From contig CAZWEM010000010.1 in assembly GCA_964632315.1 (NCBI GenBank), positions 32,001-96,000 of the forward strand: 64,000 nt of DNA. Reading direction: 5' to 3'. This stretch comes from an uncultured archaeon (GTDB lineage: Archaea > Asgardarchaeota > Lokiarchaeia > Sigyniarchaeales > SOKP01). Shown here one piece after another: positions 1-64,000 of the stretch. How positions within the stretch are numbered: position 1 is the stretch's first letter; the number at the start of each line of letters is the position of its first letter. The notes beneath the pieces were generated by a model. The model searched no databases. It worked only from the letters and a program-made list of their open reading frames with translations, and had not been told where the DNA came from. A program made the position numbers and the translations under genes.

Positions 1-2
1 TT

Positions 3-857
3 AGTTTATTGAATGGAGAAATTTATCCAACTATTTGGAGTCCTGCCAGTTCTATTTGGTTACCATTCTTGAATACCAAATGGAATGAGCTTCATCCCGG
101 TGAATCAATCGTAAATATTAATGAATCTGTCAGAATAATATACTCTCCAATTGTTATAGCCACATGGGAATCTTTCAATAAATCTCACCCTATTAAAGGT
201 CTTGCAGATATAAGGAGTTTAAATTTAGATCCTAGTGTAAATATAAAAATGGCTCACACTGATCCTAGATTATCTAATTCGGGTTTTATGAGCGTAATTA
301 TGGCTTTAGGAGTCGCTTCCGGAACTGCTCCGGAAAATTTAACAATGAATGATCTCTTGGACAAAAGTAATCAAGCTTGGTTAAGAGAATTCGAGTCTTC
401 AGCGATCATGTATGGCAAATCTACGGGATTTTTAGCAAGTTATATGAGCACGCAAGGTCCTTCTGAATTGAATGTTGTTTTTTTATATGAAAATTTGATT
501 AGGGACATATCAAGCAAAGCTGAAGCTGGAAAAATAATAGCAATTTATCCCGAGGGGGGAACCCTATATAGTGATCACCCGTTCTGCATTTTAAACGCAG
601 ATTGGATATCACCAGAACAAAGAATGGTCGCAGAAGCATTCTTAGATTTTCTTAATGAAACCTCAACTGTTGTTTCTGCAACAGAATACGGATTTAGACC
701 TATTAACCCATCTATACCACTTGATCCTAAGGTTTTTAATTACAAGATAAACGGAATTGCCTACAACCTCACTGTCCCAGAATTAAAAGCTCCCAAAGAT
801 GGAAATGCTTTGTTGAATATACCAGATTTATGGTTATTGTGTAAAGCTACAGCATAA
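3..857 (+). CDS. ABC transporter extracellular solute-binding protein (5'-truncated by window edge)
   Basis: Frame open to window start. SBP-like motifs (PTIWSPAS, TDPRLSNSG, YPEGGTLYSDHP, YGFRP). Directly upstream of permease and ATPases. Confidence 0.75.
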   Translation, partial: SLLNGEIYPTIWSPASSIWLPFLNTKWNELHPGESIVNINESVRIIYSPIVIATWESFNKSHPIKGLADIRSLNLDPSVNIKMAHTDPRLSNSGFMSVIMALGVASGTAPENLTMNDLLDKSNQAWLREFESSAIMYGKSTGFLASYMSTQGPSELNVVFLYENLIRDISSKAEAGKIIAIYPEGGTLYSDHPFCILNADWISPEQRMVAEAFLDFLNETSTVVSATEYGFRPINPSIPLDPKVFNYKINGIAYNLTVPELKAPKDGNALLNIPDLWLLCKATA

Positions 858-878
858 ATTTGAAAGTAGGATGAAATA

Positions 879-2531
879 ATGAAAGAAGAATACGAATTAG
901 AAAGTAAAAATGAGCCAAATTTGCCACTGACGTTGAAAGTAGATCGTTTCTTCTCAAAACCTATTTATAGAAAAGCTCTTGATACAATTACAATATTATT
1001 TTTTGTTTTAGTTATAATCGGGCCAATAATTAACATCTTCTCAACAATTTTTCTCAATATACCTTCAATTTATCATGATGTTTTTAACGATGAATTAATT
1101 GGAAACTTAAAATGGTTGAACATTATAAATTCATTAGGAATCTCCTTTTCAATAGCAGCTATCGCAGTCGGGATTGATATTTTAATAGCCTTTCCAATGG
1201 CAATTATCTTAACTCGATATAACTTTCGGGGGAAAAAATTCTTAGACGCATTAGTTGATTTACCAATGGCCGTACCGACTAGTGCATTAGGTTTCTCAGT
1301 TTTACTATTTTGGAATCTGTTTGGAATTAATCCGGGAATGGAATTGATTATACTTGGTCATATAGTTTTTACTTTTCCATATATAGTAAGAAATTTAAAA
1401 ATAGTATTAGAGAAAGCTGATGTGTTATATGAAGACGCAGCAAGAACACTTGGGGCATCTGGGATTACTGTTTTTAGAACAATAACTCTTCCATTAATGA
1501 AAGAGGGATTAATCGCAGGTTCTATTTTGGCTTTTACAAGGAGTCTGGGTGAAACGGGTGCAACCCTCATATTATCTGGATTAGTTGAAACTGCTCCCAT
1601 ATTAATCGTGGGATTTCGGAGACAATTACAATTACCAAGTGCTTCATTACTTGCGGGGATCTTAATTTCAATATCATTATGCCTTTTATTTTCTATTAAA
1701 TTTTTATCTCGTCGAGGAAGCTTTTCAATAAGTAAAATCTACCCTAAATTCGAGCGCCTATTAAGCCGTAAAACTCTAAGGCATATAAGAGATTTATTAA
1801 TCATTATAGTACTGCTGTTTATAATATTAATACCTTCATTTTACATTATAACTCAAATTGCTAGAGGAAATTTAATAAGCGAATTATTCTTAGCCAAAGA
1901 TTACAAATGGGTTTATTTATACACGAGTTTTATGAGTTCTATCCAAATTGGCTCATTAGCAGTGCTTATAAATTTAGTCTTCGGTATTCCTTTTGCATTT
2001 ATTATCACGAAAAGAAAGTGGGGCAAATTTATTACATTTCTAGACACAATACTCGATATCCCAATTGCAATCCCATCAGCGGCATTAGGTTTTGCTATTT
2101 TCTTATTTTGGGGACCCGCTGGAATTGGATTATTCCAACCTGGATTTTTTATGATTTTGTTCGTTCATATTACCTTTACTTTCCCCTATATGGTTCGACC
2201 AATAATTGGAGTATTAGAAAGTTCTGATAAAGGAGTTGAAGAAGCCGCAAGAACTTTAGGAGCCTCAAATTTGACTGTATTTCGAAAAATCACTTTTCCA
2301 AGTATAAAACAAGGTATTATAGCAGGTGGTATAATGGTGTTTACTCGATCCCTAGGAGAAACAGGAGCAACGATAGTAGTTATGGGAAACATAAGGACTA
2401 TTCCTGTTTTAATTGTAGATTGGGTTGAAGCAAACTATCTAGCAAGTGCAATTTTTGCTAGCACAATAATCATTATTTTTAGTGCCGCCCTTATTTTTGC
2501 TCTTAGGACTGTTTCAAAGAGGAGGGTGTGA
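879..2531 (+). CDS. ABC importer permease with two fused BPD_transp_1 domains (CysT/W, ModB, FbpB-like)
   Basis: Two EAA loops (YEDAARTLGAS, VEEAARTLGAS), repeated FTRSLGETGAT, many TM helices. Confidence 0.92.
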   Translation: MKEEYELESKNEPNLPLTLKVDRFFSKPIYRKALDTITILFFVLVIIGPIINIFSTIFLNIPSIYHDVFNDELIGNLKWLNIINSLGISFSIAAIAVGIDILIAFPMAIILTRYNFRGKKFLDALVDLPMAVPTSALGFSVLLFWNLFGINPGMELIILGHIVFTFPYIVRNLKIVLEKADVLYEDAARTLGASGITVFRTITLPLMKEGLIAGSILAFTRSLGETGATLILSGLVETAPILIVGFRRQLQLPSASLLAGILISISLCLLFSIKFLSRRGSFSISKIYPKFERLLSRKTLRHIRDLLIIIVLLFIILIPSFYIITQIARGNLISELFLAKDYKWVYLYTSFMSSIQIGSLAVLINLVFGIPFAFIITKRKWGKFITFLDTILDIPIAIPSAALGFAIFLFWGPAGIGLFQPGFFMILFVHITFTFPYMVRPIIGVLESSDKGVEEAARTLGASNLTVFRKITFPSIKQGIIAGGIMVFTRSLGETGATIVVMGNIRTIPVLIVDWVEANYLASAIFASTIIIIFSAALIFALRTVSKRRV

Positions 2532-2534
2532 AAG

Positions 2535-3677
2535 TTGCCTAATATAGAATTGAGGAATGTTACGAAAACCTTTGATGAGGGAAAAGTTTTAGCTGTAGAT
2601 GATATCTCGTTACAAATTTCAGATGGCGATTATGTGTTTTTATTAGGACCAAGCGGTTGTGGTAAAACAACAACATTACGTATTATTGCGGGTTTAGAAG
2701 AACCTACTAAAGGGGAAGTTTTAATTGACGGAAAAAATGTCAAGGGAATTCCCCCTGAAGATCGAGATATGGGTTTTATTTTCCAAAATTTTGAAATTTT
2801 TCAGAACATGACTGTATGGGAGAATGTAACCTTTGGATTAGAAATGCGAGGTTTTGAAGAGTCATATATAATAAAGAAAGCAGAAGAAGCATTATCTATT
2901 GTTGATTTATTAAAATATTCTGAGGAGTTTCCTTCAATCTTTGGAAATCCCGGTTTACAAAAGTTAGGGATAGCCAGAGCTATTGCAACAGGAGCAAAAA
3001 TATTAATAATGGATGAACCCTTGGGCTCCTTAGATCCTAAAGTTTCAAAAGTTTTTCGGCATGAATTAAGGAATTTGATCAAGGATTTGGGATTAACAGC
3101 TATACACGTGACCCATAATCAAGAAGAAGCTCTGGCAATAGCAGACAAAATTATCGTTATGAGAGCTGGAAAAATACTTCAAATGGGATCTCCATATAAT
3201 TTATATGAAAAGCCAGAAAGCATTTTTACTGCAAATTTTCTAGGTGAGACTAACTTTCTACAAGGATTTATTTTAAAACTTTTAGAAGATAATAAGATGG
3301 TTGTTTGGATAAGATTAGGGGGCCCTAAAATTACTTGTGGAAATAATGATGGTTTTAACCTAGATGATAATGTAATTATTGCATTCAGGTATGAGGATGT
3401 TTATTTATTTCCTCGTAATTATCCCTTTGAAAAAAGTCAATACGATTGGAAAGATATGGAGTTTTTTGAAGCTAAGCTTGAATCTTCCCGATTTATAGGA
3501 GCTACTAAGAGGTTTTATCTCAAATTAGATAGTGGTGATAGTTTTGTCTCGATAAAGCCAGGATATTATGAAGAAAATTATTCAGTTGGAGAATATTTAA
3601 AAATTGCGATTCACAGGAAGGATATTCATATTTTTAACGCCCCTGATGATCTTGAAAAAGAATTATCTTTAATGTAG
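2535..3677 (+). CDS. ABC importer ATPase (PotA/MalK-like) with degenerate signature motif
   Basis: Walker A GPSGCGKT, Walker B ILIMDEP, H-loop VTHNQ. Signature reads FGNPGLQK instead of LSGGQ. TTG start. Confidence 0.92.
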   Translation: MPNIELRNVTKTFDEGKVLAVDDISLQISDGDYVFLLGPSGCGKTTTLRIIAGLEEPTKGEVLIDGKNVKGIPPEDRDMGFIFQNFEIFQNMTVWENVTFGLEMRGFEESYIIKKAEEALSIVDLLKYSEEFPSIFGNPGLQKLGIARAIATGAKILIMDEPLGSLDPKVSKVFRHELRNLIKDLGLTAIHVTHNQEEALAIADKIIVMRAGKILQMGSPYNLYEKPESIFTANFLGETNFLQGFILKLLEDNKMVVWIRLGGPKITCGNNDGFNLDDNVIIAFRYEDVYLFPRNYPFEKSQYDWKDMEFFEAKLESSRFIGATKRFYLKLDSGDSFVSIKPGYYEENYSVGEYLKIAIHRKDIHIFNAPDDLEKELSLM

Positions 3678-3687
3678 TGATGACAAA

Positions 3688-4911
3688 ATGGTAAATATTG
3701 AATTAAAAAATGTCGATAAATCATTCAGGGATTTAAGAGCTTTAGATAAGATAAACCTACGTATTAAGGATAAAGAATATTTTATTATTCTTGGACCCAC
3801 TGGAGCTGGAAAGACTACTTTATTAAAGGTAATAGCGGGATTAGTAAAACAAGATAAAGGAAAAATTTTATTTGATGGTAAAGATGTCAGTGAATTAACA
3901 CCTGCAGAACGTAATTTAGGTTTCATGTTTGAAAATTATGCATTATTTCCACACATGAACATATATGATAATATTGCCTATAGTAGCCGGGTTCATGCAA
4001 GAAATCCAAAACAAACTAAAAAGATCGTGGATCAAGTTTTAATGATGACATTGTTAACAGGAAGAAATGATTCATTACCGGAAGAAATGAGTGGAGGAAT
4101 GAAACAACGAGTGGCACTTTGTCGCGCTTTAATGAATTTAGAACAGTCTAAACTCCTAATTTTAGATGAGCCTTTGAAAGCTTTAGATGCTGGTTTAAGG
4201 ATGAGTTTGAGAAGAGAGTTGTTATTAATGGCAAAATCATCCCAATTACAACTTACTGTTATCCATATTACTAATGAGGAAGAGGAAGCTATGATGCTTG
4301 CAGATCGAATCGCAGTAATGAATGAAGGGAAGATAATTCAGGTTGGGACTCCTTATGAGATTTATTATCAACCTCGAAATCTTTTTGTAGCAAATTTCAT
4401 GAGTGAAATAAATTATTTTGAAGGTAAGTATATTCACGAATCACCTGAGATATGGAACATCCATAAAGAATCTAATAAAGGAGACAAGTTGTTCTCTGAA
4501 ATTCAAGAAAAATCAATTGCTGTTCCAATAGACATCGGGGCAAGTTCAATTTTTGCTGGATATGCCAATAAGAATCTTTTTAAAAAAATTCAACAAAACG
4601 AAGATCTACTTTTAATAGTTAGATCCAATCATATGAAAATTAGATTGGGAAATAGAATTGACCAAAAGAAAAATGCGCTATTTGGTAAGATAATCAGAAG
4701 AAAATTTATGGGCGTTTTCTATCGTTTTGAAGTTTTAGTAAACATAAATGATTCAGATAAGAATATTATCGTAACAATACCTGCGAGCACAGAAATTCAT
4801 AATAAATTTAGAGAGGGTATAAAGGTAACAGTTTATTTTCCAAAAGAATTAGGAATTATTTTTAAACACCCAGGAAAGGAAGTAATAAGAGAAGTTTTAA
4901 AATTAGAATAA
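3688..4911 (+). CDS. ABC importer ATPase (second subunit)
   Basis: Walker A GPTGAGKT, signature MSGGMKQR, Walker B LILDEP. H-loop reads ITNE. Confidence 0.92.
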   Translation: MVNIELKNVDKSFRDLRALDKINLRIKDKEYFIILGPTGAGKTTLLKVIAGLVKQDKGKILFDGKDVSELTPAERNLGFMFENYALFPHMNIYDNIAYSSRVHARNPKQTKKIVDQVLMMTLLTGRNDSLPEEMSGGMKQRVALCRALMNLEQSKLLILDEPLKALDAGLRMSLRRELLLMAKSSQLQLTVIHITNEEEEAMMLADRIAVMNEGKIIQVGTPYEIYYQPRNLFVANFMSEINYFEGKYIHESPEIWNIHKESNKGDKLFSEIQEKSIAVPIDIGASSIFAGYANKNLFKKIQQNEDLLLIVRSNHMKIRLGNRIDQKKNALFGKIIRRKFMGVFYRFEVLVNINDSDKNIIVTIPASTEIHNKFREGIKVTVYFPKELGIIFKHPGKEVIREVLKLE

Positions 4912-4940
4912 AATTTGATATTATTAGGAGGAAAAAAAAT

Positions 4941-5627
4941 ATGAGTTCTCTATTTGAATGGTTTCGATCTCGAAATGAAGAGAGTGTAATAAATAAAACA
5001 TTAATACATATGCAAAAAGTCTTAGAATGCGTAGTGGAGTTTGAAAAAGCATTATCATTTTTAATTGAAGAAAAGAATGTAGATCTAGCATTGAAAGTAT
5101 TTTTCAGAGTAGATGAATTAGAACACCAAGCAGATAGTATTAGAAGGAATATGTTGAATATGTTAACTCAGGTTGAATTAAAACCGAAATTGCACGAAAA
5201 TTTAACACATCTAACCAAGAGAATCGATGATATTGCTAATGCTACAAATGCTGCTGCTCGAATTTTGATCTATATGAATTATTCTGAATTTCAAAAATTA
5301 AACCCTGAAATACACTTAAAAATTTTAGAAATGGCAAGAGTTACCGTCGAGACAGTTAAAAAAACCAATAACTTAGTTAATATGCTGTTAAGTGAAGAAG
5401 AAGCTAAAATTCGCAAAAGTGGAGCAGAAATAAGCGAATTAGAGCATGAATGCGATGAATTGCGTTTTGCTATCAATCGCATGTTAGTAGCAGATGATAA
5501 TCCTATTAAAAATCCATTCACCGCCATCGAAATTCATAGTTGTATATCTGCAATGGAGGCAATTACGGATAATGCTGAAGAGGTGGCGGATTATATTGTT
5601 ATGCTAATATTAGTAAAAAGTATGTAG
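4941..5627 (+). CDS. DUF47/PhoU-like phosphate transport regulator
   Basis: LEHQADSIRR, RIDDIA, LEHECDELR and ITDNAEEVAD repeats typical of DUF47; near pit gene. Confidence 0.88.
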   Translation: MSSLFEWFRSRNEESVINKTLIHMQKVLECVVEFEKALSFLIEEKNVDLALKVFFRVDELEHQADSIRRNMLNMLTQVELKPKLHENLTHLTKRIDDIANATNAAARILIYMNYSEFQKLNPEIHLKILEMARVTVETVKKTNNLVNMLLSEEEAKIRKSGAEISELEHECDELRFAINRMLVADDNPIKNPFTAIEIHSCISAMEAITDNAEEVADYIVMLILVKSM

Positions 5628-5939
5628 GATTTTAATCGTTCTGAAAGAAACAGATCTTAATTATTCCTTTAACTTCTGTATTGATGAAATATTGAATATG
5701 TATATTAAATTGATAGAGAGATTATTTTCAGCAATTAATTGGATTTTTTATGAAAAATTGTTTATCTCTCTTTAACAGCATTTGCTTCAGTTAAAAGCAA
5801 CCATTTAGATTTTATGATTAATCTTCTAGTATATTCTAAGAGCGCATCAAATTCAGTTCTGACATAATATTTAGAGATTAATAAGAATATTAGAAAGAAA
5901 ATAATCTATATATAATCACTAAAAGAAAAATAAAATTAT

Positions 5940-6608
5940 ATGATTGAAAATAAATATGATGAAGATGAGTTAAAAAACAAAAGTATCAATGAATTAACTC
6001 ATCTATTCATGGATATCATTCATGAACAAAATATACTTTTGATAGAGGGTATCGAGTCTCTCGTTAAAAACGATTTTACGAAATTTAAAAACAATTTAGA
6101 ATGTGTGGCTCAAACAACAACTGAAGTTCAAGTCAAGAAGGTATTTGAATCCAAAATCTTCAAAGCAAAATTAATGTTTTCTAAAGCAGATCGATTAAAA
6201 CTTTTCAGTAAAATTAATGATATCAAGAACATAGGTGAGTATTTAACAAATCGAATGCTACTATATCGCGTAATTTTTCCCGATAACGAGTTTAAGTTGC
6301 AACTTTCAAGTATTCTAAAATCATTGAAACTAATTTCAAACGAATTAACTATAGCTGTAAAGTTAATCGGAGATGATTTAGAGAAAGCATATGATATTTG
6401 TGAAGAAATTAAAGAAGAAAGAAGAAAAATGCGAATGGAAGAGTGGGAATTACTAAATCGACTATATAACTATGATATGGATTATATTTCTAGGACTTTC
6501 TTATATCTAAAGAATATGATAGAAGATATTATGATGCTAGCTGATCATATTAAAAATTTTTCTGAATACATCCAATTCCTTTCAGCTAAGTATTTGATTT
6601 TCAAATAA
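5940..6608 (+). CDS. Divergent DUF47/PhoU-like helical protein
   Basis: All-helical, C-terminal LADHIKNFSEYI resembles PhoU/DUF47; immediately upstream of pit. Confidence 0.6.
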   Translation: MIENKYDEDELKNKSINELTHLFMDIIHEQNILLIEGIESLVKNDFTKFKNNLECVAQTTTEVQVKKVFESKIFKAKLMFSKADRLKLFSKINDIKNIGEYLTNRMLLYRVIFPDNEFKLQLSSILKSLKLISNELTIAVKLIGDDLEKAYDICEEIKEERRKMRMEEWELLNRLYNYDMDYISRTFLYLKNMIEDIMMLADHIKNFSEYIQFLSAKYLIFK

Positions 6609-6617
6609 GGGTTTTTT

Positions 6618-7649
6618 ATGGCGTCAGATTTTACTCAATTGATTATTGTTGTATTAATCATTCTCGCAATTGGATTAGCATTTTCGATTGGGGCTAATGA
6701 TGAAACTCTATCTGCATTGGTCGGAACTGGAGCGTTAAAGTTTAAATTAGCTTTATTAATTGGTGGAATTGCTATAGGAAGCGGAATGATCATAACTAGT
6801 GGAGGGTTTGTCGCCAAAACAGTGGGGTCCGATATTTTAGGGAAAGGCTTGACCTACTCTACTTCTATGCTTCTTACTGTGTTAATCAGTAGCATTATTT
6901 GGTTGGTTATAGGAAGTTTTGCTGGAATTCCACTTAGTAGTACTCATTCTTTAGTGGGGAGTGTTGTAGGAGTTGTAATAGTTTATTCAATAACTCAAGA
7001 GGTTGTGAGTCCTGAAAATGCCTTTAATTGGGATAAATTAGGAAGTGTTATTTTAAGCTGGTTTTTTTCTCCTCTTTTTGGATTTGTAATTACCTATCTT
7101 CTTTTTAGGATTTTAGCTAAATTTTATCTCTCACGTTTAAAAGGATTAAATCAAATAGAGAAAGCAGAAAGGTCTTTCAAATGGTTGTTATTAGTTGCTA
7201 TTATTTTTGCTGAGATATGGGTTGGTGCTAATTCAGGTGAAGCTTTAGGTATCCTATATGGACTTTTAGATAATGGATCTTTAGCGGTTCAAGAGTATTT
7301 TTTTTATGCTGTAATTTGTGGTATTTTTGCTTTTTTAGGAATTTATATTGCTGCTCGATTTGTGATACGAAATTTAGCCTCTCAAATGACTGACTCTCGA
7401 CCAAGTGAGGGTCTAATTATTCAAACCAGTTCTGCAATAATTTTGATGATCGCTACCTTATTTGGTTTACCAATATCTCATAGCCACGTAATTGTGTTTT
7501 GTATAATTGGAATGAACATTGCTCAAAAAAAGGAAGTTGAATATAAGTATCTTGGAAAGATGGGTATTTTTTGGATTTTAACATTTCCTATTGCTGCTCT
7601 TCTAGCAGGGATCATTTACTTCAGCTTCAGTACGATAAGTTTTATTTAA
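6618..7649 (+). CDS. pit: PiT family inorganic phosphate transporter
   Basis: GAND signature, PLSSTHSLVGSVVG, second repeat GANS and GLPISHSH; hydrophobic. Confidence 0.92.
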   Translation: MASDFTQLIIVVLIILAIGLAFSIGANDETLSALVGTGALKFKLALLIGGIAIGSGMIITSGGFVAKTVGSDILGKGLTYSTSMLLTVLISSIIWLVIGSFAGIPLSSTHSLVGSVVGVVIVYSITQEVVSPENAFNWDKLGSVILSWFFSPLFGFVITYLLFRILAKFYLSRLKGLNQIEKAERSFKWLLLVAIIFAEIWVGANSGEALGILYGLLDNGSLAVQEYFFYAVICGIFAFLGIYIAARFVIRNLASQMTDSRPSEGLIIQTSSAIILMIATLFGLPISHSHVIVFCIIGMNIAQKKEVEYKYLGKMGIFWILTFPIAALLAGIIYFSFSTISFI

Positions 7650-7715
7650 AAAATCTATTCAAAATATATTTAAAATATTTTAATCTTAAGTATTAATATA
7701 CGGAAGTGGAAAAAA

Positions 7716-8399
7716 ATGGGTTCATTAATAGAATTTTTGAAGAGAGAAACAGCTTTAAATGCATTAGAACGATCCATTAAACATGCGAAGAAAGTCCAAG
7801 AGTGCGTTAGAGAGTTGGAAAAAGGAATAAATGCGTTGTTAAGGGAAAAAAACCCGATAAAAGCCGAAGAATTCTTTATAAAAGTTGATTCATTAGAGGG
7901 TGAAGCAGATAAGTTGAGAAGAGACATTCAAAAAGATATTTCTAGGGGAGAATTAAACCCTAGCATCAGGCAAGATTTATCACATTTAGTAAAGAGAATG
8001 GATGATGTTGCAAATTGTTGTACAGGTGTTGCTCGGCGTATAAATACTGTACCAATTGTATTTTGGGAACAAACAAGTGAAAAAACAATAGATACTGTCC
8101 TTGAAATTATGAAAACTACGGTAGAATGTGCTGATTTTTTGGATAAGATTGTTATCGATCTCTTAGGGGAACGAAAAAACATCAAAGAATATGCAAGACA
8201 GATAAATCAAAATGAACATAAAGTAGATCTGCTAAATATTAAGCTGAGAAAAAGCCTACAAGAGACAGAATATCATGTTAACTTCTTCACAATTTTTACC
8301 ATTGGAAATATTTTTGACATTTTAGAAGCAATCTCAGATTCTATTGAGGTGGTAGCTGATTATATCATGGTTTTATTGACAAGCGCAAATATTCTTTAA
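7716..8399 (+). CDS. DUF47/PhoU-like phosphate transport regulator
   Basis: LEGEADKLRR, RMDDVA, EHKVD, ISDSIEVVAD; downstream of pit. Confidence 0.88.
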   Translation: MGSLIEFLKRETALNALERSIKHAKKVQECVRELEKGINALLREKNPIKAEEFFIKVDSLEGEADKLRRDIQKDISRGELNPSIRQDLSHLVKRMDDVANCCTGVARRINTVPIVFWEQTSEKTIDTVLEIMKTTVECADFLDKIVIDLLGERKNIKEYARQINQNEHKVDLLNIKLRKSLQETEYHVNFFTIFTIGNIFDILEAISDSIEVVADYIMVLLTSANIL

Positions 8400-8493
8400 T
8401 TTCAAGTAATGCTTTTCATATTAATAAAAATAAGAATAATAACTTATCAGTGATTATTTCAATTATAATATAATTTACCTTTTTAAACTTGAA

Positions 8494-9852
8494 ATGGAGC
8501 ATAAATTCGTAAATCCAATTGAAACAAGATATAGGACTGAAATTGCTTCAATTTTTACTGAAGATAAAAAGTTAGAGAATTGGCTAAAGGTTGAAGCAGT
8601 TTTAGCCACAGTTCATGCTCAACTTGGTAATATCCCTAAGGAAGCGGCAGAAGAAATTAAATCAAAAGCTAATTTAAATTATGTCAAGCTCAAAAGAGTA
8701 AAAGAAATAGATCAAGAGATTCATCATGATTTAATGGCAATGGTGAAAGCCTTGAGTGAGAAATGTAAAGGAGATGCTGGTAAATTCGTGCATTTGGGTG
8801 CTACAAGTTATGATATTGAGGATACAGCCATTGCATTACAACTTCGAGAGGCATTATTTCATATAAAGGATTCATTAAATTCCCTATTGAGAGAACTTAT
8901 ACAAATTTTAGAAGATCGAAAGGAACTTGTTTGCATAGGACGAACTCACGGACAACATGCAATTCCTACCACATATGGCATGAGATTTGGTATATGGGCT
9001 TATGAAATAGACAGGCAACTTGACAGGTTAGAAAATGCAATTGAACGAATCTCATATGGAAAAATGTCTGGTGCTGTGGGAACAATGGCGAGTTTCGGAG
9101 AAAAAGGTATCGAGTTACAAACTCTGGTTATGAAAGAACTTGGAATCAATCCAGCATTAATTGCAAATCAAGTGATACAAAGAGACTGCCACGCTGAAGT
9201 AATATTTTTAACATCTTTAATAGGGCAGTCACTTGCAAAAATGGCACGTCAATTTCGCATTCTTCAAAGAAATGAGATAGCTGAAATTTTTGAGCCCTTT
9301 AAAGAATCCCAAGTAGGTAGTTCCACAATGCCTCACAAGAGGAATCCACATAAGTCTGAACGAATATGTAGTTTAGCTAGAGTGTTAAAATCAAATGTAA
9401 TCGTTGCTTTGGATAATGTTATATTAGAGGATGAGAGAGATTTAACAAATTCTGCTAACGAAAGGATTGTATTTGGAGAGAATTTCGTGTTATTAGATTT
9501 TATGCTGCAGCAAATGATCAATATTCTAAGAGGAGCAGTATTCGATGAAAATAAAATTGAAAAAAACCTAAATCTTACGAAAGGGGCTTGTTTATCAGAA
9601 AAAGTAATGATAGAATTGGTAAAACGGGGTATAGGAAGACAAGAAGGTCATGAAATGTTAAGAAAAGCCGCGATTAAATCAAGAACTGGTAATCGATTTA
9701 TTAAGGATATATTATTAGAAAATGATGAAATTAAAGCTAAGTTTTCTAAACAAGAAATTTCTGAACTATTAGATCCCCATAAATATATCGGTCTAGCAAT
9801 TTTACAAGTGGAAATTTTAATAGATTATCTAAAAAAGAAGTATAATCTTTGA
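8494..9852 (+). CDS. purB: Adenylosuccinate lyase
   Basis: HLGATSYD, GRTHGQHA, GSSTMPHKRNP fumarase/aspartase superfamily signature. Confidence 0.97.
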   Translation: MEHKFVNPIETRYRTEIASIFTEDKKLENWLKVEAVLATVHAQLGNIPKEAAEEIKSKANLNYVKLKRVKEIDQEIHHDLMAMVKALSEKCKGDAGKFVHLGATSYDIEDTAIALQLREALFHIKDSLNSLLRELIQILEDRKELVCIGRTHGQHAIPTTYGMRFGIWAYEIDRQLDRLENAIERISYGKMSGAVGTMASFGEKGIELQTLVMKELGINPALIANQVIQRDCHAEVIFLTSLIGQSLAKMARQFRILQRNEIAEIFEPFKESQVGSSTMPHKRNPHKSERICSLARVLKSNVIVALDNVILEDERDLTNSANERIVFGENFVLLDFMLQQMINILRGAVFDENKIEKNLNLTKGACLSEKVMIELVKRGIGRQEGHEMLRKAAIKSRTGNRFIKDILLENDEIKAKFSKQEISELLDPHKYIGLAILQVEILIDYLKKKYNL

Positions 9853-9854
9853 AA

Positions 9855-11045
9855 ATGTCAGAAGATGAAGATTTATATTCTAAGTTGGGAGTATCATCCA
9901 AAAAAGAAGATGTCCATAAAGCGATAAGAGATATCAACAAAGGATTATTCCCTGGAGCCTTCTGTAAAGTTGTAGAAGATGTTAGAGGGAGAAAAGATTA
10001 TTGCTCTATTTTTCATTCTGATGGTGCAGGAACAAAATCCAGTCTAGCGTATATGTACTATAAAGAAACCGGAGATATTTCAATATTTAAAGGAATTACT
10101 AGAGATGCGATGATAATGAATATTGATGATCTTTTATGTGTAGGTGCAACAGATAAATACTTTTTATCAAATAATATTGGGAGAAACCCAAAACTAATAT
10201 CAGGAGAGGTTATAGCTGAAATTATTGCTGAATATCATTCTTATAGTAGTAAATTAAAGGATTTTGGTCTAAAAATCGAAGTATGCGGAGGAGAAACCGC
10301 GGATGTAGGAGATATCGTTAAAACTCTGCTCGTTGACGCATCAATTTTTACAACTATGAAAAGGGAAGACGTGATCGATGCGAGTAATATTAAACCCGGA
10401 GATGTTATAATTGGACTTGCTAGTGACGGACAAACAACCTATGAAGAACAATATAATAGCGGAATAGGCAGTAATGGTTTGACCCTTGCTCGGCACGGAG
10501 TTTTATCTGATCAATATATTAAAAAGTACCCCGAGTGCTTTAATAACGCTATCGAAAAGAAGTACATTTTTTTTGGAAAGTATTTAATTGAGGATAAAGT
10601 CCCCGGATTAAATTTAACAATTGGTAAAGCACTTCTATCTCCAACGAGAACTTATGCTCCTGTTGTGTTAGAAATTTTGAAAGAGTATCCAAAAGATGTT
10701 CATGCAATTATCCATAACACTGGAGGAGGTCAGACGAAGGTTATAAATTTCGGAAAAGGAATAAGATTCATAAAAAATAATTTATTTAAACTCCCGAAGA
10801 TATTTGAAGTAATTCAAAATTCTTCGGAAACAAATTGGCGAGAAATGTATCAAGTCTTTAATATGGGGAACCGTTTAGAGTTATATTGTAAAGAAAATAT
10901 AGCTAAATCAATTATAGGTATATGCAGCAAATTTAAACTATATGCTAAAATAATCGGACAATGTGAAAGGTCGAATGAAGGGAATAAAAATATAGTTGAA
11001 ATTAAATCAGAATTTGGTTCATTTTCATACAGAGAAAATCAATGA
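9855..11045 (+). CDS. purM: Phosphoribosylformylglycinamidine cyclo-ligase (AIR synthase)
   Basis: DGAGTK, MNIDDLLCVGA, GGETAD, GSNGLTLARH, HNTGGG, MYQVFNMG; follows purB. Confidence 0.93.
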   Translation: MSEDEDLYSKLGVSSKKEDVHKAIRDINKGLFPGAFCKVVEDVRGRKDYCSIFHSDGAGTKSSLAYMYYKETGDISIFKGITRDAMIMNIDDLLCVGATDKYFLSNNIGRNPKLISGEVIAEIIAEYHSYSSKLKDFGLKIEVCGGETADVGDIVKTLLVDASIFTTMKREDVIDASNIKPGDVIIGLASDGQTTYEEQYNSGIGSNGLTLARHGVLSDQYIKKYPECFNNAIEKKYIFFGKYLIEDKVPGLNLTIGKALLSPTRTYAPVVLEILKEYPKDVHAIIHNTGGGQTKVINFGKGIRFIKNNLFKLPKIFEVIQNSSETNWREMYQVFNMGNRLELYCKENIAKSIIGICSKFKLYAKIIGQCERSNEGNKNIVEIKSEFGSFSYRENQ

Positions 11046-11130
11046 GATTATTTCAAGTAAAGCATTTTAAAGTTTAATAATTTATATTCTTATCACTAAT
11101 ATTAATTTATAATTAGTCAATTGATTTTTT

Positions 11131-12186
11131 ATGGCAAGAAAAGAAAGTTCCATTAAGCAATTAATTAAGCAGAGATTTTATTTTTTATTAGAAGTAATTA
11201 TCGTTTTTTTTGGTATATTCTTCTTTTTACTCCCCACGATTTTCATCCCATACAATGAGAACTTGGATGTATCATATGGAATCTATTTCTATGCATTGCG
11301 TGCGATATTAGTATTTGTAGCTATATCATTATTTCTCTACGTTGCAAATTTTGCGATGGAAAAGAGAAGAAGAACAATTATTGTAGAAAGTGATTCAAGT
11401 CCATCAAAAAATTTTAGGAATCTTTTCTCTATTAAGAAATCAAATCTTAAATATCAAATGTTGTATGGAACTTTACTACTTTTCCTTTTATTCATCCCTT
11501 TAGACTATTTTACATATCTACTTTTACCCCAGATGATCCCTTTTTCTGCAAATTCTTTACTGCTCAATGTAACGAATTCTTATCTAGGAAAATCCTATTT
11601 TGTTTTTATTATATCTGCTATTATTATTCAATTTTCAGTGGCATTTTATGAAGAAGCTATTTCAAGGGGTTTTTTAACAAACAGAGGGAATGATTATGTT
11701 CCAAAAATGTCTGCAATCATGATATCTTCGGTTTTTTTTGGAATGGGTCATTTTACTTATATTTTAAACATTGCTTCTCTTGGATATTTAATAATGTTAC
11801 CTTTAATTTGGTGTATTGAAGCAATTGTGATAGGAATCATTCTTTCAATGCTCGTTATGAGGAGGAAATGGATTTTTCCAGCAATTTTTGCTCATGCAAT
11901 AAATAATATTATTTCAGCGCATGTGATATGGAATTATTTTCAAGGTAATGGCTTTACAATACTCGCAATATTTTTTTACCCTATTTTACTTGTTATTGGA
12001 TTAATTTTATTGATTTTGAATTATTCATTAATCCGAGAAGCCTTATCATTAGGTTTTAAGGATTTAAAAGTGTATTTTAAGAATAACGCCCGCATTAAAG
12101 AACCAACTGATCATAAAATAATCCGTATAATGTTAGATATCTTATTTGGGGTCCTAATATTCATATTTGGATACTTTTTGACATAG
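11131..12186 (+). CDS. CPBP (CAAX/Abi) family intramembrane metalloprotease
   Basis: EEAISRG, FFGMGH and AHAINN motifs; multi-TM. Confidence 0.88.
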   Translation: MARKESSIKQLIKQRFYFLLEVIIVFFGIFFFLLPTIFIPYNENLDVSYGIYFYALRAILVFVAISLFLYVANFAMEKRRRTIIVESDSSPSKNFRNLFSIKKSNLKYQMLYGTLLLFLLFIPLDYFTYLLLPQMIPFSANSLLLNVTNSYLGKSYFVFIISAIIIQFSVAFYEEAISRGFLTNRGNDYVPKMSAIMISSVFFGMGHFTYILNIASLGYLIMLPLIWCIEAIVIGIILSMLVMRRKWIFPAIFAHAINNIISAHVIWNYFQGNGFTILAIFFYPILLVIGLILLILNYSLIREALSLGFKDLKVYFKNNARIKEPTDHKIIRIMLDILFGVLIFIFGYFLT

Positions 12187-12196
12187 GAGAAAATAA

Positions 12197-12715
12197 ATGG
12201 TTGTAATTGGGATAATTTCCGATACTCACATAACTAACTTAAATTATTCGGATATAGGAGTTAAATTGATCAGTCAATTAAAAGATACTTTCAAAGATGT
12301 TAATGAAATTATCCATGCTGGGGATATCTGCTCAGAAGTCTTTTTAAATGATTTAAATGGCATCGCTCCGGTGATGTCTGTAAATAGTCAGGAAGATATA
12401 TTGGATTTAGATAGAATTATTATTTTTAAAAGAGGATTATATACAATTGGAGTTATCCATGAACAACCTAAAGATTTAGAAAAGTTTTGTAGAGAAAAAA
12501 ATCTACAGATATTAATTTTTGGGCATACTCATCAACCAATAATCAAGGGAACGAATTTTAATACATTGCTCATTAATCCTGGCAGCCCTACCAATCCTAA
12601 AGCCCCTCTATATAAACCTGGGTTTAAAATTCCTGTTCCTAAACCGACTGTGGTGATCTTGATCATCGACGAAGATAACATTCTATCCACGTATCTTATT
12701 AACTTAAAATCTTGA
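12197..12715 (+). CDS. YfcE/Vps29-like metallophosphoesterase
   Basis: ISDTH, HAGD, FGHTH, NPGS motifs; GNxD motif absent. Confidence 0.85.
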   Translation: MVVIGIISDTHITNLNYSDIGVKLISQLKDTFKDVNEIIHAGDICSEVFLNDLNGIAPVMSVNSQEDILDLDRIIIFKRGLYTIGVIHEQPKDLEKFCREKNLQILIFGHTHQPIIKGTNFNTLLINPGSPTNPKAPLYKPGFKIPVPKPTVVILIIDEDNILSTYLINLKS

Positions 12716-12841
12716 ATCTTTTAGAAATTAAAGATACTATTAGCCCCTTTAAATATTCTTTATGATAAGAAATGAGTTAAGATTAAATATTTTAAAAATA
12801 TTATAATTTATACATTTAAATGGCGAGAGTGAATATTAAAA

Positions 12842-13240
12842 TTGGTTAGTAAATTAGAGATGATTCTAAAAGAGCTCAATGATAACGGCAATTTTCGGGC
12901 TTCATTATTTTCCACATCTACTGGTCTCGTTTTAGCGTCCCAAAAAGTTGATGAAGTCGACGAGAAAGTTATTGCAGCTATGGGATCATTACTCAGTGAT
13001 GCTGCATATAAAGCTTCTGAAGAATTAGATTTATCTCAGTTAGAAAGTCTAAAGATTAGGTACCAAGAGGATTTCATTATTTGTAGAAATATCATTATGA
13101 ATGATGAGAAAACCCAATTCCTTTTGGCGGTTCTTTGCAAACCGCCTGAATCAGATGATGTAGAAAAGTATTTTTCCCAATTATTAGATTGGGCTGTTGA
13201 AAACTCTTCGCAGGATTTAGAGAAATTATCCTCTATATAA
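12842..13240 (+). CDS. Roadblock/LC7 domain protein
   Basis: SLFSTSTGLVLAS...IAAMGSLL pattern, 132 aa, typical roadblock architecture. Confidence 0.8.
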   Translation: MVSKLEMILKELNDNGNFRASLFSTSTGLVLASQKVDEVDEKVIAAMGSLLSDAAYKASEELDLSQLESLKIRYQEDFIICRNIIMNDEKTQFLLAVLCKPPESDDVEKYFSQLLDWAVENSSQDLEKLSSI

Positions 13241-13342
13241 TAATTGTGTTCTTTTATGCCTTTTACCAAAAAAATGAATTAAAATCAATTATTATATATT
13301 AGAGATGTAATATTTAATACATAAGTTTTCTAAATTTCTTTT

Positions 13343-14380
13343 ATGAAAGCGGCTTACATTCTCAAACATGGAGATCTAAATAATTTAATCGTTGGAGATT
13401 TAGATCAACCAAATATTAGTGAAAAAGAAATTTTAATTGAAACCAAGTTCAGTGCTCTCAATCATATTGATCTTTTTATCATAAAAGGATGGCCAGGATT
13501 AGAATTGAAAATGCCTCATATTTTAGGGAGTGATGCGAGTGGAGTCGTGGCTGAAGTGGGTTCATCTGTAGCTACTGTTAAAAAAGGAGATAGAGTAGTG
13601 ATCAACCCAGGTTTAAGTTGTGGAACTTGTGATTTCTGCCTTTCTGGAAAACAGAACTTCTGTAAAAATTTTTCAATTATGGGAGAAAATCAATGGGGAA
13701 CCCATGCTGAGTACTTTGTATTACCCGAAGTGAATGCCATAAAACTACCTTTAGATGTGAATTATGAATCTGCAGCTGCTGCTCCTTTAACATTCTTGAC
13801 TGCTTGGAGGGCATTAAAAAGTCAAGCAAACCTTCAGAATGGAGAAACAATAGTTATTCACGGTGCAGGAGGAGGTGTATCTACTGCGGCTATACAAATA
13901 GCTAAATTTTTAGGTGCAACTGTAATTACCACAACAAGTAGTGTTAAGAAGGTTGAGATAGCAAAAAAATTGGGTGCTGATTTTGTGATTAATTATAATG
14001 AAGATCCAAATTATGATGCTTATATATATAAAAATATAATGAATCGAGAGGGCGTCGATGTTGTATTAGATAGCGTGGGTAAGCACACATTTAAAAAGAG
14101 TTTAAGATTGCTTAAACCGGGTGGTCGTATGATTATACCGGGATCTACCACTGGTCCGATGAGTGAAGTAGATCTTAGACAAATATTTTGGAAACAACTA
14201 GAAATTAAAGGCACAACAATGAGTAATCAAAGTGAATTTAGAGAGGTCATGAAACTAATCTTTAAGGCAAAGTTAAATCCAGTAATAGATAGAATTTATC
14301 CCTTGAGTGAGATCAAAGAAGCTGAAGAATACCTCCAAGAGGGAAAACAGTTTGGAAAAGTTTTACTGAAAATTAAGTAA
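13343..14380 (+). CDS. Zinc-binding alcohol dehydrogenase / quinone oxidoreductase (MDR family)
   Basis: PHILGSDASG, structural Zn motif CGTCDFCLSGKQNFC, GAGGGVS NAD(P)-binding motif. Confidence 0.92.
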   Translation: MKAAYILKHGDLNNLIVGDLDQPNISEKEILIETKFSALNHIDLFIIKGWPGLELKMPHILGSDASGVVAEVGSSVATVKKGDRVVINPGLSCGTCDFCLSGKQNFCKNFSIMGENQWGTHAEYFVLPEVNAIKLPLDVNYESAAAAPLTFLTAWRALKSQANLQNGETIVIHGAGGGVSTAAIQIAKFLGATVITTTSSVKKVEIAKKLGADFVINYNEDPNYDAYIYKNIMNREGVDVVLDSVGKHTFKKSLRLLKPGGRMIIPGSTTGPMSEVDLRQIFWKQLEIKGTTMSNQSEFREVMKLIFKAKLNPVIDRIYPLSEIKEAEEYLQEGKQFGKVLLKIK

Positions 14381-15051
14381 TAATTCCAAATTGGTTTCGC
14401 GTGAATTTCAATACCTTTTGCGAAATAATGGATTCAAATCCCCCGTAAAAATGGTCTGCACCCTCAATAATAAATTTTGATTTTGGTTCCATGTAAGAAT
14501 CGTAATGGAAGTCAAATCTATCAAAAGAAGCAATATTATCCTTATCTCCTTGAATAAAAAATTTAGGTTTTGTAGTTTGGGTTGATTCCTTAAATCCTTC
14601 TCCCATAAAGTCCCAAGGAAAAGATATTGCACAGAAACCTATGACTATTTCGGAATAATTGACAAGGCTACATCCAATAGCAGCTCCATACGAGTATCCA
14701 CATATTAAAATCTTATCAAAATTTTCATTAGTCAAATAATCAATGCAAGTTTTAACATCTGTTAACTCTCCATTTCCTTCATATTGTTTACCAGCTGATT
14801 TTCCTACTCCTCGAAAATTAAAACGTAGACATGAAATATTATTTGTTAGTAATTCATTAAATATGCTCGATATTACATTATTATACATATTACCCCCATA
14901 TTTTCCCTTTCCTTGAGAAAGTCAAGTGAAATTGAGGATGGGGGTGGCAAAGTAATACTATTTTATTTATTTGATTTGTCTTCTTACGAGAAATTTCAGC
15001 TTCTAAAACATTATCTTCTCCTTTAATTATTATGTTTTTAGAGTCAAGCAT
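14373..15051 (-). CDS. Alpha/beta hydrolase (HPHPxxGGxMxN family, COG2945-like), two exons 15051..14933 and 14901..14373, 215 aa when spliced
   Basis: Exon 1 reads MLDSKNIII...VLLCHPHP(Q). Exon 2 reads YGGNMYNN...RFNFRGVG...GYSYG...QGDKD...GADHF (intact Ser-Asp-His triad). Joined in frame only after removing the 31-nt insert. Confidence 0.85.
14902..14932 (-). other. Putative 31-nt bulge-helix-bulge mRNA intron
   Basis: mRNA context ACCCCCA-UCCU-CA^A-UUUC-A-CUUGA-cuuuc-UCAAG-GAAA-GGGA-AA^A-UAUGGGGGU. 4-bp central helix UCCU/GGGA, two 3-nt bulges, internal hairpin and exon-exon stem. Excision restores CAA TAT GGG GGT AAT ATG. Confidence 0.8.
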
Positions 15052-15104
15052 AATTTTAATTAAGCATCATATAATATAATAATACTACTAAATAGCTAAT
15101 AATT

Positions 15105-15962
15105 ATGAAATTTAATCCCATTGTAATAGAGAGAAAATTAAAAGAATTTATTGAAGAAGACTGTAACTTTAGTGATGTAAGTTCAGCGACTACTATAGAT
15201 GATTTATCAAAGAGTAATGCTCATATAAAAGCAAAAAGTGAAGGATATGTTAGTGGGTTAGAGGAATTGAAAATCTTATACAATTTGTTAAAAGTATCTG
15301 TCGATCTTTTAAAAGAGGAAGGTGAAAAAGTTAAAAAAGGGGATATAATAGCAAATATAAATGGTCACACGCAATCTATTCTACTTGGAGAGAGAACGGC
15401 ATTGAACTTACTAACACATATGAGTGCAATTACTACAACCACAAGAAAATTTACTGAGATTGTCAAAGAATCGGGTAAAAATGTTAAGATCGCTTGTACT
15501 CGAAAAACACTTCCAGGCCTTAGGATCTTTGAAAAAAAAGCAGTATACTTGGGCGGAGGGGAAACTCATCGTTTTTCTTTGGATGATATGGTCTTGTTAA
15601 AGGACACTCATTTAAAGTATTATAATGGAAACGTGGAAACATTATTGAAGAGAGTGAAAGAAAAGGTAAGCTTTTCAAAAAAAATAGAAATTGAAGTGGA
15701 AAATGTCCCAGATGTTGTTACGGCAGCAAGGAATAGAGCAGATATTATTATGTTGGACAATATGAGTGCTGATGAAGTCCAAAAAGCTATTGATTTACTC
15801 AAGAAGAATAAATTGCGTGAGAATGTCATAATTGAAGTATCTGGAGGCATTTCTCTCGTTAACTTATTAGATTACGTAATTTTAGAACCAGATATAATAA
15901 GTTCAAGTGAAATTACACAGTTTCCATCAGAAAAATTAGATTTATCACTTAGATTTGGTTAA
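15105..15962 (+). CDS. nadC: Nicotinate-nucleotide pyrophosphorylase (quinolinate phosphoribosyltransferase)
   Basis: GERTALN, TRKTLPG, HRFSLDDMVLLKDTH, EIEVE, IMLDNM, EVSGGI. Confidence 0.96.
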   Translation: MKFNPIVIERKLKEFIEEDCNFSDVSSATTIDDLSKSNAHIKAKSEGYVSGLEELKILYNLLKVSVDLLKEEGEKVKKGDIIANINGHTQSILLGERTALNLLTHMSAITTTTRKFTEIVKESGKNVKIACTRKTLPGLRIFEKKAVYLGGGETHRFSLDDMVLLKDTHLKYYNGNVETLLKRVKEKVSFSKKIEIEVENVPDVVTAARNRADIIMLDNMSADEVQKAIDLLKKNKLRENVIIEVSGGISLVNLLDYVILEPDIISSSEITQFPSEKLDLSLRFG

Positions 15963-16351
15963 TCAATGACAATTTCATGAATTAAACAAGTGACGTCTTT
16001 TATTCTTGAGAGAGAATAATATAAATCTTTGATCATCCCAAATTCCCCAACAGTAAGTATAATTTCAATTTTTTTTTCCAAAATTCTCCAGTCTGTAATC
16101 GCTTTAATAATAGAATTGAATTGACTATAAAGTTCAGAGATTTCTTCCGCGATGTTATCTTTAAAGGGATAAACTAGGTTTATTGCCATTATTTTATAAC
16201 CCTCTAAATCTTCAAATTCTTCATGGTTTTCTATAAATTTCACAATAGAATCTCTTAATGCTTCACTCTTAGATTGAAAACCACTTTTTGATCTTATATT
16301 TTCAAATCTTTCTAATAAATCATCGCTAATCTGTAGAGAGATTATCTTCAT
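15959..16351 (-). CDS. NikR-like ribbon-helix-helix (CopG family) regulator
   Basis: N-terminal IISLQISDDLLERFE...SKSEALRD RHH plus ACT-like C-domain; NikR nickel-binding histidines not evident. Confidence 0.75.
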   Translation of the reverse strand: MKIISLQISDDLLERFENIRSKSGFQSKSEALRDSIVKFIENHEEFEDLEGYKIMAINLVYPFKDNIAEEISELYSQFNSIIKAITDWRILEKKIEIILTVGEFGMIKDLYYSLSRIKDVTCLIHEIVID

Positions 16352-16443
16352 TATAAAATAATTAAGGTTTATGCAAATATAAATTTTGAAATGACTATTT
16401 TTAGTTTTTAATTGAGTTAATTAGAAAAGTAAATTAATTCATT

Positions 16444-17118
16444 TCATTTTAACATTTTTCGAGGACAACTTGAAAAAAGTTGTTTGAACATTCTGTAAAA
16501 TTTATCCAAGTTTTCAATTTCTAATATGTAGGGTTCTCCAATTAAAAGACTTCCCCAATAGACTTTCGCAAGTTTTTCAACTAATTCTGCACTTTTTACA
16601 GCATTTGAGATGGATTTACCGCATACAATAACGCCATGGTTAGCCAATAAAGCAGCATTTTTATATCCCATTGCTTGTAAAGCAGCATTTGCTATATCAT
16701 CAGTATGTGCTTCGCCATATGACGAAATATCTATTGCTCCTCCTAAATAAATTATTTGTTCTTCCATAATAATAGGAATTCCTTTTCTAGAAATTGATAG
16801 CATCGATGCGTAAGTCGAATGAGTATGAATTACAGCTTGAACTTTTGGTCGAGATTTATATATTGCCACATGCAACTTCGCTTCTGTGGAGGGTAATTTT
16901 CCAGAACTTAAGGGAGTTCCATCAAACGCCATGTGCACTATCTGATCCTCGGTCAATGTGTTATATTGGTTTGCTGTGGGAGTAATAAGATATTCCTCTT
17001 TCTTTCCAACCCGAATACTGACGTTACCCTCATTATTTTCGACTAAACCTTTTGTAAAAATTGATTTGGCTCCTTCTACAACCGAATTTTTTAACTCTTT
17101 AAGTTTTTCTGATTCCAT
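16444..17118 (-). CDS. Class II aldolase/adducin family protein (FucA-like)
   Basis: GNVS, ITPT, PSTEAKLH, HTHS, LANHG. Confidence 0.9.
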   Translation of the reverse strand: MESEKLKELKNSVVEGAKSIFTKGLVENNEGNVSIRVGKKEEYLITPTANQYNTLTEDQIVHMAFDGTPLSSGKLPSTEAKLHVAIYKSRPKVQAVIHTHSTYASMLSISRKGIPIIMEEQIIYLGGAIDISSYGEAHTDDIANAALQAMGYKNAALLANHGVIVCGKSISNAVKSAELVEKLAKVYWGSLLIGEPYILEIENLDKFYRMFKQLFSSCPRKMLK

Positions 17119-17307
17119 GGTTGAATAAATTAAAAATGGAATAAAAAGATATCATTCTCTGTAAAAACTTCCAAACCAGAAGAATCACTTTTTTGTTATA
17201 GGATCCTTAAAATTCAATTAAATTGGAAAATCTATTACGAGGTATTTTTTATAATAACCGACATAATTTTTAATAGGTGTGAAAGGTCATAATAAAATGA
17301 TAACAAC

Positions 17308-18387
17308 ATGGCGCAAATAATCTTTCATTGCGATTTGGATGCGTTTTTTGCTTCTGTTGAGATTCGAGATCATCCAGAATATAAAAATAGACCTGTTATA
17401 ATAGGAGCCGATCCAAAGAAAGGGAAAGGGAGAGGAGTTGTATCTACTTGTAATTATAAAGCGAGAGAATATGGTTTACATTCAGCTTTACCCATATCTC
17501 AAGCCTATAAGAAATGTCCTCAAGGGATCTACTTAAGACCAAATTTTTTAAAATATAAAAAAGCCTCACAACAAGTAATGCAAATCCTCAATTCATTTTC
17601 GGAAGAGTTTCAACAAGTCAGCGTTGATGAGGCATATGTTGATATGTCTGAGAGGTGTAAGGATTTTGATGAGGCTAAAGAAATAGCGAAAGCGATTCAA
17701 AAATCAATAATGAAAGAGGTTGGTATAACCATGTCGATTGGAGTTGCATCTACTAAGTCCATAGCAAAAATAGCATCGGATTATCATAAACCCAATGGAA
17801 CAACCATTGTAAGACCAGAAGAGGTTAAAAGGTTCTTGTCTCCATTGGAAATAACACGCATACCTGGCATCGGAAAAAAGTCTAAATTTTATTATAACAA
17901 AAGGGGGATATTCACAATAGGAGATATCATTAAAACTCCTTTAAATTTAATGATTCAAAAGTTTGGAAAAAGTGGATCGTGGGCTTGGAGAGTGGCAAAT
18001 GGCTTAGATAATCGATCTGTAAAAGCCATTCCTGATGAGAGGAAGTCAATTAGTAAAGAACGAACCTTTTATGAAGATACAGCAGATTTTAGTTTAATTT
18101 TATCTAAATTGGAAGAGATAAACAAGAAAATTCATGATAAATTGAAACAAGGGGGAGTTTACTATAAAACAATTACTCTTAAAATTAGATTTCAAGGATT
18201 TTTAACCTATACTCGTTCGAAATCACTTCCTTTTCACATCCAAGATGAAAAAACCACAATTGATGTCATATTAGAGCTATATAAAGAGTTTTTGAATAAT
18301 GGTAAAAAAGTGCGATTAGTGGGCATTAAGCTGTCGAATTTGTCAGCAAAAGATAAAATACAAAGAAAATTGATTAGTTATTTATAA
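17308..18387 (+). CDS. dinB: DNA polymerase IV (Y-family, DinB/Dpo4)
   Basis: HCDLDAFFASVE, CNYKAREYG, SVDEAY, AKIASDYHKPNG, IPGIG. Confidence 0.96.
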   Translation: MAQIIFHCDLDAFFASVEIRDHPEYKNRPVIIGADPKKGKGRGVVSTCNYKAREYGLHSALPISQAYKKCPQGIYLRPNFLKYKKASQQVMQILNSFSEEFQQVSVDEAYVDMSERCKDFDEAKEIAKAIQKSIMKEVGITMSIGVASTKSIAKIASDYHKPNGTTIVRPEEVKRFLSPLEITRIPGIGKKSKFYYNKRGIFTIGDIIKTPLNLMIQKFGKSGSWAWRVANGLDNRSVKAIPDERKSISKERTFYEDTADFSLILSKLEEINKKIHDKLKQGGVYYKTITLKIRFQGFLTYTRSKSLPFHIQDEKTTIDVILELYKEFLNNGKKVRLVGIKLSNLSAKDKIQRKLISYL

Positions 18388-18438
18388 TCAAAGTTGAATT
18401 TTCTCAATATTATTTATAATCAAAGTTGAATTTTCTCA
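18378..18438. repeat. 29-bp direct repeat (TTATTTATAATCAAAGTTGAATTTTCTCA) x2 at convergent gene ends
   Basis: Identical copies at 18378-18406 and 18410-18438, separated by ATA. Confidence 0.9.
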
Positions 18439-19327
18439 TTGATTCCAATATTTCTTGATGAATATAGGAATTAGATGCAACTAACCCCGGAGCAGATACA
18501 ATCACTTTTTCATCATGAAATGTCAATTGATTACCATTAAGATCAGAAACTTTTCCTCCTGCTTCGCTTACTAACAAAATCCCAGGTAAAAAATCCCAAG
18601 CAAATGATCTCTCCATATTTAATGGTTTGATATATATATCGGCATCTCCATTAGCTATTAGACAAAATTTCGCCATACTATCCATTTGAATGAATTTTGC
18701 AATATTAACTTCTGAAGCAAATTTCATTACCCAAGGTTCATCATAATGAAGAGAATGACACATAAGTGCTTTTGATAGATTTCCCTGCTCACTAACTTTT
18801 ATTGTTGAAAAAGCTTCTCTTCCATAGGATACTTTTGCTCCATTTCCTTTTTCTGCTATGAAAATAGCTGTTCCTTTCTCATTAAAATTAGGAACCCCAA
18901 TGATAGAAATTCGAGGAATTGAATTCATCATTAATCCGATTCCAATTGCATAAGAAAGGTTCTTTTGAAATCCCTTGGTCCCATCAATTGGGTCTACTGT
19001 CCATTGTCTTTCAGATTTTGACTTTTTTTGTGATAAATCTATTTCGATATCAATATTTAAATCATCATAGCATAATTCAATCAAATCAAGATCAGTTATT
19101 GATAGGTTTATCTCATCGGTTTCTTCAGCAATGATTTGATCATCGGGAAAATATTCCGCAAGTCTAAAGGTGATAAAAAATTGTGATGCATAATCCGCTA
19201 ATGTAACTGGTGAGTTATCTTGTTTTTGAAAAGACTTAAAGCCTACATTACTGAACCATTTTGTAATTTCTGTTGCTTTTCTTACTGTTTCTATAGCAAT
19301 CTTTAATTCTGTATCAAAATTTTTCAT
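18410..19327 (-). CDS. Inositol monophosphatase superfamily, 3'(2'),5'-bisphosphate nucleotidase-like
   Basis: KQDNSPVTLADYASQ, AEE, DPIDGTKGF, WDFLPG...EAGG. Confidence 0.9.
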   Translation of the reverse strand: MKNFDTELKIAIETVRKATEITKWFSNVGFKSFQKQDNSPVTLADYASQFFITFRLAEYFPDDQIIAEETDEINLSITDLDLIELCYDDLNIDIEIDLSQKKSKSERQWTVDPIDGTKGFQKNLSYAIGIGLMMNSIPRISIIGVPNFNEKGTAIFIAEKGNGAKVSYGREAFSTIKVSEQGNLSKALMCHSLHYDEPWVMKFASEVNIAKFIQMDSMAKFCLIANGDADIYIKPLNMERSFAWDFLPGILLVSEAGGKVSDLNGNQLTFHDEKVIVSAPGLVASNSYIHQEILESMRKFNFDYK

Positions 19328-19495
19328 TAAATCTGAACTCCTGTTATATCGTTATAGAAAGAAATCCTTGGTATATTGTAAATTATGAATTCTTTAAAAT
19401 AAATTTTGATCCTTATCTAAATTTTATTTCTTAATGCTCGTACATTATATTATACAAACTGAATATATAAATAAAAATTCTTATACCGTGTTATT

Positions 19496-20242
19496 ATGGT
19501 CAATCTAGTTTTTATTGGAATGAGTTTTGAATCTTTTATAATTATAATCGCTAGCATTTTATTAGCATTGATTTTACGTAAATACTATGAAAAAGAAAAA
19601 CACAAGCTGACACTATACCTCTTCTTGATATTCCTATTCTATGTGATCGCGATATTTTTCTCTTGGCTTTCGAAAATTCTGGTATTATATTCTAACATTA
19701 ATTATGTGTATAACTCAAATTTACCAGATCCTGGTACGGTGCTTTCATGGATACTTTTAAGGATTACTGATTTTCGATTAAGCTTTGTATTCTTAGCTAT
19801 TGCTATCTTTATATCTTACATATTAAAAGTGAATATTTTTGAAAAGGATTACAAAAAAACACATAGAATTATAGTTATAATCTATTCAATCGTTACTGTA
19901 CTTTATTCATTATTGATCTATCAACGGGGAAATACATTACTGGATGTTATCGCATTCTTATTGATATTTGTATTTATGGCTATGATATATTTTCCGTTCT
20001 TCTTTAGTTCGGTTAATTCTTATAGATCGAGTCAAGAAAAGATATTTAAAAATGCATTTTTGTCATTAGCTTTGATGGCAATCTTTTTCATATTAGTGCC
20101 TTTTTACTTTTTAATTGATCGATTATTGATACTCTTTGGAGGGCCGGGATTTTCAGTTTTTTACTTTTTAGCTTGGATATTTGTTTTACTTGGAATAATA
20201 GCAGCATATTATGGATATATTCGTCCAAGAACGAGCAAGTAA
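19496..20242 (+). CDS. Seven-TM membrane protein of unknown function
   Basis: About seven hydrophobic segments with short loops. Confidence 0.7.
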   Translation: MVNLVFIGMSFESFIIIIASILLALILRKYYEKEKHKLTLYLFLIFLFYVIAIFFSWLSKILVLYSNINYVYNSNLPDPGTVLSWILLRITDFRLSFVFLAIAIFISYILKVNIFEKDYKKTHRIIVIIYSIVTVLYSLLIYQRGNTLLDVIAFLLIFVFMAMIYFPFFFSSVNSYRSSQEKIFKNAFLSLALMAIFFILVPFYFLIDRLLILFGGPGFSVFYFLAWIFVLLGIIAAYYGYIRPRTSK

Positions 20243-20326
20243 ATGCATTATAAATATAAAAGAATAAATTTAAGACTATTATTTTTTTTATCTAATATAA
20301 TCTTATTATTTGATACCGTGATATAA

Positions 20327-20740
20327 TTGGTTAAAGTTCTTCAAGATATTTGGATTATCTCAGAAGGAGGAATTGTCTTATATCATCGTGTATTTGATGA
20401 AAAAGTCGATGATCAACTTTTCGGAGGATTAATGAGTGCTTTAAATTCCTTTGCTGAAGAATTGGTCCATGAAGGGCTTTCTAATTTCGAACTCGAACAA
20501 AAGAGATTTACGTTTACTAAGCGGAATGGTCTACTATTTATCGCGAATTCATCTAAAAAGGTTAAAGATAAAAAAGTTATGGAAGAATTAAGCAATATAA
20601 TAACCCGATTTTTCGAGCTTTATCCTAAAGAAATTTTTGAAAATTGGGAGGGAGATATAACTATTTTTTCAGACTTTGAAAAAGAAATAGAAGATAGTCT
20701 AGAAGATACAATTCAAAAATTTCAAAAAGCATTCTGGTAA
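20327..20740 (+). CDS. Longin-like domain protein (Asgard-type)
   Basis: IWIISEGGIVLYHR...DDQLFGGLMSALNSFAEE...LLFIA pattern resembles longin/roadblock folds. Confidence 0.65.
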   Translation: MVKVLQDIWIISEGGIVLYHRVFDEKVDDQLFGGLMSALNSFAEELVHEGLSNFELEQKRFTFTKRNGLLFIANSSKKVKDKKVMEELSNIITRFFELYPKEIFENWEGDITIFSDFEKEIEDSLEDTIQKFQKAFW

Positions 20741-21205
20741 TTATTCTTCCTTGCAACCTTCGCAGGTATGACTGAAAATCCTGACATCTTCTACACTTTC
20801 TAATTCTTTTGTTAATTGGATTAATAATTTTTTGTCTATTATTTTTGCTGATGAAAAGAATATTCCGAAATGACAATCTGTTAATTTTTCTCCAGTACAG
20901 AATCCTGTTGAAGTTAAAATATCATATCTCATTTCCTCTTTCAACAATTTTAACACTTTCCCTAATAAATCAGGTAATATCTGTGGAACTTTTACTTCTA
21001 TTAAATAGATTTTATCATATTTGGTGGGATATAATGAAAAATGAGCATGCCTCGTTCCATGTTTTTCCTCCTTAGATGAAGCTAAAAAAAAATAGTCAAA
21101 ATTATCTAACCCGATTTTTTTTTTAATCTCTCTTGGTAAGTCCCAATTAATTATTCCGTCTTTATTATAAAGCTTTACTTCATAATGTTTCAAGAGTTCA
21201 GACAT
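20741..21205 (-). CDS. Hypothetical protein, possible AbrB-like N-terminus plus ACT-like domain
   Basis: LPREIKKKIGL segment; beta-alpha-beta C-terminal pattern (PDLLGKVLKLL). Confidence 0.45.
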   Translation of the reverse strand: MSELLKHYEVKLYNKDGIINWDLPREIKKKIGLDNFDYFFLASSKEEKHGTRHAHFSLYPTKYDKIYLIEVKVPQILPDLLGKVLKLLKEEMRYDILTSTGFCTGEKLTDCHFGIFFSSAKIIDKKLLIQLTKELESVEDVRIFSHTCEGCKEE

Positions 21206-21389
21206 TTTTTAATACACCAGAGAACACGTATTCAAATAATCGTAAGATTTTAGATTTTTCTACTTTTCTCTTTATAAATAATTTGAGTAAATAACTTATA
21301 AGCTTAAATCAGAGAAATTCTTGATTTTTATTTAATATAATCTTAATATATAATTACTTTATAGTATAATAAACAATAGGTTATTAATT

Positions 21390-21743
21390 ATGCACGCAAT
21401 AGGATTAGTTTTACTATATGATCGGAATATTGGGAAACCTGAAGATATTTCTAAGCGGTTTAGCAGCCATTTTGCTAATGTAGGCGAAAATTTGGTGTTA
21501 GAAGGATTATTAGAGTTACCGGAGTTTAAAGAAATTATGGATATGAAAAGGATATATTGGGGCGGGGTTAAAGAAAATTTCTTAAAGTTATTAGACGATG
21601 ATGATGCCATTGGTAAACTTGCTTGGAAAGTTTTTGTAGAAAATGCCAAAATTGAACCTTCTGAAGAAGTAAAAAGTCTCATCTATGAAAAAGAAAATGC
21701 TCCATGGGACTTTTCTTTAATGGTTTGCGTACTTTATGAATAA
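21390..21743 (+). CDS. Hypothetical protein
   Basis: 117-aa ORF with ATG start and gene-like codon usage. Confidence 0.7.
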   Translation: MHAIGLVLLYDRNIGKPEDISKRFSSHFANVGENLVLEGLLELPEFKEIMDMKRIYWGGVKENFLKLLDDDDAIGKLAWKVFVENAKIEPSEEVKSLIYEKENAPWDFSLMVCVLYE

Positions 21744-21919
21744 TTATCTAAATTAAATAGCAATTTTTTTATTTTTATTAACTCATTGAATGTTAAAATA
21801 GAGATCTATTTGCTTAATGATGCAATTTTTATTTTGTTGATTCCTATTTAAATTTTATATGAGAGAAATACGATTTAGCAGAATAATAAATCATTTAAAA
21901 TTTATGCTGGGTAAATTAT

Positions 21920-23488
21920 ATGACAGAATACCGGTTAGTTTATGATTCGGGAAGTAAAGTTTTAAAGTGTGCTATTGCTGATGAATTTGGAAAAATTATT
22001 TCTTTGGAATCTAAGGAAGAAGAGGTAATTAAAAGTGAGGATGGGCTTTATCGGGAATGGAATTATAAAAAGTATTGGGAAGATTTAATCAATTTAACCA
22101 AAATTACAATAAACTCAGCTAAAATCGATCCAAAGCAAATAAAATACATTACTGCTTCTTCGATGCGTCCAAGTTGTGTCTTTGCGGATGATAACAATAA
22201 TGCTATTTATATAGGGGCAAGTTTTGAATGTCGAGGAATTGATTATGCTGAGGATATTGAAAGAGAATTTGAGGAAAGCACGGGTAAAACATTCTATGAG
22301 AGCACTGGCCATTTTCCTTCTCTCCTTTTTATACCTGCTCGTTATAAATATTTTAAAGAAGAAGATGACGGCAGATTTGGACAAATTACCCAATATTTTC
22401 CAATGGATAGTTGGATTTTAATAAAATTTGGAGGAGAAGTTCATGCTAACATAACTAGTGCTGCGGAATCTGGATTTTTTGATTTAAATACGAAATTATG
22501 GCATCCTGCTTGGGAAGAAATTTTAGATTTACCTGATTATTTTTTTCCTTGGCCGGTAATGCCTGGTGAAATAATTGGTACGGTTTCTGAATACTATGAA
22601 GAGTTATTAGGATTAAGTACAGATACTAAATTGGTTGCTGGAATTTCGGATACCCAAGCAGCAATGCTAGGTTGTCAATGTATAGAAATAGGTTCTATAG
22701 GGACAGTTTTAGGAACAACCTCACCAGTTCAAGCAATATCACATAAACCACATTATGATCCAAATGTGAAAATATGGAACGGACTGTTTGCATGTAAAAA
22801 TTTATTTAGTTATTATTATTTGGAAACAAATTCTGGAATCACTGGTCAGTTGCTTAATTGGGCAGCAAATTTATTTTTTAAAGATAAAGGTTTATCGCCA
22901 AAACAACGCTTTCAAAAGTTAGATAGAGCATATGATGAATATGATCGCTTTGAATTGGAGGCAGAGAATGAAAAAGTAGATCAATCGAGCATATATTCAC
23001 TATTAGGACCTTCTCCTTTAGCTAGTACGCAAATGGGTATGACTCCGGGGATATTTTATTTCCAAAGTCCCGGAGGTATTGAAGAAGTTGAAGGCAAAAA
23101 GAATGCCTTTATTGCAGCAGTTTTTGATAATATACAATTTGCTGTAATAAAAAATATTGAATATCTTGTTAATTTTGCAAATATAGAAAGTCAAAATTAC
23201 TCGATTGTAGGAGGTATTACACAAAATTCCACTTTGGTGCAAAGATTTGCTGATCTTCTCCAAGCTCCGATAATAACCTCAAAAAATGAAGAAATAAGTA
23301 TTCAAGGAATGCTAGTGCTATGTGATGTTGCTGCAGGGAAAATAAACAATTTAGAAGAGCTTAAATCTAGAAATGAAAAATTAAATCTGTTAGTAAAGAT
23401 GGAACCTAGAGAAAATATGAAACTGAAATTACTAAATAAATATAATAAATGGTTAAAAATTTTCCAGCAGTTTAATAAGAATTTTTGA
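21920..23488 (+). CDS. FGGY family carbohydrate kinase (LsrK/YoaC-like)
   Basis: YDSGS N-terminal motif, ASSMR, GISDTQAAMLG, GTTSP, VGGITQN. Confidence 0.88.
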   Translation: MTEYRLVYDSGSKVLKCAIADEFGKIISLESKEEEVIKSEDGLYREWNYKKYWEDLINLTKITINSAKIDPKQIKYITASSMRPSCVFADDNNNAIYIGASFECRGIDYAEDIEREFEESTGKTFYESTGHFPSLLFIPARYKYFKEEDDGRFGQITQYFPMDSWILIKFGGEVHANITSAAESGFFDLNTKLWHPAWEEILDLPDYFFPWPVMPGEIIGTVSEYYEELLGLSTDTKLVAGISDTQAAMLGCQCIEIGSIGTVLGTTSPVQAISHKPHYDPNVKIWNGLFACKNLFSYYYLETNSGITGQLLNWAANLFFKDKGLSPKQRFQKLDRAYDEYDRFELEAENEKVDQSSIYSLLGPSPLASTQMGMTPGIFYFQSPGGIEEVEGKKNAFIAAVFDNIQFAVIKNIEYLVNFANIESQNYSIVGGITQNSTLVQRFADLLQAPIITSKNEEISIQGMLVLCDVAAGKINNLEELKSRNEKLNLLVKMEPRENMKLKLLNKYNKWLKIFQQFNKNF

Positions 23489-23540
23489 TTTTTTATAAAT
23501 AAAAATACTTTTAAAAAATTAAATGGTCTTATAAAAAGCG

Positions 23541-24302
23541 ATGAATAGTTTAGATTATCAAAATAAAAGGTTATATGCTTATAATGTGCATTTGATAGTT
23601 GCTTTATTGTTAATTTTCATTGCGGGATTTTTACTTATTTTTTTAGGTTTAATTCTTAACCCAGAACAAATCAACATTTTGATAATTCTTGGCTTTAGTT
23701 TCATAATTATTGGAATTATCCAGTGCATCTTGATTATTAGAAAAGTTATAAAGAGAACCGATCTCCTATTTGACAAAGTCGAAGTTCAAATTCAATCTAG
23801 TAATAAAGGGGGATTTTTACATATAATTCGCCCAGAAGTTTCAAAAAGCAAATCACAGCGCATAGAAGCACCTAAAATTCCGTCAAATCCATTTTTTAAA
23901 ACTCAAAGTGATTCCAATGAAAAATCTGAGATAATTAAAAAAGGTTCAGGAGATTTAAAAAGTAAAATTGTAAATATTTCAATTGAGGAGGCACTTCAAA
24001 AGATTATTGACAGATATAATGATCCGAATGTATCTAAAATGTTCACAAATTGGCAAAATACATTAATGATGAGTTTTCCAGATCTTAAAAAAAACTATCT
24101 TTTCAAAATTAATAATGATCAAGGCATTAAATTAGAAGAAGGATATAAAGATGACGTCGCTGTACAAGTTAGCTTAGATTCTGAAACGTTTATTAAAATG
24201 ATGACTAAACAAATCAATCCAATCAAAGCATATAGCAGTGGTGAACTAGAAGTAAAAGGGAAGATGAAAAATCTCCTAAAGTTAAGAAAGTTAATGTTTT
24301 AA
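23541..24302 (+). CDS. Membrane-anchored SCP2 sterol/lipid-binding domain protein
   Basis: Two N-terminal TM helices; C-terminal FIKMMTKQINPIKAYSSGELEVKG SCP2 motif. Confidence 0.82.
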   Translation: MNSLDYQNKRLYAYNVHLIVALLLIFIAGFLLIFLGLILNPEQINILIILGFSFIIIGIIQCILIIRKVIKRTDLLFDKVEVQIQSSNKGGFLHIIRPEVSKSKSQRIEAPKIPSNPFFKTQSDSNEKSEIIKKGSGDLKSKIVNISIEEALQKIIDRYNDPNVSKMFTNWQNTLMMSFPDLKKNYLFKINNDQGIKLEEGYKDDVAVQVSLDSETFIKMMTKQINPIKAYSSGELEVKGKMKNLLKLRKLMF

Positions 24303-24323
24303 TTATAATATCATACAAAGAGG

Positions 24324-26054
24324 TTGAACGGCTTGAAAGCATTTGTTACAACTCAATTGTCCCCAGAAGCTTTAAAAAAACTTAGGATGTTATTGCTAGA
24401 TGATGTTGTGTATGAAAGTTGGCGTGAAACAAAAAACCTATATTTTGATGCACAAGAGTTGGTCAATAAAATAAATAATATCCAAGCTGAAATTTTCATA
24501 TGTGAAGGAGATAATGTCAAGAAAGAGGTATTAGAAAATGTTGATCTTAAAATTATAGCATCAACTCGTGATGATCCTAACAATATTGATTTAGAAACCG
24601 CTACCAAAAAGGGTATCCCAGTGCTCTATACTCCTGGAAGAAATCGAAATGCAGTTGCAGAAATGACAATTACGCTTATACTGACTTTAATTAGAAAAGT
24701 ATATAAAGTAGCCCAAATACTCTCTTCTGAACAATTCCGTGTAGAAAGTTTTGCGGACTATGTCAATTATTACAACATGTTTACAGGTAATGAACTTAAA
24801 GGAAAGAAAATAGGGATCATTGGATTAGGAAATATAGGGTTTGAAGTTGCAAAACGTCTTAAAGCTTTTGATGTTAACTTTTTGATCTATGACCCATATA
24901 TCCAAAAAGAAAGGTTAGAGTTTATTCATGGAGAGCTAGTGGATCTTGAAACTTTAATGAAAAATTCTGATATAATTTCAATTCATTGCCCTCCAACAGA
25001 TGAAACTGAGGGCCTTGTTGGGCAAAATCAATTATCCTTGATGAAATCTAGTGCTTTCTTCATTAATCTCGGACGCGCTTCAATCGTTGATCAAAATGCT
25101 CTATACAATTCTCTTAAAGCAAGAAAAATTGCTGGTGCTGCTATAGATGTTTTTGATATTGAGCCAGTAGATCAAGACAATGAATTTCTTGAACTGGATA
25201 ATGTTATCGTTACTCCTCATATCGGAGGAGATACTTTTGAGACAATCCAGAATCAAAGCATGATGATAGTGGAAGGAATACGTAAAATTATTAATGATGA
25301 AATTCCAACTAATATCTTAAATCCAAAAGTACTGCCAGGATATTCTTCGGAAAAAATTCTACAACCTAAAACAGGAATAAAAATAGAATTATCCAACTAT
25401 AAAAGAGAAAGCATCGAAATTTTAGAAGTTTGTAAAAAGATGCTAAAAAGAGGCCTTATTATTGGTACTGCAGGTAATGTATCGATGCGTGTAAAATTAC
25501 CGGATGGAAGTGATGGATTTCTTTTAACTCCAAGCACGGTATCTTATGAGAACATGAAAATAGAAGATCTAGTACTAATAGATAAAAATTTGAAAGTGCT
25601 TGCAGGAGTTCGAAATCCCACATCTGAAAAACATCTTCACATAAATATCCTACTTTCCAGAAAAGATATTAATGCTGTTATTCATTCACATGCTCCATAT
25701 TCCACGATCTTATCAATTGCTCGCATGCCTTTAGGACCTATTGTTGACGAAATTATACCATTTATCGGCGGGTGTGAAATAGCAGATTATGAGATGGCTG
25801 GTACAGAAGAAATCTCTCAAAAAGCATTAAAAGCTTTAGGTAATAACTATGCGGTATTTTTACCTAATCACGGTAATATATGTGTTGGAATAGATATGCA
25901 ACACGCATTCACAGTGCTGGAGCAGTTAGAATTCGCCGCAAAGGTTCAATATAAGGCATCTTTATTAGGTACGATTTATGCTCTTCCAGAGGACGCTGAA
26001 AAAGATGAAAAAGAGATGTTTGAGATCATGCGAGAAGCGAATGATATGGGATAG
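24324..26054 (+). CDS. Fusion of D-2-hydroxyacid dehydrogenase and class II aldolase
   Basis: GIIGLGNIG, INLGRA, DVFDIEP, TPHIGG, then GTAGNVS, PTSEKHLH, HSH, PNHG. Confidence 0.9.
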   Translation: MNGLKAFVTTQLSPEALKKLRMLLLDDVVYESWRETKNLYFDAQELVNKINNIQAEIFICEGDNVKKEVLENVDLKIIASTRDDPNNIDLETATKKGIPVLYTPGRNRNAVAEMTITLILTLIRKVYKVAQILSSEQFRVESFADYVNYYNMFTGNELKGKKIGIIGLGNIGFEVAKRLKAFDVNFLIYDPYIQKERLEFIHGELVDLETLMKNSDIISIHCPPTDETEGLVGQNQLSLMKSSAFFINLGRASIVDQNALYNSLKARKIAGAAIDVFDIEPVDQDNEFLELDNVIVTPHIGGDTFETIQNQSMMIVEGIRKIINDEIPTNILNPKVLPGYSSEKILQPKTGIKIELSNYKRESIEILEVCKKMLKRGLIIGTAGNVSMRVKLPDGSDGFLLTPSTVSYENMKIEDLVLIDKNLKVLAGVRNPTSEKHLHINILLSRKDINAVIHSHAPYSTILSIARMPLGPIVDEIIPFIGGCEIADYEMAGTEEISQKALKALGNNYAVFLPNHGNICVGIDMQHAFTVLEQLEFAAKVQYKASLLGTIYALPEDAEKDEKEMFEIMREANDMG

Positions 26055-26064
26055 GAGTTTCTTT

Positions 26065-26706
26065 CTACACTAAATATTTCCTCACAATTTCTCCTCTTGG
26101 TTCCAATTCTTCAAAAAGAATTGCTTGAAATGAATAAATTTGTGTACTTTTTTCTTTCCATGAATCTTCAGGAAGCCAAGCTTTAGTGCAGGTATGTCGT
26201 AAAAATGTTTCTACATCCCAATTTCGATCGTGATCAACTGGAACTTGAGGGAGTAATAAACCTCTTCTACCTCCTCTTTCAGCTATCAAACCATCTCTAC
26301 CAATTTTTATTTTATTAAAGTAATCTTTAGGTTCATTTACTTCGATTAGTTTTGGGGGGGTGAGAATTGATAGTTCTATCACTATATTATCCATTTCTCG
26401 TAAAGTAACTGGAGGAAATCGCGGATCCTCAGTAGCAGAGCTTATAGATACTTTGTGGACAACTTCATAAAGAGGATAAATCGGTTCTATGAATCCTATG
26501 CATCCTCTTAATGGATTTCCTGATACATTATACTTATTAAGTGTAACAAAAGCTCCATACTTCCCCGAAAATAATTCTTTAAGTTTTTCTGGAATTGATA
26601 TTTTTTTCCCTGTTTTCAATAAAGTTTCAATGTTTTCTCGAGCAAATTCTATTAATGCTTTTCCATCCTCAAGAGTAAAAATTTCATCTTCAGACATTTT
26701 AATCAC
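26065..26706 (-). CDS. AMMECR1 domain protein (TIGR00296)
   Basis: GAFVTL, LRGCIG, DPRFPP, IGRDGL, GLLLPQV. Confidence 0.94.
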   Translation of the reverse strand: MIKMSEDEIFTLEDGKALIEFARENIETLLKTGKKISIPEKLKELFSGKYGAFVTLNKYNVSGNPLRGCIGFIEPIYPLYEVVHKVSISSATEDPRFPPVTLREMDNIVIELSILTPPKLIEVNEPKDYFNKIKIGRDGLIAERGGRRGLLLPQVPVDHDRNWDVETFLRHTCTKAWLPEDSWKEKSTQIYSFQAILFEELEPRGEIVRKYLV

Positions 26707-26746
26707 AACTCATAAACATTATTTATTATGGTATTTTATACATGAA

Positions 26747-28180
26747 TCATTTAAAGTTATTTCTTATAATAATTCCAGATGGTTTTAAAGATTCTTCAGT
26801 TATTTCATTTCCTCTCAAAAAAGTTTTCCAAATTCTAGCACTTGTTAAACGATTTGTTAAATTTGAGTTTTCAAATGGAGTGTATTTTGCTTTACTTCTA
26901 AATTCTGTTGATTTTATTTCATAATCTTTTGTTTTTTCAACGATTATCAAGTCAGCGTAATAGCCTTCTTTGATCTTTCCTTTTAATTTTAAATTAAATC
27001 TTTTTGCGGGGTTCGTAGCAGAAATTCCTACAAAAGTGCTTAAATTCATCTTCTTTTTTAACACTCTATCTAAGAGAATTAAAGTATAAGTCTCGAATCC
27101 AGGAAATCCGGAAGGAGCGCTAAAAAATGGCAGAGTCTTTTCTTGAAGTGTATGTGGGGCATGATCTGTGCCTATATATTTGATAGTTCCCTCATCCAAT
27201 TGTTTATTTAGATATAATGAATTTTCTTTGTCTCTTAACGGTGGCAAAACTTTTCCGATACAGGGATTTTTTAATTCAATATCATTACTTAAAAAAAGAT
27301 GGTGCGGTGTTACTTCAAAAGATATATCTGGTTCAAACTTGCAGAGATACATTTTTTTCCGAATGTTGTAATCAAATGACTCTTGTATTTTTTCTATACT
27401 ACTTTTACAGCTAACATGACAAAAATGAATTATTGGAAGTTTCTCTAATGGAAGTTGATTTTCATTAGCCACCTGAAAATAATTCTTTAAGATGAACTCT
27501 ATATATTTTGTCTCATTTTTACAGGGATGCATTTGATCATAGATTTTTAATTGAGTTTTTCCTTGGGAGGTTTTATTATCAAAAATCTTTTCATCTTGAC
27601 CGTGTGACCAATCAGGATGAATAAATATAGGTATACGATATAAAGATGAAATTAATAGAAGTTTTTTGATATACACCTCATTATACCAATCACAATTATT
27701 CAGAGGTTTGAGAGGATAGATTTTAAAACCAATAACACCTAGATTAATTATCTTTTTTATTTCTTCATCATCAATATCGTTAGGAACCCCTGAAATGAAT
27801 GCTACATCAACAAAAATTTTATTTTGGGTAGCTTTCATCCATTTTTCAACTTGTTTAGCTGAAATTGCAGGAGGTTTTGTATTTGGCATGTTGAAAACTG
27901 TAGTAATTCCAGAAAATGCTGCAGCTTTAGTCCCAGTTTTGAAACTTTCCTTATCAGATTGTTCCATATCTCTTAAATGAGCATGGATATCAATAATTCC
28001 AGGGAGAATTATCCTTCCTTCACAATTAATCTCAAGACCATCTAAATTTTGAGATCTAATCATCTCCTGATCAATTTTACGTTCATTGAGAGAAATTTGC
28101 TTTATTTTATCTGAATTGATTAATATACTTCCTTCTTTAAGGGAATTTCCCGTAAAGATTTTTGCGTTCTTTAGGATCAT
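26747..28180 (-). CDS. pyrC: Dihydroorotase (type I amidohydrolase)
   Basis: PGIIDIHAHLR, MPNTKP, EVTPHHL, PPLR, TDHAPH, SKAKYTPF. Confidence 0.85.
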   Translation of the reverse strand: MILKNAKIFTGNSLKEGSILINSDKIKQISLNERKIDQEMIRSQNLDGLEINCEGRIILPGIIDIHAHLRDMEQSDKESFKTGTKAAAFSGITTVFNMPNTKPPAISAKQVEKWMKATQNKIFVDVAFISGVPNDIDDEEIKKIINLGVIGFKIYPLKPLNNCDWYNEVYIKKLLLISSLYRIPIFIHPDWSHGQDEKIFDNKTSQGKTQLKIYDQMHPCKNETKYIEFILKNYFQVANENQLPLEKLPIIHFCHVSCKSSIEKIQESFDYNIRKKMYLCKFEPDISFEVTPHHLFLSNDIELKNPCIGKVLPPLRDKENSLYLNKQLDEGTIKYIGTDHAPHTLQEKTLPFFSAPSGFPGFETYTLILLDRVLKKKMNLSTFVGISATNPAKRFNLKLKGKIKEGYYADLIIVEKTKDYEIKSTEFRSKAKYTPFENSNLTNRLTSARIWKTFLRGNEITEESLKPSGIIIRNNFK

Positions 28181-28200
28181 CGGATTTTACAATGATTTAG

Positions 28201-28797
28201 TTATTCTTGTTGATCTAATTGATAATTAATATATAATATTTTGTTTTCTAATGAAAATGTTTTAGGTAGGTGAATTCGCTCAAGTTCTCCTAAATTATGT
28301 AGTGCAAGATTTTTCTCTCTTGATTCATCTAATATAATAACATCTTGGTGCGTAAAAGTGTAATTTGTATTTTTTCTCAAATTGGAATTTATATCCTCAA
28401 TTAAGAAAAATTTTTCTCCTATTTCTTGAATAGAAGTAAGAAATTGATCTAAGTTAATTGTTTTTTTAATGAAAATTCCAGGAGTCGAATTAATCCATTT
28501 ATTATAAGGGATCGCTTCCTGAATTTCTAATGCTTTTAATAGTAATATCGCTTGTGAACGTTCATCTGGACCAAGATATCGTAAATACTTTCCACTTAAT
28601 TTTATAATTAAGAGATTTTGATTTATTGCGATATAGATGCCATTTTCCTTCCTTATGGAGTATGATAGACAAAATACTTCTCTAAGACACGAGCATAATT
28701 TATAAATATCGAGGGGAGTATTACCTTCATCGATTGCTTTTTTATTAAAACTCGAGATTGTTTCAATTAAAATTAAAAACCTTACCAAATCAATCAA
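28201..28797 (-). CDS. TrmY-like (tRNA pseudouridine-54 N1-methyltransferase-like) protein, divergent
   Basis: LRYLGPDERS...LLKAL...STPGIFI resembles TrmY; canonical LGDH knot motif not recognisable. Confidence 0.6.
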   Translation of the reverse strand: MIDLVRFLILIETISSFNKKAIDEGNTPLDIYKLCSCLREVFCLSYSIRKENGIYIAINQNLLIIKLSGKYLRYLGPDERSQAILLLKALEIQEAIPYNKWINSTPGIFIKKTINLDQFLTSIQEIGEKFFLIEDINSNLRKNTNYTFTHQDVIILDESREKNLALHNLGELERIHLPKTFSLENKILYINYQLDQQE

Positions 28798-28802
28798 ACT
28801 AT

Positions 28803-30173
28803 TTAAAATTTAAAATTTTTTCCAAGTTTATTAAAAAATGAGGGATCAATATTTCCTAATCCGGGCATCCCCCCCTTACCTTTTTTTTGCATTTGGAGAA
28901 ATCGTTTCATAAACTTTTTCATTTGATTGTATTGATCCAACATCCTATTAATAGTTGCGTAATCTGTTCCACTACCTATAGCAATCCTTCTTTTTCTTGA
29001 TTTCTTTATTAATTTCGGTTCTTCTTTCTCTTCTTGAGTCATTGAATTCAATACAACTTCCCATCTTTCTAAGTTTTTTTCTGCATCTTCTTTTAAAGCA
29101 TCTGGGATATTTCCCCCCCCAATCATCGAGAAAATCTGTTTTGCTCTTCCAACTTTCTTCAAGCTTTTTAGTTGAAAGTAGAGATCATCTAAAGTGAATT
29201 TTCCACGCATCATTCTCTTTACCATTTCTGGATCGGCTTCAACTTCCGCATCTTGGACTTTCTTTACTAATCCTTCAATATCAGGTATTCCTAATAAGTT
29301 TCCTACGAATTTTGACGGTTCAAATTCTTCTAATTCATCAATTTTTTCTCCTACACCAATGAATCTTATTGATTGACCCGTTGCTGCACAAGCTGAAAGC
29401 GCTCCTCCTCCCTTAGCTGTTCCATCTAATTTTGTAACAATAATACTACCTATATTTGTTGATTTTGAGAATTCTTCCGCTTGAGTATATGCTTGCTGAC
29501 CTAAACTTCCGTCTATTACTAAAATAACTTCATTTGGTTTTAGAGCATTTTCTATTTGGCTCATTTCCTTCATTAATTCTTTCTCTTCTTTGTGTCTTCC
29601 TGCAGTATCTACAAGAATAATATCATTACCTTCATTTATTGCTTTTTTCGCTTCTTTTACAGCAATTTTAACAGCATTCTTCTCGGAAGGATTCCCATAA
29701 CATTTAATACCAACTTGGCTAGATAATTGTTGCAGTTGTTCATATGCTCCAGGACGCCAAGTATCTGTTGTAACTGCCGCTACATTATAACCCTTACTTT
29801 TATAATAACGAGCCAATTTTCCAACTGTGGTCGTTTTCCCTGAACCTTGTATACCCACTAGTAGTATAATGTTATGCTTACCCGATTTTATTCTTATAGG
29901 TGATGGTTTTCCTCCAAGAGTTTTAATTAATTGATCATGAACCAACTTGATAATGAAGTCCTTTCTTTTTGCTCTTTGTAATTTGGTATTAGTTGCTTCT
30001 TTTTTTATTTTTTCAGTCATTTGAAATACTAATTCAACTTTTACATCTGCTTGAAGTAGACTGCGTTGTAAATCTTGAATTAAAGCATTAATTGCCTCTT
30101 TATCTACTTGTGGGAGCCTTCTCAATTTTCTTAAGGCATTATCAAGTGATCTTCCAAGTTGTTCTAAAACCAT
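28803..30173 (-). CDS. srp54: Signal recognition particle protein Srp54
   Basis: LLQADV, GIQGSGKTTT, DTAGRH, TKLDGTAKGGG, M-domain SMT..E and RIAIGSG. Confidence 0.98.
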   Translation of the reverse strand: MVLEQLGRSLDNALRKLRRLPQVDKEAINALIQDLQRSLLQADVKVELVFQMTEKIKKEATNTKLQRAKRKDFIIKLVHDQLIKTLGGKPSPIRIKSGKHNIILLVGIQGSGKTTTVGKLARYYKSKGYNVAAVTTDTWRPGAYEQLQQLSSQVGIKCYGNPSEKNAVKIAVKEAKKAINEGNDIILVDTAGRHKEEKELMKEMSQIENALKPNEVILVIDGSLGQQAYTQAEEFSKSTNIGSIIVTKLDGTAKGGGALSACAATGQSIRFIGVGEKIDELEEFEPSKFVGNLLGIPDIEGLVKKVQDAEVEADPEMVKRMMRGKFTLDDLYFQLKSLKKVGRAKQIFSMIGGGNIPDALKEDAEKNLERWEVVLNSMTQEEKEEPKLIKKSRKRRIAIGSGTDYATINRMLDQYNQMKKFMKRFLQMQKKGKGGMPGLGNIDPSFFNKLGKNFKF

Positions 30174-30308
30174 ATTATAATCATTTTAGCGATTTGATTC
30201 TTATTATTTTTAAAAACTAATATTTTTTTTGAATGAAATAAAGATAATTATATACATAAATGAAATATCATAAAATAATCTTAATCAAACAAAAAAATTG
30301 GTTTAAAA

Positions 30309-30737
30309 ATGTCGATAAGGAAAACTGAGGTTCAGAAGCTAAAATCGGGTCAATATATGATGGTTGAAGAAGAACCGTGTATAATTAAATCAACCGAAAG
30401 AAGTAAATCTGGTAAGCATGGTCATGCAAAAGTAAGAGTTGTATGTGTTGGAGTATTTGATAATAATAAGAGATCCTTAACTATACCAAGTGGTCATATG
30501 GTTGACATCCCAGAAATCATAAAAGGAAATGCACAAATTAACTTTATTGAGGATAATTTAATTAATATAATGGACCTTGAGTCATACCATTCTTTGGATG
30601 TTAAATGGCCAACGGAACAAGAACTCGTTGAAAAATTGAAAGAGTTAAGAGCAAATCCCGCAAAGATGGCAAATTCTCAAGTCGAATATTGGCAACTTGC
30701 TGGAAAAACCTTAATAAATAGAGTAATTAGTGGATGA
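30309..30737 (+). CDS. eif5a: Translation factor aIF5A/eIF5A
   Basis: Hypusine loop SKSGKHGHAKVR. Confidence 0.96.
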   Translation: MSIRKTEVQKLKSGQYMMVEEEPCIIKSTERSKSGKHGHAKVRVVCVGVFDNNKRSLTIPSGHMVDIPEIIKGNAQINFIEDNLINIMDLESYHSLDVKWPTEQELVEKLKELRANPAKMANSQVEYWQLAGKTLINRVISG

Positions 30738-30828
30738 GTCTCCTTTTTTTCATTAGAGATCTAAATTAATTCTTATATAAAAGTAATTTATATTTTTATT
30801 TAATTAGCATACTTAAAAGCAGAGAACG

Positions 30829-31761
30829 ATGGAGAATAAAGGCATAGCTTTAGCATGTCGGATGGATTCTGAAAGAGCGATTAATCTAACTAAGTCATTA
30901 TTTGAGTTTTTAGTGAAAAAGGGAGAAAAAGTTCATTTAGAAACACGTATAGCACCAAAGATACTGCCATATAATGCTTTAGATTTGGGAGATATGAATG
31001 CAGAAAATACGAAATTCATCATTACAGCTGGTGGAGATGGAACTGTTCTAAGAGTAGCTAGTAATCTCTCTCAAAAAGATCCACCTCCAATTTTAGGAGT
31101 AAATATTGGTTCGATTGGTTTTTTAGATGAATCAAATGAACGGACTATTTTTAAAGACATAAATAGAATTTTAAACGGTAATTATGCAGTTGAAAAATGT
31201 GCAAAGTTAACACCATATATTATAAGAGATTCAGAAGAAGTAAAGCTTAATAATGCATTAAATGAGGTATTGATAATATCCTCAAAAAATTCAAAAGTAC
31301 TCCTTATTTCAGTAAAAATCGATGGAACCTATTTAAATAGAAGTTATTTAGACGGTGTGATAATTTCAACTTCAGTTGGTAGTACAGCATATAATTTGAG
31401 TGCTGGAGGATCAATCGTAAGTCCTTCTTTAGAAGTCATGCAAATAACACCATTAAATAGCTATGCTAGATCGGGATTGAAACCACTAATATTGCCCATC
31501 ACCAGTGAAATTGAGGTAAAGTTATTGAGATCTCGATTAAATGCCAGAATAATTATTGATGGCCAGCGCACGTATAAAAAAATTCAACCAAATACAGTTA
31601 TAAAGATTCGAAAGGCAAATGCTTATACATCTTTTATTAGACTTTCAAATAACCTAACAGATAGTTATATCAAGCGATTAAGAAAAAAAATTATTGGAAC
31701 AATTAGGGTTCCTCTTGATGACAGCCCAGAATCAGAAGAAGAATTCAATTCTAATTTTTGA
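30829..31761 (+). CDS. nadK: NAD kinase
   Basis: GGDGT, GVNIGSIGFL, LNE, DGVIIST..GSTAYNLSAGG. Confidence 0.96.
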   Translation: MENKGIALACRMDSERAINLTKSLFEFLVKKGEKVHLETRIAPKILPYNALDLGDMNAENTKFIITAGGDGTVLRVASNLSQKDPPPILGVNIGSIGFLDESNERTIFKDINRILNGNYAVEKCAKLTPYIIRDSEEVKLNNALNEVLIISSKNSKVLLISVKIDGTYLNRSYLDGVIISTSVGSTAYNLSAGGSIVSPSLEVMQITPLNSYARSGLKPLILPITSEIEVKLLRSRLNARIIIDGQRTYKKIQPNTVIKIRKANAYTSFIRLSNNLTDSYIKRLRKKIIGTIRVPLDDSPESEEEFNSNF

Positions 31762-32269
31762 TACGAATATTTTTTTGATCGGAATAGATTTTAATGTCAT
31801 TCCACAAAAAATATACACCGTTCCTAAGATTTTAGAGGAACTTATGGTTGAAAAATATGCTTCTCGAAATAGAAATGTAATAAATCGAGTCAATGTGGCT
31901 ATCGATAGTGGAAACTTAATTGTAGAAGAACCTACTGATAAATATTTACTACAAGTTGAGACAAACTCTTATAAAACCGGCGATATTCGAGCTTTATCTA
32001 AGGCTGACAAGCAGTTAATCGCGTTAGCTTTAGAGCTTAAGGATCTATTCGATAAAGAGGTGATTTTCTATACTAATGATTATTCAATTCAAAACTGCTG
32101 TAAGGAATTAAATGTTCATTATGAGGCTCTGGTTAAGAGAGGAATACGCCGAAAGATCAACTTTGAAGTTTACTGCCCTAATTGTAATGCCTTATACGAT
32201 GCGTATAAATTAAATGAATTATGTGAAAGATGTGGATCGAAATTAAGGCGAAGACCAATCTTAAAATAG
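31718..32269 (+). CDS. nob1: Nob1-like PIN endoribonuclease with Zn ribbon
   Basis: IFDTN, TGD...LSKAD, TNDYSIQN, CPNC/CERCG. Confidence 0.9.
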   Translation: MTAQNQKKNSILIFDTNIFLIGIDFNVIPQKIYTVPKILEELMVEKYASRNRNVINRVNVAIDSGNLIVEEPTDKYLLQVETNSYKTGDIRALSKADKQLIALALELKDLFDKEVIFYTNDYSIQNCCKELNVHYEALVKRGIRRKINFEVYCPNCNALYDAYKLNELCERCGSKLRRRPILK

Positions 32270-32301
32270 GTAAAGAAATTAAATTAAAAAATAGAAAAAT
32301 G

Positions 32302-32405
32302 CGGGCTATGAGGGAATTTCACCATCGTTGGAATCCAATGATGCTTTCGAACCCCCGACCTGCTGGTTAAGAGCCAGTCGCGCTACCTGCCTGCGCCAAT
32401 AGCCC
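32302..32405 (-). tRNA. tRNA-Lys(CTT) with 30-nt intron in the T-loop (59/60; 32316..32345)
   Basis: Acceptor GGGCTAT/ATAGCCC, anticodon loop CT-CTT-AA. T-loop TTCGAA^T restored by BHB-type excision (central helix UUCG/UGAA). Confidence 0.92.
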
Positions 32406-32436
32406 GTAGGGAGATTTTTTGTAACACTCATCAAAA

Positions 32437-32537
32437 CGCAGACGGAGGGACTCGAACCCCCGAGCGCTTACGCGCACCGGCTTGCTTGAAAACAAGAGCA
32501 CTCAAGGCCGGCGTCTTACCAGCTAGGCTACGTCTGC
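32437..32537 (-). tRNA. tRNA-Ser(TGA) with 18-nt canonical 37/38 intron (32483..32500)
   Basis: Acceptor GCAGACG/CGTCTGC, stem CCGGC/GCCGG, long variable arm, central helix CUUG/CAAG. Confidence 0.92.
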
Positions 32538-32792
32538 GTATTTAAAATGATGAAATACCAGCTAATTTACTAGGTAATTTTAGGTATTAAAATAGAGTAT
32601 ATTTAATTAAATAAATTTTTTTTGATTTTTGTAATTGTTTAATCATTATCAATTTCCTTTCACCAATATCTCTCAAAATTTACTCGGGTGTATCATGTTA
32701 TAATAGCTTTAAATTAATAGAACTTGATGTTTAATGAGGTTACGTAAGCTTTTTTCGAAAATTATAAATTTTGCGCTTCATTAAAATGATTT

Positions 32793-33275
32793 ATGAGTAG
32801 TGCTAAAGACTTCAGATATTTAATTCCTCAAAAGTTATTCGATGAAATAACCCTAAAGGCAGCGGAAGCATACCCATATATTGAACACTATTGGATTTTT
32901 GCAGATCGAAAGGAAAATTTTGGCATTGTCAATAAATTCATAACAAATCCCGATTTGAAAAAAACCAAGGCACACGTTAAACCCAGAAGTTGGATGAGAT
33001 ATAAAAAGTCTAAAATTTATAACATGCGTAAATTTAAACAAGAGTTAGGTGTTGATATCGTTTGGCAAGCTCACACGCATCCTTCGGGGCAGGAAAAGCT
33101 CCATCAAATTGATAAAAGAATTTTAAAGTATCTTTCAAATGGAGTTATGATTATTATAATTCCAGAACTTGCAGAAAAAGAACTTAAAGGGCATTTAGTG
33201 GGTTGGTATTATGATAAGAGATATACAAAAAAACCTATTATAGAAAGAATGGTCTTTGAAATAATTTCTGAATAA
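32793..33275 (+). CDS. JAB/MPN (JAMM-like) domain protein
   Basis: AEAYPYIE N-terminal Glu and WQAHTHP-x6-HQID variant of HxHx7SxxD. Confidence 0.75.
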   Translation: MSSAKDFRYLIPQKLFDEITLKAAEAYPYIEHYWIFADRKENFGIVNKFITNPDLKKTKAHVKPRSWMRYKKSKIYNMRKFKQELGVDIVWQAHTHPSGQEKLHQIDKRILKYLSNGVMIIIIPELAEKELKGHLVGWYYDKRYTKKPIIERMVFEIISE

Positions 33276-33434
33276 TTAATTGTCAAGTTCCATTTTCGGA
33301 TTATTTAAGGATTATTATAAAACCGTTTTTTCTTTTTTTAGTTTTTGGATTTTTTTGTAAGATTAATTTTAGTGCTTGTTTATAAGTTTATGTTAATTAT
33401 TGTCAATATACTTATATAATAATTATAATTATTA

Positions 33435-34658
33435 ATGAAAATTATGGTAGTGCCAGAGAACTCAACAGAACAGGAAATCAAAGGGGTGAAAAAACATAGA
33501 ACTTATTTTCAAGTCGATATATTGAAAATGGTAATGATTTTTCTGGTCATTTTTGATCATACAGTACCTTGGACTATCAAAGATAATTTGGGAGTATCAC
33601 TCTGGGAAAGAATTTCTATTCCTGTTTTTATGGTGATAATGGGTTTTAATTTTGGGAAATCGTTTCAAAGCAAAAAAACTAATCTTTTGAAATCCTATTA
33701 TACTCGAGAGTATTTCTGGAATAAGTTATTTAGGTTTATTATCCCATTTCTCATATTATATTTAGTTTCTACCATAATAGGTGGATTTTTTTATGGATTT
33801 AGTATAAATCAAATAGAAGCGGGTCAGTGGGTAACTCAAGGGGGTCTTCGTTTTAATGCCCTTAATTTACTTTTAGGAATCTTACCATTTTGGGGGCCAG
33901 GAAATTGGTTTATCCCCGTAATCTTTGGGGCTATCATCATCTTACCTGGCTTATATAAAGGATTTTCAGAATCACGTTCGAGAGCAATATATACTCTCAT
34001 CTTCTGCTTTATTATTGAAATTATTGTACAAACAATAATTTTTGCCACATTTAAAAATCCAAACCCTCCTCCTACGTTTGCTACTTGGAATACTTATTAT
34101 TATGCACTTTTTTTTATATATAGTATCTTTCTTTTGTTTTCAGCAATTGGATTTGGAATGTGGTTTTCACGAGATCATAACCTATTTAGTAAAAATAACA
34201 TTTTTGTATGGGTATTATTCCCTATCAGTTTAATTTATCTCATAGTGTATCAGTTCTATGATTATCGAATATTGGTAAATAACATCCCATTTCTCACAGG
34301 AGATTATAATTTTATGGTATTCCCATATTCAGCGTTTTTATTTTTAGTTGCAATGAAAGTTTTTCCAAAAGATTCTAAGACAAGGGTAGCCAAGATAATT
34401 AAAACGATAAGTAGATCTACGTATCATATTTTATTGGTGCAAATTTTATACTTTGCGATTGTTTTTGCATTATATGGAGACCATTATGGGGCTAGTATAT
34501 TTGGTATTAATCAAAGCAATGAGTTTATCGTATATCTATATCTTATAATTAATTGGAGTATTTGTATTCCAATTGGAGTATTTTGGTGGCATATAGAACA
34601 GCGCATTATTCAATCTTTTAGAAGTAAAATCGAAATTGAACCAGAACCACTTTTTTAG
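33435..34658 (+). CDS. Acyltransferase family 3 (OafA-like) membrane protein
   Basis: DILK...IFLVIFDH, IPVFMVIMG, WFIPV, SRSTYHILLVQ; about 10 TM. Confidence 0.85.
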   Translation: MKIMVVPENSTEQEIKGVKKHRTYFQVDILKMVMIFLVIFDHTVPWTIKDNLGVSLWERISIPVFMVIMGFNFGKSFQSKKTNLLKSYYTREYFWNKLFRFIIPFLILYLVSTIIGGFFYGFSINQIEAGQWVTQGGLRFNALNLLLGILPFWGPGNWFIPVIFGAIIILPGLYKGFSESRSRAIYTLIFCFIIEIIVQTIIFATFKNPNPPPTFATWNTYYYALFFIYSIFLLFSAIGFGMWFSRDHNLFSKNNIFVWVLFPISLIYLIVYQFYDYRILVNNIPFLTGDYNFMVFPYSAFLFLVAMKVFPKDSKTRVAKIIKTISRSTYHILLVQILYFAIVFALYGDHYGASIFGINQSNEFIVYLYLIINWSICIPIGVFWWHIEQRIIQSFRSKIEIEPEPLF

Positions 34659-34700
34659 GATATTTCTTTTTTTGGCATAAAGTATTAAAATTTTTAAAAA

Positions 34701-34710
34701 TTTTATATAT
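34701..34710 (+). promoter_or_regulatory. Probable TATA box for tRNA-Ser(GCT)/tRNA-Val pair
   Basis: TTTTATATAT 20-29 nt upstream of tRNA 5' end, preceded by A-rich BRE-like tract; AT-rich background lowers specificity. Confidence 0.45.
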
Positions 34711-34729
34711 AATACTCAAAATCAGATAA

Positions 34730-34812
34730 GCAATCGTCGCTTAGCCTGGTAGAGCGCCGGTCTGCTAAACCGGTGTCCAATGGACTCGTGGGTTCGAATC
34801 CCACCGATTGCG
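34730..34812 (+). tRNA. tRNA-Ser(GCT), intronless
   Basis: Acceptor GCAATCG/CGATTGC, CCGGT-CTGCTAA-ACCGG, long variable arm, TTCGAAT. Confidence 0.96.
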
Positions 34813-34833
34813 TTCATATAATGTCAGAAAAAT

Positions 34834-34938
34834 GGGCCAGTGGTCTAGTGGCTATATAGTATGGTTTTCCACATATCAAGTTAAGACGCCACGCTTACAC
34901 CGTGGATATCGGGAGTTCGATCCTCTCCTGGCCCACCA
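34834..34938 (+). tRNA. tRNA-Val(TAC) with 29-nt intron in the D-arm (approx. 22/23; 34856..34884), CCA encoded
   Basis: Acceptor GGGCCAG/CTGGCCC-ACCA, CCACG-CTTACAC-CGTGG. Removal gives GGTCTAGTGGCTATGACG D-arm; central helix GGCU/AGUU. Confidence 0.9.
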
Positions 34939-34940
34939 TA

Positions 34941-35708
34941 TTATTTATATAACCTCTTAATTCTTTCAGGTCTAATTGCACTTATTTTGCAATTTTTTAG
35001 ATACTTTCCAATATCAGAAATGATTCCTGGAGCTTCTGTGGTCTCTTTTAATATTACGATGTTCTCTAAAAAACCATATTTTTTTATTGAAACGATATCT
35101 CGAAGATGACCCGTTTTTTCTAAGGCTTTCTTGATCTGAGCCTTAGTTTCACCAATTATGAAAACAGCGTCTAAATTCTCATTAAGTAATTTATCAAACA
35201 AATTTAGTGTGGTGATATCTAAGACGCCTTTGAGATTTTGTTTTCCTTCATCGATCGAAGTAATTTTAACATGTACAGGAAAATCATTAATAAATTCATA
35301 TGCTTTTATTATCTCAGGAACTGATTTTTCTTTTCCCTTACAGAGTTGTTCTCTTAGACTAATTAGAGTAATCAATACATCAACATTAGGGTTAAGAACG
35401 GCACAGTCGACAAATATTCCAAACCCAACTTTTCCTACATCCACAAAATTACCTTTTAATCGCATATTCATCTCAATATCATTGAAATTATGGATAATCC
35501 CTATTTCTTTCTCGAGTAAGTTTTTGATAAACACTTTTTCTGGTCCTTTAATACTTACCTCAATCCTATTATCATAATTTCTCAGCTTATTGAATTGAAT
35601 TTGTGTATTTTTAAATCCAATTACCATTTCTCGAACATATTTTTTATAGCGAGAAATTATTGATTCTCTCTTTGGCAATTTGTCGATCAAAACCAATTTA
35701 ATTACCAT
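34941..35708 (-). CDS. DUF2110 family archaeal protein
   Basis: VDVGKVGFGIFVD, GHLRDIV, GFLE, TEAPGIISDIG. Confidence 0.8.
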   Translation of the reverse strand: MVIKLVLIDKLPKRESIISRYKKYVREMVIGFKNTQIQFNKLRNYDNRIEVSIKGPEKVFIKNLLEKEIGIIHNFNDIEMNMRLKGNFVDVGKVGFGIFVDCAVLNPNVDVLITLISLREQLCKGKEKSVPEIIKAYEFINDFPVHVKITSIDEGKQNLKGVLDITTLNLFDKLLNENLDAVFIIGETKAQIKKALEKTGHLRDIVSIKKYGFLENIVILKETTEAPGIISDIGKYLKNCKISAIRPERIKRLYK

Positions 35709-35853
35709 TAAAATCACTTAGAATTATTAGTAATACCAATTAATGTATAATATGTAAAATAATTTGACTTGTCCAGAGGGTATGTAAAAAATAAAATTTA
35801 AATTTAGCTTATTTCATTGATTAATAAAAATAATTGATATTAAAATTATAATT

Positions 35854-36225
35854 ATGGAAAAAAGTAGATTTCAAAATCTAGTTCAGATGTTACAAGAACA
35901 AGAAGGAGTTGAAGAGATATTCTTATTGGATTCCACTGGTAATGTAGTTTTTAAATCTAAGGATTTTTTACTCACAAATGAAGAGGCAAGTTCAATTTTA
36001 AAAGCTTGGAAAAACAAAGATTCAGCACTCTTTTTTCAGAACACTCGATATGCTATATTGAAGAGTGATGAAATCCAATTAGCAGCTAAAAATATTGCTA
36101 AAGGAAAAGGAAATATTGTCGGTTCTATAACTAAAGAGGGAGATTACTTACTTGCACATACTCGCGATGAAGGATTAATTATCTTGGAGTGGTCTATTCT
36201 AATAAATAAGGTTGCATGGAGTTAA
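35854..36225 (+). CDS. Profilin-like protein (Asgard type)
   Basis: 123 aa; IFLLDSTGNVVFKS...ILKAW...RYAILKSDEIQLAAKN..GKGNIVG matches recalled Lokiarchaeal profilin pattern. Confidence 0.7.
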   Translation: MEKSRFQNLVQMLQEQEGVEEIFLLDSTGNVVFKSKDFLLTNEEASSILKAWKNKDSALFFQNTRYAILKSDEIQLAAKNIAKGKGNIVGSITKEGDYLLAHTRDEGLIILEWSILINKVAWS

Positions 36226-36385
36226 ATTTCAGTTCTTTTAATGATCTAAATTAGATTGATACTTTCTAAACTGCTTTTTTTAAAAAATTAAAAAAAAATA
36301 TAAATTAAATCAATTATTACTTCTTTTCAACAAGAAAAAATAATGTAAAAGAATAGATTTAGTCAAAAAATCAGGAGAATTTAAA

Positions 36386-37114
36386 ATGTTTCAGCAAGCT
36401 GGTCGCGGGTATGACATGGCAATTACGCAATTCTCCCCAGAAGGGAGATTATTTCAAGTTGAATATGCGATAGAGGCCGTGAGAAGAGGAACAACCGCTA
36501 TTGTATGTAGAAATGAAAGTTCTGTTGTGTTTGCGGTTGAAAAGAAAAATTCTGAATTACAAGAAGTAATTGGTTCAGAGAAAATTTTTAAAATTGACGA
36601 CCATATTGGAGTAGCCATTGCTGGATTAACTGCTGATGCGCGAGTGTTGGTAGATCGTGCGCGCGTTCAAGCTCAAGTAAATTTATTAAATTATGATGAA
36701 AAAATTTCAGTTAAGGATTCCACCTTGAATATATGTGAATATCTTCAGTTATTCACTCAAAATGCTGGTGTAAGGCCTTTTGGAGTAAGTCTTCTCATAG
36801 CGGGAATAGATTCCGATGGAAAAGCTTCATTATATTTAACTGATCCAAGTGGAGCAATGTGGGGTTACAAAGCATTTGCAATTGGCTCAGGAGCGACTGA
36901 AGCGAGAGATTTCTTGGAAACAAATTATAAGGAAGATATTACTGATGAAGATTTGAAATTATTACCATTAAGAACTTTAAAGGAATTAATGGGCGAAAAC
37001 TTAAATGAACACACGTGCGATGTTGCTTATATCCTAAAAGACGAAAGGACATTTAGGTTATTAGATCTAAATGATAAGAAAAAATTATTAGATAAAATAC
37101 AGCAAGTACAATAA
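36386..37114 (+). CDS. psmA: 20S proteasome alpha subunit
   Basis: GYDMAITQFSPEGRLFQVEYA, RPFGVSLLIAG. Confidence 0.98.
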   Translation: MFQQAGRGYDMAITQFSPEGRLFQVEYAIEAVRRGTTAIVCRNESSVVFAVEKKNSELQEVIGSEKIFKIDDHIGVAIAGLTADARVLVDRARVQAQVNLLNYDEKISVKDSTLNICEYLQLFTQNAGVRPFGVSLLIAGIDSDGKASLYLTDPSGAMWGYKAFAIGSGATEARDFLETNYKEDITDEDLKLLPLRTLKELMGENLNEHTCDVAYILKDERTFRLLDLNDKKKLLDKIQQVQ

Positions 37115-37193
37115 TCTCCTTATTTTATGTTAGTGTGATACTTTTTAAGTTAGACTAAAGATCTTGAATCATAATAAAATATGTGTATTACTA

Positions 37194-37985
37194 ATGATTG
37201 ATAGAGCACGAATTGATTTAGGGGGATTCATAATTGGACGCATTGAAAAAGAGGGTAGAAGTTTTGAAATGCTAATGGATCCCGATAAAGCGTGGGAAGC
37301 TAAGAAGATCATTCGTGAAGAAATCGGAAGACGTCTGAAAGATGGAAATCAGAAGTCCCGGTTAACTATTCAAGATATATTGAATGATTCAAGAATATCA
37401 ATGGAACTCATTTTCGAGAGTTTTACTGTTTTTGAGGACTTACGTAGAGGAAAAAAAGCAACTGACGGTGATATGGAAGCTATTTTTGAATCTACTGATG
37501 GCAAAACCATTGGAGCATATATATTATTAGATGGAGAAATTCATTGGACGAGAGCCCAACGAGAAGAAGAGAGAGAAAAGAAGCTGAAACAAATAATAAC
37601 GATAATTAGTAAAAATGCAATAAATCCTCAAAATAAAAAGCCACATCCTTACCAAAGGATCGAGAAAGCGATAGAGGAATCAAAAGTAAAAATAGATTTA
37701 ATGAAAAATGCGGAAGAACAAGTTGAAGATGTAGTAAAAAGTTTAAGAGCGATCATTCCAATACGTATTGAGCAAGTTGAAATGGCAATAAAGATTCCTA
37801 CAGCTTTTACCGCAAAGGGATATAATGTAGTTGCTCAGTTAGCTCAAATTAAGAAAGAAGAGTGGCAAAGTGATGGTTCATGGGTCGCTGTTATCAATTT
37901 GCCCGCGGGTTTGCAAATGGAATTGATTGACAAACTAAATAAATTAACCCATGGAAGAGTCCAAACAAAAATCTTAAAATCATAA
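37194..37985 (+). CDS. sbds: Ribosome maturation protein SBDS/Sdo1
   Basis: FEMLMDP, INPQNKKPHP..RIEKA, EEWQSDGSW, KLTHG; position in exosome superoperon. Confidence 0.93.
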   Translation: MIDRARIDLGGFIIGRIEKEGRSFEMLMDPDKAWEAKKIIREEIGRRLKDGNQKSRLTIQDILNDSRISMELIFESFTVFEDLRRGKKATDGDMEAIFESTDGKTIGAYILLDGEIHWTRAQREEEREKKLKQIITIISKNAINPQNKKPHPYQRIEKAIEESKVKIDLMKNAEEQVEDVVKSLRAIIPIRIEQVEMAIKIPTAFTAKGYNVVAQLAQIKKEEWQSDGSWVAVINLPAGLQMELIDKLNKLTHGRVQTKILKS

Positions 37986-38058
37986 TTGTTGACAAGAATC
38001 TTATTTTACATTATTTTTAGAAGATTAGACAATAATCAACATAAGAGAGAGCATTCAT

Positions 38059-38880
38059 ATGAGTGAAGATGAAATTAATGAAGAAGATTTGGATGATACT
38101 GTTGAAGATGAAGAAGAACTTGAAGATGATGAGGAACTTGAAGATGATGATGAATTTGAAGATGAGGAAACAACAAGAGACTTAGTTGTACCAGGAGAAG
38201 TTTTGACTACAGATACAAACAATTTTTTACCAGGTAGGGGAACATTATTAACAAAAGATAGATCAAAAATAATTTCTCTGAATATTGGGTTAAAACAAAC
38301 AAAGAGGAATTATATTAATGTTATTCCACTAAGAGGTTTTTACACAGCTCGTCCTGGAGATAAAGTAATCGCTCTTGTCGTAGACAAAAACCCAGTTAAG
38401 TATCGATGTGATATCAACGCCAAGGAAGATGCAATACTTAAACCTAAAAATACTATCAAACGTGGAAGAATGAAAAGAGGCCATGATCGATATGATTCTG
38501 GGACTGAAAGGTATGAGGTAGGAGATATATTGATTGCTAAAGTATTATCAGCAGATCGATTAAATTCACCTGAATTAACTACAGTAGGTAAATATTTAGG
38601 CAAAAAAAATAATGGAATTGTAATATCTATCGATCCTCCTAAAATTCCTAGAGTAATCGGTCGTAATGGTTCCATGATAAAGATTTTGAAAAATCTTACT
38701 AAAACCAATATTTTTGTGACTCAAAATGGTAGGATATGGTTAAAAGGGGAGGATATAGCTCACGAAAGGTTATTAATTGATGCAATTCAAAAAATTGAAC
38801 GAGAAGCTCACACAGTTGGATTAACTGATAGAATGTCTGAATATATTGAAAATGAAAAAATTAAAAGAGGATTAAAATAA
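38059..38880 (+). CDS. rrp4: Exosome RNA-binding subunit Rrp4 with acidic N-terminal tail
   Basis: LVVPGE, S1 domain, KH motif KIPRVIGRNGSMI, QNGRIW, EAHTVGLTDR. Confidence 0.95.
   Translation: MSEDEINEEDLDDTVEDEEELEDDEELEDDDEFEDEETTRDLVVPGEVLTTDTNNFLPGRGTLLTKDRSKIISLNIGLKQTKRNYINVIPLRGFYTARPGDKVIALVVDKNPVKYRCDINAKEDAILKPKNTIKRGRMKRGHDRYDSGTERYEVGDILIAKVLSADRLNSPELTTVGKYLGKKNNGIVISIDPPKIPRVIGRNGSMIKILKNLTKTNIFVTQNGRIWLKGEDIAHERLLIDAIQKIEREAHTVGLTDRMSEYIENEKIKRGLK
38102..38168 (+). repeat. Imperfect 18-bp tandem repeat encoding (L/F)EDDEE
   Basis: About 3.5 copies of TTGAAGATGAxGAxGAAx in the 5' part of rrp4. Confidence 0.75.
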
Positions 38881-39642
38881 ATGCCGTTAGTAATAAAAGA
38901 TGAATACCCAGAAAAGCTGTTTAGAGATGATGGTAAACGGCTTGATGGGCGAGATAAAGAAGAACTTCGACCAATTAAAATACAAGTTGGCGTTGTAGAA
39001 AATGCTGATGGATCTGCTTATTTAGAATGGGGAAATAATAAAATTTATGCAGCTGTCTATGGTCCAAGAGAGGTTCATCCACATCACCTTGCTAAACCTG
39101 ACAGAGGAATACTTAGAGTATTTTATAGAATGGCTACTTTCTCAGTTTTTGATAGAAAACGGCCTGCACCTGGACGAAGAGAAAAAGAAATTTCGATGAT
39201 AATATCAGATTGTTTAGAACCAGTGCTTTTTCTCGAATTGTATCCTGGAACTTCCTTTGAAATATTCATTGAGGTAATGGATGCTGATGGAGGTACTAGA
39301 TGCGCGAGTACTACAGTCGCTGCCTTAGCTTTAGCGGATGCAGGTATCCCTATGAGAAGTTTGGTGACCGCTGTTGCTGTTGGAAAAATTGATGGCCAAA
39401 TAGTCACTGATCTTTCAGGAATTGAAGATAAAGCTGGAGAAGCGGATTTACCTTGCGCCATAACTTGGTTTAATGAAGAATTGTCATTATTGCAATTTGA
39501 TGGTGAAATGAAAATAGAGAATTTAAATGAGTATCTATCTTTAGCCAAAGATGCTTTAGACAAGATCTACGACCTTCAGGTAGAAGCATTAAAGAAGAAA
39601 TACATTGAAATTCAAGAAGAAATAAGTGGGGGCAGCGAATAA
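38881..39642 (+). CDS. rrp41: Exosome catalytic subunit Rrp41
   Basis: RLDGR..ELRPI, ADGSAYLEWG, YGPRE, ADGGTR. Confidence 0.97.
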   Translation: MPLVIKDEYPEKLFRDDGKRLDGRDKEELRPIKIQVGVVENADGSAYLEWGNNKIYAAVYGPREVHPHHLAKPDRGILRVFYRMATFSVFDRKRPAPGRREKEISMIISDCLEPVLFLELYPGTSFEIFIEVMDADGGTRCASTTVAALALADAGIPMRSLVTAVAVGKIDGQIVTDLSGIEDKAGEADLPCAITWFNEELSLLQFDGEMKIENLNEYLSLAKDALDKIYDLQVEALKKKYIEIQEEISGGSE

Positions 39643-39643
39643 A

Positions 39644-40468
39644 ATGATGAACATTAAAAGAGTTATCTCTGCAATTGAAAAAAATTACATCATAAATAAT
39701 TTGAAAAAAGGAGAAAGAATTGATGAGAGAGGATTATGGGAATATCGTGATTTTAAAATTAAACACGATATAATCGCTTCTGCTGAAGGTTCTGCAGATG
39801 TATCCTTAGGAAAGACCAGAATAGTTACTGGTTTGAAATATGAGGTGGGTGAACCTTTCCCAGACATGCCAGACGAAGGTGTGTGTACTATTATGGCAGA
39901 ATTACTGCCCGTTGCATCTCCGCTTTTCGAAAGAGGTCCTCCAGATGAACAATCTATTGAGTTAGCGAGGGTAGTCGATCGAGGTATTAGACACGCTGAT
40001 TGTGTTCAAACTAAAAAATTATGTATCAAAGAAAAAGAATTAGTTTACATTTTGTTTGTAGATATGTATGTATTAAATTATGCTGGCAATTTGATTGATG
40101 CGGGAGGAGTGAGTTCTTTAATTTCACTTATTTCCAGTCACATCCCAGAAGGAAAAATTGAAGATGGAGAACTGGTTTGGACGGGAAAATATTTAACAGG
40201 AGATATGATCATAAAGGAGTTACCCTTAGTTTTAACCTTTGGAAAAATAGATGATATTATTTTTTTAGATCCGAATTTAGCTGAAGAATTAATTTCTGAT
40301 GGTAAAATTTCAATATCCGTTACTGAAGATAGTATTACCTCTATCCAGAAAAGTGGAATAGCAACTTTTTCTATTGATGAAATAGAAATGTTATGCCAGA
40401 AAGCAATGGATATTGGAAAAGAATTGCGAAAGAAATTCGATCTTTGGCAATATAAAGTAAATTATTAA
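39644..40468 (+). CDS. rrp42: Exosome subunit Rrp42
   Basis: RIDER, AEGSA, GEPFPD, GPPDEQSIELARVVDRGIR, GNLIDA. Confidence 0.96.
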   Translation: MMNIKRVISAIEKNYIINNLKKGERIDERGLWEYRDFKIKHDIIASAEGSADVSLGKTRIVTGLKYEVGEPFPDMPDEGVCTIMAELLPVASPLFERGPPDEQSIELARVVDRGIRHADCVQTKKLCIKEKELVYILFVDMYVLNYAGNLIDAGGVSSLISLISSHIPEGKIEDGELVWTGKYLTGDMIIKELPLVLTFGKIDDIIFLDPNLAEELISDGKISISVTEDSITSIQKSGIATFSIDEIEMLCQKAMDIGKELRKKFDLWQYKVNY

Positions 40469-40495
40469 CCATTTTTTTATTTGACTTTTTATTTT

Positions 40496-41467
40496 TTATT
40501 TTGATTTCCTTAAAGTTTCAAAAGTTCCATAACCATCTTTAATCCCATCAAACTCAAAACTTCCAAAGGATTGCACTAAGATTGAACGATTACCCAATTC
40601 ATCTTTAAAGGGAAGGGGAATGATTGGACCAACTTTTCCCTTTAAAAAATGAGTTTCACCATAATAATCTAAAATTTCTATTTCTGAACTAATAGGGAAA
40701 ATTCCATCAGATTCATTTTTTTCCTCTAATAGTTTTATTTGACGAACTGGAATGTTTGATCCATTTTTGTAAATAAAGCCTCCACTAGATATCTTCCCAT
40801 TTTTAGTTATTATTGCTGCTGGGTTTAAAGCGAGGTTTTTATTAAACCAAATGACACAGTATATCCAATTACCGACACCTGTCCAGTCTCTAACTCCATA
40901 TGTATGATCACGCTGACTCATCACATTATTGATGGAAATTATATCTTCTCCGATTTTGATACATCCCTCAACCAGCCCAATTTGCTCCCAGTGTTTATCT
41001 CCCGATTTTTTTCCTATTTCTAAAGATTCTGGGGTCATAAATTTACTGTATTCATAAACTTTATTAATCGGTTTATAGGAAAGATTTAAATCTACTTTTT
41101 CAAGTTTAGTAATTAATTTAGGATTCTCATTCACTTGCGGTAAATCTCTTGAATTTTTAACGAATATCATCTTCCCATTGAAGTTATAATCCCAGGTTCC
41201 ATTTTCTTTCCATAGATGTTTCATTTTTTTTACTTCAATATGATCATTAAATTCATTTATTTTAATTGTACGATAAAAGCCTGCTACGGATTTATCGGGG
41301 AAGTATAAAAAGAAAAAAGTCATCCCTTCTTTTTTATTTGGTTTAAATCCTATTCGAGACATTCCTCCGATTTGTTGAATCTTGTCATAAAAAACAAAGT
41401 AATAACTCTCATTCCAATCTGGGTGATTAGTAATTTTTTCTGTATGTATTATTTTTTCCATAATCAT
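40496..41467 (-). CDS. Hypothetical beta-rich protein (WNESYYF...HWEQ...RDHTYGVRDW family)
   Basis: Motifs reminiscent of lipocalin/tocopherol-cyclase/AttH-like proteins; translationally coupled to upstream PEP-utilising gene. Confidence 0.55.
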   Translation of the reverse strand: MIMEKIIHTEKITNHPDWNESYYFVFYDKIQQIGGMSRIGFKPNKKEGMTFFFLYFPDKSVAGFYRTIKINEFNDHIEVKKMKHLWKENGTWDYNFNGKMIFVKNSRDLPQVNENPKLITKLEKVDLNLSYKPINKVYEYSKFMTPESLEIGKKSGDKHWEQIGLVEGCIKIGEDIISINNVMSQRDHTYGVRDWTGVGNWIYCVIWFNKNLALNPAAIITKNGKISSGGFIYKNGSNIPVRQIKLLEEKNESDGIFPISSEIEILDYYGETHFLKGKVGPIIPLPFKDELGNRSILVQSFGSFEFDGIKDGYGTFETLRKSK

Positions 41468-44154
41468 TCCTTTTTTATTTTGATAATACCATTATAACCA
41501 TTTAATGTTACAATTTGATTGTTACGAAATATCTTGGTAGCATTTTGTATATTAGTAACTGCTGGGATACCATACTCTCGAGAAATAACCGCACCATGAG
41601 ACAATATACCTCCTGTTTCTGTTATTAGACCTCCAATTTTGGAAAAAATAGGAGTCCAACCAGGATCAGTTCGAGGAACGATGAGAATCTCTCCTGATTG
41701 AACCGTTGAAATTTGGGAGATATTATTAATAATGTGAATCGGTCCTGTTATCATACCATAACTAGCGGGAATCCCCTCATAAATATTACAATCCTCATCA
41801 TATAATTCAATATCATCAAATTCCTTAGAACCAAGAAGAAATTTTGGAGGGAGGACATTTTCATATTTCTTAAAAATCTCAAGTCTTTTCTTAACTTTCT
41901 TTTTTAATTCAATAGACTTAAAGTTATTTTCTAAAAAGGAGTTAATTTCATTTTTAAATAGGAAAAAAATATTTAGTTTATCTGTTAAAATATTAGCATC
42001 CACTAGCAATTGACCAATTTTAAGATATAACATCCTTATGCGAGATATCCAAGAATCGAGGTTAAATCTCTGATTTTCTCTGAAAACGATGTATTTCCGA
42101 CTATTCTTTAAAATTCGTGAAAAAAGTATCCATTTTAAAAATCCCAAATGTTCACTTTTGATTTTTGATTCCACAAGTTTTTCGATTTGTTCCCTCTTTT
42201 TATTTTGCTTTTCTTTGAAGTTCCCACTTTGACCAATATTATTTTCAAAAATTAAAGATTTAATAACATCAAAAACTAAGCTTGGATCTTCGCACCATCT
42301 AGGATAATAAGGTTCACGTGTAAAACCTCTATCACCATAATTATTTAGAAATTTATTAAATTCATATAGAAATATTTTTGTACCTTGATTATGGTCTTGG
42401 CTGATTTTACTATATAGCAATTTTGAGTCTTCCTTGATAACAATATCTCTCAAACTTTTTGATTGGTTAATTAGAAATGCCAATTGATGGATTTGATTAT
42501 TTGTTTCTGTTAATTTATGTTTTAATCCCGAAATCAGAAATGGATAATATTCTAATGCAAGCTTCTGTCCTAAGAAACGATTTAAAAGATATTGTGTTAA
42601 CAAATTCATTCCAATATTGTGAATTGGAATCCCATATCTCACTAAACGAAAATGTGGTATCATTATTTCATCCAATTCTTCAGATAATTTAATTAAGGAT
42701 CTTTTATCATAATTTTCTTTTAAATTCCCTAATTTCTCATCAAATTCCTTACAAAAAGGTTTAAATTCCTTCTCGGTCCATTTTTCGTAGGTATCTGCTG
42801 TTCTTGACATTGCACCATCCGGATCATTGAATTTTATCCGGATCTGAGCAAATAAATAACTTTTTAGATGGAAAGTGAGGTCCTTTATTGTATTCTTTCC
42901 ATATGACCCAAACCCATTAGGAAAATAATTCAACACATCTCTATTTCGCATAAAAGGCGGAATTTCGTATTCAACCTTTTTCTTCAATACATTTAAGTTA
43001 AAGTAGACATGTCCTTTGAATAGTTTTAAAAGTTGATTGTCTATTTCTTTATATCCCATAATACTATTTAATTCCATATTTACAACTTTAGTTAGATGTG
43101 TTCCTAGCAATTCAAAAAAAAGAGGTGTGGTATTATCATTCCAGTAATCATCAGAATAACCTCGACTCCACAGAATTTGATTATTCTCTGATATTTTATC
43201 AACTGTGGTAATAGGACGACTTTGAAGAATATGAATTATATTTTCGTCATCAATACTCCATTCTATATCTTGCGGTAAGTTTTGAAAAATCTTTTCTATT
43301 TTAAATCCTTGATAAGCTAATTGATAAAGTTGTTTTTCTGATAAAGAGCTTTTCCTATTTTGATTTCCTGTTAAAATTATATGCTCAATTCCCAAATCTT
43401 TTTTGGGTTGAGTTAAGAGTAACTTATTCCCTATTCTTTTAGTATTAATCTTAAATTTATTCTCTTTCTCTCTTTGAAGAACATATTCATCTGGAGTAGA
43501 GATACCAGAAACGGTTGATTCTCCCAAACCAAAATTGGATTCAATTATAAATTCATTTTTATTTATGTCTAGTGGATTGCAAGTAAATAATACTCCTGAA
43601 ACCTTAGCATTAATCATTTTCTGGATTATAACAGCTAGCTCGACATCTTGATCGCTTAATTTGTTGTTCCTTCTATATATTAAGGCACGACTGTTCCAAA
43701 CTGATGCATAACATTTCTTTATATGATTAAGAACTTCTTCTAATCCATATACATTCAAAAATGTGTCATATTGTCCTGCAAATGAGGCCTTAGTGAGATC
43801 TTCTAAAAATCCAGAAGATCTAATTGCTACAGGATTCGATTCAAATAAATGTGAATAGGAGCGTAATTGATCTATTATCTCTTCTGGTATGCTACTTTTT
43901 TCAACCTTATCTCTAATTTTTTTTGAAGATTCTTCGAGCAAGCTCTCATCCTCGTAATTCAATTCGATATTGGAGATAATTTTAGGAATTTCATTTCTTT
44001 CCATAAACAGTTTATATGCATTAGATTTCAAAACGATACCAGCAGGGACGTTTACGTCATTTTGAATTAGTATATTCAAATTTGCAGCTTTATTACCTAC
44101 TTCATTTGCTTTTATATTATTTAAGTCAGTTAAATCTAAAATAAAGGTGTTCAT
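41464..44154 (-). CDS. PEP-utilising phosphotransferase (PPDK-N ATP-grasp, central domain, C-terminal His swivel domain; rifampin phosphotransferase-like architecture)
   Basis: VGNKAANL, AIRSS..ED...SFAGQYDT, QDIEW, LQSRPIT, TDPGWTP, GGILSHGAVISREYGIPAV. Confidence 0.88.
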   Translation of the reverse strand: MNTFILDLTDLNNIKANEVGNKAANLNILIQNDVNVPAGIVLKSNAYKLFMERNEIPKIISNIELNYEDESLLEESSKKIRDKVEKSSIPEEIIDQLRSYSHLFESNPVAIRSSGFLEDLTKASFAGQYDTFLNVYGLEEVLNHIKKCYASVWNSRALIYRRNNKLSDQDVELAVIIQKMINAKVSGVLFTCNPLDINKNEFIIESNFGLGESTVSGISTPDEYVLQREKENKFKINTKRIGNKLLLTQPKKDLGIEHIILTGNQNRKSSLSEKQLYQLAYQGFKIEKIFQNLPQDIEWSIDDENIIHILQSRPITTVDKISENNQILWSRGYSDDYWNDNTTPLFFELLGTHLTKVVNMELNSIMGYKEIDNQLLKLFKGHVYFNLNVLKKKVEYEIPPFMRNRDVLNYFPNGFGSYGKNTIKDLTFHLKSYLFAQIRIKFNDPDGAMSRTADTYEKWTEKEFKPFCKEFDEKLGNLKENYDKRSLIKLSEELDEIMIPHFRLVRYGIPIHNIGMNLLTQYLLNRFLGQKLALEYYPFLISGLKHKLTETNNQIHQLAFLINQSKSLRDIVIKEDSKLLYSKISQDHNQGTKIFLYEFNKFLNNYGDRGFTREPYYPRWCEDPSLVFDVIKSLIFENNIGQSGNFKEKQNKKREQIEKLVESKIKSEHLGFLKWILFSRILKNSRKYIVFRENQRFNLDSWISRIRMLYLKIGQLLVDANILTDKLNIFFLFKNEINSFLENNFKSIELKKKVKKRLEIFKKYENVLPPKFLLGSKEFDDIELYDEDCNIYEGIPASYGMITGPIHIINNISQISTVQSGEILIVPRTDPGWTPIFSKIGGLITETGGILSHGAVISREYGIPAVTNIQNATKIFRNNQIVTLNGYNGIIKIKKE

Positions 44155-44301
44155 TTGTTTAAATCTATTCTTAATTTAAGTTATTAGATATACCTTGTAA
44201 TTGAGATTTAAATAATTTAACCACAATCGAAAAATTAATTTGTAAGTAATTATTATTGAATTTGATTAAGAAAAAAATAGCTAATCAAGTGGATAAAACA
44301 T

Positions 44302-44595
44302 ATGGCTCGTATGAAAAAGAGTGGAATAAGTGCACGTTTTGGACCAAGATATGGAGCTAACGTGAGAAAAAAATGGCGTTTAGTGATGCAACAACAAAAA
44401 AGTGGTAACATTAAATGCCCAAAATGCCAAACTAAAGGTTCTATCAAGAGAATTTCAAGTGGTGTTTGGTATTGCCGAAAATGTGAAGCTAAGTTTACTG
44501 GTGGTGCTTACTTTATCCAAACTCCTCGTGGAGCGGAATCTTTCAGAATAACAAAACAGAAACAGCGAGAATTAGAAGTACTGGAAGAAAAATGA
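44302..44595 (+). CDS. rpl37ae: 50S ribosomal protein L37ae (eL43)
   Basis: RFGPRYG, CPKC, GVWYCRKC..KFTGGAY. Confidence 0.97.
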   Translation: MARMKKSGISARFGPRYGANVRKKWRLVMQQQKSGNIKCPKCQTKGSIKRISSGVWYCRKCEAKFTGGAYFIQTPRGAESFRITKQKQRELEVLEEK

Positions 44596-44861
44596 ATCAA
44601 ACAGCCTCTTTTTTTATTAAATCAAAAATAGAATTAGCATTTTCTAAACCTGAATTGTCAAAATTTGCTTATAATTCATTTTTACCAGAATTAAACTCTA
44701 AAAGGAGTAATCGATCCGTTATTAATGTCAAATTGAGTAATAAATCATTATTATTTTATGTCAAGAGTCGTGACATCACGGCATATAGGGCATCTATGAA
44801 TGAGATTATTAATTTGGGGAAGATTATTGAGGATACTATAGAAATATATGACTCAATTTAA
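44592..44861 (+). CDS. pcc1: KEOPS subunit Pcc1
   Basis: PE...RS...SRDITAYRASMN; conserved position after rpl37ae. Confidence 0.85.
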   Translation: MNQTASFFIKSKIELAFSKPELSKFAYNSFLPELNSKRSNRSVINVKLSNKSLLFYVKSRDITAYRASMNEIINLGKIIEDTIEIYDSI

Positions 44862-44914
44862 ATTAGAAAATTTCTTATTTTAAAATTCATTCTATTCTTT
44901 AAAAAAATAATTGA

Positions 44915-45283
44915 GTGCAAAATAACATGACAATAAATTTTGATCAATTAGATGATGCTACCAAGAAAAAGATCCAAGATCTCAATACACTAAGTCAAAA
45001 TCTTGAGTTTTTAACACAACAGCGTATCCAAATCGATAACTCAATGAGAGAAGCGGATTTAGCAATTGAAGAACTTGAAAAAACAACCGAAGATACTCTA
45101 GTTTATAAAAGTATAGGAGGAATTATGGTGAAAAGTGAAAGAAATCGCCTTCTTGATGAAAAAAAATCTCTAAAGAAAACATTAGAGATGAGATCTAAAA
45201 CCATTATTCAAAAGATCGAACGTACCAAAACCAGCATTGAAACGATGCAAAAATCACTTCAAAATGATCTCCAACTTACATAA
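44915..45283 (+). CDS. pfdB: Prefoldin beta subunit
   Basis: Coiled coils flanking VYKSIGGIMVK hairpin. Confidence 0.92.
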   Translation: MQNNMTINFDQLDDATKKKIQDLNTLSQNLEFLTQQRIQIDNSMREADLAIEELEKTTEDTLVYKSIGGIMVKSERNRLLDEKKSLKKTLEMRSKTIIQKIERTKTSIETMQKSLQNDLQLT

Positions 45284-45306
45284 CCTAATAAAATTCGAAT
45301 TAATTC

Positions 45307-46302
45307 ATGCTTAGCTCTAAATTTGAAAAGATTCTAGACTTTATAAATAATAAAAAAACTCTAGTTTTAACCCATAATTTATTAGATATTGATGCGTTAG
45401 CTTCTATTATCAGTTTTAAGTACTTGATAACAAAGTTAGAGCTTAATGGATTTTATTTTCATTTATCTTCTTTAACCAAATCAACAAAAGACTTTTTTTC
45501 CCTCTTTACTGATAAGTTCGGTGATTTTAATGTTCAAGATAGGATTATTGACTTGAAAGAAATTGAAGTATTTATTATCTTGGATACAAATAATTTAGAC
45601 CAAGTCGAAGTGCCTAGCATCGAAAATAAAAGTCTTATTAATAAGTCCATTATTTTTATTGATCATCATTCTTTTCCTATTTTGAAAAATGAAAGTCAGA
45701 ATAAATTAAACATTATTGAGGATAAATATAACTCTACTTCAGAAATAATATTTGAATTATTTAAACACTATAACTTTAAAATTCCAATACCTTACATTTA
45801 TCTTATAGCTGCAGGAATAATTAGTGATACCGGTTTTTTCAAACACGCCAATACGCGAGTTTTTCGAGGATTAGCAAGCCTTCTCGAGAATAAGGTAAAT
45901 TATCAAGAGATTGTAGGCTTGTTAGATCATAAGAAAGACTTATCAGAAAAAATTGCGCAAATAAAGGGAGCTCAAAGGATAAAGCTATACCGAATGCGAG
46001 ACATTTTAGTTGGCGTTAGTCATGTGAGTAACTTTAGGGCTAAAGTCGCCACAAATTTATTAAAATTGGGTCTTGATATAAGCATTGTCTATTCTAAATT
46101 AAAAAAAGGCAATTTTATAACTGCAAGAGCGAAAAAACATATTTGTTTAGAGACTGGGCTACATCTAGGAAAATTATTGGAAATCATTAGTGATGGAAGA
46201 GGTGGAGGTCATGATGGAGCCGCTAGTGTGTTCTTTGATGAAGGTATAGATGAGAAACTTGAAGATTTACTAAAATTGATCCAAGAAATTTTAATTAGAT
46301 GA
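45307..46302 (+). CDS. DHH family phosphoesterase
   Basis: H..DIDAL, LDT, IDHH, GIISDTG, GGGHDGAA. Confidence 0.92.
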   Translation: MLSSKFEKILDFINNKKTLVLTHNLLDIDALASIISFKYLITKLELNGFYFHLSSLTKSTKDFFSLFTDKFGDFNVQDRIIDLKEIEVFIILDTNNLDQVEVPSIENKSLINKSIIFIDHHSFPILKNESQNKLNIIEDKYNSTSEIIFELFKHYNFKIPIPYIYLIAAGIISDTGFFKHANTRVFRGLASLLENKVNYQEIVGLLDHKKDLSEKIAQIKGAQRIKLYRMRDILVGVSHVSNFRAKVATNLLKLGLDISIVYSKLKKGNFITARAKKHICLETGLHLGKLLEIISDGRGGGHDGAASVFFDEGIDEKLEDLLKLIQEILIR

Positions 46303-47171
46303 ATTCAATAATTAAACAAGTAATTAGTATGTGCCTAATTAAATTTCATAACTTTTCTTTTAGATACAAAGGAAATGAAGATTATGCTTTAAAGGATATT
46401 AATTTAAAAATTGAATCAAATAAATTCATCTTATTGGCTGGAGAAACCGGATCTGGGAAAACTACTTTCATCAGGTGCTTAAATGGACTAATTCCTCAAT
46501 TTTATCCCGGTTTTTACAAAGGATATGTAGAAGTAGGAAAAAAAAATACTGAATCAACGCAAATTTCTAATCTTTCGACAGAGGTTGGAATTGTATTTCA
46601 AAATCCAGAAAATCAATTAATTGCGATGAATGTTGAACATGAAATTGCCTTTGGGCTAGAAAATCTGGGTGTTCATCCCGATATCATTAAAAGTAGAATA
46701 GATCAAGTTGTGAGATTAACAGAAATTGAAGATTTATTGGATAAGGCGCCCTATGAATTAAGTGGCGGAGAACAACAAAGGGTAGCAATTGCATCAATTT
46801 TAGTATTAGAGCCAAGAATTATCATCTTGGATGAACCTACCGCCAGTTTAGATCCATTATATGCTTGCAAAATTTTGACTTTACTTAAAAAAATTCAGAA
46901 AGAAAGAAAAATTTCAATAATTATAAGTGAACATAGATTAGATTTAGTTCTTCCCTTTGTAGATCAGATTATCCTTATTAAAGATGGAACAATTGGTTCT
47001 CAAGGTTATAGAGACGAAGTAATACATAGTAAAACATTCAAGAATTTGAATGTTAATAAACCTTTTATTTATTCATTTTTCAATAAATTGAACTTAAACA
47101 ATATTAACACACCTGTTACCATCGACCAAGCATTAATGATATTTCAACATCTAAGGAGTGACGATAAATGA
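46299..47171 (+). CDS. ecfA1: ECF transporter ATPase EcfA1
   Basis: GETGSGKTT, FQNPENQ, LSGGEQQR, LDEPT. Confidence 0.92.
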   Translation: MNSIIKQVISMCLIKFHNFSFRYKGNEDYALKDINLKIESNKFILLAGETGSGKTTFIRCLNGLIPQFYPGFYKGYVEVGKKNTESTQISNLSTEVGIVFQNPENQLIAMNVEHEIAFGLENLGVHPDIIKSRIDQVVRLTEIEDLLDKAPYELSGGEQQRVAIASILVLEPRIIILDEPTASLDPLYACKILTLLKKIQKERKISIIISEHRLDLVLPFVDQIILIKDGTIGSQGYRDEVIHSKTFKNLNVNKPFIYSFFNKLNLNNINTPVTIDQALMIFQHLRSDDK

Positions 47172-48001
47172 TTCGTTTAAAAGATATAAACTATCGATAT
47201 CCAGATGGGACCATAGCATTAAGAAATATTAATTTGCGAATTAGAAAGGGGGAATGTTTAGCTATTATGGGGCAAAATGGTGCAGGAAAAACCACATTAA
47301 TTAGATTGTTAAATGGATTATTACGGCCCTCTTCTGGAGTTGTCTATTTTGATCAACAAGACATAAGCAATCAAACCATCGCATCCATGTCAACAAGGGT
47401 TGGTATTATATTTCAAAATCCTATGCATCAACTTTTTTCTAACACAGTAGAAGATGAAATTAGATTTTCATTGAAGAGTATGAATCTCACTAAAAGTGAA
47501 ATTGAAGAAAATGTCCTGAATACCCTGGTAAAATATGATTTTGAGAGATATAAGAATCGCTCCCCAATCAACTTATCTGGAGGAGAAGCCAAGAAGTTAG
47601 CAATTGCTTCAATAATGTGTAGGGATCCAGAAGTGCTAGTATTTGATGAACCTACCCTTGGACAGGATGCCAAGGAAATAAATTTATTTATTGAGATGCT
47701 CAAAAGTGAAAAAAGGAAAAAAAAAACTATTATAGTAGTTACTCACAATATAGAATTTGCATTTCAATACATCCCTCGAATTATTCTGATGAAACAGGGA
47801 AGAATTTTAGCTGATGGTCCTAGTTCCAAATTATTAACAAACGAATTTCTCGTAAAAAATGCATCTTTAATTTATCCTCAAATTTATAGTTTCAAATTAG
47901 GATTAAAAAAAATTGGAATAAATGTACCAGATGAGATTGTCAAAGATTTTGAATTAATTGAATTTTTATCGTCATATATTAAAAATCAAATTGAGTCTTA
48001 G
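47168..48001 (+). CDS. ecfA2: ECF transporter ATPase EcfA2
   Basis: GQNGAGKTT, FQNP, LSGGE, FDEPTLGQD. Confidence 0.92.
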   Translation: MIRLKDINYRYPDGTIALRNINLRIRKGECLAIMGQNGAGKTTLIRLLNGLLRPSSGVVYFDQQDISNQTIASMSTRVGIIFQNPMHQLFSNTVEDEIRFSLKSMNLTKSEIEENVLNTLVKYDFERYKNRSPINLSGGEAKKLAIASIMCRDPEVLVFDEPTLGQDAKEINLFIEMLKSEKRKKKTIIVVTHNIEFAFQYIPRIILMKQGRILADGPSSKLLTNEFLVKNASLIYPQIYSFKLGLKKIGINVPDEIVKDFELIEFLSSYIKNQIES

Positions 48002-48011
48002 AGGTTTTAAT

Positions 48012-48779
48012 ATGTCGCTTCAATTTTTAAATGCATTTAAGTTCCTTAAAAAGGACACAATTGTGCATAATCTAGACCCCCGTTCTAAATTAATATTCGC
48101 AATAATCTATACTATTAGTGCTTTATTATTTGTTGAAGTAATTCCCCTACTAATCATATTATTCACTTTAATTCCAATTATAATAATTGGAAGAATGTTT
48201 CGCATGTGGTTTAGAAGTATAACTGGAATGTCATTTTTATTTCTTTTAATTATAATATTGAACACATTGTTTATTTCTTTTAATTTCGGAATAGCAATGG
48301 TCCTTAGGATTTTAATTATGATTTCAGCGTTTTCTATATTTTTTTTAACTGTTGATCCAAACGACTTAGCTTTATCACTTATTTCAATGAAAGTCCCCTA
48401 TGAATTTGCTTTTTCGTTTTCATTAGCATTTAGATTCGTTCCAACTATCTCAAGAGAAGCTCAGAATATCATTGATGCTCAACAAAGCAGAGGATATGAG
48501 TTACAGCAAAAAGGAATTATTAATCAGATAAAAAACTTATTTCCTTTACTAGTACCTTTGATAATTAGTTCAATTAAAAGGGCTTTTAATGTGGCAGAAG
48601 CATTAGAATCAAGAGCTTTTGGAAGCAATAATGAAAGGACTTATTATTACTCAATTAAATTTAGATCAAGAGATTGGATTTTCACTTCAATTTTAGTAAT
48701 ATTTTTAGTGATTTTTATAATTATAAGGTTAAATCTCAATTTTTTACCATCTTGGTTATTATGGAGTTTCCCTTTATGA
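48012..48779 (+). CDS. ecfT: ECF transporter transmembrane component T
   Basis: HNLDPRSKL, RFVPT, AQQSRG, ALESRAF. Confidence 0.93.
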   Translation: MSLQFLNAFKFLKKDTIVHNLDPRSKLIFAIIYTISALLFVEVIPLLIILFTLIPIIIIGRMFRMWFRSITGMSFLFLLIIILNTLFISFNFGIAMVLRILIMISAFSIFFLTVDPNDLALSLISMKVPYEFAFSFSLAFRFVPTISREAQNIIDAQQSRGYELQQKGIINQIKNLFPLLVPLIISSIKRAFNVAEALESRAFGSNNERTYYYSIKFRSRDWIFTSILVIFLVIFIIIRLNLNFLPSWLLWSFPL

Positions 48780-49405
48780 TGATTATTAAATTAAAAGGAA
48801 TTGAATATTACATTGGAATAAATGCTATCAAATTGAAGTTAAATACTATATCTTTAGAAGATACTTTAGCGCTAATACATAAAATTCAATTGAGTTTTTC
48901 GGGCTCTGTTATACAATTTTTCAATGATGAGTTTATACTAAATCAAAAACATATCGTTGATGCTTGTTATCATTTCATAAAATCATTCGGTTCAAATCGG
49001 AACATAGCTTCAAGTAAAAACATCGAATTATTATTGTACTTAGCCTGTAACCGGCAAATTAAATTTAGTTTAAAAAATTTTGGTATTAATGAAGAAATCC
49101 TTGACAAAGGGGTATTACACTACTGTGTAATACATAAAATTGATAAAATCTCCGAAATAGATAAAAAGTTAATAGCAGAACTGGATTCTATTCCGCAAAA
49201 GCCAAAAATTTTAGATAAATCCTTAGAAAAATTCAACAAGATAAAAAAATTCTTCAATATTAAGGAGAAGCAAATAGATGTGATACTTAGATCTTACAAT
49301 ATTAAACCAGAAGATACAGTCTTAAATCTTGAAAATTTAGACTTATTTTACGTGAGTTTAAATGATTTAATTTCTGAGAAAATGGCATTACTCAGCTTAG
49401 AATAA
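48776..49405 (+). CDS. cgi121: KEOPS subunit Cgi121
   Basis: NIASSKNIELLLYLACNRQI...FGI, C-terminal EKMALL; ATGA overlap with ecfT. Confidence 0.85.
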   Translation: MMIIKLKGIEYYIGINAIKLKLNTISLEDTLALIHKIQLSFSGSVIQFFNDEFILNQKHIVDACYHFIKSFGSNRNIASSKNIELLLYLACNRQIKFSLKNFGINEEILDKGVLHYCVIHKIDKISEIDKKLIAELDSIPQKPKILDKSLEKFNKIKKFFNIKEKQIDVILRSYNIKPEDTVLNLENLDLFYVSLNDLISEKMALLSLE

Positions 49406-49425
49406 ACTTAATAGACTCCTTTAAG

Positions 49426-49944
49426 TTATAAATCCTTAGTTTTAATGATTGCATTTGGACTTAAATAGGAAATTCCAGATATATTTCCCAAAATTTCAAT
49501 ATGGATGATCTTATCAGGGTGTTCCAGATCAACTTTATTATTTAAAATTGAGGCGATTTTTTTAATAAATGATTGTCTATTTATGTAAGGGCTTTTTCTA
49601 CGATTCAGTACAATTTTAAAACTGTCTTCAGAATGAATGTACTTGTAATAATTTGATTGAATGATTTCTGATATCGTTTGAACCTGAGTTTCACAAACGT
49701 AATCAATTGGTATAATTTTAAGAATAAATTGAAAAAAGTCGGGATTTTCTTTAGAGATTCTTTTAATTTTTTGAATTACAGTTTTATTATCAATTTTTGT
49801 TAATGCTATAAGAAGCCCTTGAAAATCCAATCTAGATATGATTGGATATTCGTCTCCGCACATAAGTAAGGTGAACCATAGTTCTGCTTTTGCGTTTTTC
49901 TCGTTAAATCTTGAAGTAGATATGAGTAAATTGAAATTTTTAAT
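49426..49944 (-). CDS. THUMP domain protein (Tan1-like), probable ATT start
   Basis: Frame continues 27 codons upstream of the annotated ATG (KNFNLLISTSRFNE..A..EL); LKIIPID, SFKI..RR, KVDLEHPDKII.IEILG. Confidence 0.85.
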   Translation of the reverse strand: MKNFNLLISTSRFNEKNAKAELWFTLLMCGDEYPIISRLDFQGLLIALTKIDNKTVIQKIKRISKENPDFFQFILKIIPIDYVCETQVQTISEIIQSNYYKYIHSEDSFKIVLNRRKSPYINRQSFIKKIASILNNKVDLEHPDKIIHIEILGNISGISYLSPNAIIKTKDL

Positions 49945-49956
49945 AAAAATCCCTCA

Positions 49957-50622
49957 TTATTTAATTTTGGATAAAACATTCATAATATCTTCTTCCGAAA
50001 TCACTCCTAATCTAATAATATTAGGTCTTTTGCTTGTACAATCAACGATTGTCGTTGGTATTTTAGATTTTGATTTTCCGTTATCGATTATTAAATCTAT
50101 TGGATTTAGGAATTTTTTAGCAACCTCATCACCACTCACCGAAGGTTTTTCTCCAGAATAATTTGCAGAAGTACCAATTATACCACCAAAATGTCCTCTT
50201 TCTTTTAACTTTTTTAAAATCGTTAATACAATTTCATTATCAGGAATTCTTATACCAATAGTCTCCTTCGAAGCAGATACTTCTTCAGGAACAATACAGG
50301 ATGTTTTTCTTTTTAGAATTAATGTTAACTGACCAGGCCAATATTTATCGGCTAATATTTTTGATTCCTTATTAAATTCAGCGAGTTTTGCTGCTTCTTC
50401 CATATCTGCTACTAGTATCAATAATCCCTTAGTTCGATCTCTAAACTTTATCTGATATACTTTTTCGATGAGTTCATAATTCAGGGGATCACCCCCTATA
50501 CCATATACTGAATCTGTTGGAAATGCAACTGTTTTTCCTTCGATGATTGTATCTACTGCAATTTCAAGATAAAGATCCAATTCTTTAATATTCTTTCCAC
50601 TAAGTTTAAGTAAAAGTCCCAT
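49957..50622 (-). CDS. sua5: L-threonylcarbamoyladenylate synthase (YrdC/Sua5 catalytic domain)
   Basis: VAFPTDSVYG, KFR, WPGQLT, RIPD, TSANYSG, TTIVD. Confidence 0.93.
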   Translation of the reverse strand: MGLLLKLSGKNIKELDLYLEIAVDTIIEGKTVAFPTDSVYGIGGDPLNYELIEKVYQIKFRDRTKGLLILVADMEEAAKLAEFNKESKILADKYWPGQLTLILKRKTSCIVPEEVSASKETIGIRIPDNEIVLTILKKLKERGHFGGIIGTSANYSGEKPSVSGDEVAKKFLNPIDLIIDNGKSKSKIPTTIVDCTSKRPNIIRLGVISEEDIMNVLSKIK

Positions 50623-50661
50623 CTGAATTCAATGATAAAAAGGAGATTAATATAAAAAAAT

Positions 50662-51609
50662 TTATCTTATCCGATCTTCCTGACAATTTAATTCAGAACT
50701 AATCATTTCCCATTGGTGATCAAGGGCTCGTTGAAGTTCAACTAATTGCTTTTCAGTCAATTTTGCAAATCTTTTCTGTCTCGAAAGATATTCTATTAAT
50801 GGTACGCGTTTTGATGGATCTAATAATGGTTTACTCTTTTTGGATAACTTTAAAACACCATCTTCTATTTCATACAAGATCCACGAACCTGTTTTAACTG
50901 CTAAACGAGGGATTTCGACTGAATCCTCTGAGGAGATTCCCCATCCTGGAGGACAAGAAGCTAATATTTGAATATATTTACAACCTTCAATAGATTTGGC
51001 TTTTTTAAATTTTTCATAAATATCTAAAGGTTCACTTACAGAACAAGTCGCAACATAAGGAATGTCGTGTGCGGCCATAATTCTTGGTAAATCTTTTTTG
51101 TACCTTTCTTTTCCTAATGGAGTTGTTGTTGTTACTGCTCCATGTGGTGTACTAGAAGATCGCTGAATTCCAGTATTCATGTAAGCTTCATTATCATAAC
51201 AACAATAAATGATGTTTGAGTTTCGTTCTGCAGCTCCACTTAATCCTTGAATCCCTATATCTGTAGTCCCTCCATCTCCAGCGAATACTAATGTAGTCAT
51301 TTTTTCCCAGACTTTCCCTGGAAATTTATATGCTTTTGCTTTGAATGCTGCCGAAACCCCCGTAGCTGCAGCTGCTCCTGCAGCAAAAGCCATATTCATA
51401 AAAGGGAAAGTGGGAGCAGTTTTTGGCCAGAGTCCAATAACTACATTCAAACAACTAGCAGGAGTAACTAATGAAGTATTTGCCCCTAAAGCTTTCATTG
51501 CCCATCTTAAAGCGATCTCAAGTCCACATCCTGCACACGTGGAATTGCCTGCTAAGAAATACTCTTCTTGAGCAACATCTAACGCTTCTTTAATCGATAC
51601 CATCTTCAC
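50662..51609 (-). CDS. porB: 2-oxoacid (pyruvate/ketoisovalerate):ferredoxin oxidoreductase beta subunit
   Basis: CAGCG, GDGGTTDIG TPP motif, YDNEAYMNTGIQRS. Confidence 0.92.
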   Translation of the reverse strand: MKMVSIKEALDVAQEEYFLAGNSTCAGCGLEIALRWAMKALGANTSLVTPASCLNVVIGLWPKTAPTFPFMNMAFAAGAAAATGVSAAFKAKAYKFPGKVWEKMTTLVFAGDGGTTDIGIQGLSGAAERNSNIIYCCYDNEAYMNTGIQRSSSTPHGAVTTTTPLGKERYKKDLPRIMAAHDIPYVATCSVSEPLDIYEKFKKAKSIEGCKYIQILASCPPGWGISSEDSVEIPRLAVKTGSWILYEIEDGVLKLSKKSKPLLDPSKRVPLIEYLSRQKRFAKLTEKQLVELQRALDHQWEMISSELNCQEDRIR

Positions 51610-52862
51610 TCTACCTCCAACAATCCGTCCCAGAAAGTTCCTTCAATCATATCTTTTGGAAGCTCCCCAGTTTCATTTAATTTTATTAAAGTTTTTAATT
51701 GATTTATTTGTTGTTCTAAACTAACTTCTCTACCACCTAATCCCATAATAATAGGTAAAACCTTTGTGGATACTCCAGAACCATATAACGCAGATTTTAC
51801 TTCGCTACTAACTGGTCCACCAGTAGGAGATCCAAATGCTGTTGCTCTATCAGCTACACCAAGAACTTTTACCTTTTTTGCAACGTTGATAATATCTTCA
51901 ACTGGGAATGGCCTAAAATATCTTAATTTTACACATCCTACCTTATAACCTTCATTTCTCAATTGATCAACAGCTTCTTCCATCTGCATAGCAAGTTCCC
52001 CATAGTTAATTATTGCTACTTCCGCATCATTCATTCTATACTCTTCGATCAAGCCATTTCCATAAGATCTACCAAAAAATTTCTCAAAATCTGATGTAAC
52101 TTCTTTTATTTTTTCTTTTGCTAAAGCATGAGTATAATGAATTTTTAACCTGAACTCGTTATAGAAGCCAGCAGGCATAATGAGATTACCATGCATCATT
52201 GGTCTTTCAGGATCGAGAAAAATATGAGGCCATCCTTTCTCATCTGGCAATGGTGGAAGAAAATCATCAACCTTAGCTTGATCTTCAATTATTACTGGTT
52301 TGGAAGTATGAGAAAGTATAAATCCGCCGTAAGCTACGAATTTGGGTAATAAAATATCATGATCTTCGCATATCTTGTAGGACATTAGAATATCATCATA
52401 TATCTCTTGATGACTTGAAGCAAATGAGATCATCCAGCCGGTGTCCCTACAACTTATAACATCGGTAAAATCTGCCCAAATGTTCCAAGGTGGAGCCGGA
52501 CCGCGTGATGCTATGGTTGTTACAATTGGTAATCTCGTCCCTGCTGCCCAATGGACCATCTCATACATGTAGAAAAGGCCTTGTCCTGAAGTTGCTGTAA
52601 AAGTCCTGGTACCAGCTGTGCTTGCTCCAATGATTGATGCCATTACAGAATGTTCCGACTCGACCTTAATATATTGAGTCCCGGGCATTTCCCCTTTATC
52701 AACAAATTCTGAAAGTTTTTCCACAACTGTTGTTTGTGGTGTAATAGGATAAGCACTTATGACTTGAACTCGTGCAGATTTTGCCGCATATGATGCTGCT
52801 ACATTCCCCTTAATAATTAAAGTTTCTTTTTCTTGTTTAAAATCTTGTTTTGCCTCAATCAT
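51606..52862 (-). CDS. porA: 2-oxoacid:ferredoxin oxidoreductase alpha subunit
   Basis: AYPITPQT, VESEHS, TATSGQG, FRPFP, GLGGR. Confidence 0.93.
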   Translation of the reverse strand: MIEAKQDFKQEKETLIIKGNVAASYAAKSARVQVISAYPITPQTTVVEKLSEFVDKGEMPGTQYIKVESEHSVMASIIGASTAGTRTFTATSGQGLFYMYEMVHWAAGTRLPIVTTIASRGPAPPWNIWADFTDVISCRDTGWMISFASSHQEIYDDILMSYKICEDHDILLPKFVAYGGFILSHTSKPVIIEDQAKVDDFLPPLPDEKGWPHIFLDPERPMMHGNLIMPAGFYNEFRLKIHYTHALAKEKIKEVTSDFEKFFGRSYGNGLIEEYRMNDAEVAIINYGELAMQMEEAVDQLRNEGYKVGCVKLRYFRPFPVEDIINVAKKVKVLGVADRATAFGSPTGGPVSSEVKSALYGSGVSTKVLPIIMGLGGREVSLEQQINQLKTLIKLNETGELPKDMIEGTFWDGLLEVE

Positions 52863-52863
52863 T

Positions 52864-53202
52864 TCATTCTTCACTCTCTCTTACCATTTCTATGCATTTT
52901 GTTGGACATTCTTTCGCACAAATACCACAACCTTTACAATAAACGTAATCTACTTCAAATTCTCCTTTTTCATTTTTAATAATAGTACCTTCTGGACAAT
53001 ACATCCAACATATCCCACATTTAGTACATTTTTCCTTGTCTATAATGGGCTTAAATGTTCTCCAGTCCCCCGTAGTACCTATTGCTCCTTTAATTGGAAG
53101 CGAGATTGGAATTGGAGGTAATTCTTCCCAATTATGATACTCTTGCACTATTGGTCTTTTATCTTTATCCTCACATATATTTTTCCATTTCACTTTATCC
53201 AT
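52864..53202 (-). CDS. porD: 2-oxoacid:ferredoxin oxidoreductase delta subunit (2x[4Fe-4S])
   Basis: [33 protein letters not shown]. Confidence 0.95.
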
Positions 53203-53786
53203 TCATATTCAACCTCCTTAACACTATTATAAGCTTCCGTAGCAACTTCAAAATTCTTTTTCCCTCGAGATTCGCCAAATTCTTTATAAATAACTTTTTT
53301 CATTGTATCGAGATCATAGAAGCCAGTTACTTTCCCAAATGCTCCTAACATTGGGATATTTAATATTGGTCCGCTAGAATGCATAAACTCTTGATTGATG
53401 CATATTCCCGTAGCATCAACAATATAATATTTAACATCTTCGGGAAATTCGCAGGTATCTATAGGATTTTTACTATTAATTACTATCTTTACTCCGCTTT
53501 TAATAGTTGCCATAATTGAGGGGATATTTAACAAAGTTACATCAAAAATAAGCATATAATCAGGATTCTTAACGCTATCATAAGTCTTAATTTTTTTACT
53601 ACGAGATAGTTTCGTAAATGCTTGAATTGGGGCCCCCCTTCTTTCAGCACCAATAATTGGAATTGCAATAGTGTCCTTAAATCCTTTTTCGAATGCGAGT
53701 TGGGCTAATAATTGGCTAGCCGTAATTGCTGTTTGTCCACCTCGACCATGAAAGGTAATTTCAACGATTTTATTATTTTCACTCAT
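53190..53786 (-). CDS. porG: 2-oxoacid:ferredoxin oxidoreductase gamma subunit
   Basis: [27 protein letters not shown]. Confidence 0.92.
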
Positions 53787-54071
53787 CAAATTTTTCACTA
53801 ATAATCTTCTCTGAACCGTAATCAATATTAACAAATAATGAAGATATATTTGGTGATTACTTTTAAAATTAATGTAAATTCTCTCGTTAATAGAAAATAA
53901 TGGACAATCAATTAAAAATTTCTTGAAAAGATATATAAGTTCACTGTTTAATAAGAATAAATCATTTGAAATAACTGAGTTAAGATGATTAAGTGTATCT
54001 CCTCATTTTTTTCAGCTTAATTGAATATAAAGCAAGGAAACCTTGAAAAGATCAATTTTAAATGATAATAC

Positions 54072-54647
54072 ATGTCTGAAGAAGCAAAAAAGTCGCAAGA
54101 AGATTTTTCATTTAAATGCCCAGCTTGTAAAAAGGGAGTGATTAAAATTTCTAAAACAACCTATGATTTGCCCGATAAAGATAAAATGCTTATCATTAAA
54201 TTCGAATGTAATGTATGCAATTTTTCAAAAAATGACGTGATACCTCTTACAAGTAAGATTGAGCCAGGAATCTTAATTCTTAGGGTAACAAATGAAGAAG
54301 ATCTAAAATCGAAAATTTATCGTTCTCCAGTGGGAAAGTTAGAGATTCCAGAACTAGAAATAGTTGTTGAGCCCGGTCCAAACGCAGATTTTTTTTATAC
54401 TAATGTAGAGGGTATTTTAGACAGATTTGAGCAAGCAGTAAGAATATATTATAAGAATATAGATGACAATGGAATTCAAAAGAAAGAAGCAGAGGATATT
54501 TTAAATGACATTGAAAAAGCGAGAGTTGGTAAACTTAATTTTACACTTAAAATAACAGATACAGGAGGAGGGAGTTATATAATACCTCAAGATGAGTCAA
54601 AATATACTTTTCAGAAGGTAAATCAATCAAATGGCGTGAATGAGTGA
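54072..54647 (+). CDS. ZPR1 zinc finger protein
   Basis: CPAC...CNVC, IPELEIVVEPGP, TNVEGIL. Confidence 0.92.
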   Translation: MSEEAKKSQEDFSFKCPACKKGVIKISKTTYDLPDKDKMLIIKFECNVCNFSKNDVIPLTSKIEPGILILRVTNEEDLKSKIYRSPVGKLEIPELEIVVEPGPNADFFYTNVEGILDRFEQAVRIYYKNIDDNGIQKKEAEDILNDIEKARVGKLNFTLKITDTGGGSYIIPQDESKYTFQKVNQSNGVNE

Positions 54648-54720
54648 GAATTTAGTTAACATAATTTTTTAATAATATCTATTTTATATATAAGTAAGCA
54701 AATTCAAGGGATTAAAAATA

Positions 54721-55869
54721 ATGACGATAAAAAGAATTGGAATTTTGACTGGGGGGGGAGATTGTCCCGGTCTAAATTCAGTTATTTATGGAATAATGTT
54801 AAAAGCTTTCGATGCTGAGGTAGAATGTATAGGAATTTTAAAAGGTTGGAAGGGTTTCATTGAAAACAAAACGATCCCCCTAAGAATTGCAGATCATGAT
54901 GATCTACATACGGAAGGAGGCACTTTATTATACACGAGTCGAACTAATCCGTTTAAGGGAAGCATATCAAAGGAAGAAAAAGCAAAGGAGCTTACAAACA
55001 AATTTAAAGATCTCGGGATTGATGCGTTAATCGCGATTGGTGGTGATGATACTCTTGGAGTCGCGGATATGATGCATAAATTTGGAGGAGCTAAAATCGT
55101 AGGCTGTCCTAAAACAATTGATAATGATTTAGCAGGAACTCATTATACTTTTGGGTTTTGGAGTGCCACACAATTAGCTTCTAATGCAATGGATAATCTC
55201 ACGACGACTGCCCGTTCTCACCAGCGTGTTTTTGTTGTAGAGATTATGGGAAGAGACGCAGGATTTCTTACAATGTATAGCGGAATTTCAGCAGGAGCAG
55301 ATATTATATTAATTCCAGAAACTCCTTTTGATTTAGAGAAAGATGTGATAAATGTTTTAAAGGAGAGAGTGAAGTCTGGCTATAAATATCATATAATTGC
55401 GACTTCTGAAGGTGCTCATCCCAAAAAAGATTCGTTAATCAGAGATTTTAAAACAATTAGAAAAGAAACCATTGAGAAATTGCCAAAAGATACATTTGGG
55501 AACCCATTATTAGCTAAACTCAACATTTCACAAATTATTGTCGATGAGTTAAATCTAAGAGAAGATCTAAAAGAAATATTTAATCAATATGATATCGATT
55601 TTGAATGTAGAAGTGTTGTCCTGGGCCATACCATGCGGGCGGGAACTCCAAATTGCTTTGATCGGATACTAGGTTTGCGATTTGGGTTAGCTGCGATGAA
55701 ATTAGTATTAAAAAATGAATTTGGATACATGGTCTCCCTTCAAGGGAATAAAATAGTGAAATATCCACTTTCAGAAGGAGTTAAGAAAAAATATATTACT
55801 GCGGAAAATGATAAGATGGAACTCAGAGACTTATTAGTTAAAGTTCGATATTTATCTAAGCAAAAATAA
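54721..55869 (+). CDS. pfp: PfkA-family 6-phosphofructokinase, probably PPi-dependent
   Basis: TGGGDCPGLN, GGDDT, PKTIDND, VEIMGR, LGHTMR. Confidence 0.85.
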   Translation: MTIKRIGILTGGGDCPGLNSVIYGIMLKAFDAEVECIGILKGWKGFIENKTIPLRIADHDDLHTEGGTLLYTSRTNPFKGSISKEEKAKELTNKFKDLGIDALIAIGGDDTLGVADMMHKFGGAKIVGCPKTIDNDLAGTHYTFGFWSATQLASNAMDNLTTTARSHQRVFVVEIMGRDAGFLTMYSGISAGADIILIPETPFDLEKDVINVLKERVKSGYKYHIIATSEGAHPKKDSLIRDFKTIRKETIEKLPKDTFGNPLLAKLNISQIIVDELNLREDLKEIFNQYDIDFECRSVVLGHTMRAGTPNCFDRILGLRFGLAAMKLVLKNEFGYMVSLQGNKIVKYPLSEGVKKKYITAENDKMELRDLLVKVRYLSKQK

Positions 55870-55902
55870 ACTTTTACAGTTTTAATTAATAAATTAACCA
55901 CG

Positions 55903-57123
55903 TTAATCTTTTAAATCACTTTGCTTTAAATTGGGTGCTTTAAAGAGAATTAGTCCACTTATAAGCATGATTAAAGCAGCTATAACAAAAGGTGGCCATT
56001 CTACTAATTCAATTAAAGTTCCTCCTCTCATTACAGGGATATTAGTAAGATCAACAATAAATCCCATTAGTAGAGGGCCAAGAACAAATCCTATATCTCC
56101 AATCGTCCTATATACACCCATATAAATCTCAAGTTTTTCTTTTGGAGCAATATCTGTAACATATGCGGCAATTGGTCCTGATAAACCTATGATTGCTCCA
56201 TAAACAAACATGACTATTGAAATTTGCATAAAATCTGTTGTAAATGCAATCCATATAGTTACTGGGGCAGATATAAGAAGAGATAGCAATAGTGGAGTAC
56301 GTCGCCCTATTTTATCTGAAATGAAACCAATGGGTACCATTGTAGATGCAGTTGCAATCCCTGCAAAGGTTAAAAGGATACCGATATCAAACTCATTTAG
56401 CCCAAGATCATTTCCTGAAAAAAGAGGTACAAGAGTACTTCTTACTCCTGTTCGAATAAAGAATAAGGAAAAAATTGCAGGAAGAACTGGTATAAATCTT
56501 AGATCTTTTAGAGCATTCCCAGCTTGGCGATAAAGATTTTGTATTTTAATAATTTTTTCATTATTCGAATTATTCACATGTGGCAGTATGAGAGTAGGAA
56601 TGATTCCACTAGCCGATATTATGGAATAAGCAAAAAAGGGAGCATTAATACCATAAGTATCTGCAATAAAACCACCAAAACTTGGTCCAAAAATTGCCCC
56701 TAATAGTAAAAATCCGGCATAAATGCTCATTAAAAAACCTCTCCTTTCAGGAGTAGTTACCAATGCAATAAATATAGTAGCTGTAGTAACATAAATTGCA
56801 GAACCTAAGCCTTCAATAATTCGAGCGGCTAATAACATCCAATAATTCTGGGCAAATCCAGCCAAAATTGAAGAACTTGAGACTAAAATTAATCCCAGTA
56901 TCATTAAGCTTTTTTTATTAAATCTTTGAGCTAAAAAACCAGCTGGTAAATCGAGAAACATCCGAGCTATTCCGAATGCTGCTACAACAAGCCCAACAAG
57001 TGTATAATTTACATGAAATGTTTCAGCATAATAGGGCAAAATTGGAGCGATTACACTCAATCCCAGTAATACTAGAAATGTAACTGCTGATAAATTTAAT
57101 GTGGTTATGACATCTTTCTTTAT
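55903..57123 (-). CDS. MFS transporter, probable ATA start
   Basis: GFLAQRFNKK and GFISDKIGRR motifs; first TM helix lies upstream of the annotated TTG (57060) in an open frame. Confidence 0.88.
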   Translation of the reverse strand: MKKDVITTLNLSAVTFLVLLGLSVIAPILPYYAETFHVNYTLVGLVVAAFGIARMFLDLPAGFLAQRFNKKSLMILGLILVSSSSILAGFAQNYWMLLAARIIEGLGSAIYVTTATIFIALVTTPERRGFLMSIYAGFLLLGAIFGPSFGGFIADTYGINAPFFAYSIISASGIIPTLILPHVNNSNNEKIIKIQNLYRQAGNALKDLRFIPVLPAIFSLFFIRTGVRSTLVPLFSGNDLGLNEFDIGILLTFAGIATASTMVPIGFISDKIGRRTPLLLSLLISAPVTIWIAFTTDFMQISIVMFVYGAIIGLSGPIAAYVTDIAPKEKLEIYMGVYRTIGDIGFVLGPLLMGFIVDLTNIPVMRGGTLIELVEWPPFVIAALIMLISGLILFKAPNLKQSDLKD

Positions 57124-57202
57124 AAGTCTCTCACTTTATGCTTGGTATAGATTTATAAAATGAATTGCTGAAAAAAAGGCTAATCAATACTTATTAGAAA
57201 AA

Positions 57203-58447
57203 TTAACCAAAATGTTTTTCTTCAGCATGCTCAGAATCTATAGCATCTTGTTCTACGTCTCTACCTAACCATTTTTCGCTTAATGATTCCTTGTACCATT
57301 CATGTTGGATGATTAGGGACATTATTTCATTGGTTCCTGTCCATATTTGCCCGATCCTAGAGTCTCGAAGCAATCGTTCAATGGGATAAACTGTTGTATA
57401 TCCAATTCCTGCCATAATCTGCATCGAGTTATTAATTACTTTCCAAGAATTTTCAGTGGAAAATTTTTTTGCCTCAGAAACAAGTCTTCGCTGTAGTGCT
57501 GGTGGTGCTCCCGCATCAATACTTTTTGCGGTGTTATAGACAATCCCTCGAATTGCATCCAATAAAGTACAATTTTCAGCTATGAGAAAACTTACCGCTT
57601 GAAATTTATTGATTGTTTGCCCAAAAGCTTTTCTTCTAGAACTATACTTCGTAGCAATGTGATGAGATGCTCTTGCCAATCCTAATAACCCAGAAGCAGT
57701 TGTTAAACGCTCAGGAACCATCATTTGATAAAAGATTTTACCTCCCATACCTTCTCCGAGTAAAATATTTTCCTTAGGGACTATAACGTTCTCAAATTTA
57801 ATACGTCCAGCACCTCCTCCTCGGGTCCCCATCAATCCATATAGATATTCTGTACTCACACCTTCACTTCTATCAACAATAAATAGACTTAAAGCAGTGT
57901 GTGGATCAGCTTTTTCATTAAGATTTGTCCTCGCATAAACTAAAAAGAAGTCGGCACCTTCTGCTCCTACGACAAATCGTTTTTCCCCATTAAGAACATA
58001 ATGATCACCCTCTTTAACTGCTGTACAAGTGGCTCCAAAGAAATCAGATCCTCCTCTAGGTTCGGTTAAAGCCTCAGCGGTGAATTTCTTTCCTTCACAC
58101 ATAGGTTTTAAATAATTTTGCTTTTGTTCTTCGGTTCCAAATAGATTCAAGGCTTCTCCGCAAATACTCGGAAGCGAAAACAAGCAAGCTAAAGAACTTC
58201 CCAACACGCCAACTTCTTCTTGAGCAATTACTTCACTTTCCCAATTCAGTCCTCTACCACCATATTTTTTAGGAAATCGAATTCCTATAAGATTTTTATC
58301 TGCTAAAGCATTTAACCATTCACTAGGATATTGAATCTCATCCTTGTCCATTTTTTTTAGTAATGAAGGAGGGACCGCATCTTTAACAAACTCTCGAACT
58401 TCTTCTTTAAATTTTTTATTTTCATCGCTTAATAAATAGTCATACAT
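57203..58447 (-). CDS. Acyl-CoA dehydrogenase
   Basis: [41 protein letters not shown]. Confidence 0.95.
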
Positions 58448-58594
58448 ATTTAACGTTCACCATGTTGTTCACATTATGTATAATAAAGTAGGGAACTAAA
58501 AATAGATTTATAAAATAACTAAAGAGTTATTAGTTTAGATTCACTTCTACAAATACTAAAATTTCATTGAAATATTCGATTTAAATCAATACTC

Positions 58595-59854
58595 ATGTTC
58601 TCAAAATTTAAGGGGATATACAAGGAATACCCAGGTTCTTTTAGAATTCTTGTCCTTGCAACTTTTATTGATAGGTTGGGAAGTTTCTTACTTTATCCAT
58701 TTTTTGCACTCTACATTACTGCACGCTTTAATGTCGGAATGATTCAAGTAGGATTTTTATTTACCATTTTATCGTTAGGGAGCATATTTGGAAGCGCAAT
58801 GGGAGGCGCTTTAGCAGATAGATTTGGTAGACGATTACTTATATTATTTGGGTTAGTTGTTAGTGGAATAGGAAGCATCTTTATGGGCATAATAAATGAA
58901 TTATATGCTTTTTACATACTTGCTGCAATATTAGGAGTCTTAGGAGATTTCGGTGGACCTGCACGCCAAGCAATGGTAGTTGATTTACTCGGTAAAGATA
59001 AGCAAGCAGAAGGATTTGGAATCCTTAGAGTTGCTGTGAATCTTTCTGCTGTAATTGGACCAATTTTAGGTGGAATAATTGCTGCTCAATCATATCTTTT
59101 CTTGTTTATAGCAGATGCGGTGAGTAGCATTATAACTGCGATCATTGTTTTTAAAGTGATCCCAGAGACAAAACCCGAAAAGAAGGATGATTCTCCCGAA
59201 GTTAGCGTTATAAAGACTTTAATAGGATATAAAGATGTTCTAAAGGATTTACAATATGTTGCATTTTTATCTGTATCAGCAATAACAGTATTAGTCTACA
59301 TGCAACTGAATAGTACACTTTCAGTCTTTTTAAGAGATGTTTATGGGTTTGCTCCATGGAAATTTGGCTTCCTCCTGGCTACGAACGCAATTATGGTCGT
59401 GGTTATGCAATTTTGGATCACCAGAAAGGTTTCTAAATATGCACCTATGAAGGTTATGGCAGTGGGGACCTTATTATACATGGTTGGTTTTGGAATGTAT
59501 GGTTTTGTCTCTTCAGAATTTTTATTTTTTATTGCCATGATCATTCTTACAATAGGTGAAATGATAGAAATGCCCATAGGGCAAGCTGTAGCTGCACATT
59601 TTGCACCTGAAGATAAGAGGGGACGCTACATGGCAGTTTTTGGATTTCATTGGGCAATTCCAAATTTATTTGGAATTCTTCTAGCAGGAATTGTTATAGC
59701 TACTGTTGGACCAAATTGGGTGTGGTATTTTGCAGGTATTCTATCACTTATAGCTGCTGTAGGTTTTTGGTTCCTAAATAATGTGACTAAAAAGCGTTTT
59801 GTTAAAATTAAAGAAGATGCGGAACAAGGTTTAAAAATAGATCTTACTTCATAA
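58595..59854 (+). CDS. MFS transporter (MdtH-like), paralog 1
   Basis: GGALADRFGRR motif A; 12 TM. Confidence 0.92.
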   Translation: MFSKFKGIYKEYPGSFRILVLATFIDRLGSFLLYPFFALYITARFNVGMIQVGFLFTILSLGSIFGSAMGGALADRFGRRLLILFGLVVSGIGSIFMGIINELYAFYILAAILGVLGDFGGPARQAMVVDLLGKDKQAEGFGILRVAVNLSAVIGPILGGIIAAQSYLFLFIADAVSSIITAIIVFKVIPETKPEKKDDSPEVSVIKTLIGYKDVLKDLQYVAFLSVSAITVLVYMQLNSTLSVFLRDVYGFAPWKFGFLLATNAIMVVVMQFWITRKVSKYAPMKVMAVGTLLYMVGFGMYGFVSSEFLFFIAMIILTIGEMIEMPIGQAVAAHFAPEDKRGRYMAVFGFHWAIPNLFGILLAGIVIATVGPNWVWYFAGILSLIAAVGFWFLNNVTKKRFVKIKEDAEQGLKIDLTS

Positions 59855-59963
59855 AAAATTCATTGATTACTTCGAACTTCAATTCAAGAATCTATTTTAA
59901 ACTACAATATTTTTAATTATAAATTCAAATGGGATTTTTTTCTAGAGAATTAGTGATCAAGCC

Positions 59964-61250
59964 ATGTTTAGAAAATTTAAAGGAATATATAGAGAATATC
60001 CTAGCGCTTTCAAGGTATTAACATTAGCCACTTTTATTGATATGCTAGGTGGTTTCTTATTAATGCCTTTTTTTGCCTTATATATCACAGAGCGATTTCA
60101 TGTAGGGATAATAGAAGTAGGGCTCCTTATTTCAATAAATTCAGGAGGCAATATTATAGGAGGTTTAATTGGAGGGGCTTTAGCAGACAAATATGGGCGG
60201 CGTTCACTAATCTTATTTGGGTTGATTGTTAGTGGTGTAGGAAACATTCTTATGGGATTAGTTAATAATCTCATGCTATTTTATCTTTTAGCTGCATTTT
60301 TAGGTCTAATAGGAAGTTTTGGAGGACCAGCACGTCAAGCAATGGTATCAGATTTACTACCAAAAACAAAACAAGCAGAAGGTTTCGGGATCCTTAGAAT
60401 TTCATTTAATCTCTCAGCTACAATAGGACCGATACTTGGAGGTTTTTTAGCAACTCATTCCTACATGTTAATATTTATAGCTGATGCAGTGAGTAGTCTT
60501 ATAACTGCTGTAATCGTATTTCTTGTCATACCTGAAACAAAGCCTGAAAAAAAAGAAGATAAGTCTGAAGAAACAATAATTAAAACGGTTATAGGTTATA
60601 AAGATGTATTAAAAGATTGGTTATATATAAGTTTTCTTTCAGTGTCGGCAATAATGGTTATTGTATATATACAAATGAATAGCACTTTATCAGTTTTTTT
60701 GAGAGATGTCCACGGATTTCCAGCAAGTGGCTTTGGATTATTATTGAGCATGAATGCATTAATGGTCGTACTTTTTCAATTTTGGATAACTAGGAGGATA
60801 TCTAAACGAAATCCAATGAAAATGATGGTCTTGGGTACTTTTTTCTATTTGGTTGGTTTTAGTATGTATGGGTTTGTTGCTGAAATATATCTCTTCTTTA
60901 TTGCCATGATTTTTATAACTATAGGAGAAATGATTGTCACTCCTATTGGGACAACCATTGCTTCAATTTTTGCTCCTGAGGATAAGCGAGGGCGATATAT
61001 GGCAATGTATGGTTTCCATTGGGCAATTCCTAATATTTTTGGAGTGTTACTGGCAGGTTTGGTTTGGGATTCTTTAGGTGCATTCTGGGTGTGGTATTTT
61101 GCAGGAATTCTGTCTCTTATTTCTATGATTGGATTTTGGTTTCTCCGTAGTGCTGCTAAAGATCGTTTAGCGAGAGAAATGGAACAAAATATAATTCAGA
61201 TTCATCAAACTGAAATTTCTGAAGAATTAAGTGATCTAACTTATGAGTAG
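59964..61250 (+). CDS. MFS transporter (MdtH-like), paralog 2
   Basis: GGALADKYGRR; closely similar to preceding gene over full length. Confidence 0.92.
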   Translation: MFRKFKGIYREYPSAFKVLTLATFIDMLGGFLLMPFFALYITERFHVGIIEVGLLISINSGGNIIGGLIGGALADKYGRRSLILFGLIVSGVGNILMGLVNNLMLFYLLAAFLGLIGSFGGPARQAMVSDLLPKTKQAEGFGILRISFNLSATIGPILGGFLATHSYMLIFIADAVSSLITAVIVFLVIPETKPEKKEDKSEETIIKTVIGYKDVLKDWLYISFLSVSAIMVIVYIQMNSTLSVFLRDVHGFPASGFGLLLSMNALMVVLFQFWITRRISKRNPMKMMVLGTFFYLVGFSMYGFVAEIYLFFIAMIFITIGEMIVTPIGTTIASIFAPEDKRGRYMAMYGFHWAIPNIFGVLLAGLVWDSLGAFWVWYFAGILSLISMIGFWFLRSAAKDRLAREMEQNIIQIHQTEISEELSDLTYE

Positions 61251-61287
61251 ATCTTTCCAGGTTTTGCAATCTAATCAATTGTAATAG

Positions 61288-61629
61288 TTAGAGAGGAGAG
61301 GTTCTTCTTTTTTTAACACTTTTGAAGATTGTTAGCGTTATTATAACTCCAATGCATCCTACGACTATACTTGTAATAAGTATTGCAGATATATCAGAAG
61401 GAGAAGAAGGAAGATTTAATGGAGGATCTTTAGAAATAAGATAATTATATGTTAGTATTGTATTGTTATAAAGTTCAGATTCAGTTTCGAGAATGAATAG
61501 GTTATCACCATAAAATAATTCTCTTTCAATTGTAAAATTCATAATAACTATTCCGTAAGAATTTGTTACGTACTCATTTTCAAATACTTTCGATGAGTTG
61601 TAAAGGATTTTTAGCCTAACATTGTGATT
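61288..61629 (-). pseudogene. Probable C-terminal remnant of a membrane-anchored surface protein (or small 84-aa membrane protein)
   Basis: Ends in Pro/Ser linker, TM helix and KKRR tail; frame open about 29 codons above the ATG up to a TAA; no signal peptide. Confidence 0.4.
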
Positions 61630-61655
61630 TTAATTCATAAATCAGATAAAAAGAA

Positions 61656-62054
61656 TTATCGATATAATGTCATATAAATATTGTAAAGTTTTTCCCATAA
61701 TCTTTCATCAGTTTTAATATAATTATGGACTTCATTGATTGAGACTTGTTTCCCTTCACTATTTGTGAAAAAAAAATTATCATTGTGAAAATGAACGGTA
61801 TAAATTTTTACGACTTCTTTAAAATATTGTATTAGTTGATTTCGTTCCCAATCTTGGAGTACACTCTTAAAACCCCCAATCATTTTAATTGGATTGGTCT
61901 CATAATCAATTTCCTTGAACTTCTCAGTTTTTTCTTTGATTCCACAATTGGGACATTCAACATAAAACTCATCTTTTTGATAGAATTCTTTACTAAAAAT
62001 GCATCCGCAGACAGGACAGATGAAACTTAGTCTTCCCAATATAGATTTTCCCAA
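61656..62054 (-). CDS. Zn-ribbon domain hypothetical protein
   Basis: CPVCG...CPNCG. Confidence 0.7.
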   Translation of the reverse strand: MGKSILGRLSFICPVCGCIFSKEFYQKDEFYVECPNCGIKEKTEKFKEIDYETNPIKMIGGFKSVLQDWERNQLIQYFKEVVKIYTVHFHNDNFFFTNSEGKQVSINEVHNYIKTDERLWEKLYNIYMTLYR

Positions 62055-62122
62055 ATACTATGTTTTAATAAAATTTAATCTTATTTAATTAAAAAGTTTT
62101 TGAGATGAGTTTTATGAAGTAC

Positions 62123-62422
62123 TCACAAGATTTCAAATATTTTCCTTGCTTTCTCATCTAATATTGTGTTATTAACTAGGTCCCAAATTTCAGAATAATA
62201 AAAATCCTTGTCGTTTTTAACGATTAATGGAATGCTTTCAACACAAGCACTCATATCACAGTATAAACTATTAAAAGTTGGATTTACCATTAAAGGGTCA
62301 TCGAAATCATCAGGATTTTGGTAATCTAATACTTTATAATCTACATTTTTATCTTTTAACCATTCTAGGAGTTTTTCACAGAAGTAGCAATCTTTTTTTA
62401 TTACAATTTTAAATGTTGTCAT
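62123..62422 (-). CDS. Glutaredoxin-like protein
   Basis: CYFC redox motif near N-terminus, cis-Pro-like SIP. Confidence 0.75.
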   Translation of the reverse strand: MTTFKIVIKKDCYFCEKLLEWLKDKNVDYKVLDYQNPDDFDDPLMVNPTFNSLYCDMSACVESIPLIVKNDKDFYYSEIWDLVNNTILDEKARKIFEIL

Positions 62423-62474
62423 ATGAGAAGAATTTAAAATAAGATAATTAAATGTTTATTTTATAATTTCAAAA

Positions 62475-63626
62475 TTATCTTTCTATTTCAAAAATTATTT
62501 TGAGATATTCATATTTCGAATTTAGTAATTTGAGAATCTTCTCAGAAAAATGTCTTAAATTTTTTGCATATATTGGAAAATCCTTTAATTGCTGATGATA
62601 AAATTCATGTATCATTTTTCTAGTTTCTTCTATTCCATTATTATCACAAAAATTTCTCCAATGGATAGAGATGTTCGTTAAATCATAAATCTCCTCATCT
62701 GAAAATTTAGATTTATTTAGAATATCATCATTATACTTTTGAAGAGCGCGTTTAAGATTATCAAAATAATCCGCAATAGATAAGGAGTATCGACATAGGC
62801 TTATCAAGTTAGATGTGATCCTAGAATTTCTTGTATTTGTAGCTTCTTCAAATGATTTCCAAGCGTCATTCCATTCTACTTTATGTTTACCTTCTTTACC
62901 ATCATTAATCATGGCAACATTAATGATATCACTTAAATCAACATCATGACCTCTTTTTATTTTCTTATCAAAAATATCTTTTAGGCTAGCACCTGATAGA
63001 TACGCGCCTGCTCCAAAATCTAAAATTTGATTTAAATTATTGGCAGCATAAAGGTGTCCTTTTCTAGCTTCTTCATTTAGTGATTTTTTCCAATTGACTA
63101 TCTTTTCCCATTCACCAGATTTCTTATTTTTGTTAAAACCGCATTCCTTTAAAGTTGAGTCTAACAAAGCAGTTTGGAACGTCCAAAAATCGATATCGTC
63201 GGTAAATCTTTTTCTTCTCCAATCTCTACTAGTATATTTCCCCAAATAGAGTTTTAAAGTTCCTCTTACTAAATTAAGTTTACCAGATTTTAATGCACTC
63301 TTCGCTTCTTCACAATAATAATGATCTGGATTGGTAGCGCAAGTTTCTATTTTTTTTAAAACGTTTCTAGCTTCTCCCGCGACAATATCACAGGGGATAT
63401 TCCCATCAGATGGATAAGGTCTCGATCCTCCTCGTATGTAATCTTGAAATAATTGATAATCATCATCGGAAATTGAATACCAAGGATTATGAAAAGTTGC
63501 TGAATTAAAAATATAGTGAGTAAAACCCTCCTCATCTTTCCAAGTTTTTTCAACTAGCGGTGATACATCTCTTAGGTTATCACCTTTCTCAACCGCATCA
63601 GCTTTAATATCCCAAAATCCATTCAT
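62475..63626 (-). CDS. Hypothetical protein with nucleotidyltransferase-like motifs
   Basis: LVRGT...RFTDDIDFW and KIKRGHDVDLSDI. Confidence 0.6.
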   Translation of the reverse strand: MNGFWDIKADAVEKGDNLRDVSPLVEKTWKDEEGFTHYIFNSATFHNPWYSISDDDYQLFQDYIRGGSRPYPSDGNIPCDIVAGEARNVLKKIETCATNPDHYYCEEAKSALKSGKLNLVRGTLKLYLGKYTSRDWRRKRFTDDIDFWTFQTALLDSTLKECGFNKNKKSGEWEKIVNWKKSLNEEARKGHLYAANNLNQILDFGAGAYLSGASLKDIFDKKIKRGHDVDLSDIINVAMINDGKEGKHKVEWNDAWKSFEEATNTRNSRITSNLISLCRYSLSIADYFDNLKRALQKYNDDILNKSKFSDEEIYDLTNISIHWRNFCDNNGIEETRKMIHEFYHQQLKDFPIYAKNLRHFSEKILKLLNSKYEYLKIIFEIER

Positions 63627-63748
63627 TCGAAAATCTCAAAACGTATTTATAAAAGTTAAATGAAAATCTCAAACTTAAATCTTTTTTCTATAATACATAG
63701 AAATTATTTATCGTATAGTATAAATATGATTTCTATCTCTTTCTCAGT

Positions 63749-64000
63749 ATGAAGAAACTCTTTTCAGTTTTTACTTATACACCATGGGATAAAGTTAACG
63801 CAGAAAAATTAACAGAGATAAAACTATTATCACTCAAAAGTATATTCGATAAATATCCCATTATTGAGCCAGGATTTTTTGATGATCTTTCACATAATAT
63901 TAGTAATAATCCTCATTATTCTTTGTTCGAAAGCATTAAGAGAATAATTGGTCCAAATAAAGAAGATTATGAGATTAATGATTGGATTTTTATTTGGGCA
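63749..64000 (+). CDS. Hypothetical protein (3'-truncated by window edge)
   Basis: ATG at 63749 followed by 84 open codons (MKKLFSVFTYTPWDK...) to window end. Confidence 0.65.
   Translation, partial: MKKLFSVFTYTPWDKVNAEKLTEIKLLSLKSIFDKYPIIEPGFFDDLSHNISNNPHYSLFESIKRIIGPNKEDYEINDWIFIWA

What the first reader, a model, noticed from the sequence alone, without database searches (positions are those of the whole stretch)
14373..15051. Bulge-helix-bulge intron inside a protein-coding gene of an Asgard-type archaeon
Seen in sequence: the alpha/beta hydrolase ORF in the track lacks its N-terminus. That N-terminus (ATG 15051, ...VLLCHPHPQ) lies in another frame, separated by exactly 31 extra nt (14902..14932). 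The pre-mRNA folds as exon stem ACCCCCA/U(AU)GGGGGU, central 4-bp helix UCCU/GGGA, 3-nt bulges CAA and AAA, and intron hairpin UUUC-A-CUUGA/UCAAG-GAAA. Established knowledge: archaeal EndA cuts after the second nucleotide of each bulge. Applying that rule gives CCT CA^A TAT GGG GGT AAT ATG = HPHPQYGGNMYNN, the conserved family motif, and a 215-aa protein with an intact triad. Unspliced, translation stops after 53 aa (TAA 14892..14890). BHB introns in mRNA are known mainly from crenarchaeal cbf5; I do not know of one in a metabolic hydrolase of Asgard archaea. Inference: this lineage splices mRNA with the tRNA endonuclease and ligase, which parallels eukaryotic non-spliceosomal splicing (HAC1/XBP1) and would hide genes as apparent frameshifts. 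The 3' bulge is closed by only one A-U pair before a 2-nt bulge, so the motif is slightly relaxed.
Basis: partly seen in the sequence, partly recalled or inferred. Interest (0 to 1): 0.96.

Follow-up and report, generated by a model that had tools for sequence, protein, structure and literature searches.

The report
tRNA-type mini-intron splits Asgard hydrolase gene
A 31-base hairpin insert that breaks an otherwise intact hydrolase gene of a Loki-type (Asgard) archaeon behaves in every comparative test like a tiny intron cut out of the mRNA by the tRNA-splicing enzymes, which papers I found report for only one archaeal coding gene (cbf5); RNA proof is still missing.

Summary
On the minus strand, exon 1 (15051..14933) and exon 2 (14901..14373) of an alpha/beta hydrolase gene are separated by 31 nt (14932..14902). 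Unspliced translation stops after 53 aa. Removing the 31 nt gives a 215-aa protein with the HPHPQYGGNM motif.

The insert is not an accident of this assembly. In the genus, 25 of 42 species genomes carry one 30-, 31- or 33-nt insert at the same codon. All 24 distinct alleles share these features:
- a 4-bp central helix (UCCY/GGGA);
- a 3-nt 5' bulge and an AAR 3' bulge;
- an intron hairpin with compensatory changes.

Every allele blocks translation, yet both exons stay intact (dN/dS 0.08-0.49). An intron-less gene nested among intron bearers has exactly the predicted ligated junction. The genome encodes two EndA paralogues and RtcB. My own scan found similar inserts in its single-copy LeuRS gene and in an acetyl-CoA synthetase-like gene.

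Best reading: a slightly relaxed bulge-helix-bulge intron spliced from the mRNA (about 0.85). No RNA data were available. Earlier notes of this scan report the same phenomenon in other genes of this genome.

The parts
14933..15051 (-). Exon 1: ATG to ...CAT CCT CA (39 codons plus 2 nt), encoding MLDSKN...KIVLLCHPHP and the first two bases of the Gln codon
   Evidence: Conserved with dN/dS 0.08-0.49 among intron-bearing relatives.
14902..14932 (-). 31-nt intron (ATTTCAC...GGGAAA). Predicted cuts lie between 14933/14932 and between 14902/14901.
   Evidence: Homologous 30/31/33-nt inserts sit at the same codon in 24 distinct alleles.
14373..14901 (-). Exon 2: A + TAT GGG GGT AAT ATG ... to the stop codon. 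It encodes the alpha/beta hydrolase core with GYSYG, QGDKD and GADHF.
   Evidence: Pfam Hydrolase_4 4.7e-07, Abhydrolase_11 1.1e-06.
14935..14938 (-). 5' strand of the 4-bp central helix (UCCU, exon 1: last base of the His codon plus the Pro codon)
   Evidence: Pairs with GGGA in 24 of 24 alleles. One allele has UCCC, which turns the U-G pair into C-G. The Pro codon is CCY in 24/24 intron alleles but CCN in intron-less ones.
14932..14934 (-). 5' bulge CAA; predicted cleavage after CA
   Evidence: CAA in 23 alleles, GAA in 1.
14908..14931 (-). Intron hairpin: UUUC / bulged A / CUUGA - loop CUUUC - UCAAG / GAAA (helix h')
   Evidence: Covariation at pairs 25-44 (CG 9, UA 5, UG 4) and 29-41.
14904..14907 (-). 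3' strand of the central helix (GGGA, intron)
   Evidence: Invariant in all 24 alleles although non-coding.
14901..14903 (-). 3' bulge AAA; predicted cleavage after the second A
   Evidence: AAA or AAG; the ligated codon is CAA or CAG, both Gln.
14892..14900 (-). 3' strand of the weak exon helix (U AU GGGGGU), pairing with ACCCCCA at 14939..14945
   Evidence: It is only 78.7% paired across relatives. A14939-U14900 is kept in all alleles.
15069..15083 (-). AT-rich TATA-like stretch about 25 nt upstream of the ATG (possible promoter of a leaderless mRNA)
   Evidence: Read from the sequence only, with similar stretches in L131 and L133. Inference, not tested.

Best explanation
The 31 nt are a bulge-helix-bulge (BHB) intron in the pre-mRNA of an alpha/beta hydrolase gene.

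Proposed mechanism:
1. The transcript folds so that the last exon-1 bases (UCCU) pair with the intron's GGGA. This 4-bp helix is flanked by a 3-nt bulge (CAA) next to a stable intron hairpin, and by an A-rich bulge (AAA) next to a weak exon helix.
2. The splicing endonuclease, here a two-paralogue and probably (alpha-beta)2-type EndA, cuts after the second base of each bulge.
3. RtcB joins the exons to CAU CCU CA|A UAU GGG.
4. The result restores one 215-aa open frame with the HPHPQYGG motif.

Shown here: the anatomy; its conservation and covariation in 24 alleles; the block to translation in every allele; purifying selection on both exons; exact intron-less junctions; and the presence of the enzyme genes.

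Inferred: that excision happens on RNA, that EndA and RtcB carry it out, and the exact cut sites. Runs of A allow the cuts to shift by 1 nt with the same product.
For: Anatomy:
- Sequence and fold are as described.
- The BHB-like conformer has -22.1 kcal/mol against an MFE of -22.9.

Distribution:
- Of 30 same-genus orthologue loci, 21 have an insert of 30, 31 or 33 nt at the same codon and 9 have none.
- A covariance model finds exactly one copy in 25 of 42 genomes of the genus.
- No insert was seen in the orthologues examined from other families of the order.

Structure conservation:
- All 24 distinct alleles have 4/4 central pairs, an inner helix of at least 4 bp abutting the 5' bulge, and the A-U pair next to the 3' bulge.
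- On the MAFFT alignment, 0 of 500 shuffles reach the covariation score, and the true register beats all slid registers.
- The model-fitted alignment gives the same result.

Coding evidence:
- All 30- and 33-nt alleles carry an in-frame stop. All 31-nt alleles shift the frame. Unspliced products are 40-54 aa.
- In-silico splicing gives 208-225-aa proteins in all alleles.
- dN/dS of exon 1 is 0.08-0.49, similar to exon 2.
- The Gly-Gly codons between the intron and the internal ATG use all four GGN codons but always encode Gly.

Gain and loss:
- On the gene tree, intron-less L030 is nested in a clade of 16 intron bearers. Its sequence is exactly CATCCTCAA|TATGG.

Machinery and precedent in this genome:
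- Two EndA paralogues and RtcB are present.
- The single-copy LeuRS gene has a 30-nt BHB-like insert with a stop. The Pfam tRNA-synt_1g profile runs 46|48 across it.
- The LeuRS insert is shared by 8 of 30 relatives. An insert in an essential gene must be removed somehow.

Not an assembly artefact:
- A Logan contig of a related strain (15 differences in 367 nt) keeps the insert without any indel.
Against: - No RNA evidence for this gene was available, so excision at the RNA level is not shown.
- The motif is not a strict hBHBh'. Only one A-U pair closes the 3-nt 3' bulge on the exon side. The exon helix is 78.7% paired across relatives, with two positions broken in about half of them.
- The strict 3-nt-bulge conformer is 5.4 kcal/mol worse than the MFE.
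- The plain MFE and the RNAalifold consensus choose a different register with 2x2 internal loops.
- The central helix hardly varies, so it gives almost no covariation evidence.
- The related sequences are not independent, so shuffle counts overstate support.
Confidence: 0.85

Rival explanations
1. Split gene. The insert merely ends a 40-54-aa N-terminal peptide. The C-terminal 169-171 aa are translated separately from the internal AUG (YGGN-M), with the GGNGG codons acting as a Shine-Dalgarno-like site. The two pieces then assemble, or only the C-terminal piece works.
For: Gene callers predict exactly these 169-171-aa proteins in public data. A Met codon follows 4 codons after the insert, and GGAGG-like Gly-Gly codons precede it.
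Against: - The Met and the Gly-Gly codons are equally present in intron-less genes, so they are ancestral coding features.
- The Y/F-G-G codons upstream of that AUG vary synonymously (all four GGN) while keeping the amino acids, so they are translated.
- This reading does not explain the invariant non-coding GGGAAAR, the 3-4-3 geometry, or the compensatory hairpin changes.
- In an intron-less homologue the Pfam Hydrolase_4 match runs across the junction.
Confidence: 0.05
2. Recoding on the ribosome: frameshifting, stop read-through, or gene-60-like bypassing of the insert.
For: A stable hairpin directly follows the last exon-1 codons, as at the T4 gene 60 take-off site (my own knowledge).
Against: - No single recoding event fits all alleles. 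The 31-nt alleles need a frameshift, while the 30- and 33-nt alleles need stop read-through.
- Read-through would add 10-11 residues inside the conserved HPHPQ-YGG motif.
- No matching take-off and landing codons exist. Neither CAA nor CCU recurs at the 3' end GGGAAAR.
Confidence: 0.03
3. Decaying pseudogene, or assembly or sequencing artefact.
For: In one genome alone it looks like a frameshifted gene.
Against: - The insert stands in 25 independently assembled species genomes and in a further strain contig.
- Both exons are complete in all alleles, with dN/dS well below 1.
- There are no other frame disruptions.
Confidence: 0.02
4. The insert is removed at the RNA level, but by an enzyme other than EndA/RtcB, or it is a cis-regulatory hairpin whose removal is conditional.
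For: The exon-side helix is weak, so the motif is not canonical. No enzyme assay was possible.
Against: - The 4-bp helix with a 3-nt bulge on each strand is the defining EndA substrate (PMC7714728; bioRxiv 10.64898/2026.10.13.758758).
- Other inserts in this genome (LeuRS, acetyl-CoA synthetase-like gene) have the canonical form with an exon helix of at least 3 bp.
- 30-33 nt is too short for a group I or group II intron.
Confidence: 0.05

Closest known systems
BHB intron in the cbf5 (pseudouridine synthase) pre-mRNA of Crenarchaeota (Watanabe 2002; Yokobori 2009, PMC2738675)
   Same: A short BHB intron inside a protein-coding frame that must be cut by the tRNA-splicing endonuclease and ligated. 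It also shows gain and loss among related species.
   Different: - A different gene (a metabolic alpha/beta hydrolase) and a different phylum (Promethearchaeota, Asgard).
- The exon-side helix is relaxed here.
- It is one of several such inserts in the same genome (LeuRS, an acetyl-CoA synthetase-like gene, probably DnaG and CysRS). Reviews up to 2020 name cbf5 as the only coding example (PMC7714728).
- Splicing of cbf5 was shown on RNA; here it was not.
BHB intron in the 5' UTR of HVO_1309 mRNA, Haloferax volcanii (PMC7714728)
   Same: An mRNA substrate of archaeal EndA.
   Different: It lies in the untranslated leader and does not interrupt a reading frame. It was confirmed in vivo and in vitro.
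Non-canonical BHB introns of Asgard tRNA genes (PMC11291895; bioRxiv 10.64898/2026.10.13.758758)
   Same: The same kingdom, the same presumed machinery (two EndA paralogues in most genomes), many gains, and relaxed motifs.
   Different: Those sit in tRNA genes. Term searches of the two papers found no mention of introns in coding genes.
HAC1/XBP1 unconventional mRNA splicing in eukaryotes
   Same: A small intron is cut from an mRNA by a protein endonuclease at stem-loops and joined by the tRNA ligase (RtcB in animals). Removal changes the reading frame.
   Different: The endonuclease there is Ire1, which recognises different stem-loops and is stress-regulated. I did not search for an Ire1 homologue here. 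This is an analogy from my own knowledge, not homology.

Membership tests
Archaeal bulge-helix-bulge (BHB) intron | [quoted passage not shown] | tested here: met
   UCCU/GGGA (4/4 pairs) with CAA and AAA bulges in the window and in 24 of 24 alleles. The strand topology matches pre-tRNA: the exon supplies the 5' strand of the central helix.
Archaeal bulge-helix-bulge (BHB) intron | Flanking helices h (exon) and h' (intron) of at least 2 bp close both bulges (strict hBHBh') | tested here: not met
   h' is 4-8 bp in all alleles. On the exon side only one A-U pair closes the 3-nt 3' bulge, followed by a 2-nt bulge or mismatches. It is therefore a relaxed form, of the kind broad-specificity EndAs are reported to cut (PMC5829648 abstract).
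Archaeal bulge-helix-bulge (BHB) intron | Cutting after the second base of each bulge yields a functional product | tested here: met
   The result is CAU CCU CA|A UAU GGG, a 215-aa open frame here and 208-225 aa in all alleles. It is identical to the junction of intron-less orthologues.
Archaeal bulge-helix-bulge (BHB) intron | Splicing endonuclease and RNA ligase are encoded by the organism | tested here: met
   Two PF01974 genes (103 and 70 bits) and one RtcB gene (568 bits). One EndA paralogue is closest to PDB chains 3p1z_B, 3ajv_B and 2cv8_A. From memory, these are crenarchaeal enzymes.
Archaeal bulge-helix-bulge (BHB) intron | Excision and exon ligation seen on RNA (spliced transcript, circular intron) | not testable with these tools
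   No RNA holder was listed. The one run laid consists of contigs of unknown kind that keep the insert.
Pre-mRNA BHB intron of cbf5 | Located in the cbf5 gene at its conserved site | tested here: not met
   The host gene is an alpha/beta hydrolase (Pfam Hydrolase_4/Abhydrolase_11). The mechanism is presumed to be the same, but the intron is not orthologous.
Alpha/beta hydrolase fold (host gene; Pfam Hydrolase_4 / Abhydrolase_11) | Profile match over the curated cut-off, and Ser-Asp-His motifs | tested here: met
   Exon 2 scores 29.8 and 29.0 bits against a cut-off of 27. GYSYG, QGDKD and GADHF are visible in the translation. In an intron-less homologue the profile match runs across the junction.

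The most novel reading that the evidence does not exclude
This genus of Lokiarchaeia-type Asgard archaea uses the tRNA-splicing endonuclease and ligase as a routine mRNA-splicing system. Many protein genes, including essential single-copy ones such as LeuRS, carry 29-38-nt BHB micro-introns. These are gained and precisely lost between species, and they hide genes from annotation as apparent frameshifts or truncations.
Probability: 0.65. Interest if true: 0.9.

Novelty: new member of a known kind. Interest (0 to 1): 0.8.

Why it matters
Protein-enzyme (EndA) splicing of a coding mRNA has rested on one gene family, crenarchaeal cbf5, for over twenty years. A second case, in the archaeal kingdom closest to eukaryotes, would widen that picture, especially as it is shared by dozens of species and accompanied by similar inserts in essential genes of the same genome.

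If confirmed, it would show three things:
- Interrupted protein genes and obligatory mRNA splicing exist in Asgard archaea without a spliceosome.
- There is a natural system of intron gain and exact loss that can be studied by comparison.
- Annotation pipelines systematically truncate such genes. All close database relatives are called as 169-171 aa instead of about 213 aa.

It also bears on how tRNA-ligase-based mRNA splicing of the HAC1/XBP1 type could have arisen.

Tried and rejected
- **RNA runs.** No RNA holder was listed for window:13800-15600. The single run found (kind unknown, contigs) covers 14804-15170 with the insert present and no joint. This says nothing about expression.
- **Spliced-junction DNA.** Exact patterns for this lineage and for the commonest 33-nt clade gave 0 hits in JGI metagenome contigs. 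This is no evidence either way.
- **Spliced-form proteins.** Among the best 120 database relatives, every protein at least 88% identical to an intron-bearing lineage is a truncated call. The 71%-identical full-length P0004 lies on an intron-less contig with the same neighbouring genes.
- **Genome-wide count.** A BHB-plus-ORF-restoration scan gave thousands of hits, mostly gene junctions and high-GC contaminant contigs. A decoy control that offset the 3' cut by 1-4 nt showed no excess at the true offset. The scan therefore cannot count introns. I only picked out cases confirmed by Pfam continuity.
- **MAFFT alignment of the intron alone (A2).** It misaligned the 3' ends and was dropped.
- **RNAalifold and plain MFE.** Both prefer a non-BHB register. 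I rejected this as the functional fold because nearest-neighbour energies penalise bulges, and because the BHB register is the one that predicts the exact junction.
- **Repeated or mobile element.** The sequence is unique in the genome. The weak hit at C8:86669 is in-frame PurH-like coding sequence.
- **Rfam.** No family matches 14600-15250.
Full report
**1. Observation**

- An ORF starts at ATG 15051 and reads MLDSKN...KIVLLCHPHPQ. It then runs into FHLTFSRKGKIWG and a TAA at 14892..14890, giving 53 aa.
- The hydrolase ORF that a gene caller would report starts at an internal ATG (14888) and has 171 aa.
- The stretch 14932..14902 is 31 nt long. Removing it joins CAT CCT CA to A TAT GGG GGT AAT ATG and gives one 215-aa frame.
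- Exon 2 matches Pfam Hydrolase_4 and Abhydrolase_11 just over the curated cut-off, starting at profile position 12.
- In an intron-less homologue the Hydrolase_4 match runs across the junction, from the residues VLICHPHPQ onward.
- GYSYG, QGDKD and GADHF (the Ser, Asp and His motifs) are all in exon 2.

**2. Structure**

The RNA can form the following elements:
- a 4-bp helix U14938-CCU14935 / G14907-GGA14904;
- a 3-nt bulge C14934-A-A14932 next to an intron hairpin (UUUC/GAAA, a bulged A, CUUGA/UCAAG, loop CUUUC);
- a 3' bulge A14903..A14901.

This has the strand topology of a pre-tRNA BHB: the exon supplies the 5' strand of the central helix. Cutting after the second base of each bulge removes exactly 31 nt.

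On the exon side only A14939-U14900 closes the 3-nt bulge. After a 2-nt bulge, CCCCC/GGGGG follows. Energies for the 81-nt stretch:

| Conformer | Energy (kcal/mol) |
|---|---|
| MFE (z = -2.78 against shuffles) | -22.9 |
| BHB-like, 5-nt 3' bulge | -22.1 |
| Strict BHB, 3-nt 3' bulge | -17.5 |

My relaxed BHB definition fits a given position and length at about 2.6e-4 in this genome. Here it coincides with the only position and length that restores the frame.

**3. Relatives**

The window lies in a 4.45-Mb, 119-contig assembly. Relatives' records are titled Promethearchaeota/Promethearchaeia, which belong to the Asgard kingdom Promethearchaeati.

*Distribution.* Searching 60 relatives with exon 2 gave orthologues whose open frames fall into two classes, about 179 aa and about 215 aa.
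- Locating both exons showed that 21 of 30 same-genus loci carry an insert of 30, 31 or 33 nt at the same codon. Nine have none.
- A covariance model of the element finds exactly one copy in 25 of the 42 genomes held for the genus.
- It finds only this copy in the own genome.
- The orthologues examined from other families of the order, including complete one-contig genomes, have no insert.

*Conserved geometry.* Across 24 distinct alleles, including two closer relatives fetched from metagenomes, the ends are nearly invariant: CAUCCY CAA UUU... ...RAA GGGA AAR. The hairpin interior changes with compensation, for example CUUGA/UCAAG, UAGGA/UCCUA, GGG/CCC and UUGGA/UCCAA. Every allele has 4/4 central pairs, at least 4 inner pairs abutting the 5' bulge, and the closing A-U pair.

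*Covariation.*
- On the MAFFT alignment, 90.2% of cells are paired. None of 500 shuffles reaches the covariation score, and the given register beats all slid registers.
- Covariation is concentrated at pairs 25-44 (CG 9, UA 5, UG 4) and 29-41.
- The model-fitted alignment gives the same picture: 93.5% of cells paired and 6 pairs with double changes. It includes two spurious reverse-strand rows and leans towards the model.
- The central helix is invariant apart from one UCCC allele, so it offers no covariation.
- The non-coding GGGAAAR is fully conserved while the hairpin diverges.
- The Pro codon that pairs with it is CCY in 24 of 24 intron alleles. In 34 intron-less genes it is CCT 13, CCC 12, CCG 5 and CCA 4. 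The genes are related, so I give no statistical test.

**4. Is the gene alive?**

- Every 30- and 33-nt allele has an in-frame stop in the insert. Every 31-nt allele shifts the frame. Unspliced products are 40-54 aa.
- Removing the insert gives 208-225-aa proteins with conserved N-termini (…LEAE.F…CHPHPQYGG) in all alleles.
- Pairwise dN/dS for the last 30 codons of exon 1 is 0.08-0.49 among intron bearers. For exon 2 it is 0.08-0.27.
- The Y/F-G-G codons between the insert and the internal ATG use all four GGN codons yet always encode Gly. They are therefore translated, which a restart at the internal ATG cannot explain.

**5. Gain and loss**

On a maximum-likelihood tree of 65 proteins the intron label is strongly clustered. 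It needs 5 changes, well-supported branches force at least 3, and shuffled labels need 19.8 on average. One intron-less gene (L030) is nested in a clade of 16 intron bearers. It reads CATCCTCAA|TATGG, exactly the predicted ligation product. This is the pattern of a real intron with precise losses, or of repeated gains.

**6. Machinery and precedent in this genome**

- The genome has two EndA paralogues (207 and 205 aa) and one RtcB.
- One paralogue is closest to PDB chains 3p1z_B, 3ajv_B and 2cv8_A. The other is closest to 1a79_A.
- Two paralogues are what a preprint takes as the signature of the (alpha-beta)2 architecture in Asgard genomes (bioRxiv 10.64898/2026.10.13.758758).
- That EndA type is reported to cut non-canonical introns (PMC5829648 abstract).

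My own BHB-plus-frame scan picked out four other cases:

| Gene | Place in G000 | Insert | Pfam check |
|---|---|---|---|
| LeuRS | C41:26285, minus strand | 30 nt | tRNA-synt_1g profile 46 then 48 across the insert |
| Acetyl-CoA synthetase-like | C25:821, minus strand | 32 nt | AMP-binding profile 211 then 215 across the insert |
| DnaG | C16:66178, plus strand | 38 nt | Only exon 2 has a Pfam hit (Toprim) |
| CysRS | C11:68616, minus strand | 37 nt | Only exon 2 has a Pfam hit (tRNA-synt_1e from position 203) |

LeuRS is single-copy in this genome. Eight of 30 same-genus orthologues share a 29-30-nt insert with a TAA at the same codon, and 22 have none. An essential gene broken in this way implies that the lineage removes such inserts. 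That raises the prior for the hydrolase.

Earlier notes of this scan report the same phenomenon in other genes of this genome: histone, E2, gyrB, a chelatase and dnaG. The gyrB note claims an environmental RNA contig that lacks the insert. I independently re-found only the dnaG case and could not check the RNA claim.

**7. Rivals**

- *Pseudogene or artefact.* Excluded by sections 3 and 4, and by a second-strain contig that keeps the insert without an indel.
- *Ribosomal recoding.* It would need different mechanisms for different alleles. There are no matching take-off and landing codons.
- *Split gene.* It does not explain the conserved BHB geometry or the translated YGG codons.
- *Another RNA-level excision enzyme.* This cannot be excluded without biochemistry.

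**8. Literature**

Searches of the held library found coding-frame BHB introns only for crenarchaeal cbf5 (PMC2738675), plus a 5'-UTR intron in Haloferax (PMC7714728). PMC7714728 states that cbf5 was the only further example to date. Term searches of the two papers on Asgard tRNA introns found no mention of introns in coding genes.

**9. Verdict**

RNA-level proof is missing. As a kind it is known (a BHB intron in a pre-mRNA), so this is a new member. Its lineage, its spread across a genus, and its company of similar introns in essential genes make it of high interest.

Noticed in passing
G000:C41:26255-26284 (minus strand; locus L035): The single-copy leucyl-tRNA synthetase gene is split after PMGYD by a 30-nt canonical BHB-like insert with a TAA (central helix UAUG/CAUA, bulges AUA and AAA). 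The Pfam tRNA-synt_1g profile runs 46 then 48 across it. Eight of 30 same-genus orthologues share a 29-30-nt insert at this codon. Two other species (G035, G009) show stops and 30 extra nt elsewhere in the same gene.
   Followed up: partly
G000:C25:788-819 (minus strand; locus L036): An acetyl-CoA synthetase-like gene (ACAS_N plus AMP-binding) is split in the motif YCTA|DIGWITGHSY by a 32-nt BHB-like insert (central helix CAGC/GCUG, bulges AGA and AAA). The Pfam AMP-binding profile runs 211 then 215 across it.
   Followed up: partly
G000:C16:66180-66217 (plus strand; L037) and G000:C11:68578-68614 (minus strand; L038): Probable further BHB inserts: 38 nt in dnaG (GAIFGQ|TEGLL) and 37 nt in cysteinyl-tRNA synthetase (exon 2 starts at Pfam tRNA-synt_1e position 203). 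The upstream pieces are too short for a Pfam hit, so neither is confirmed.
   Followed up: partly
Public protein collections (P0001-P0003, P0059, P0091, P0092, P0109): Orthologues of intron-bearing lineages are stored as 169-171-aa proteins that start at the internal Met. One cluster holds 70 member sequences. Gene callers therefore systematically truncate this gene.
   Followed up: yes
G000, 19 contigs with G+C above 42% (140,569 bases; for example C80, C103, C105, C106, C112): High-GC contigs sit in an otherwise 33% G+C assembly. They are probably contamination (the stated contamination is 8.57%). They produce many false 'open frames' in any frame-based scan.
   Followed up: no
window 13343-14380 (+) and 15105-15962 (+): The flanking genes are kept next to both intron-bearing and intron-less orthologues in metagenome contigs: a zinc-type alcohol dehydrogenase overlapping the 3' end by 8 nt, and a divergent QRPTase/nadC-like gene 53 nt upstream. 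The locus is therefore syntenic.
   Followed up: partly
G000:C8:86669-86735 (minus strand; L137): The only other covariance-model hit in the genome (E 0.19) lies in continuous coding sequence with a GGPxMxRAAAKN motif, which looks PurH-like. It is a chance resemblance, not an intron.
   Followed up: yes
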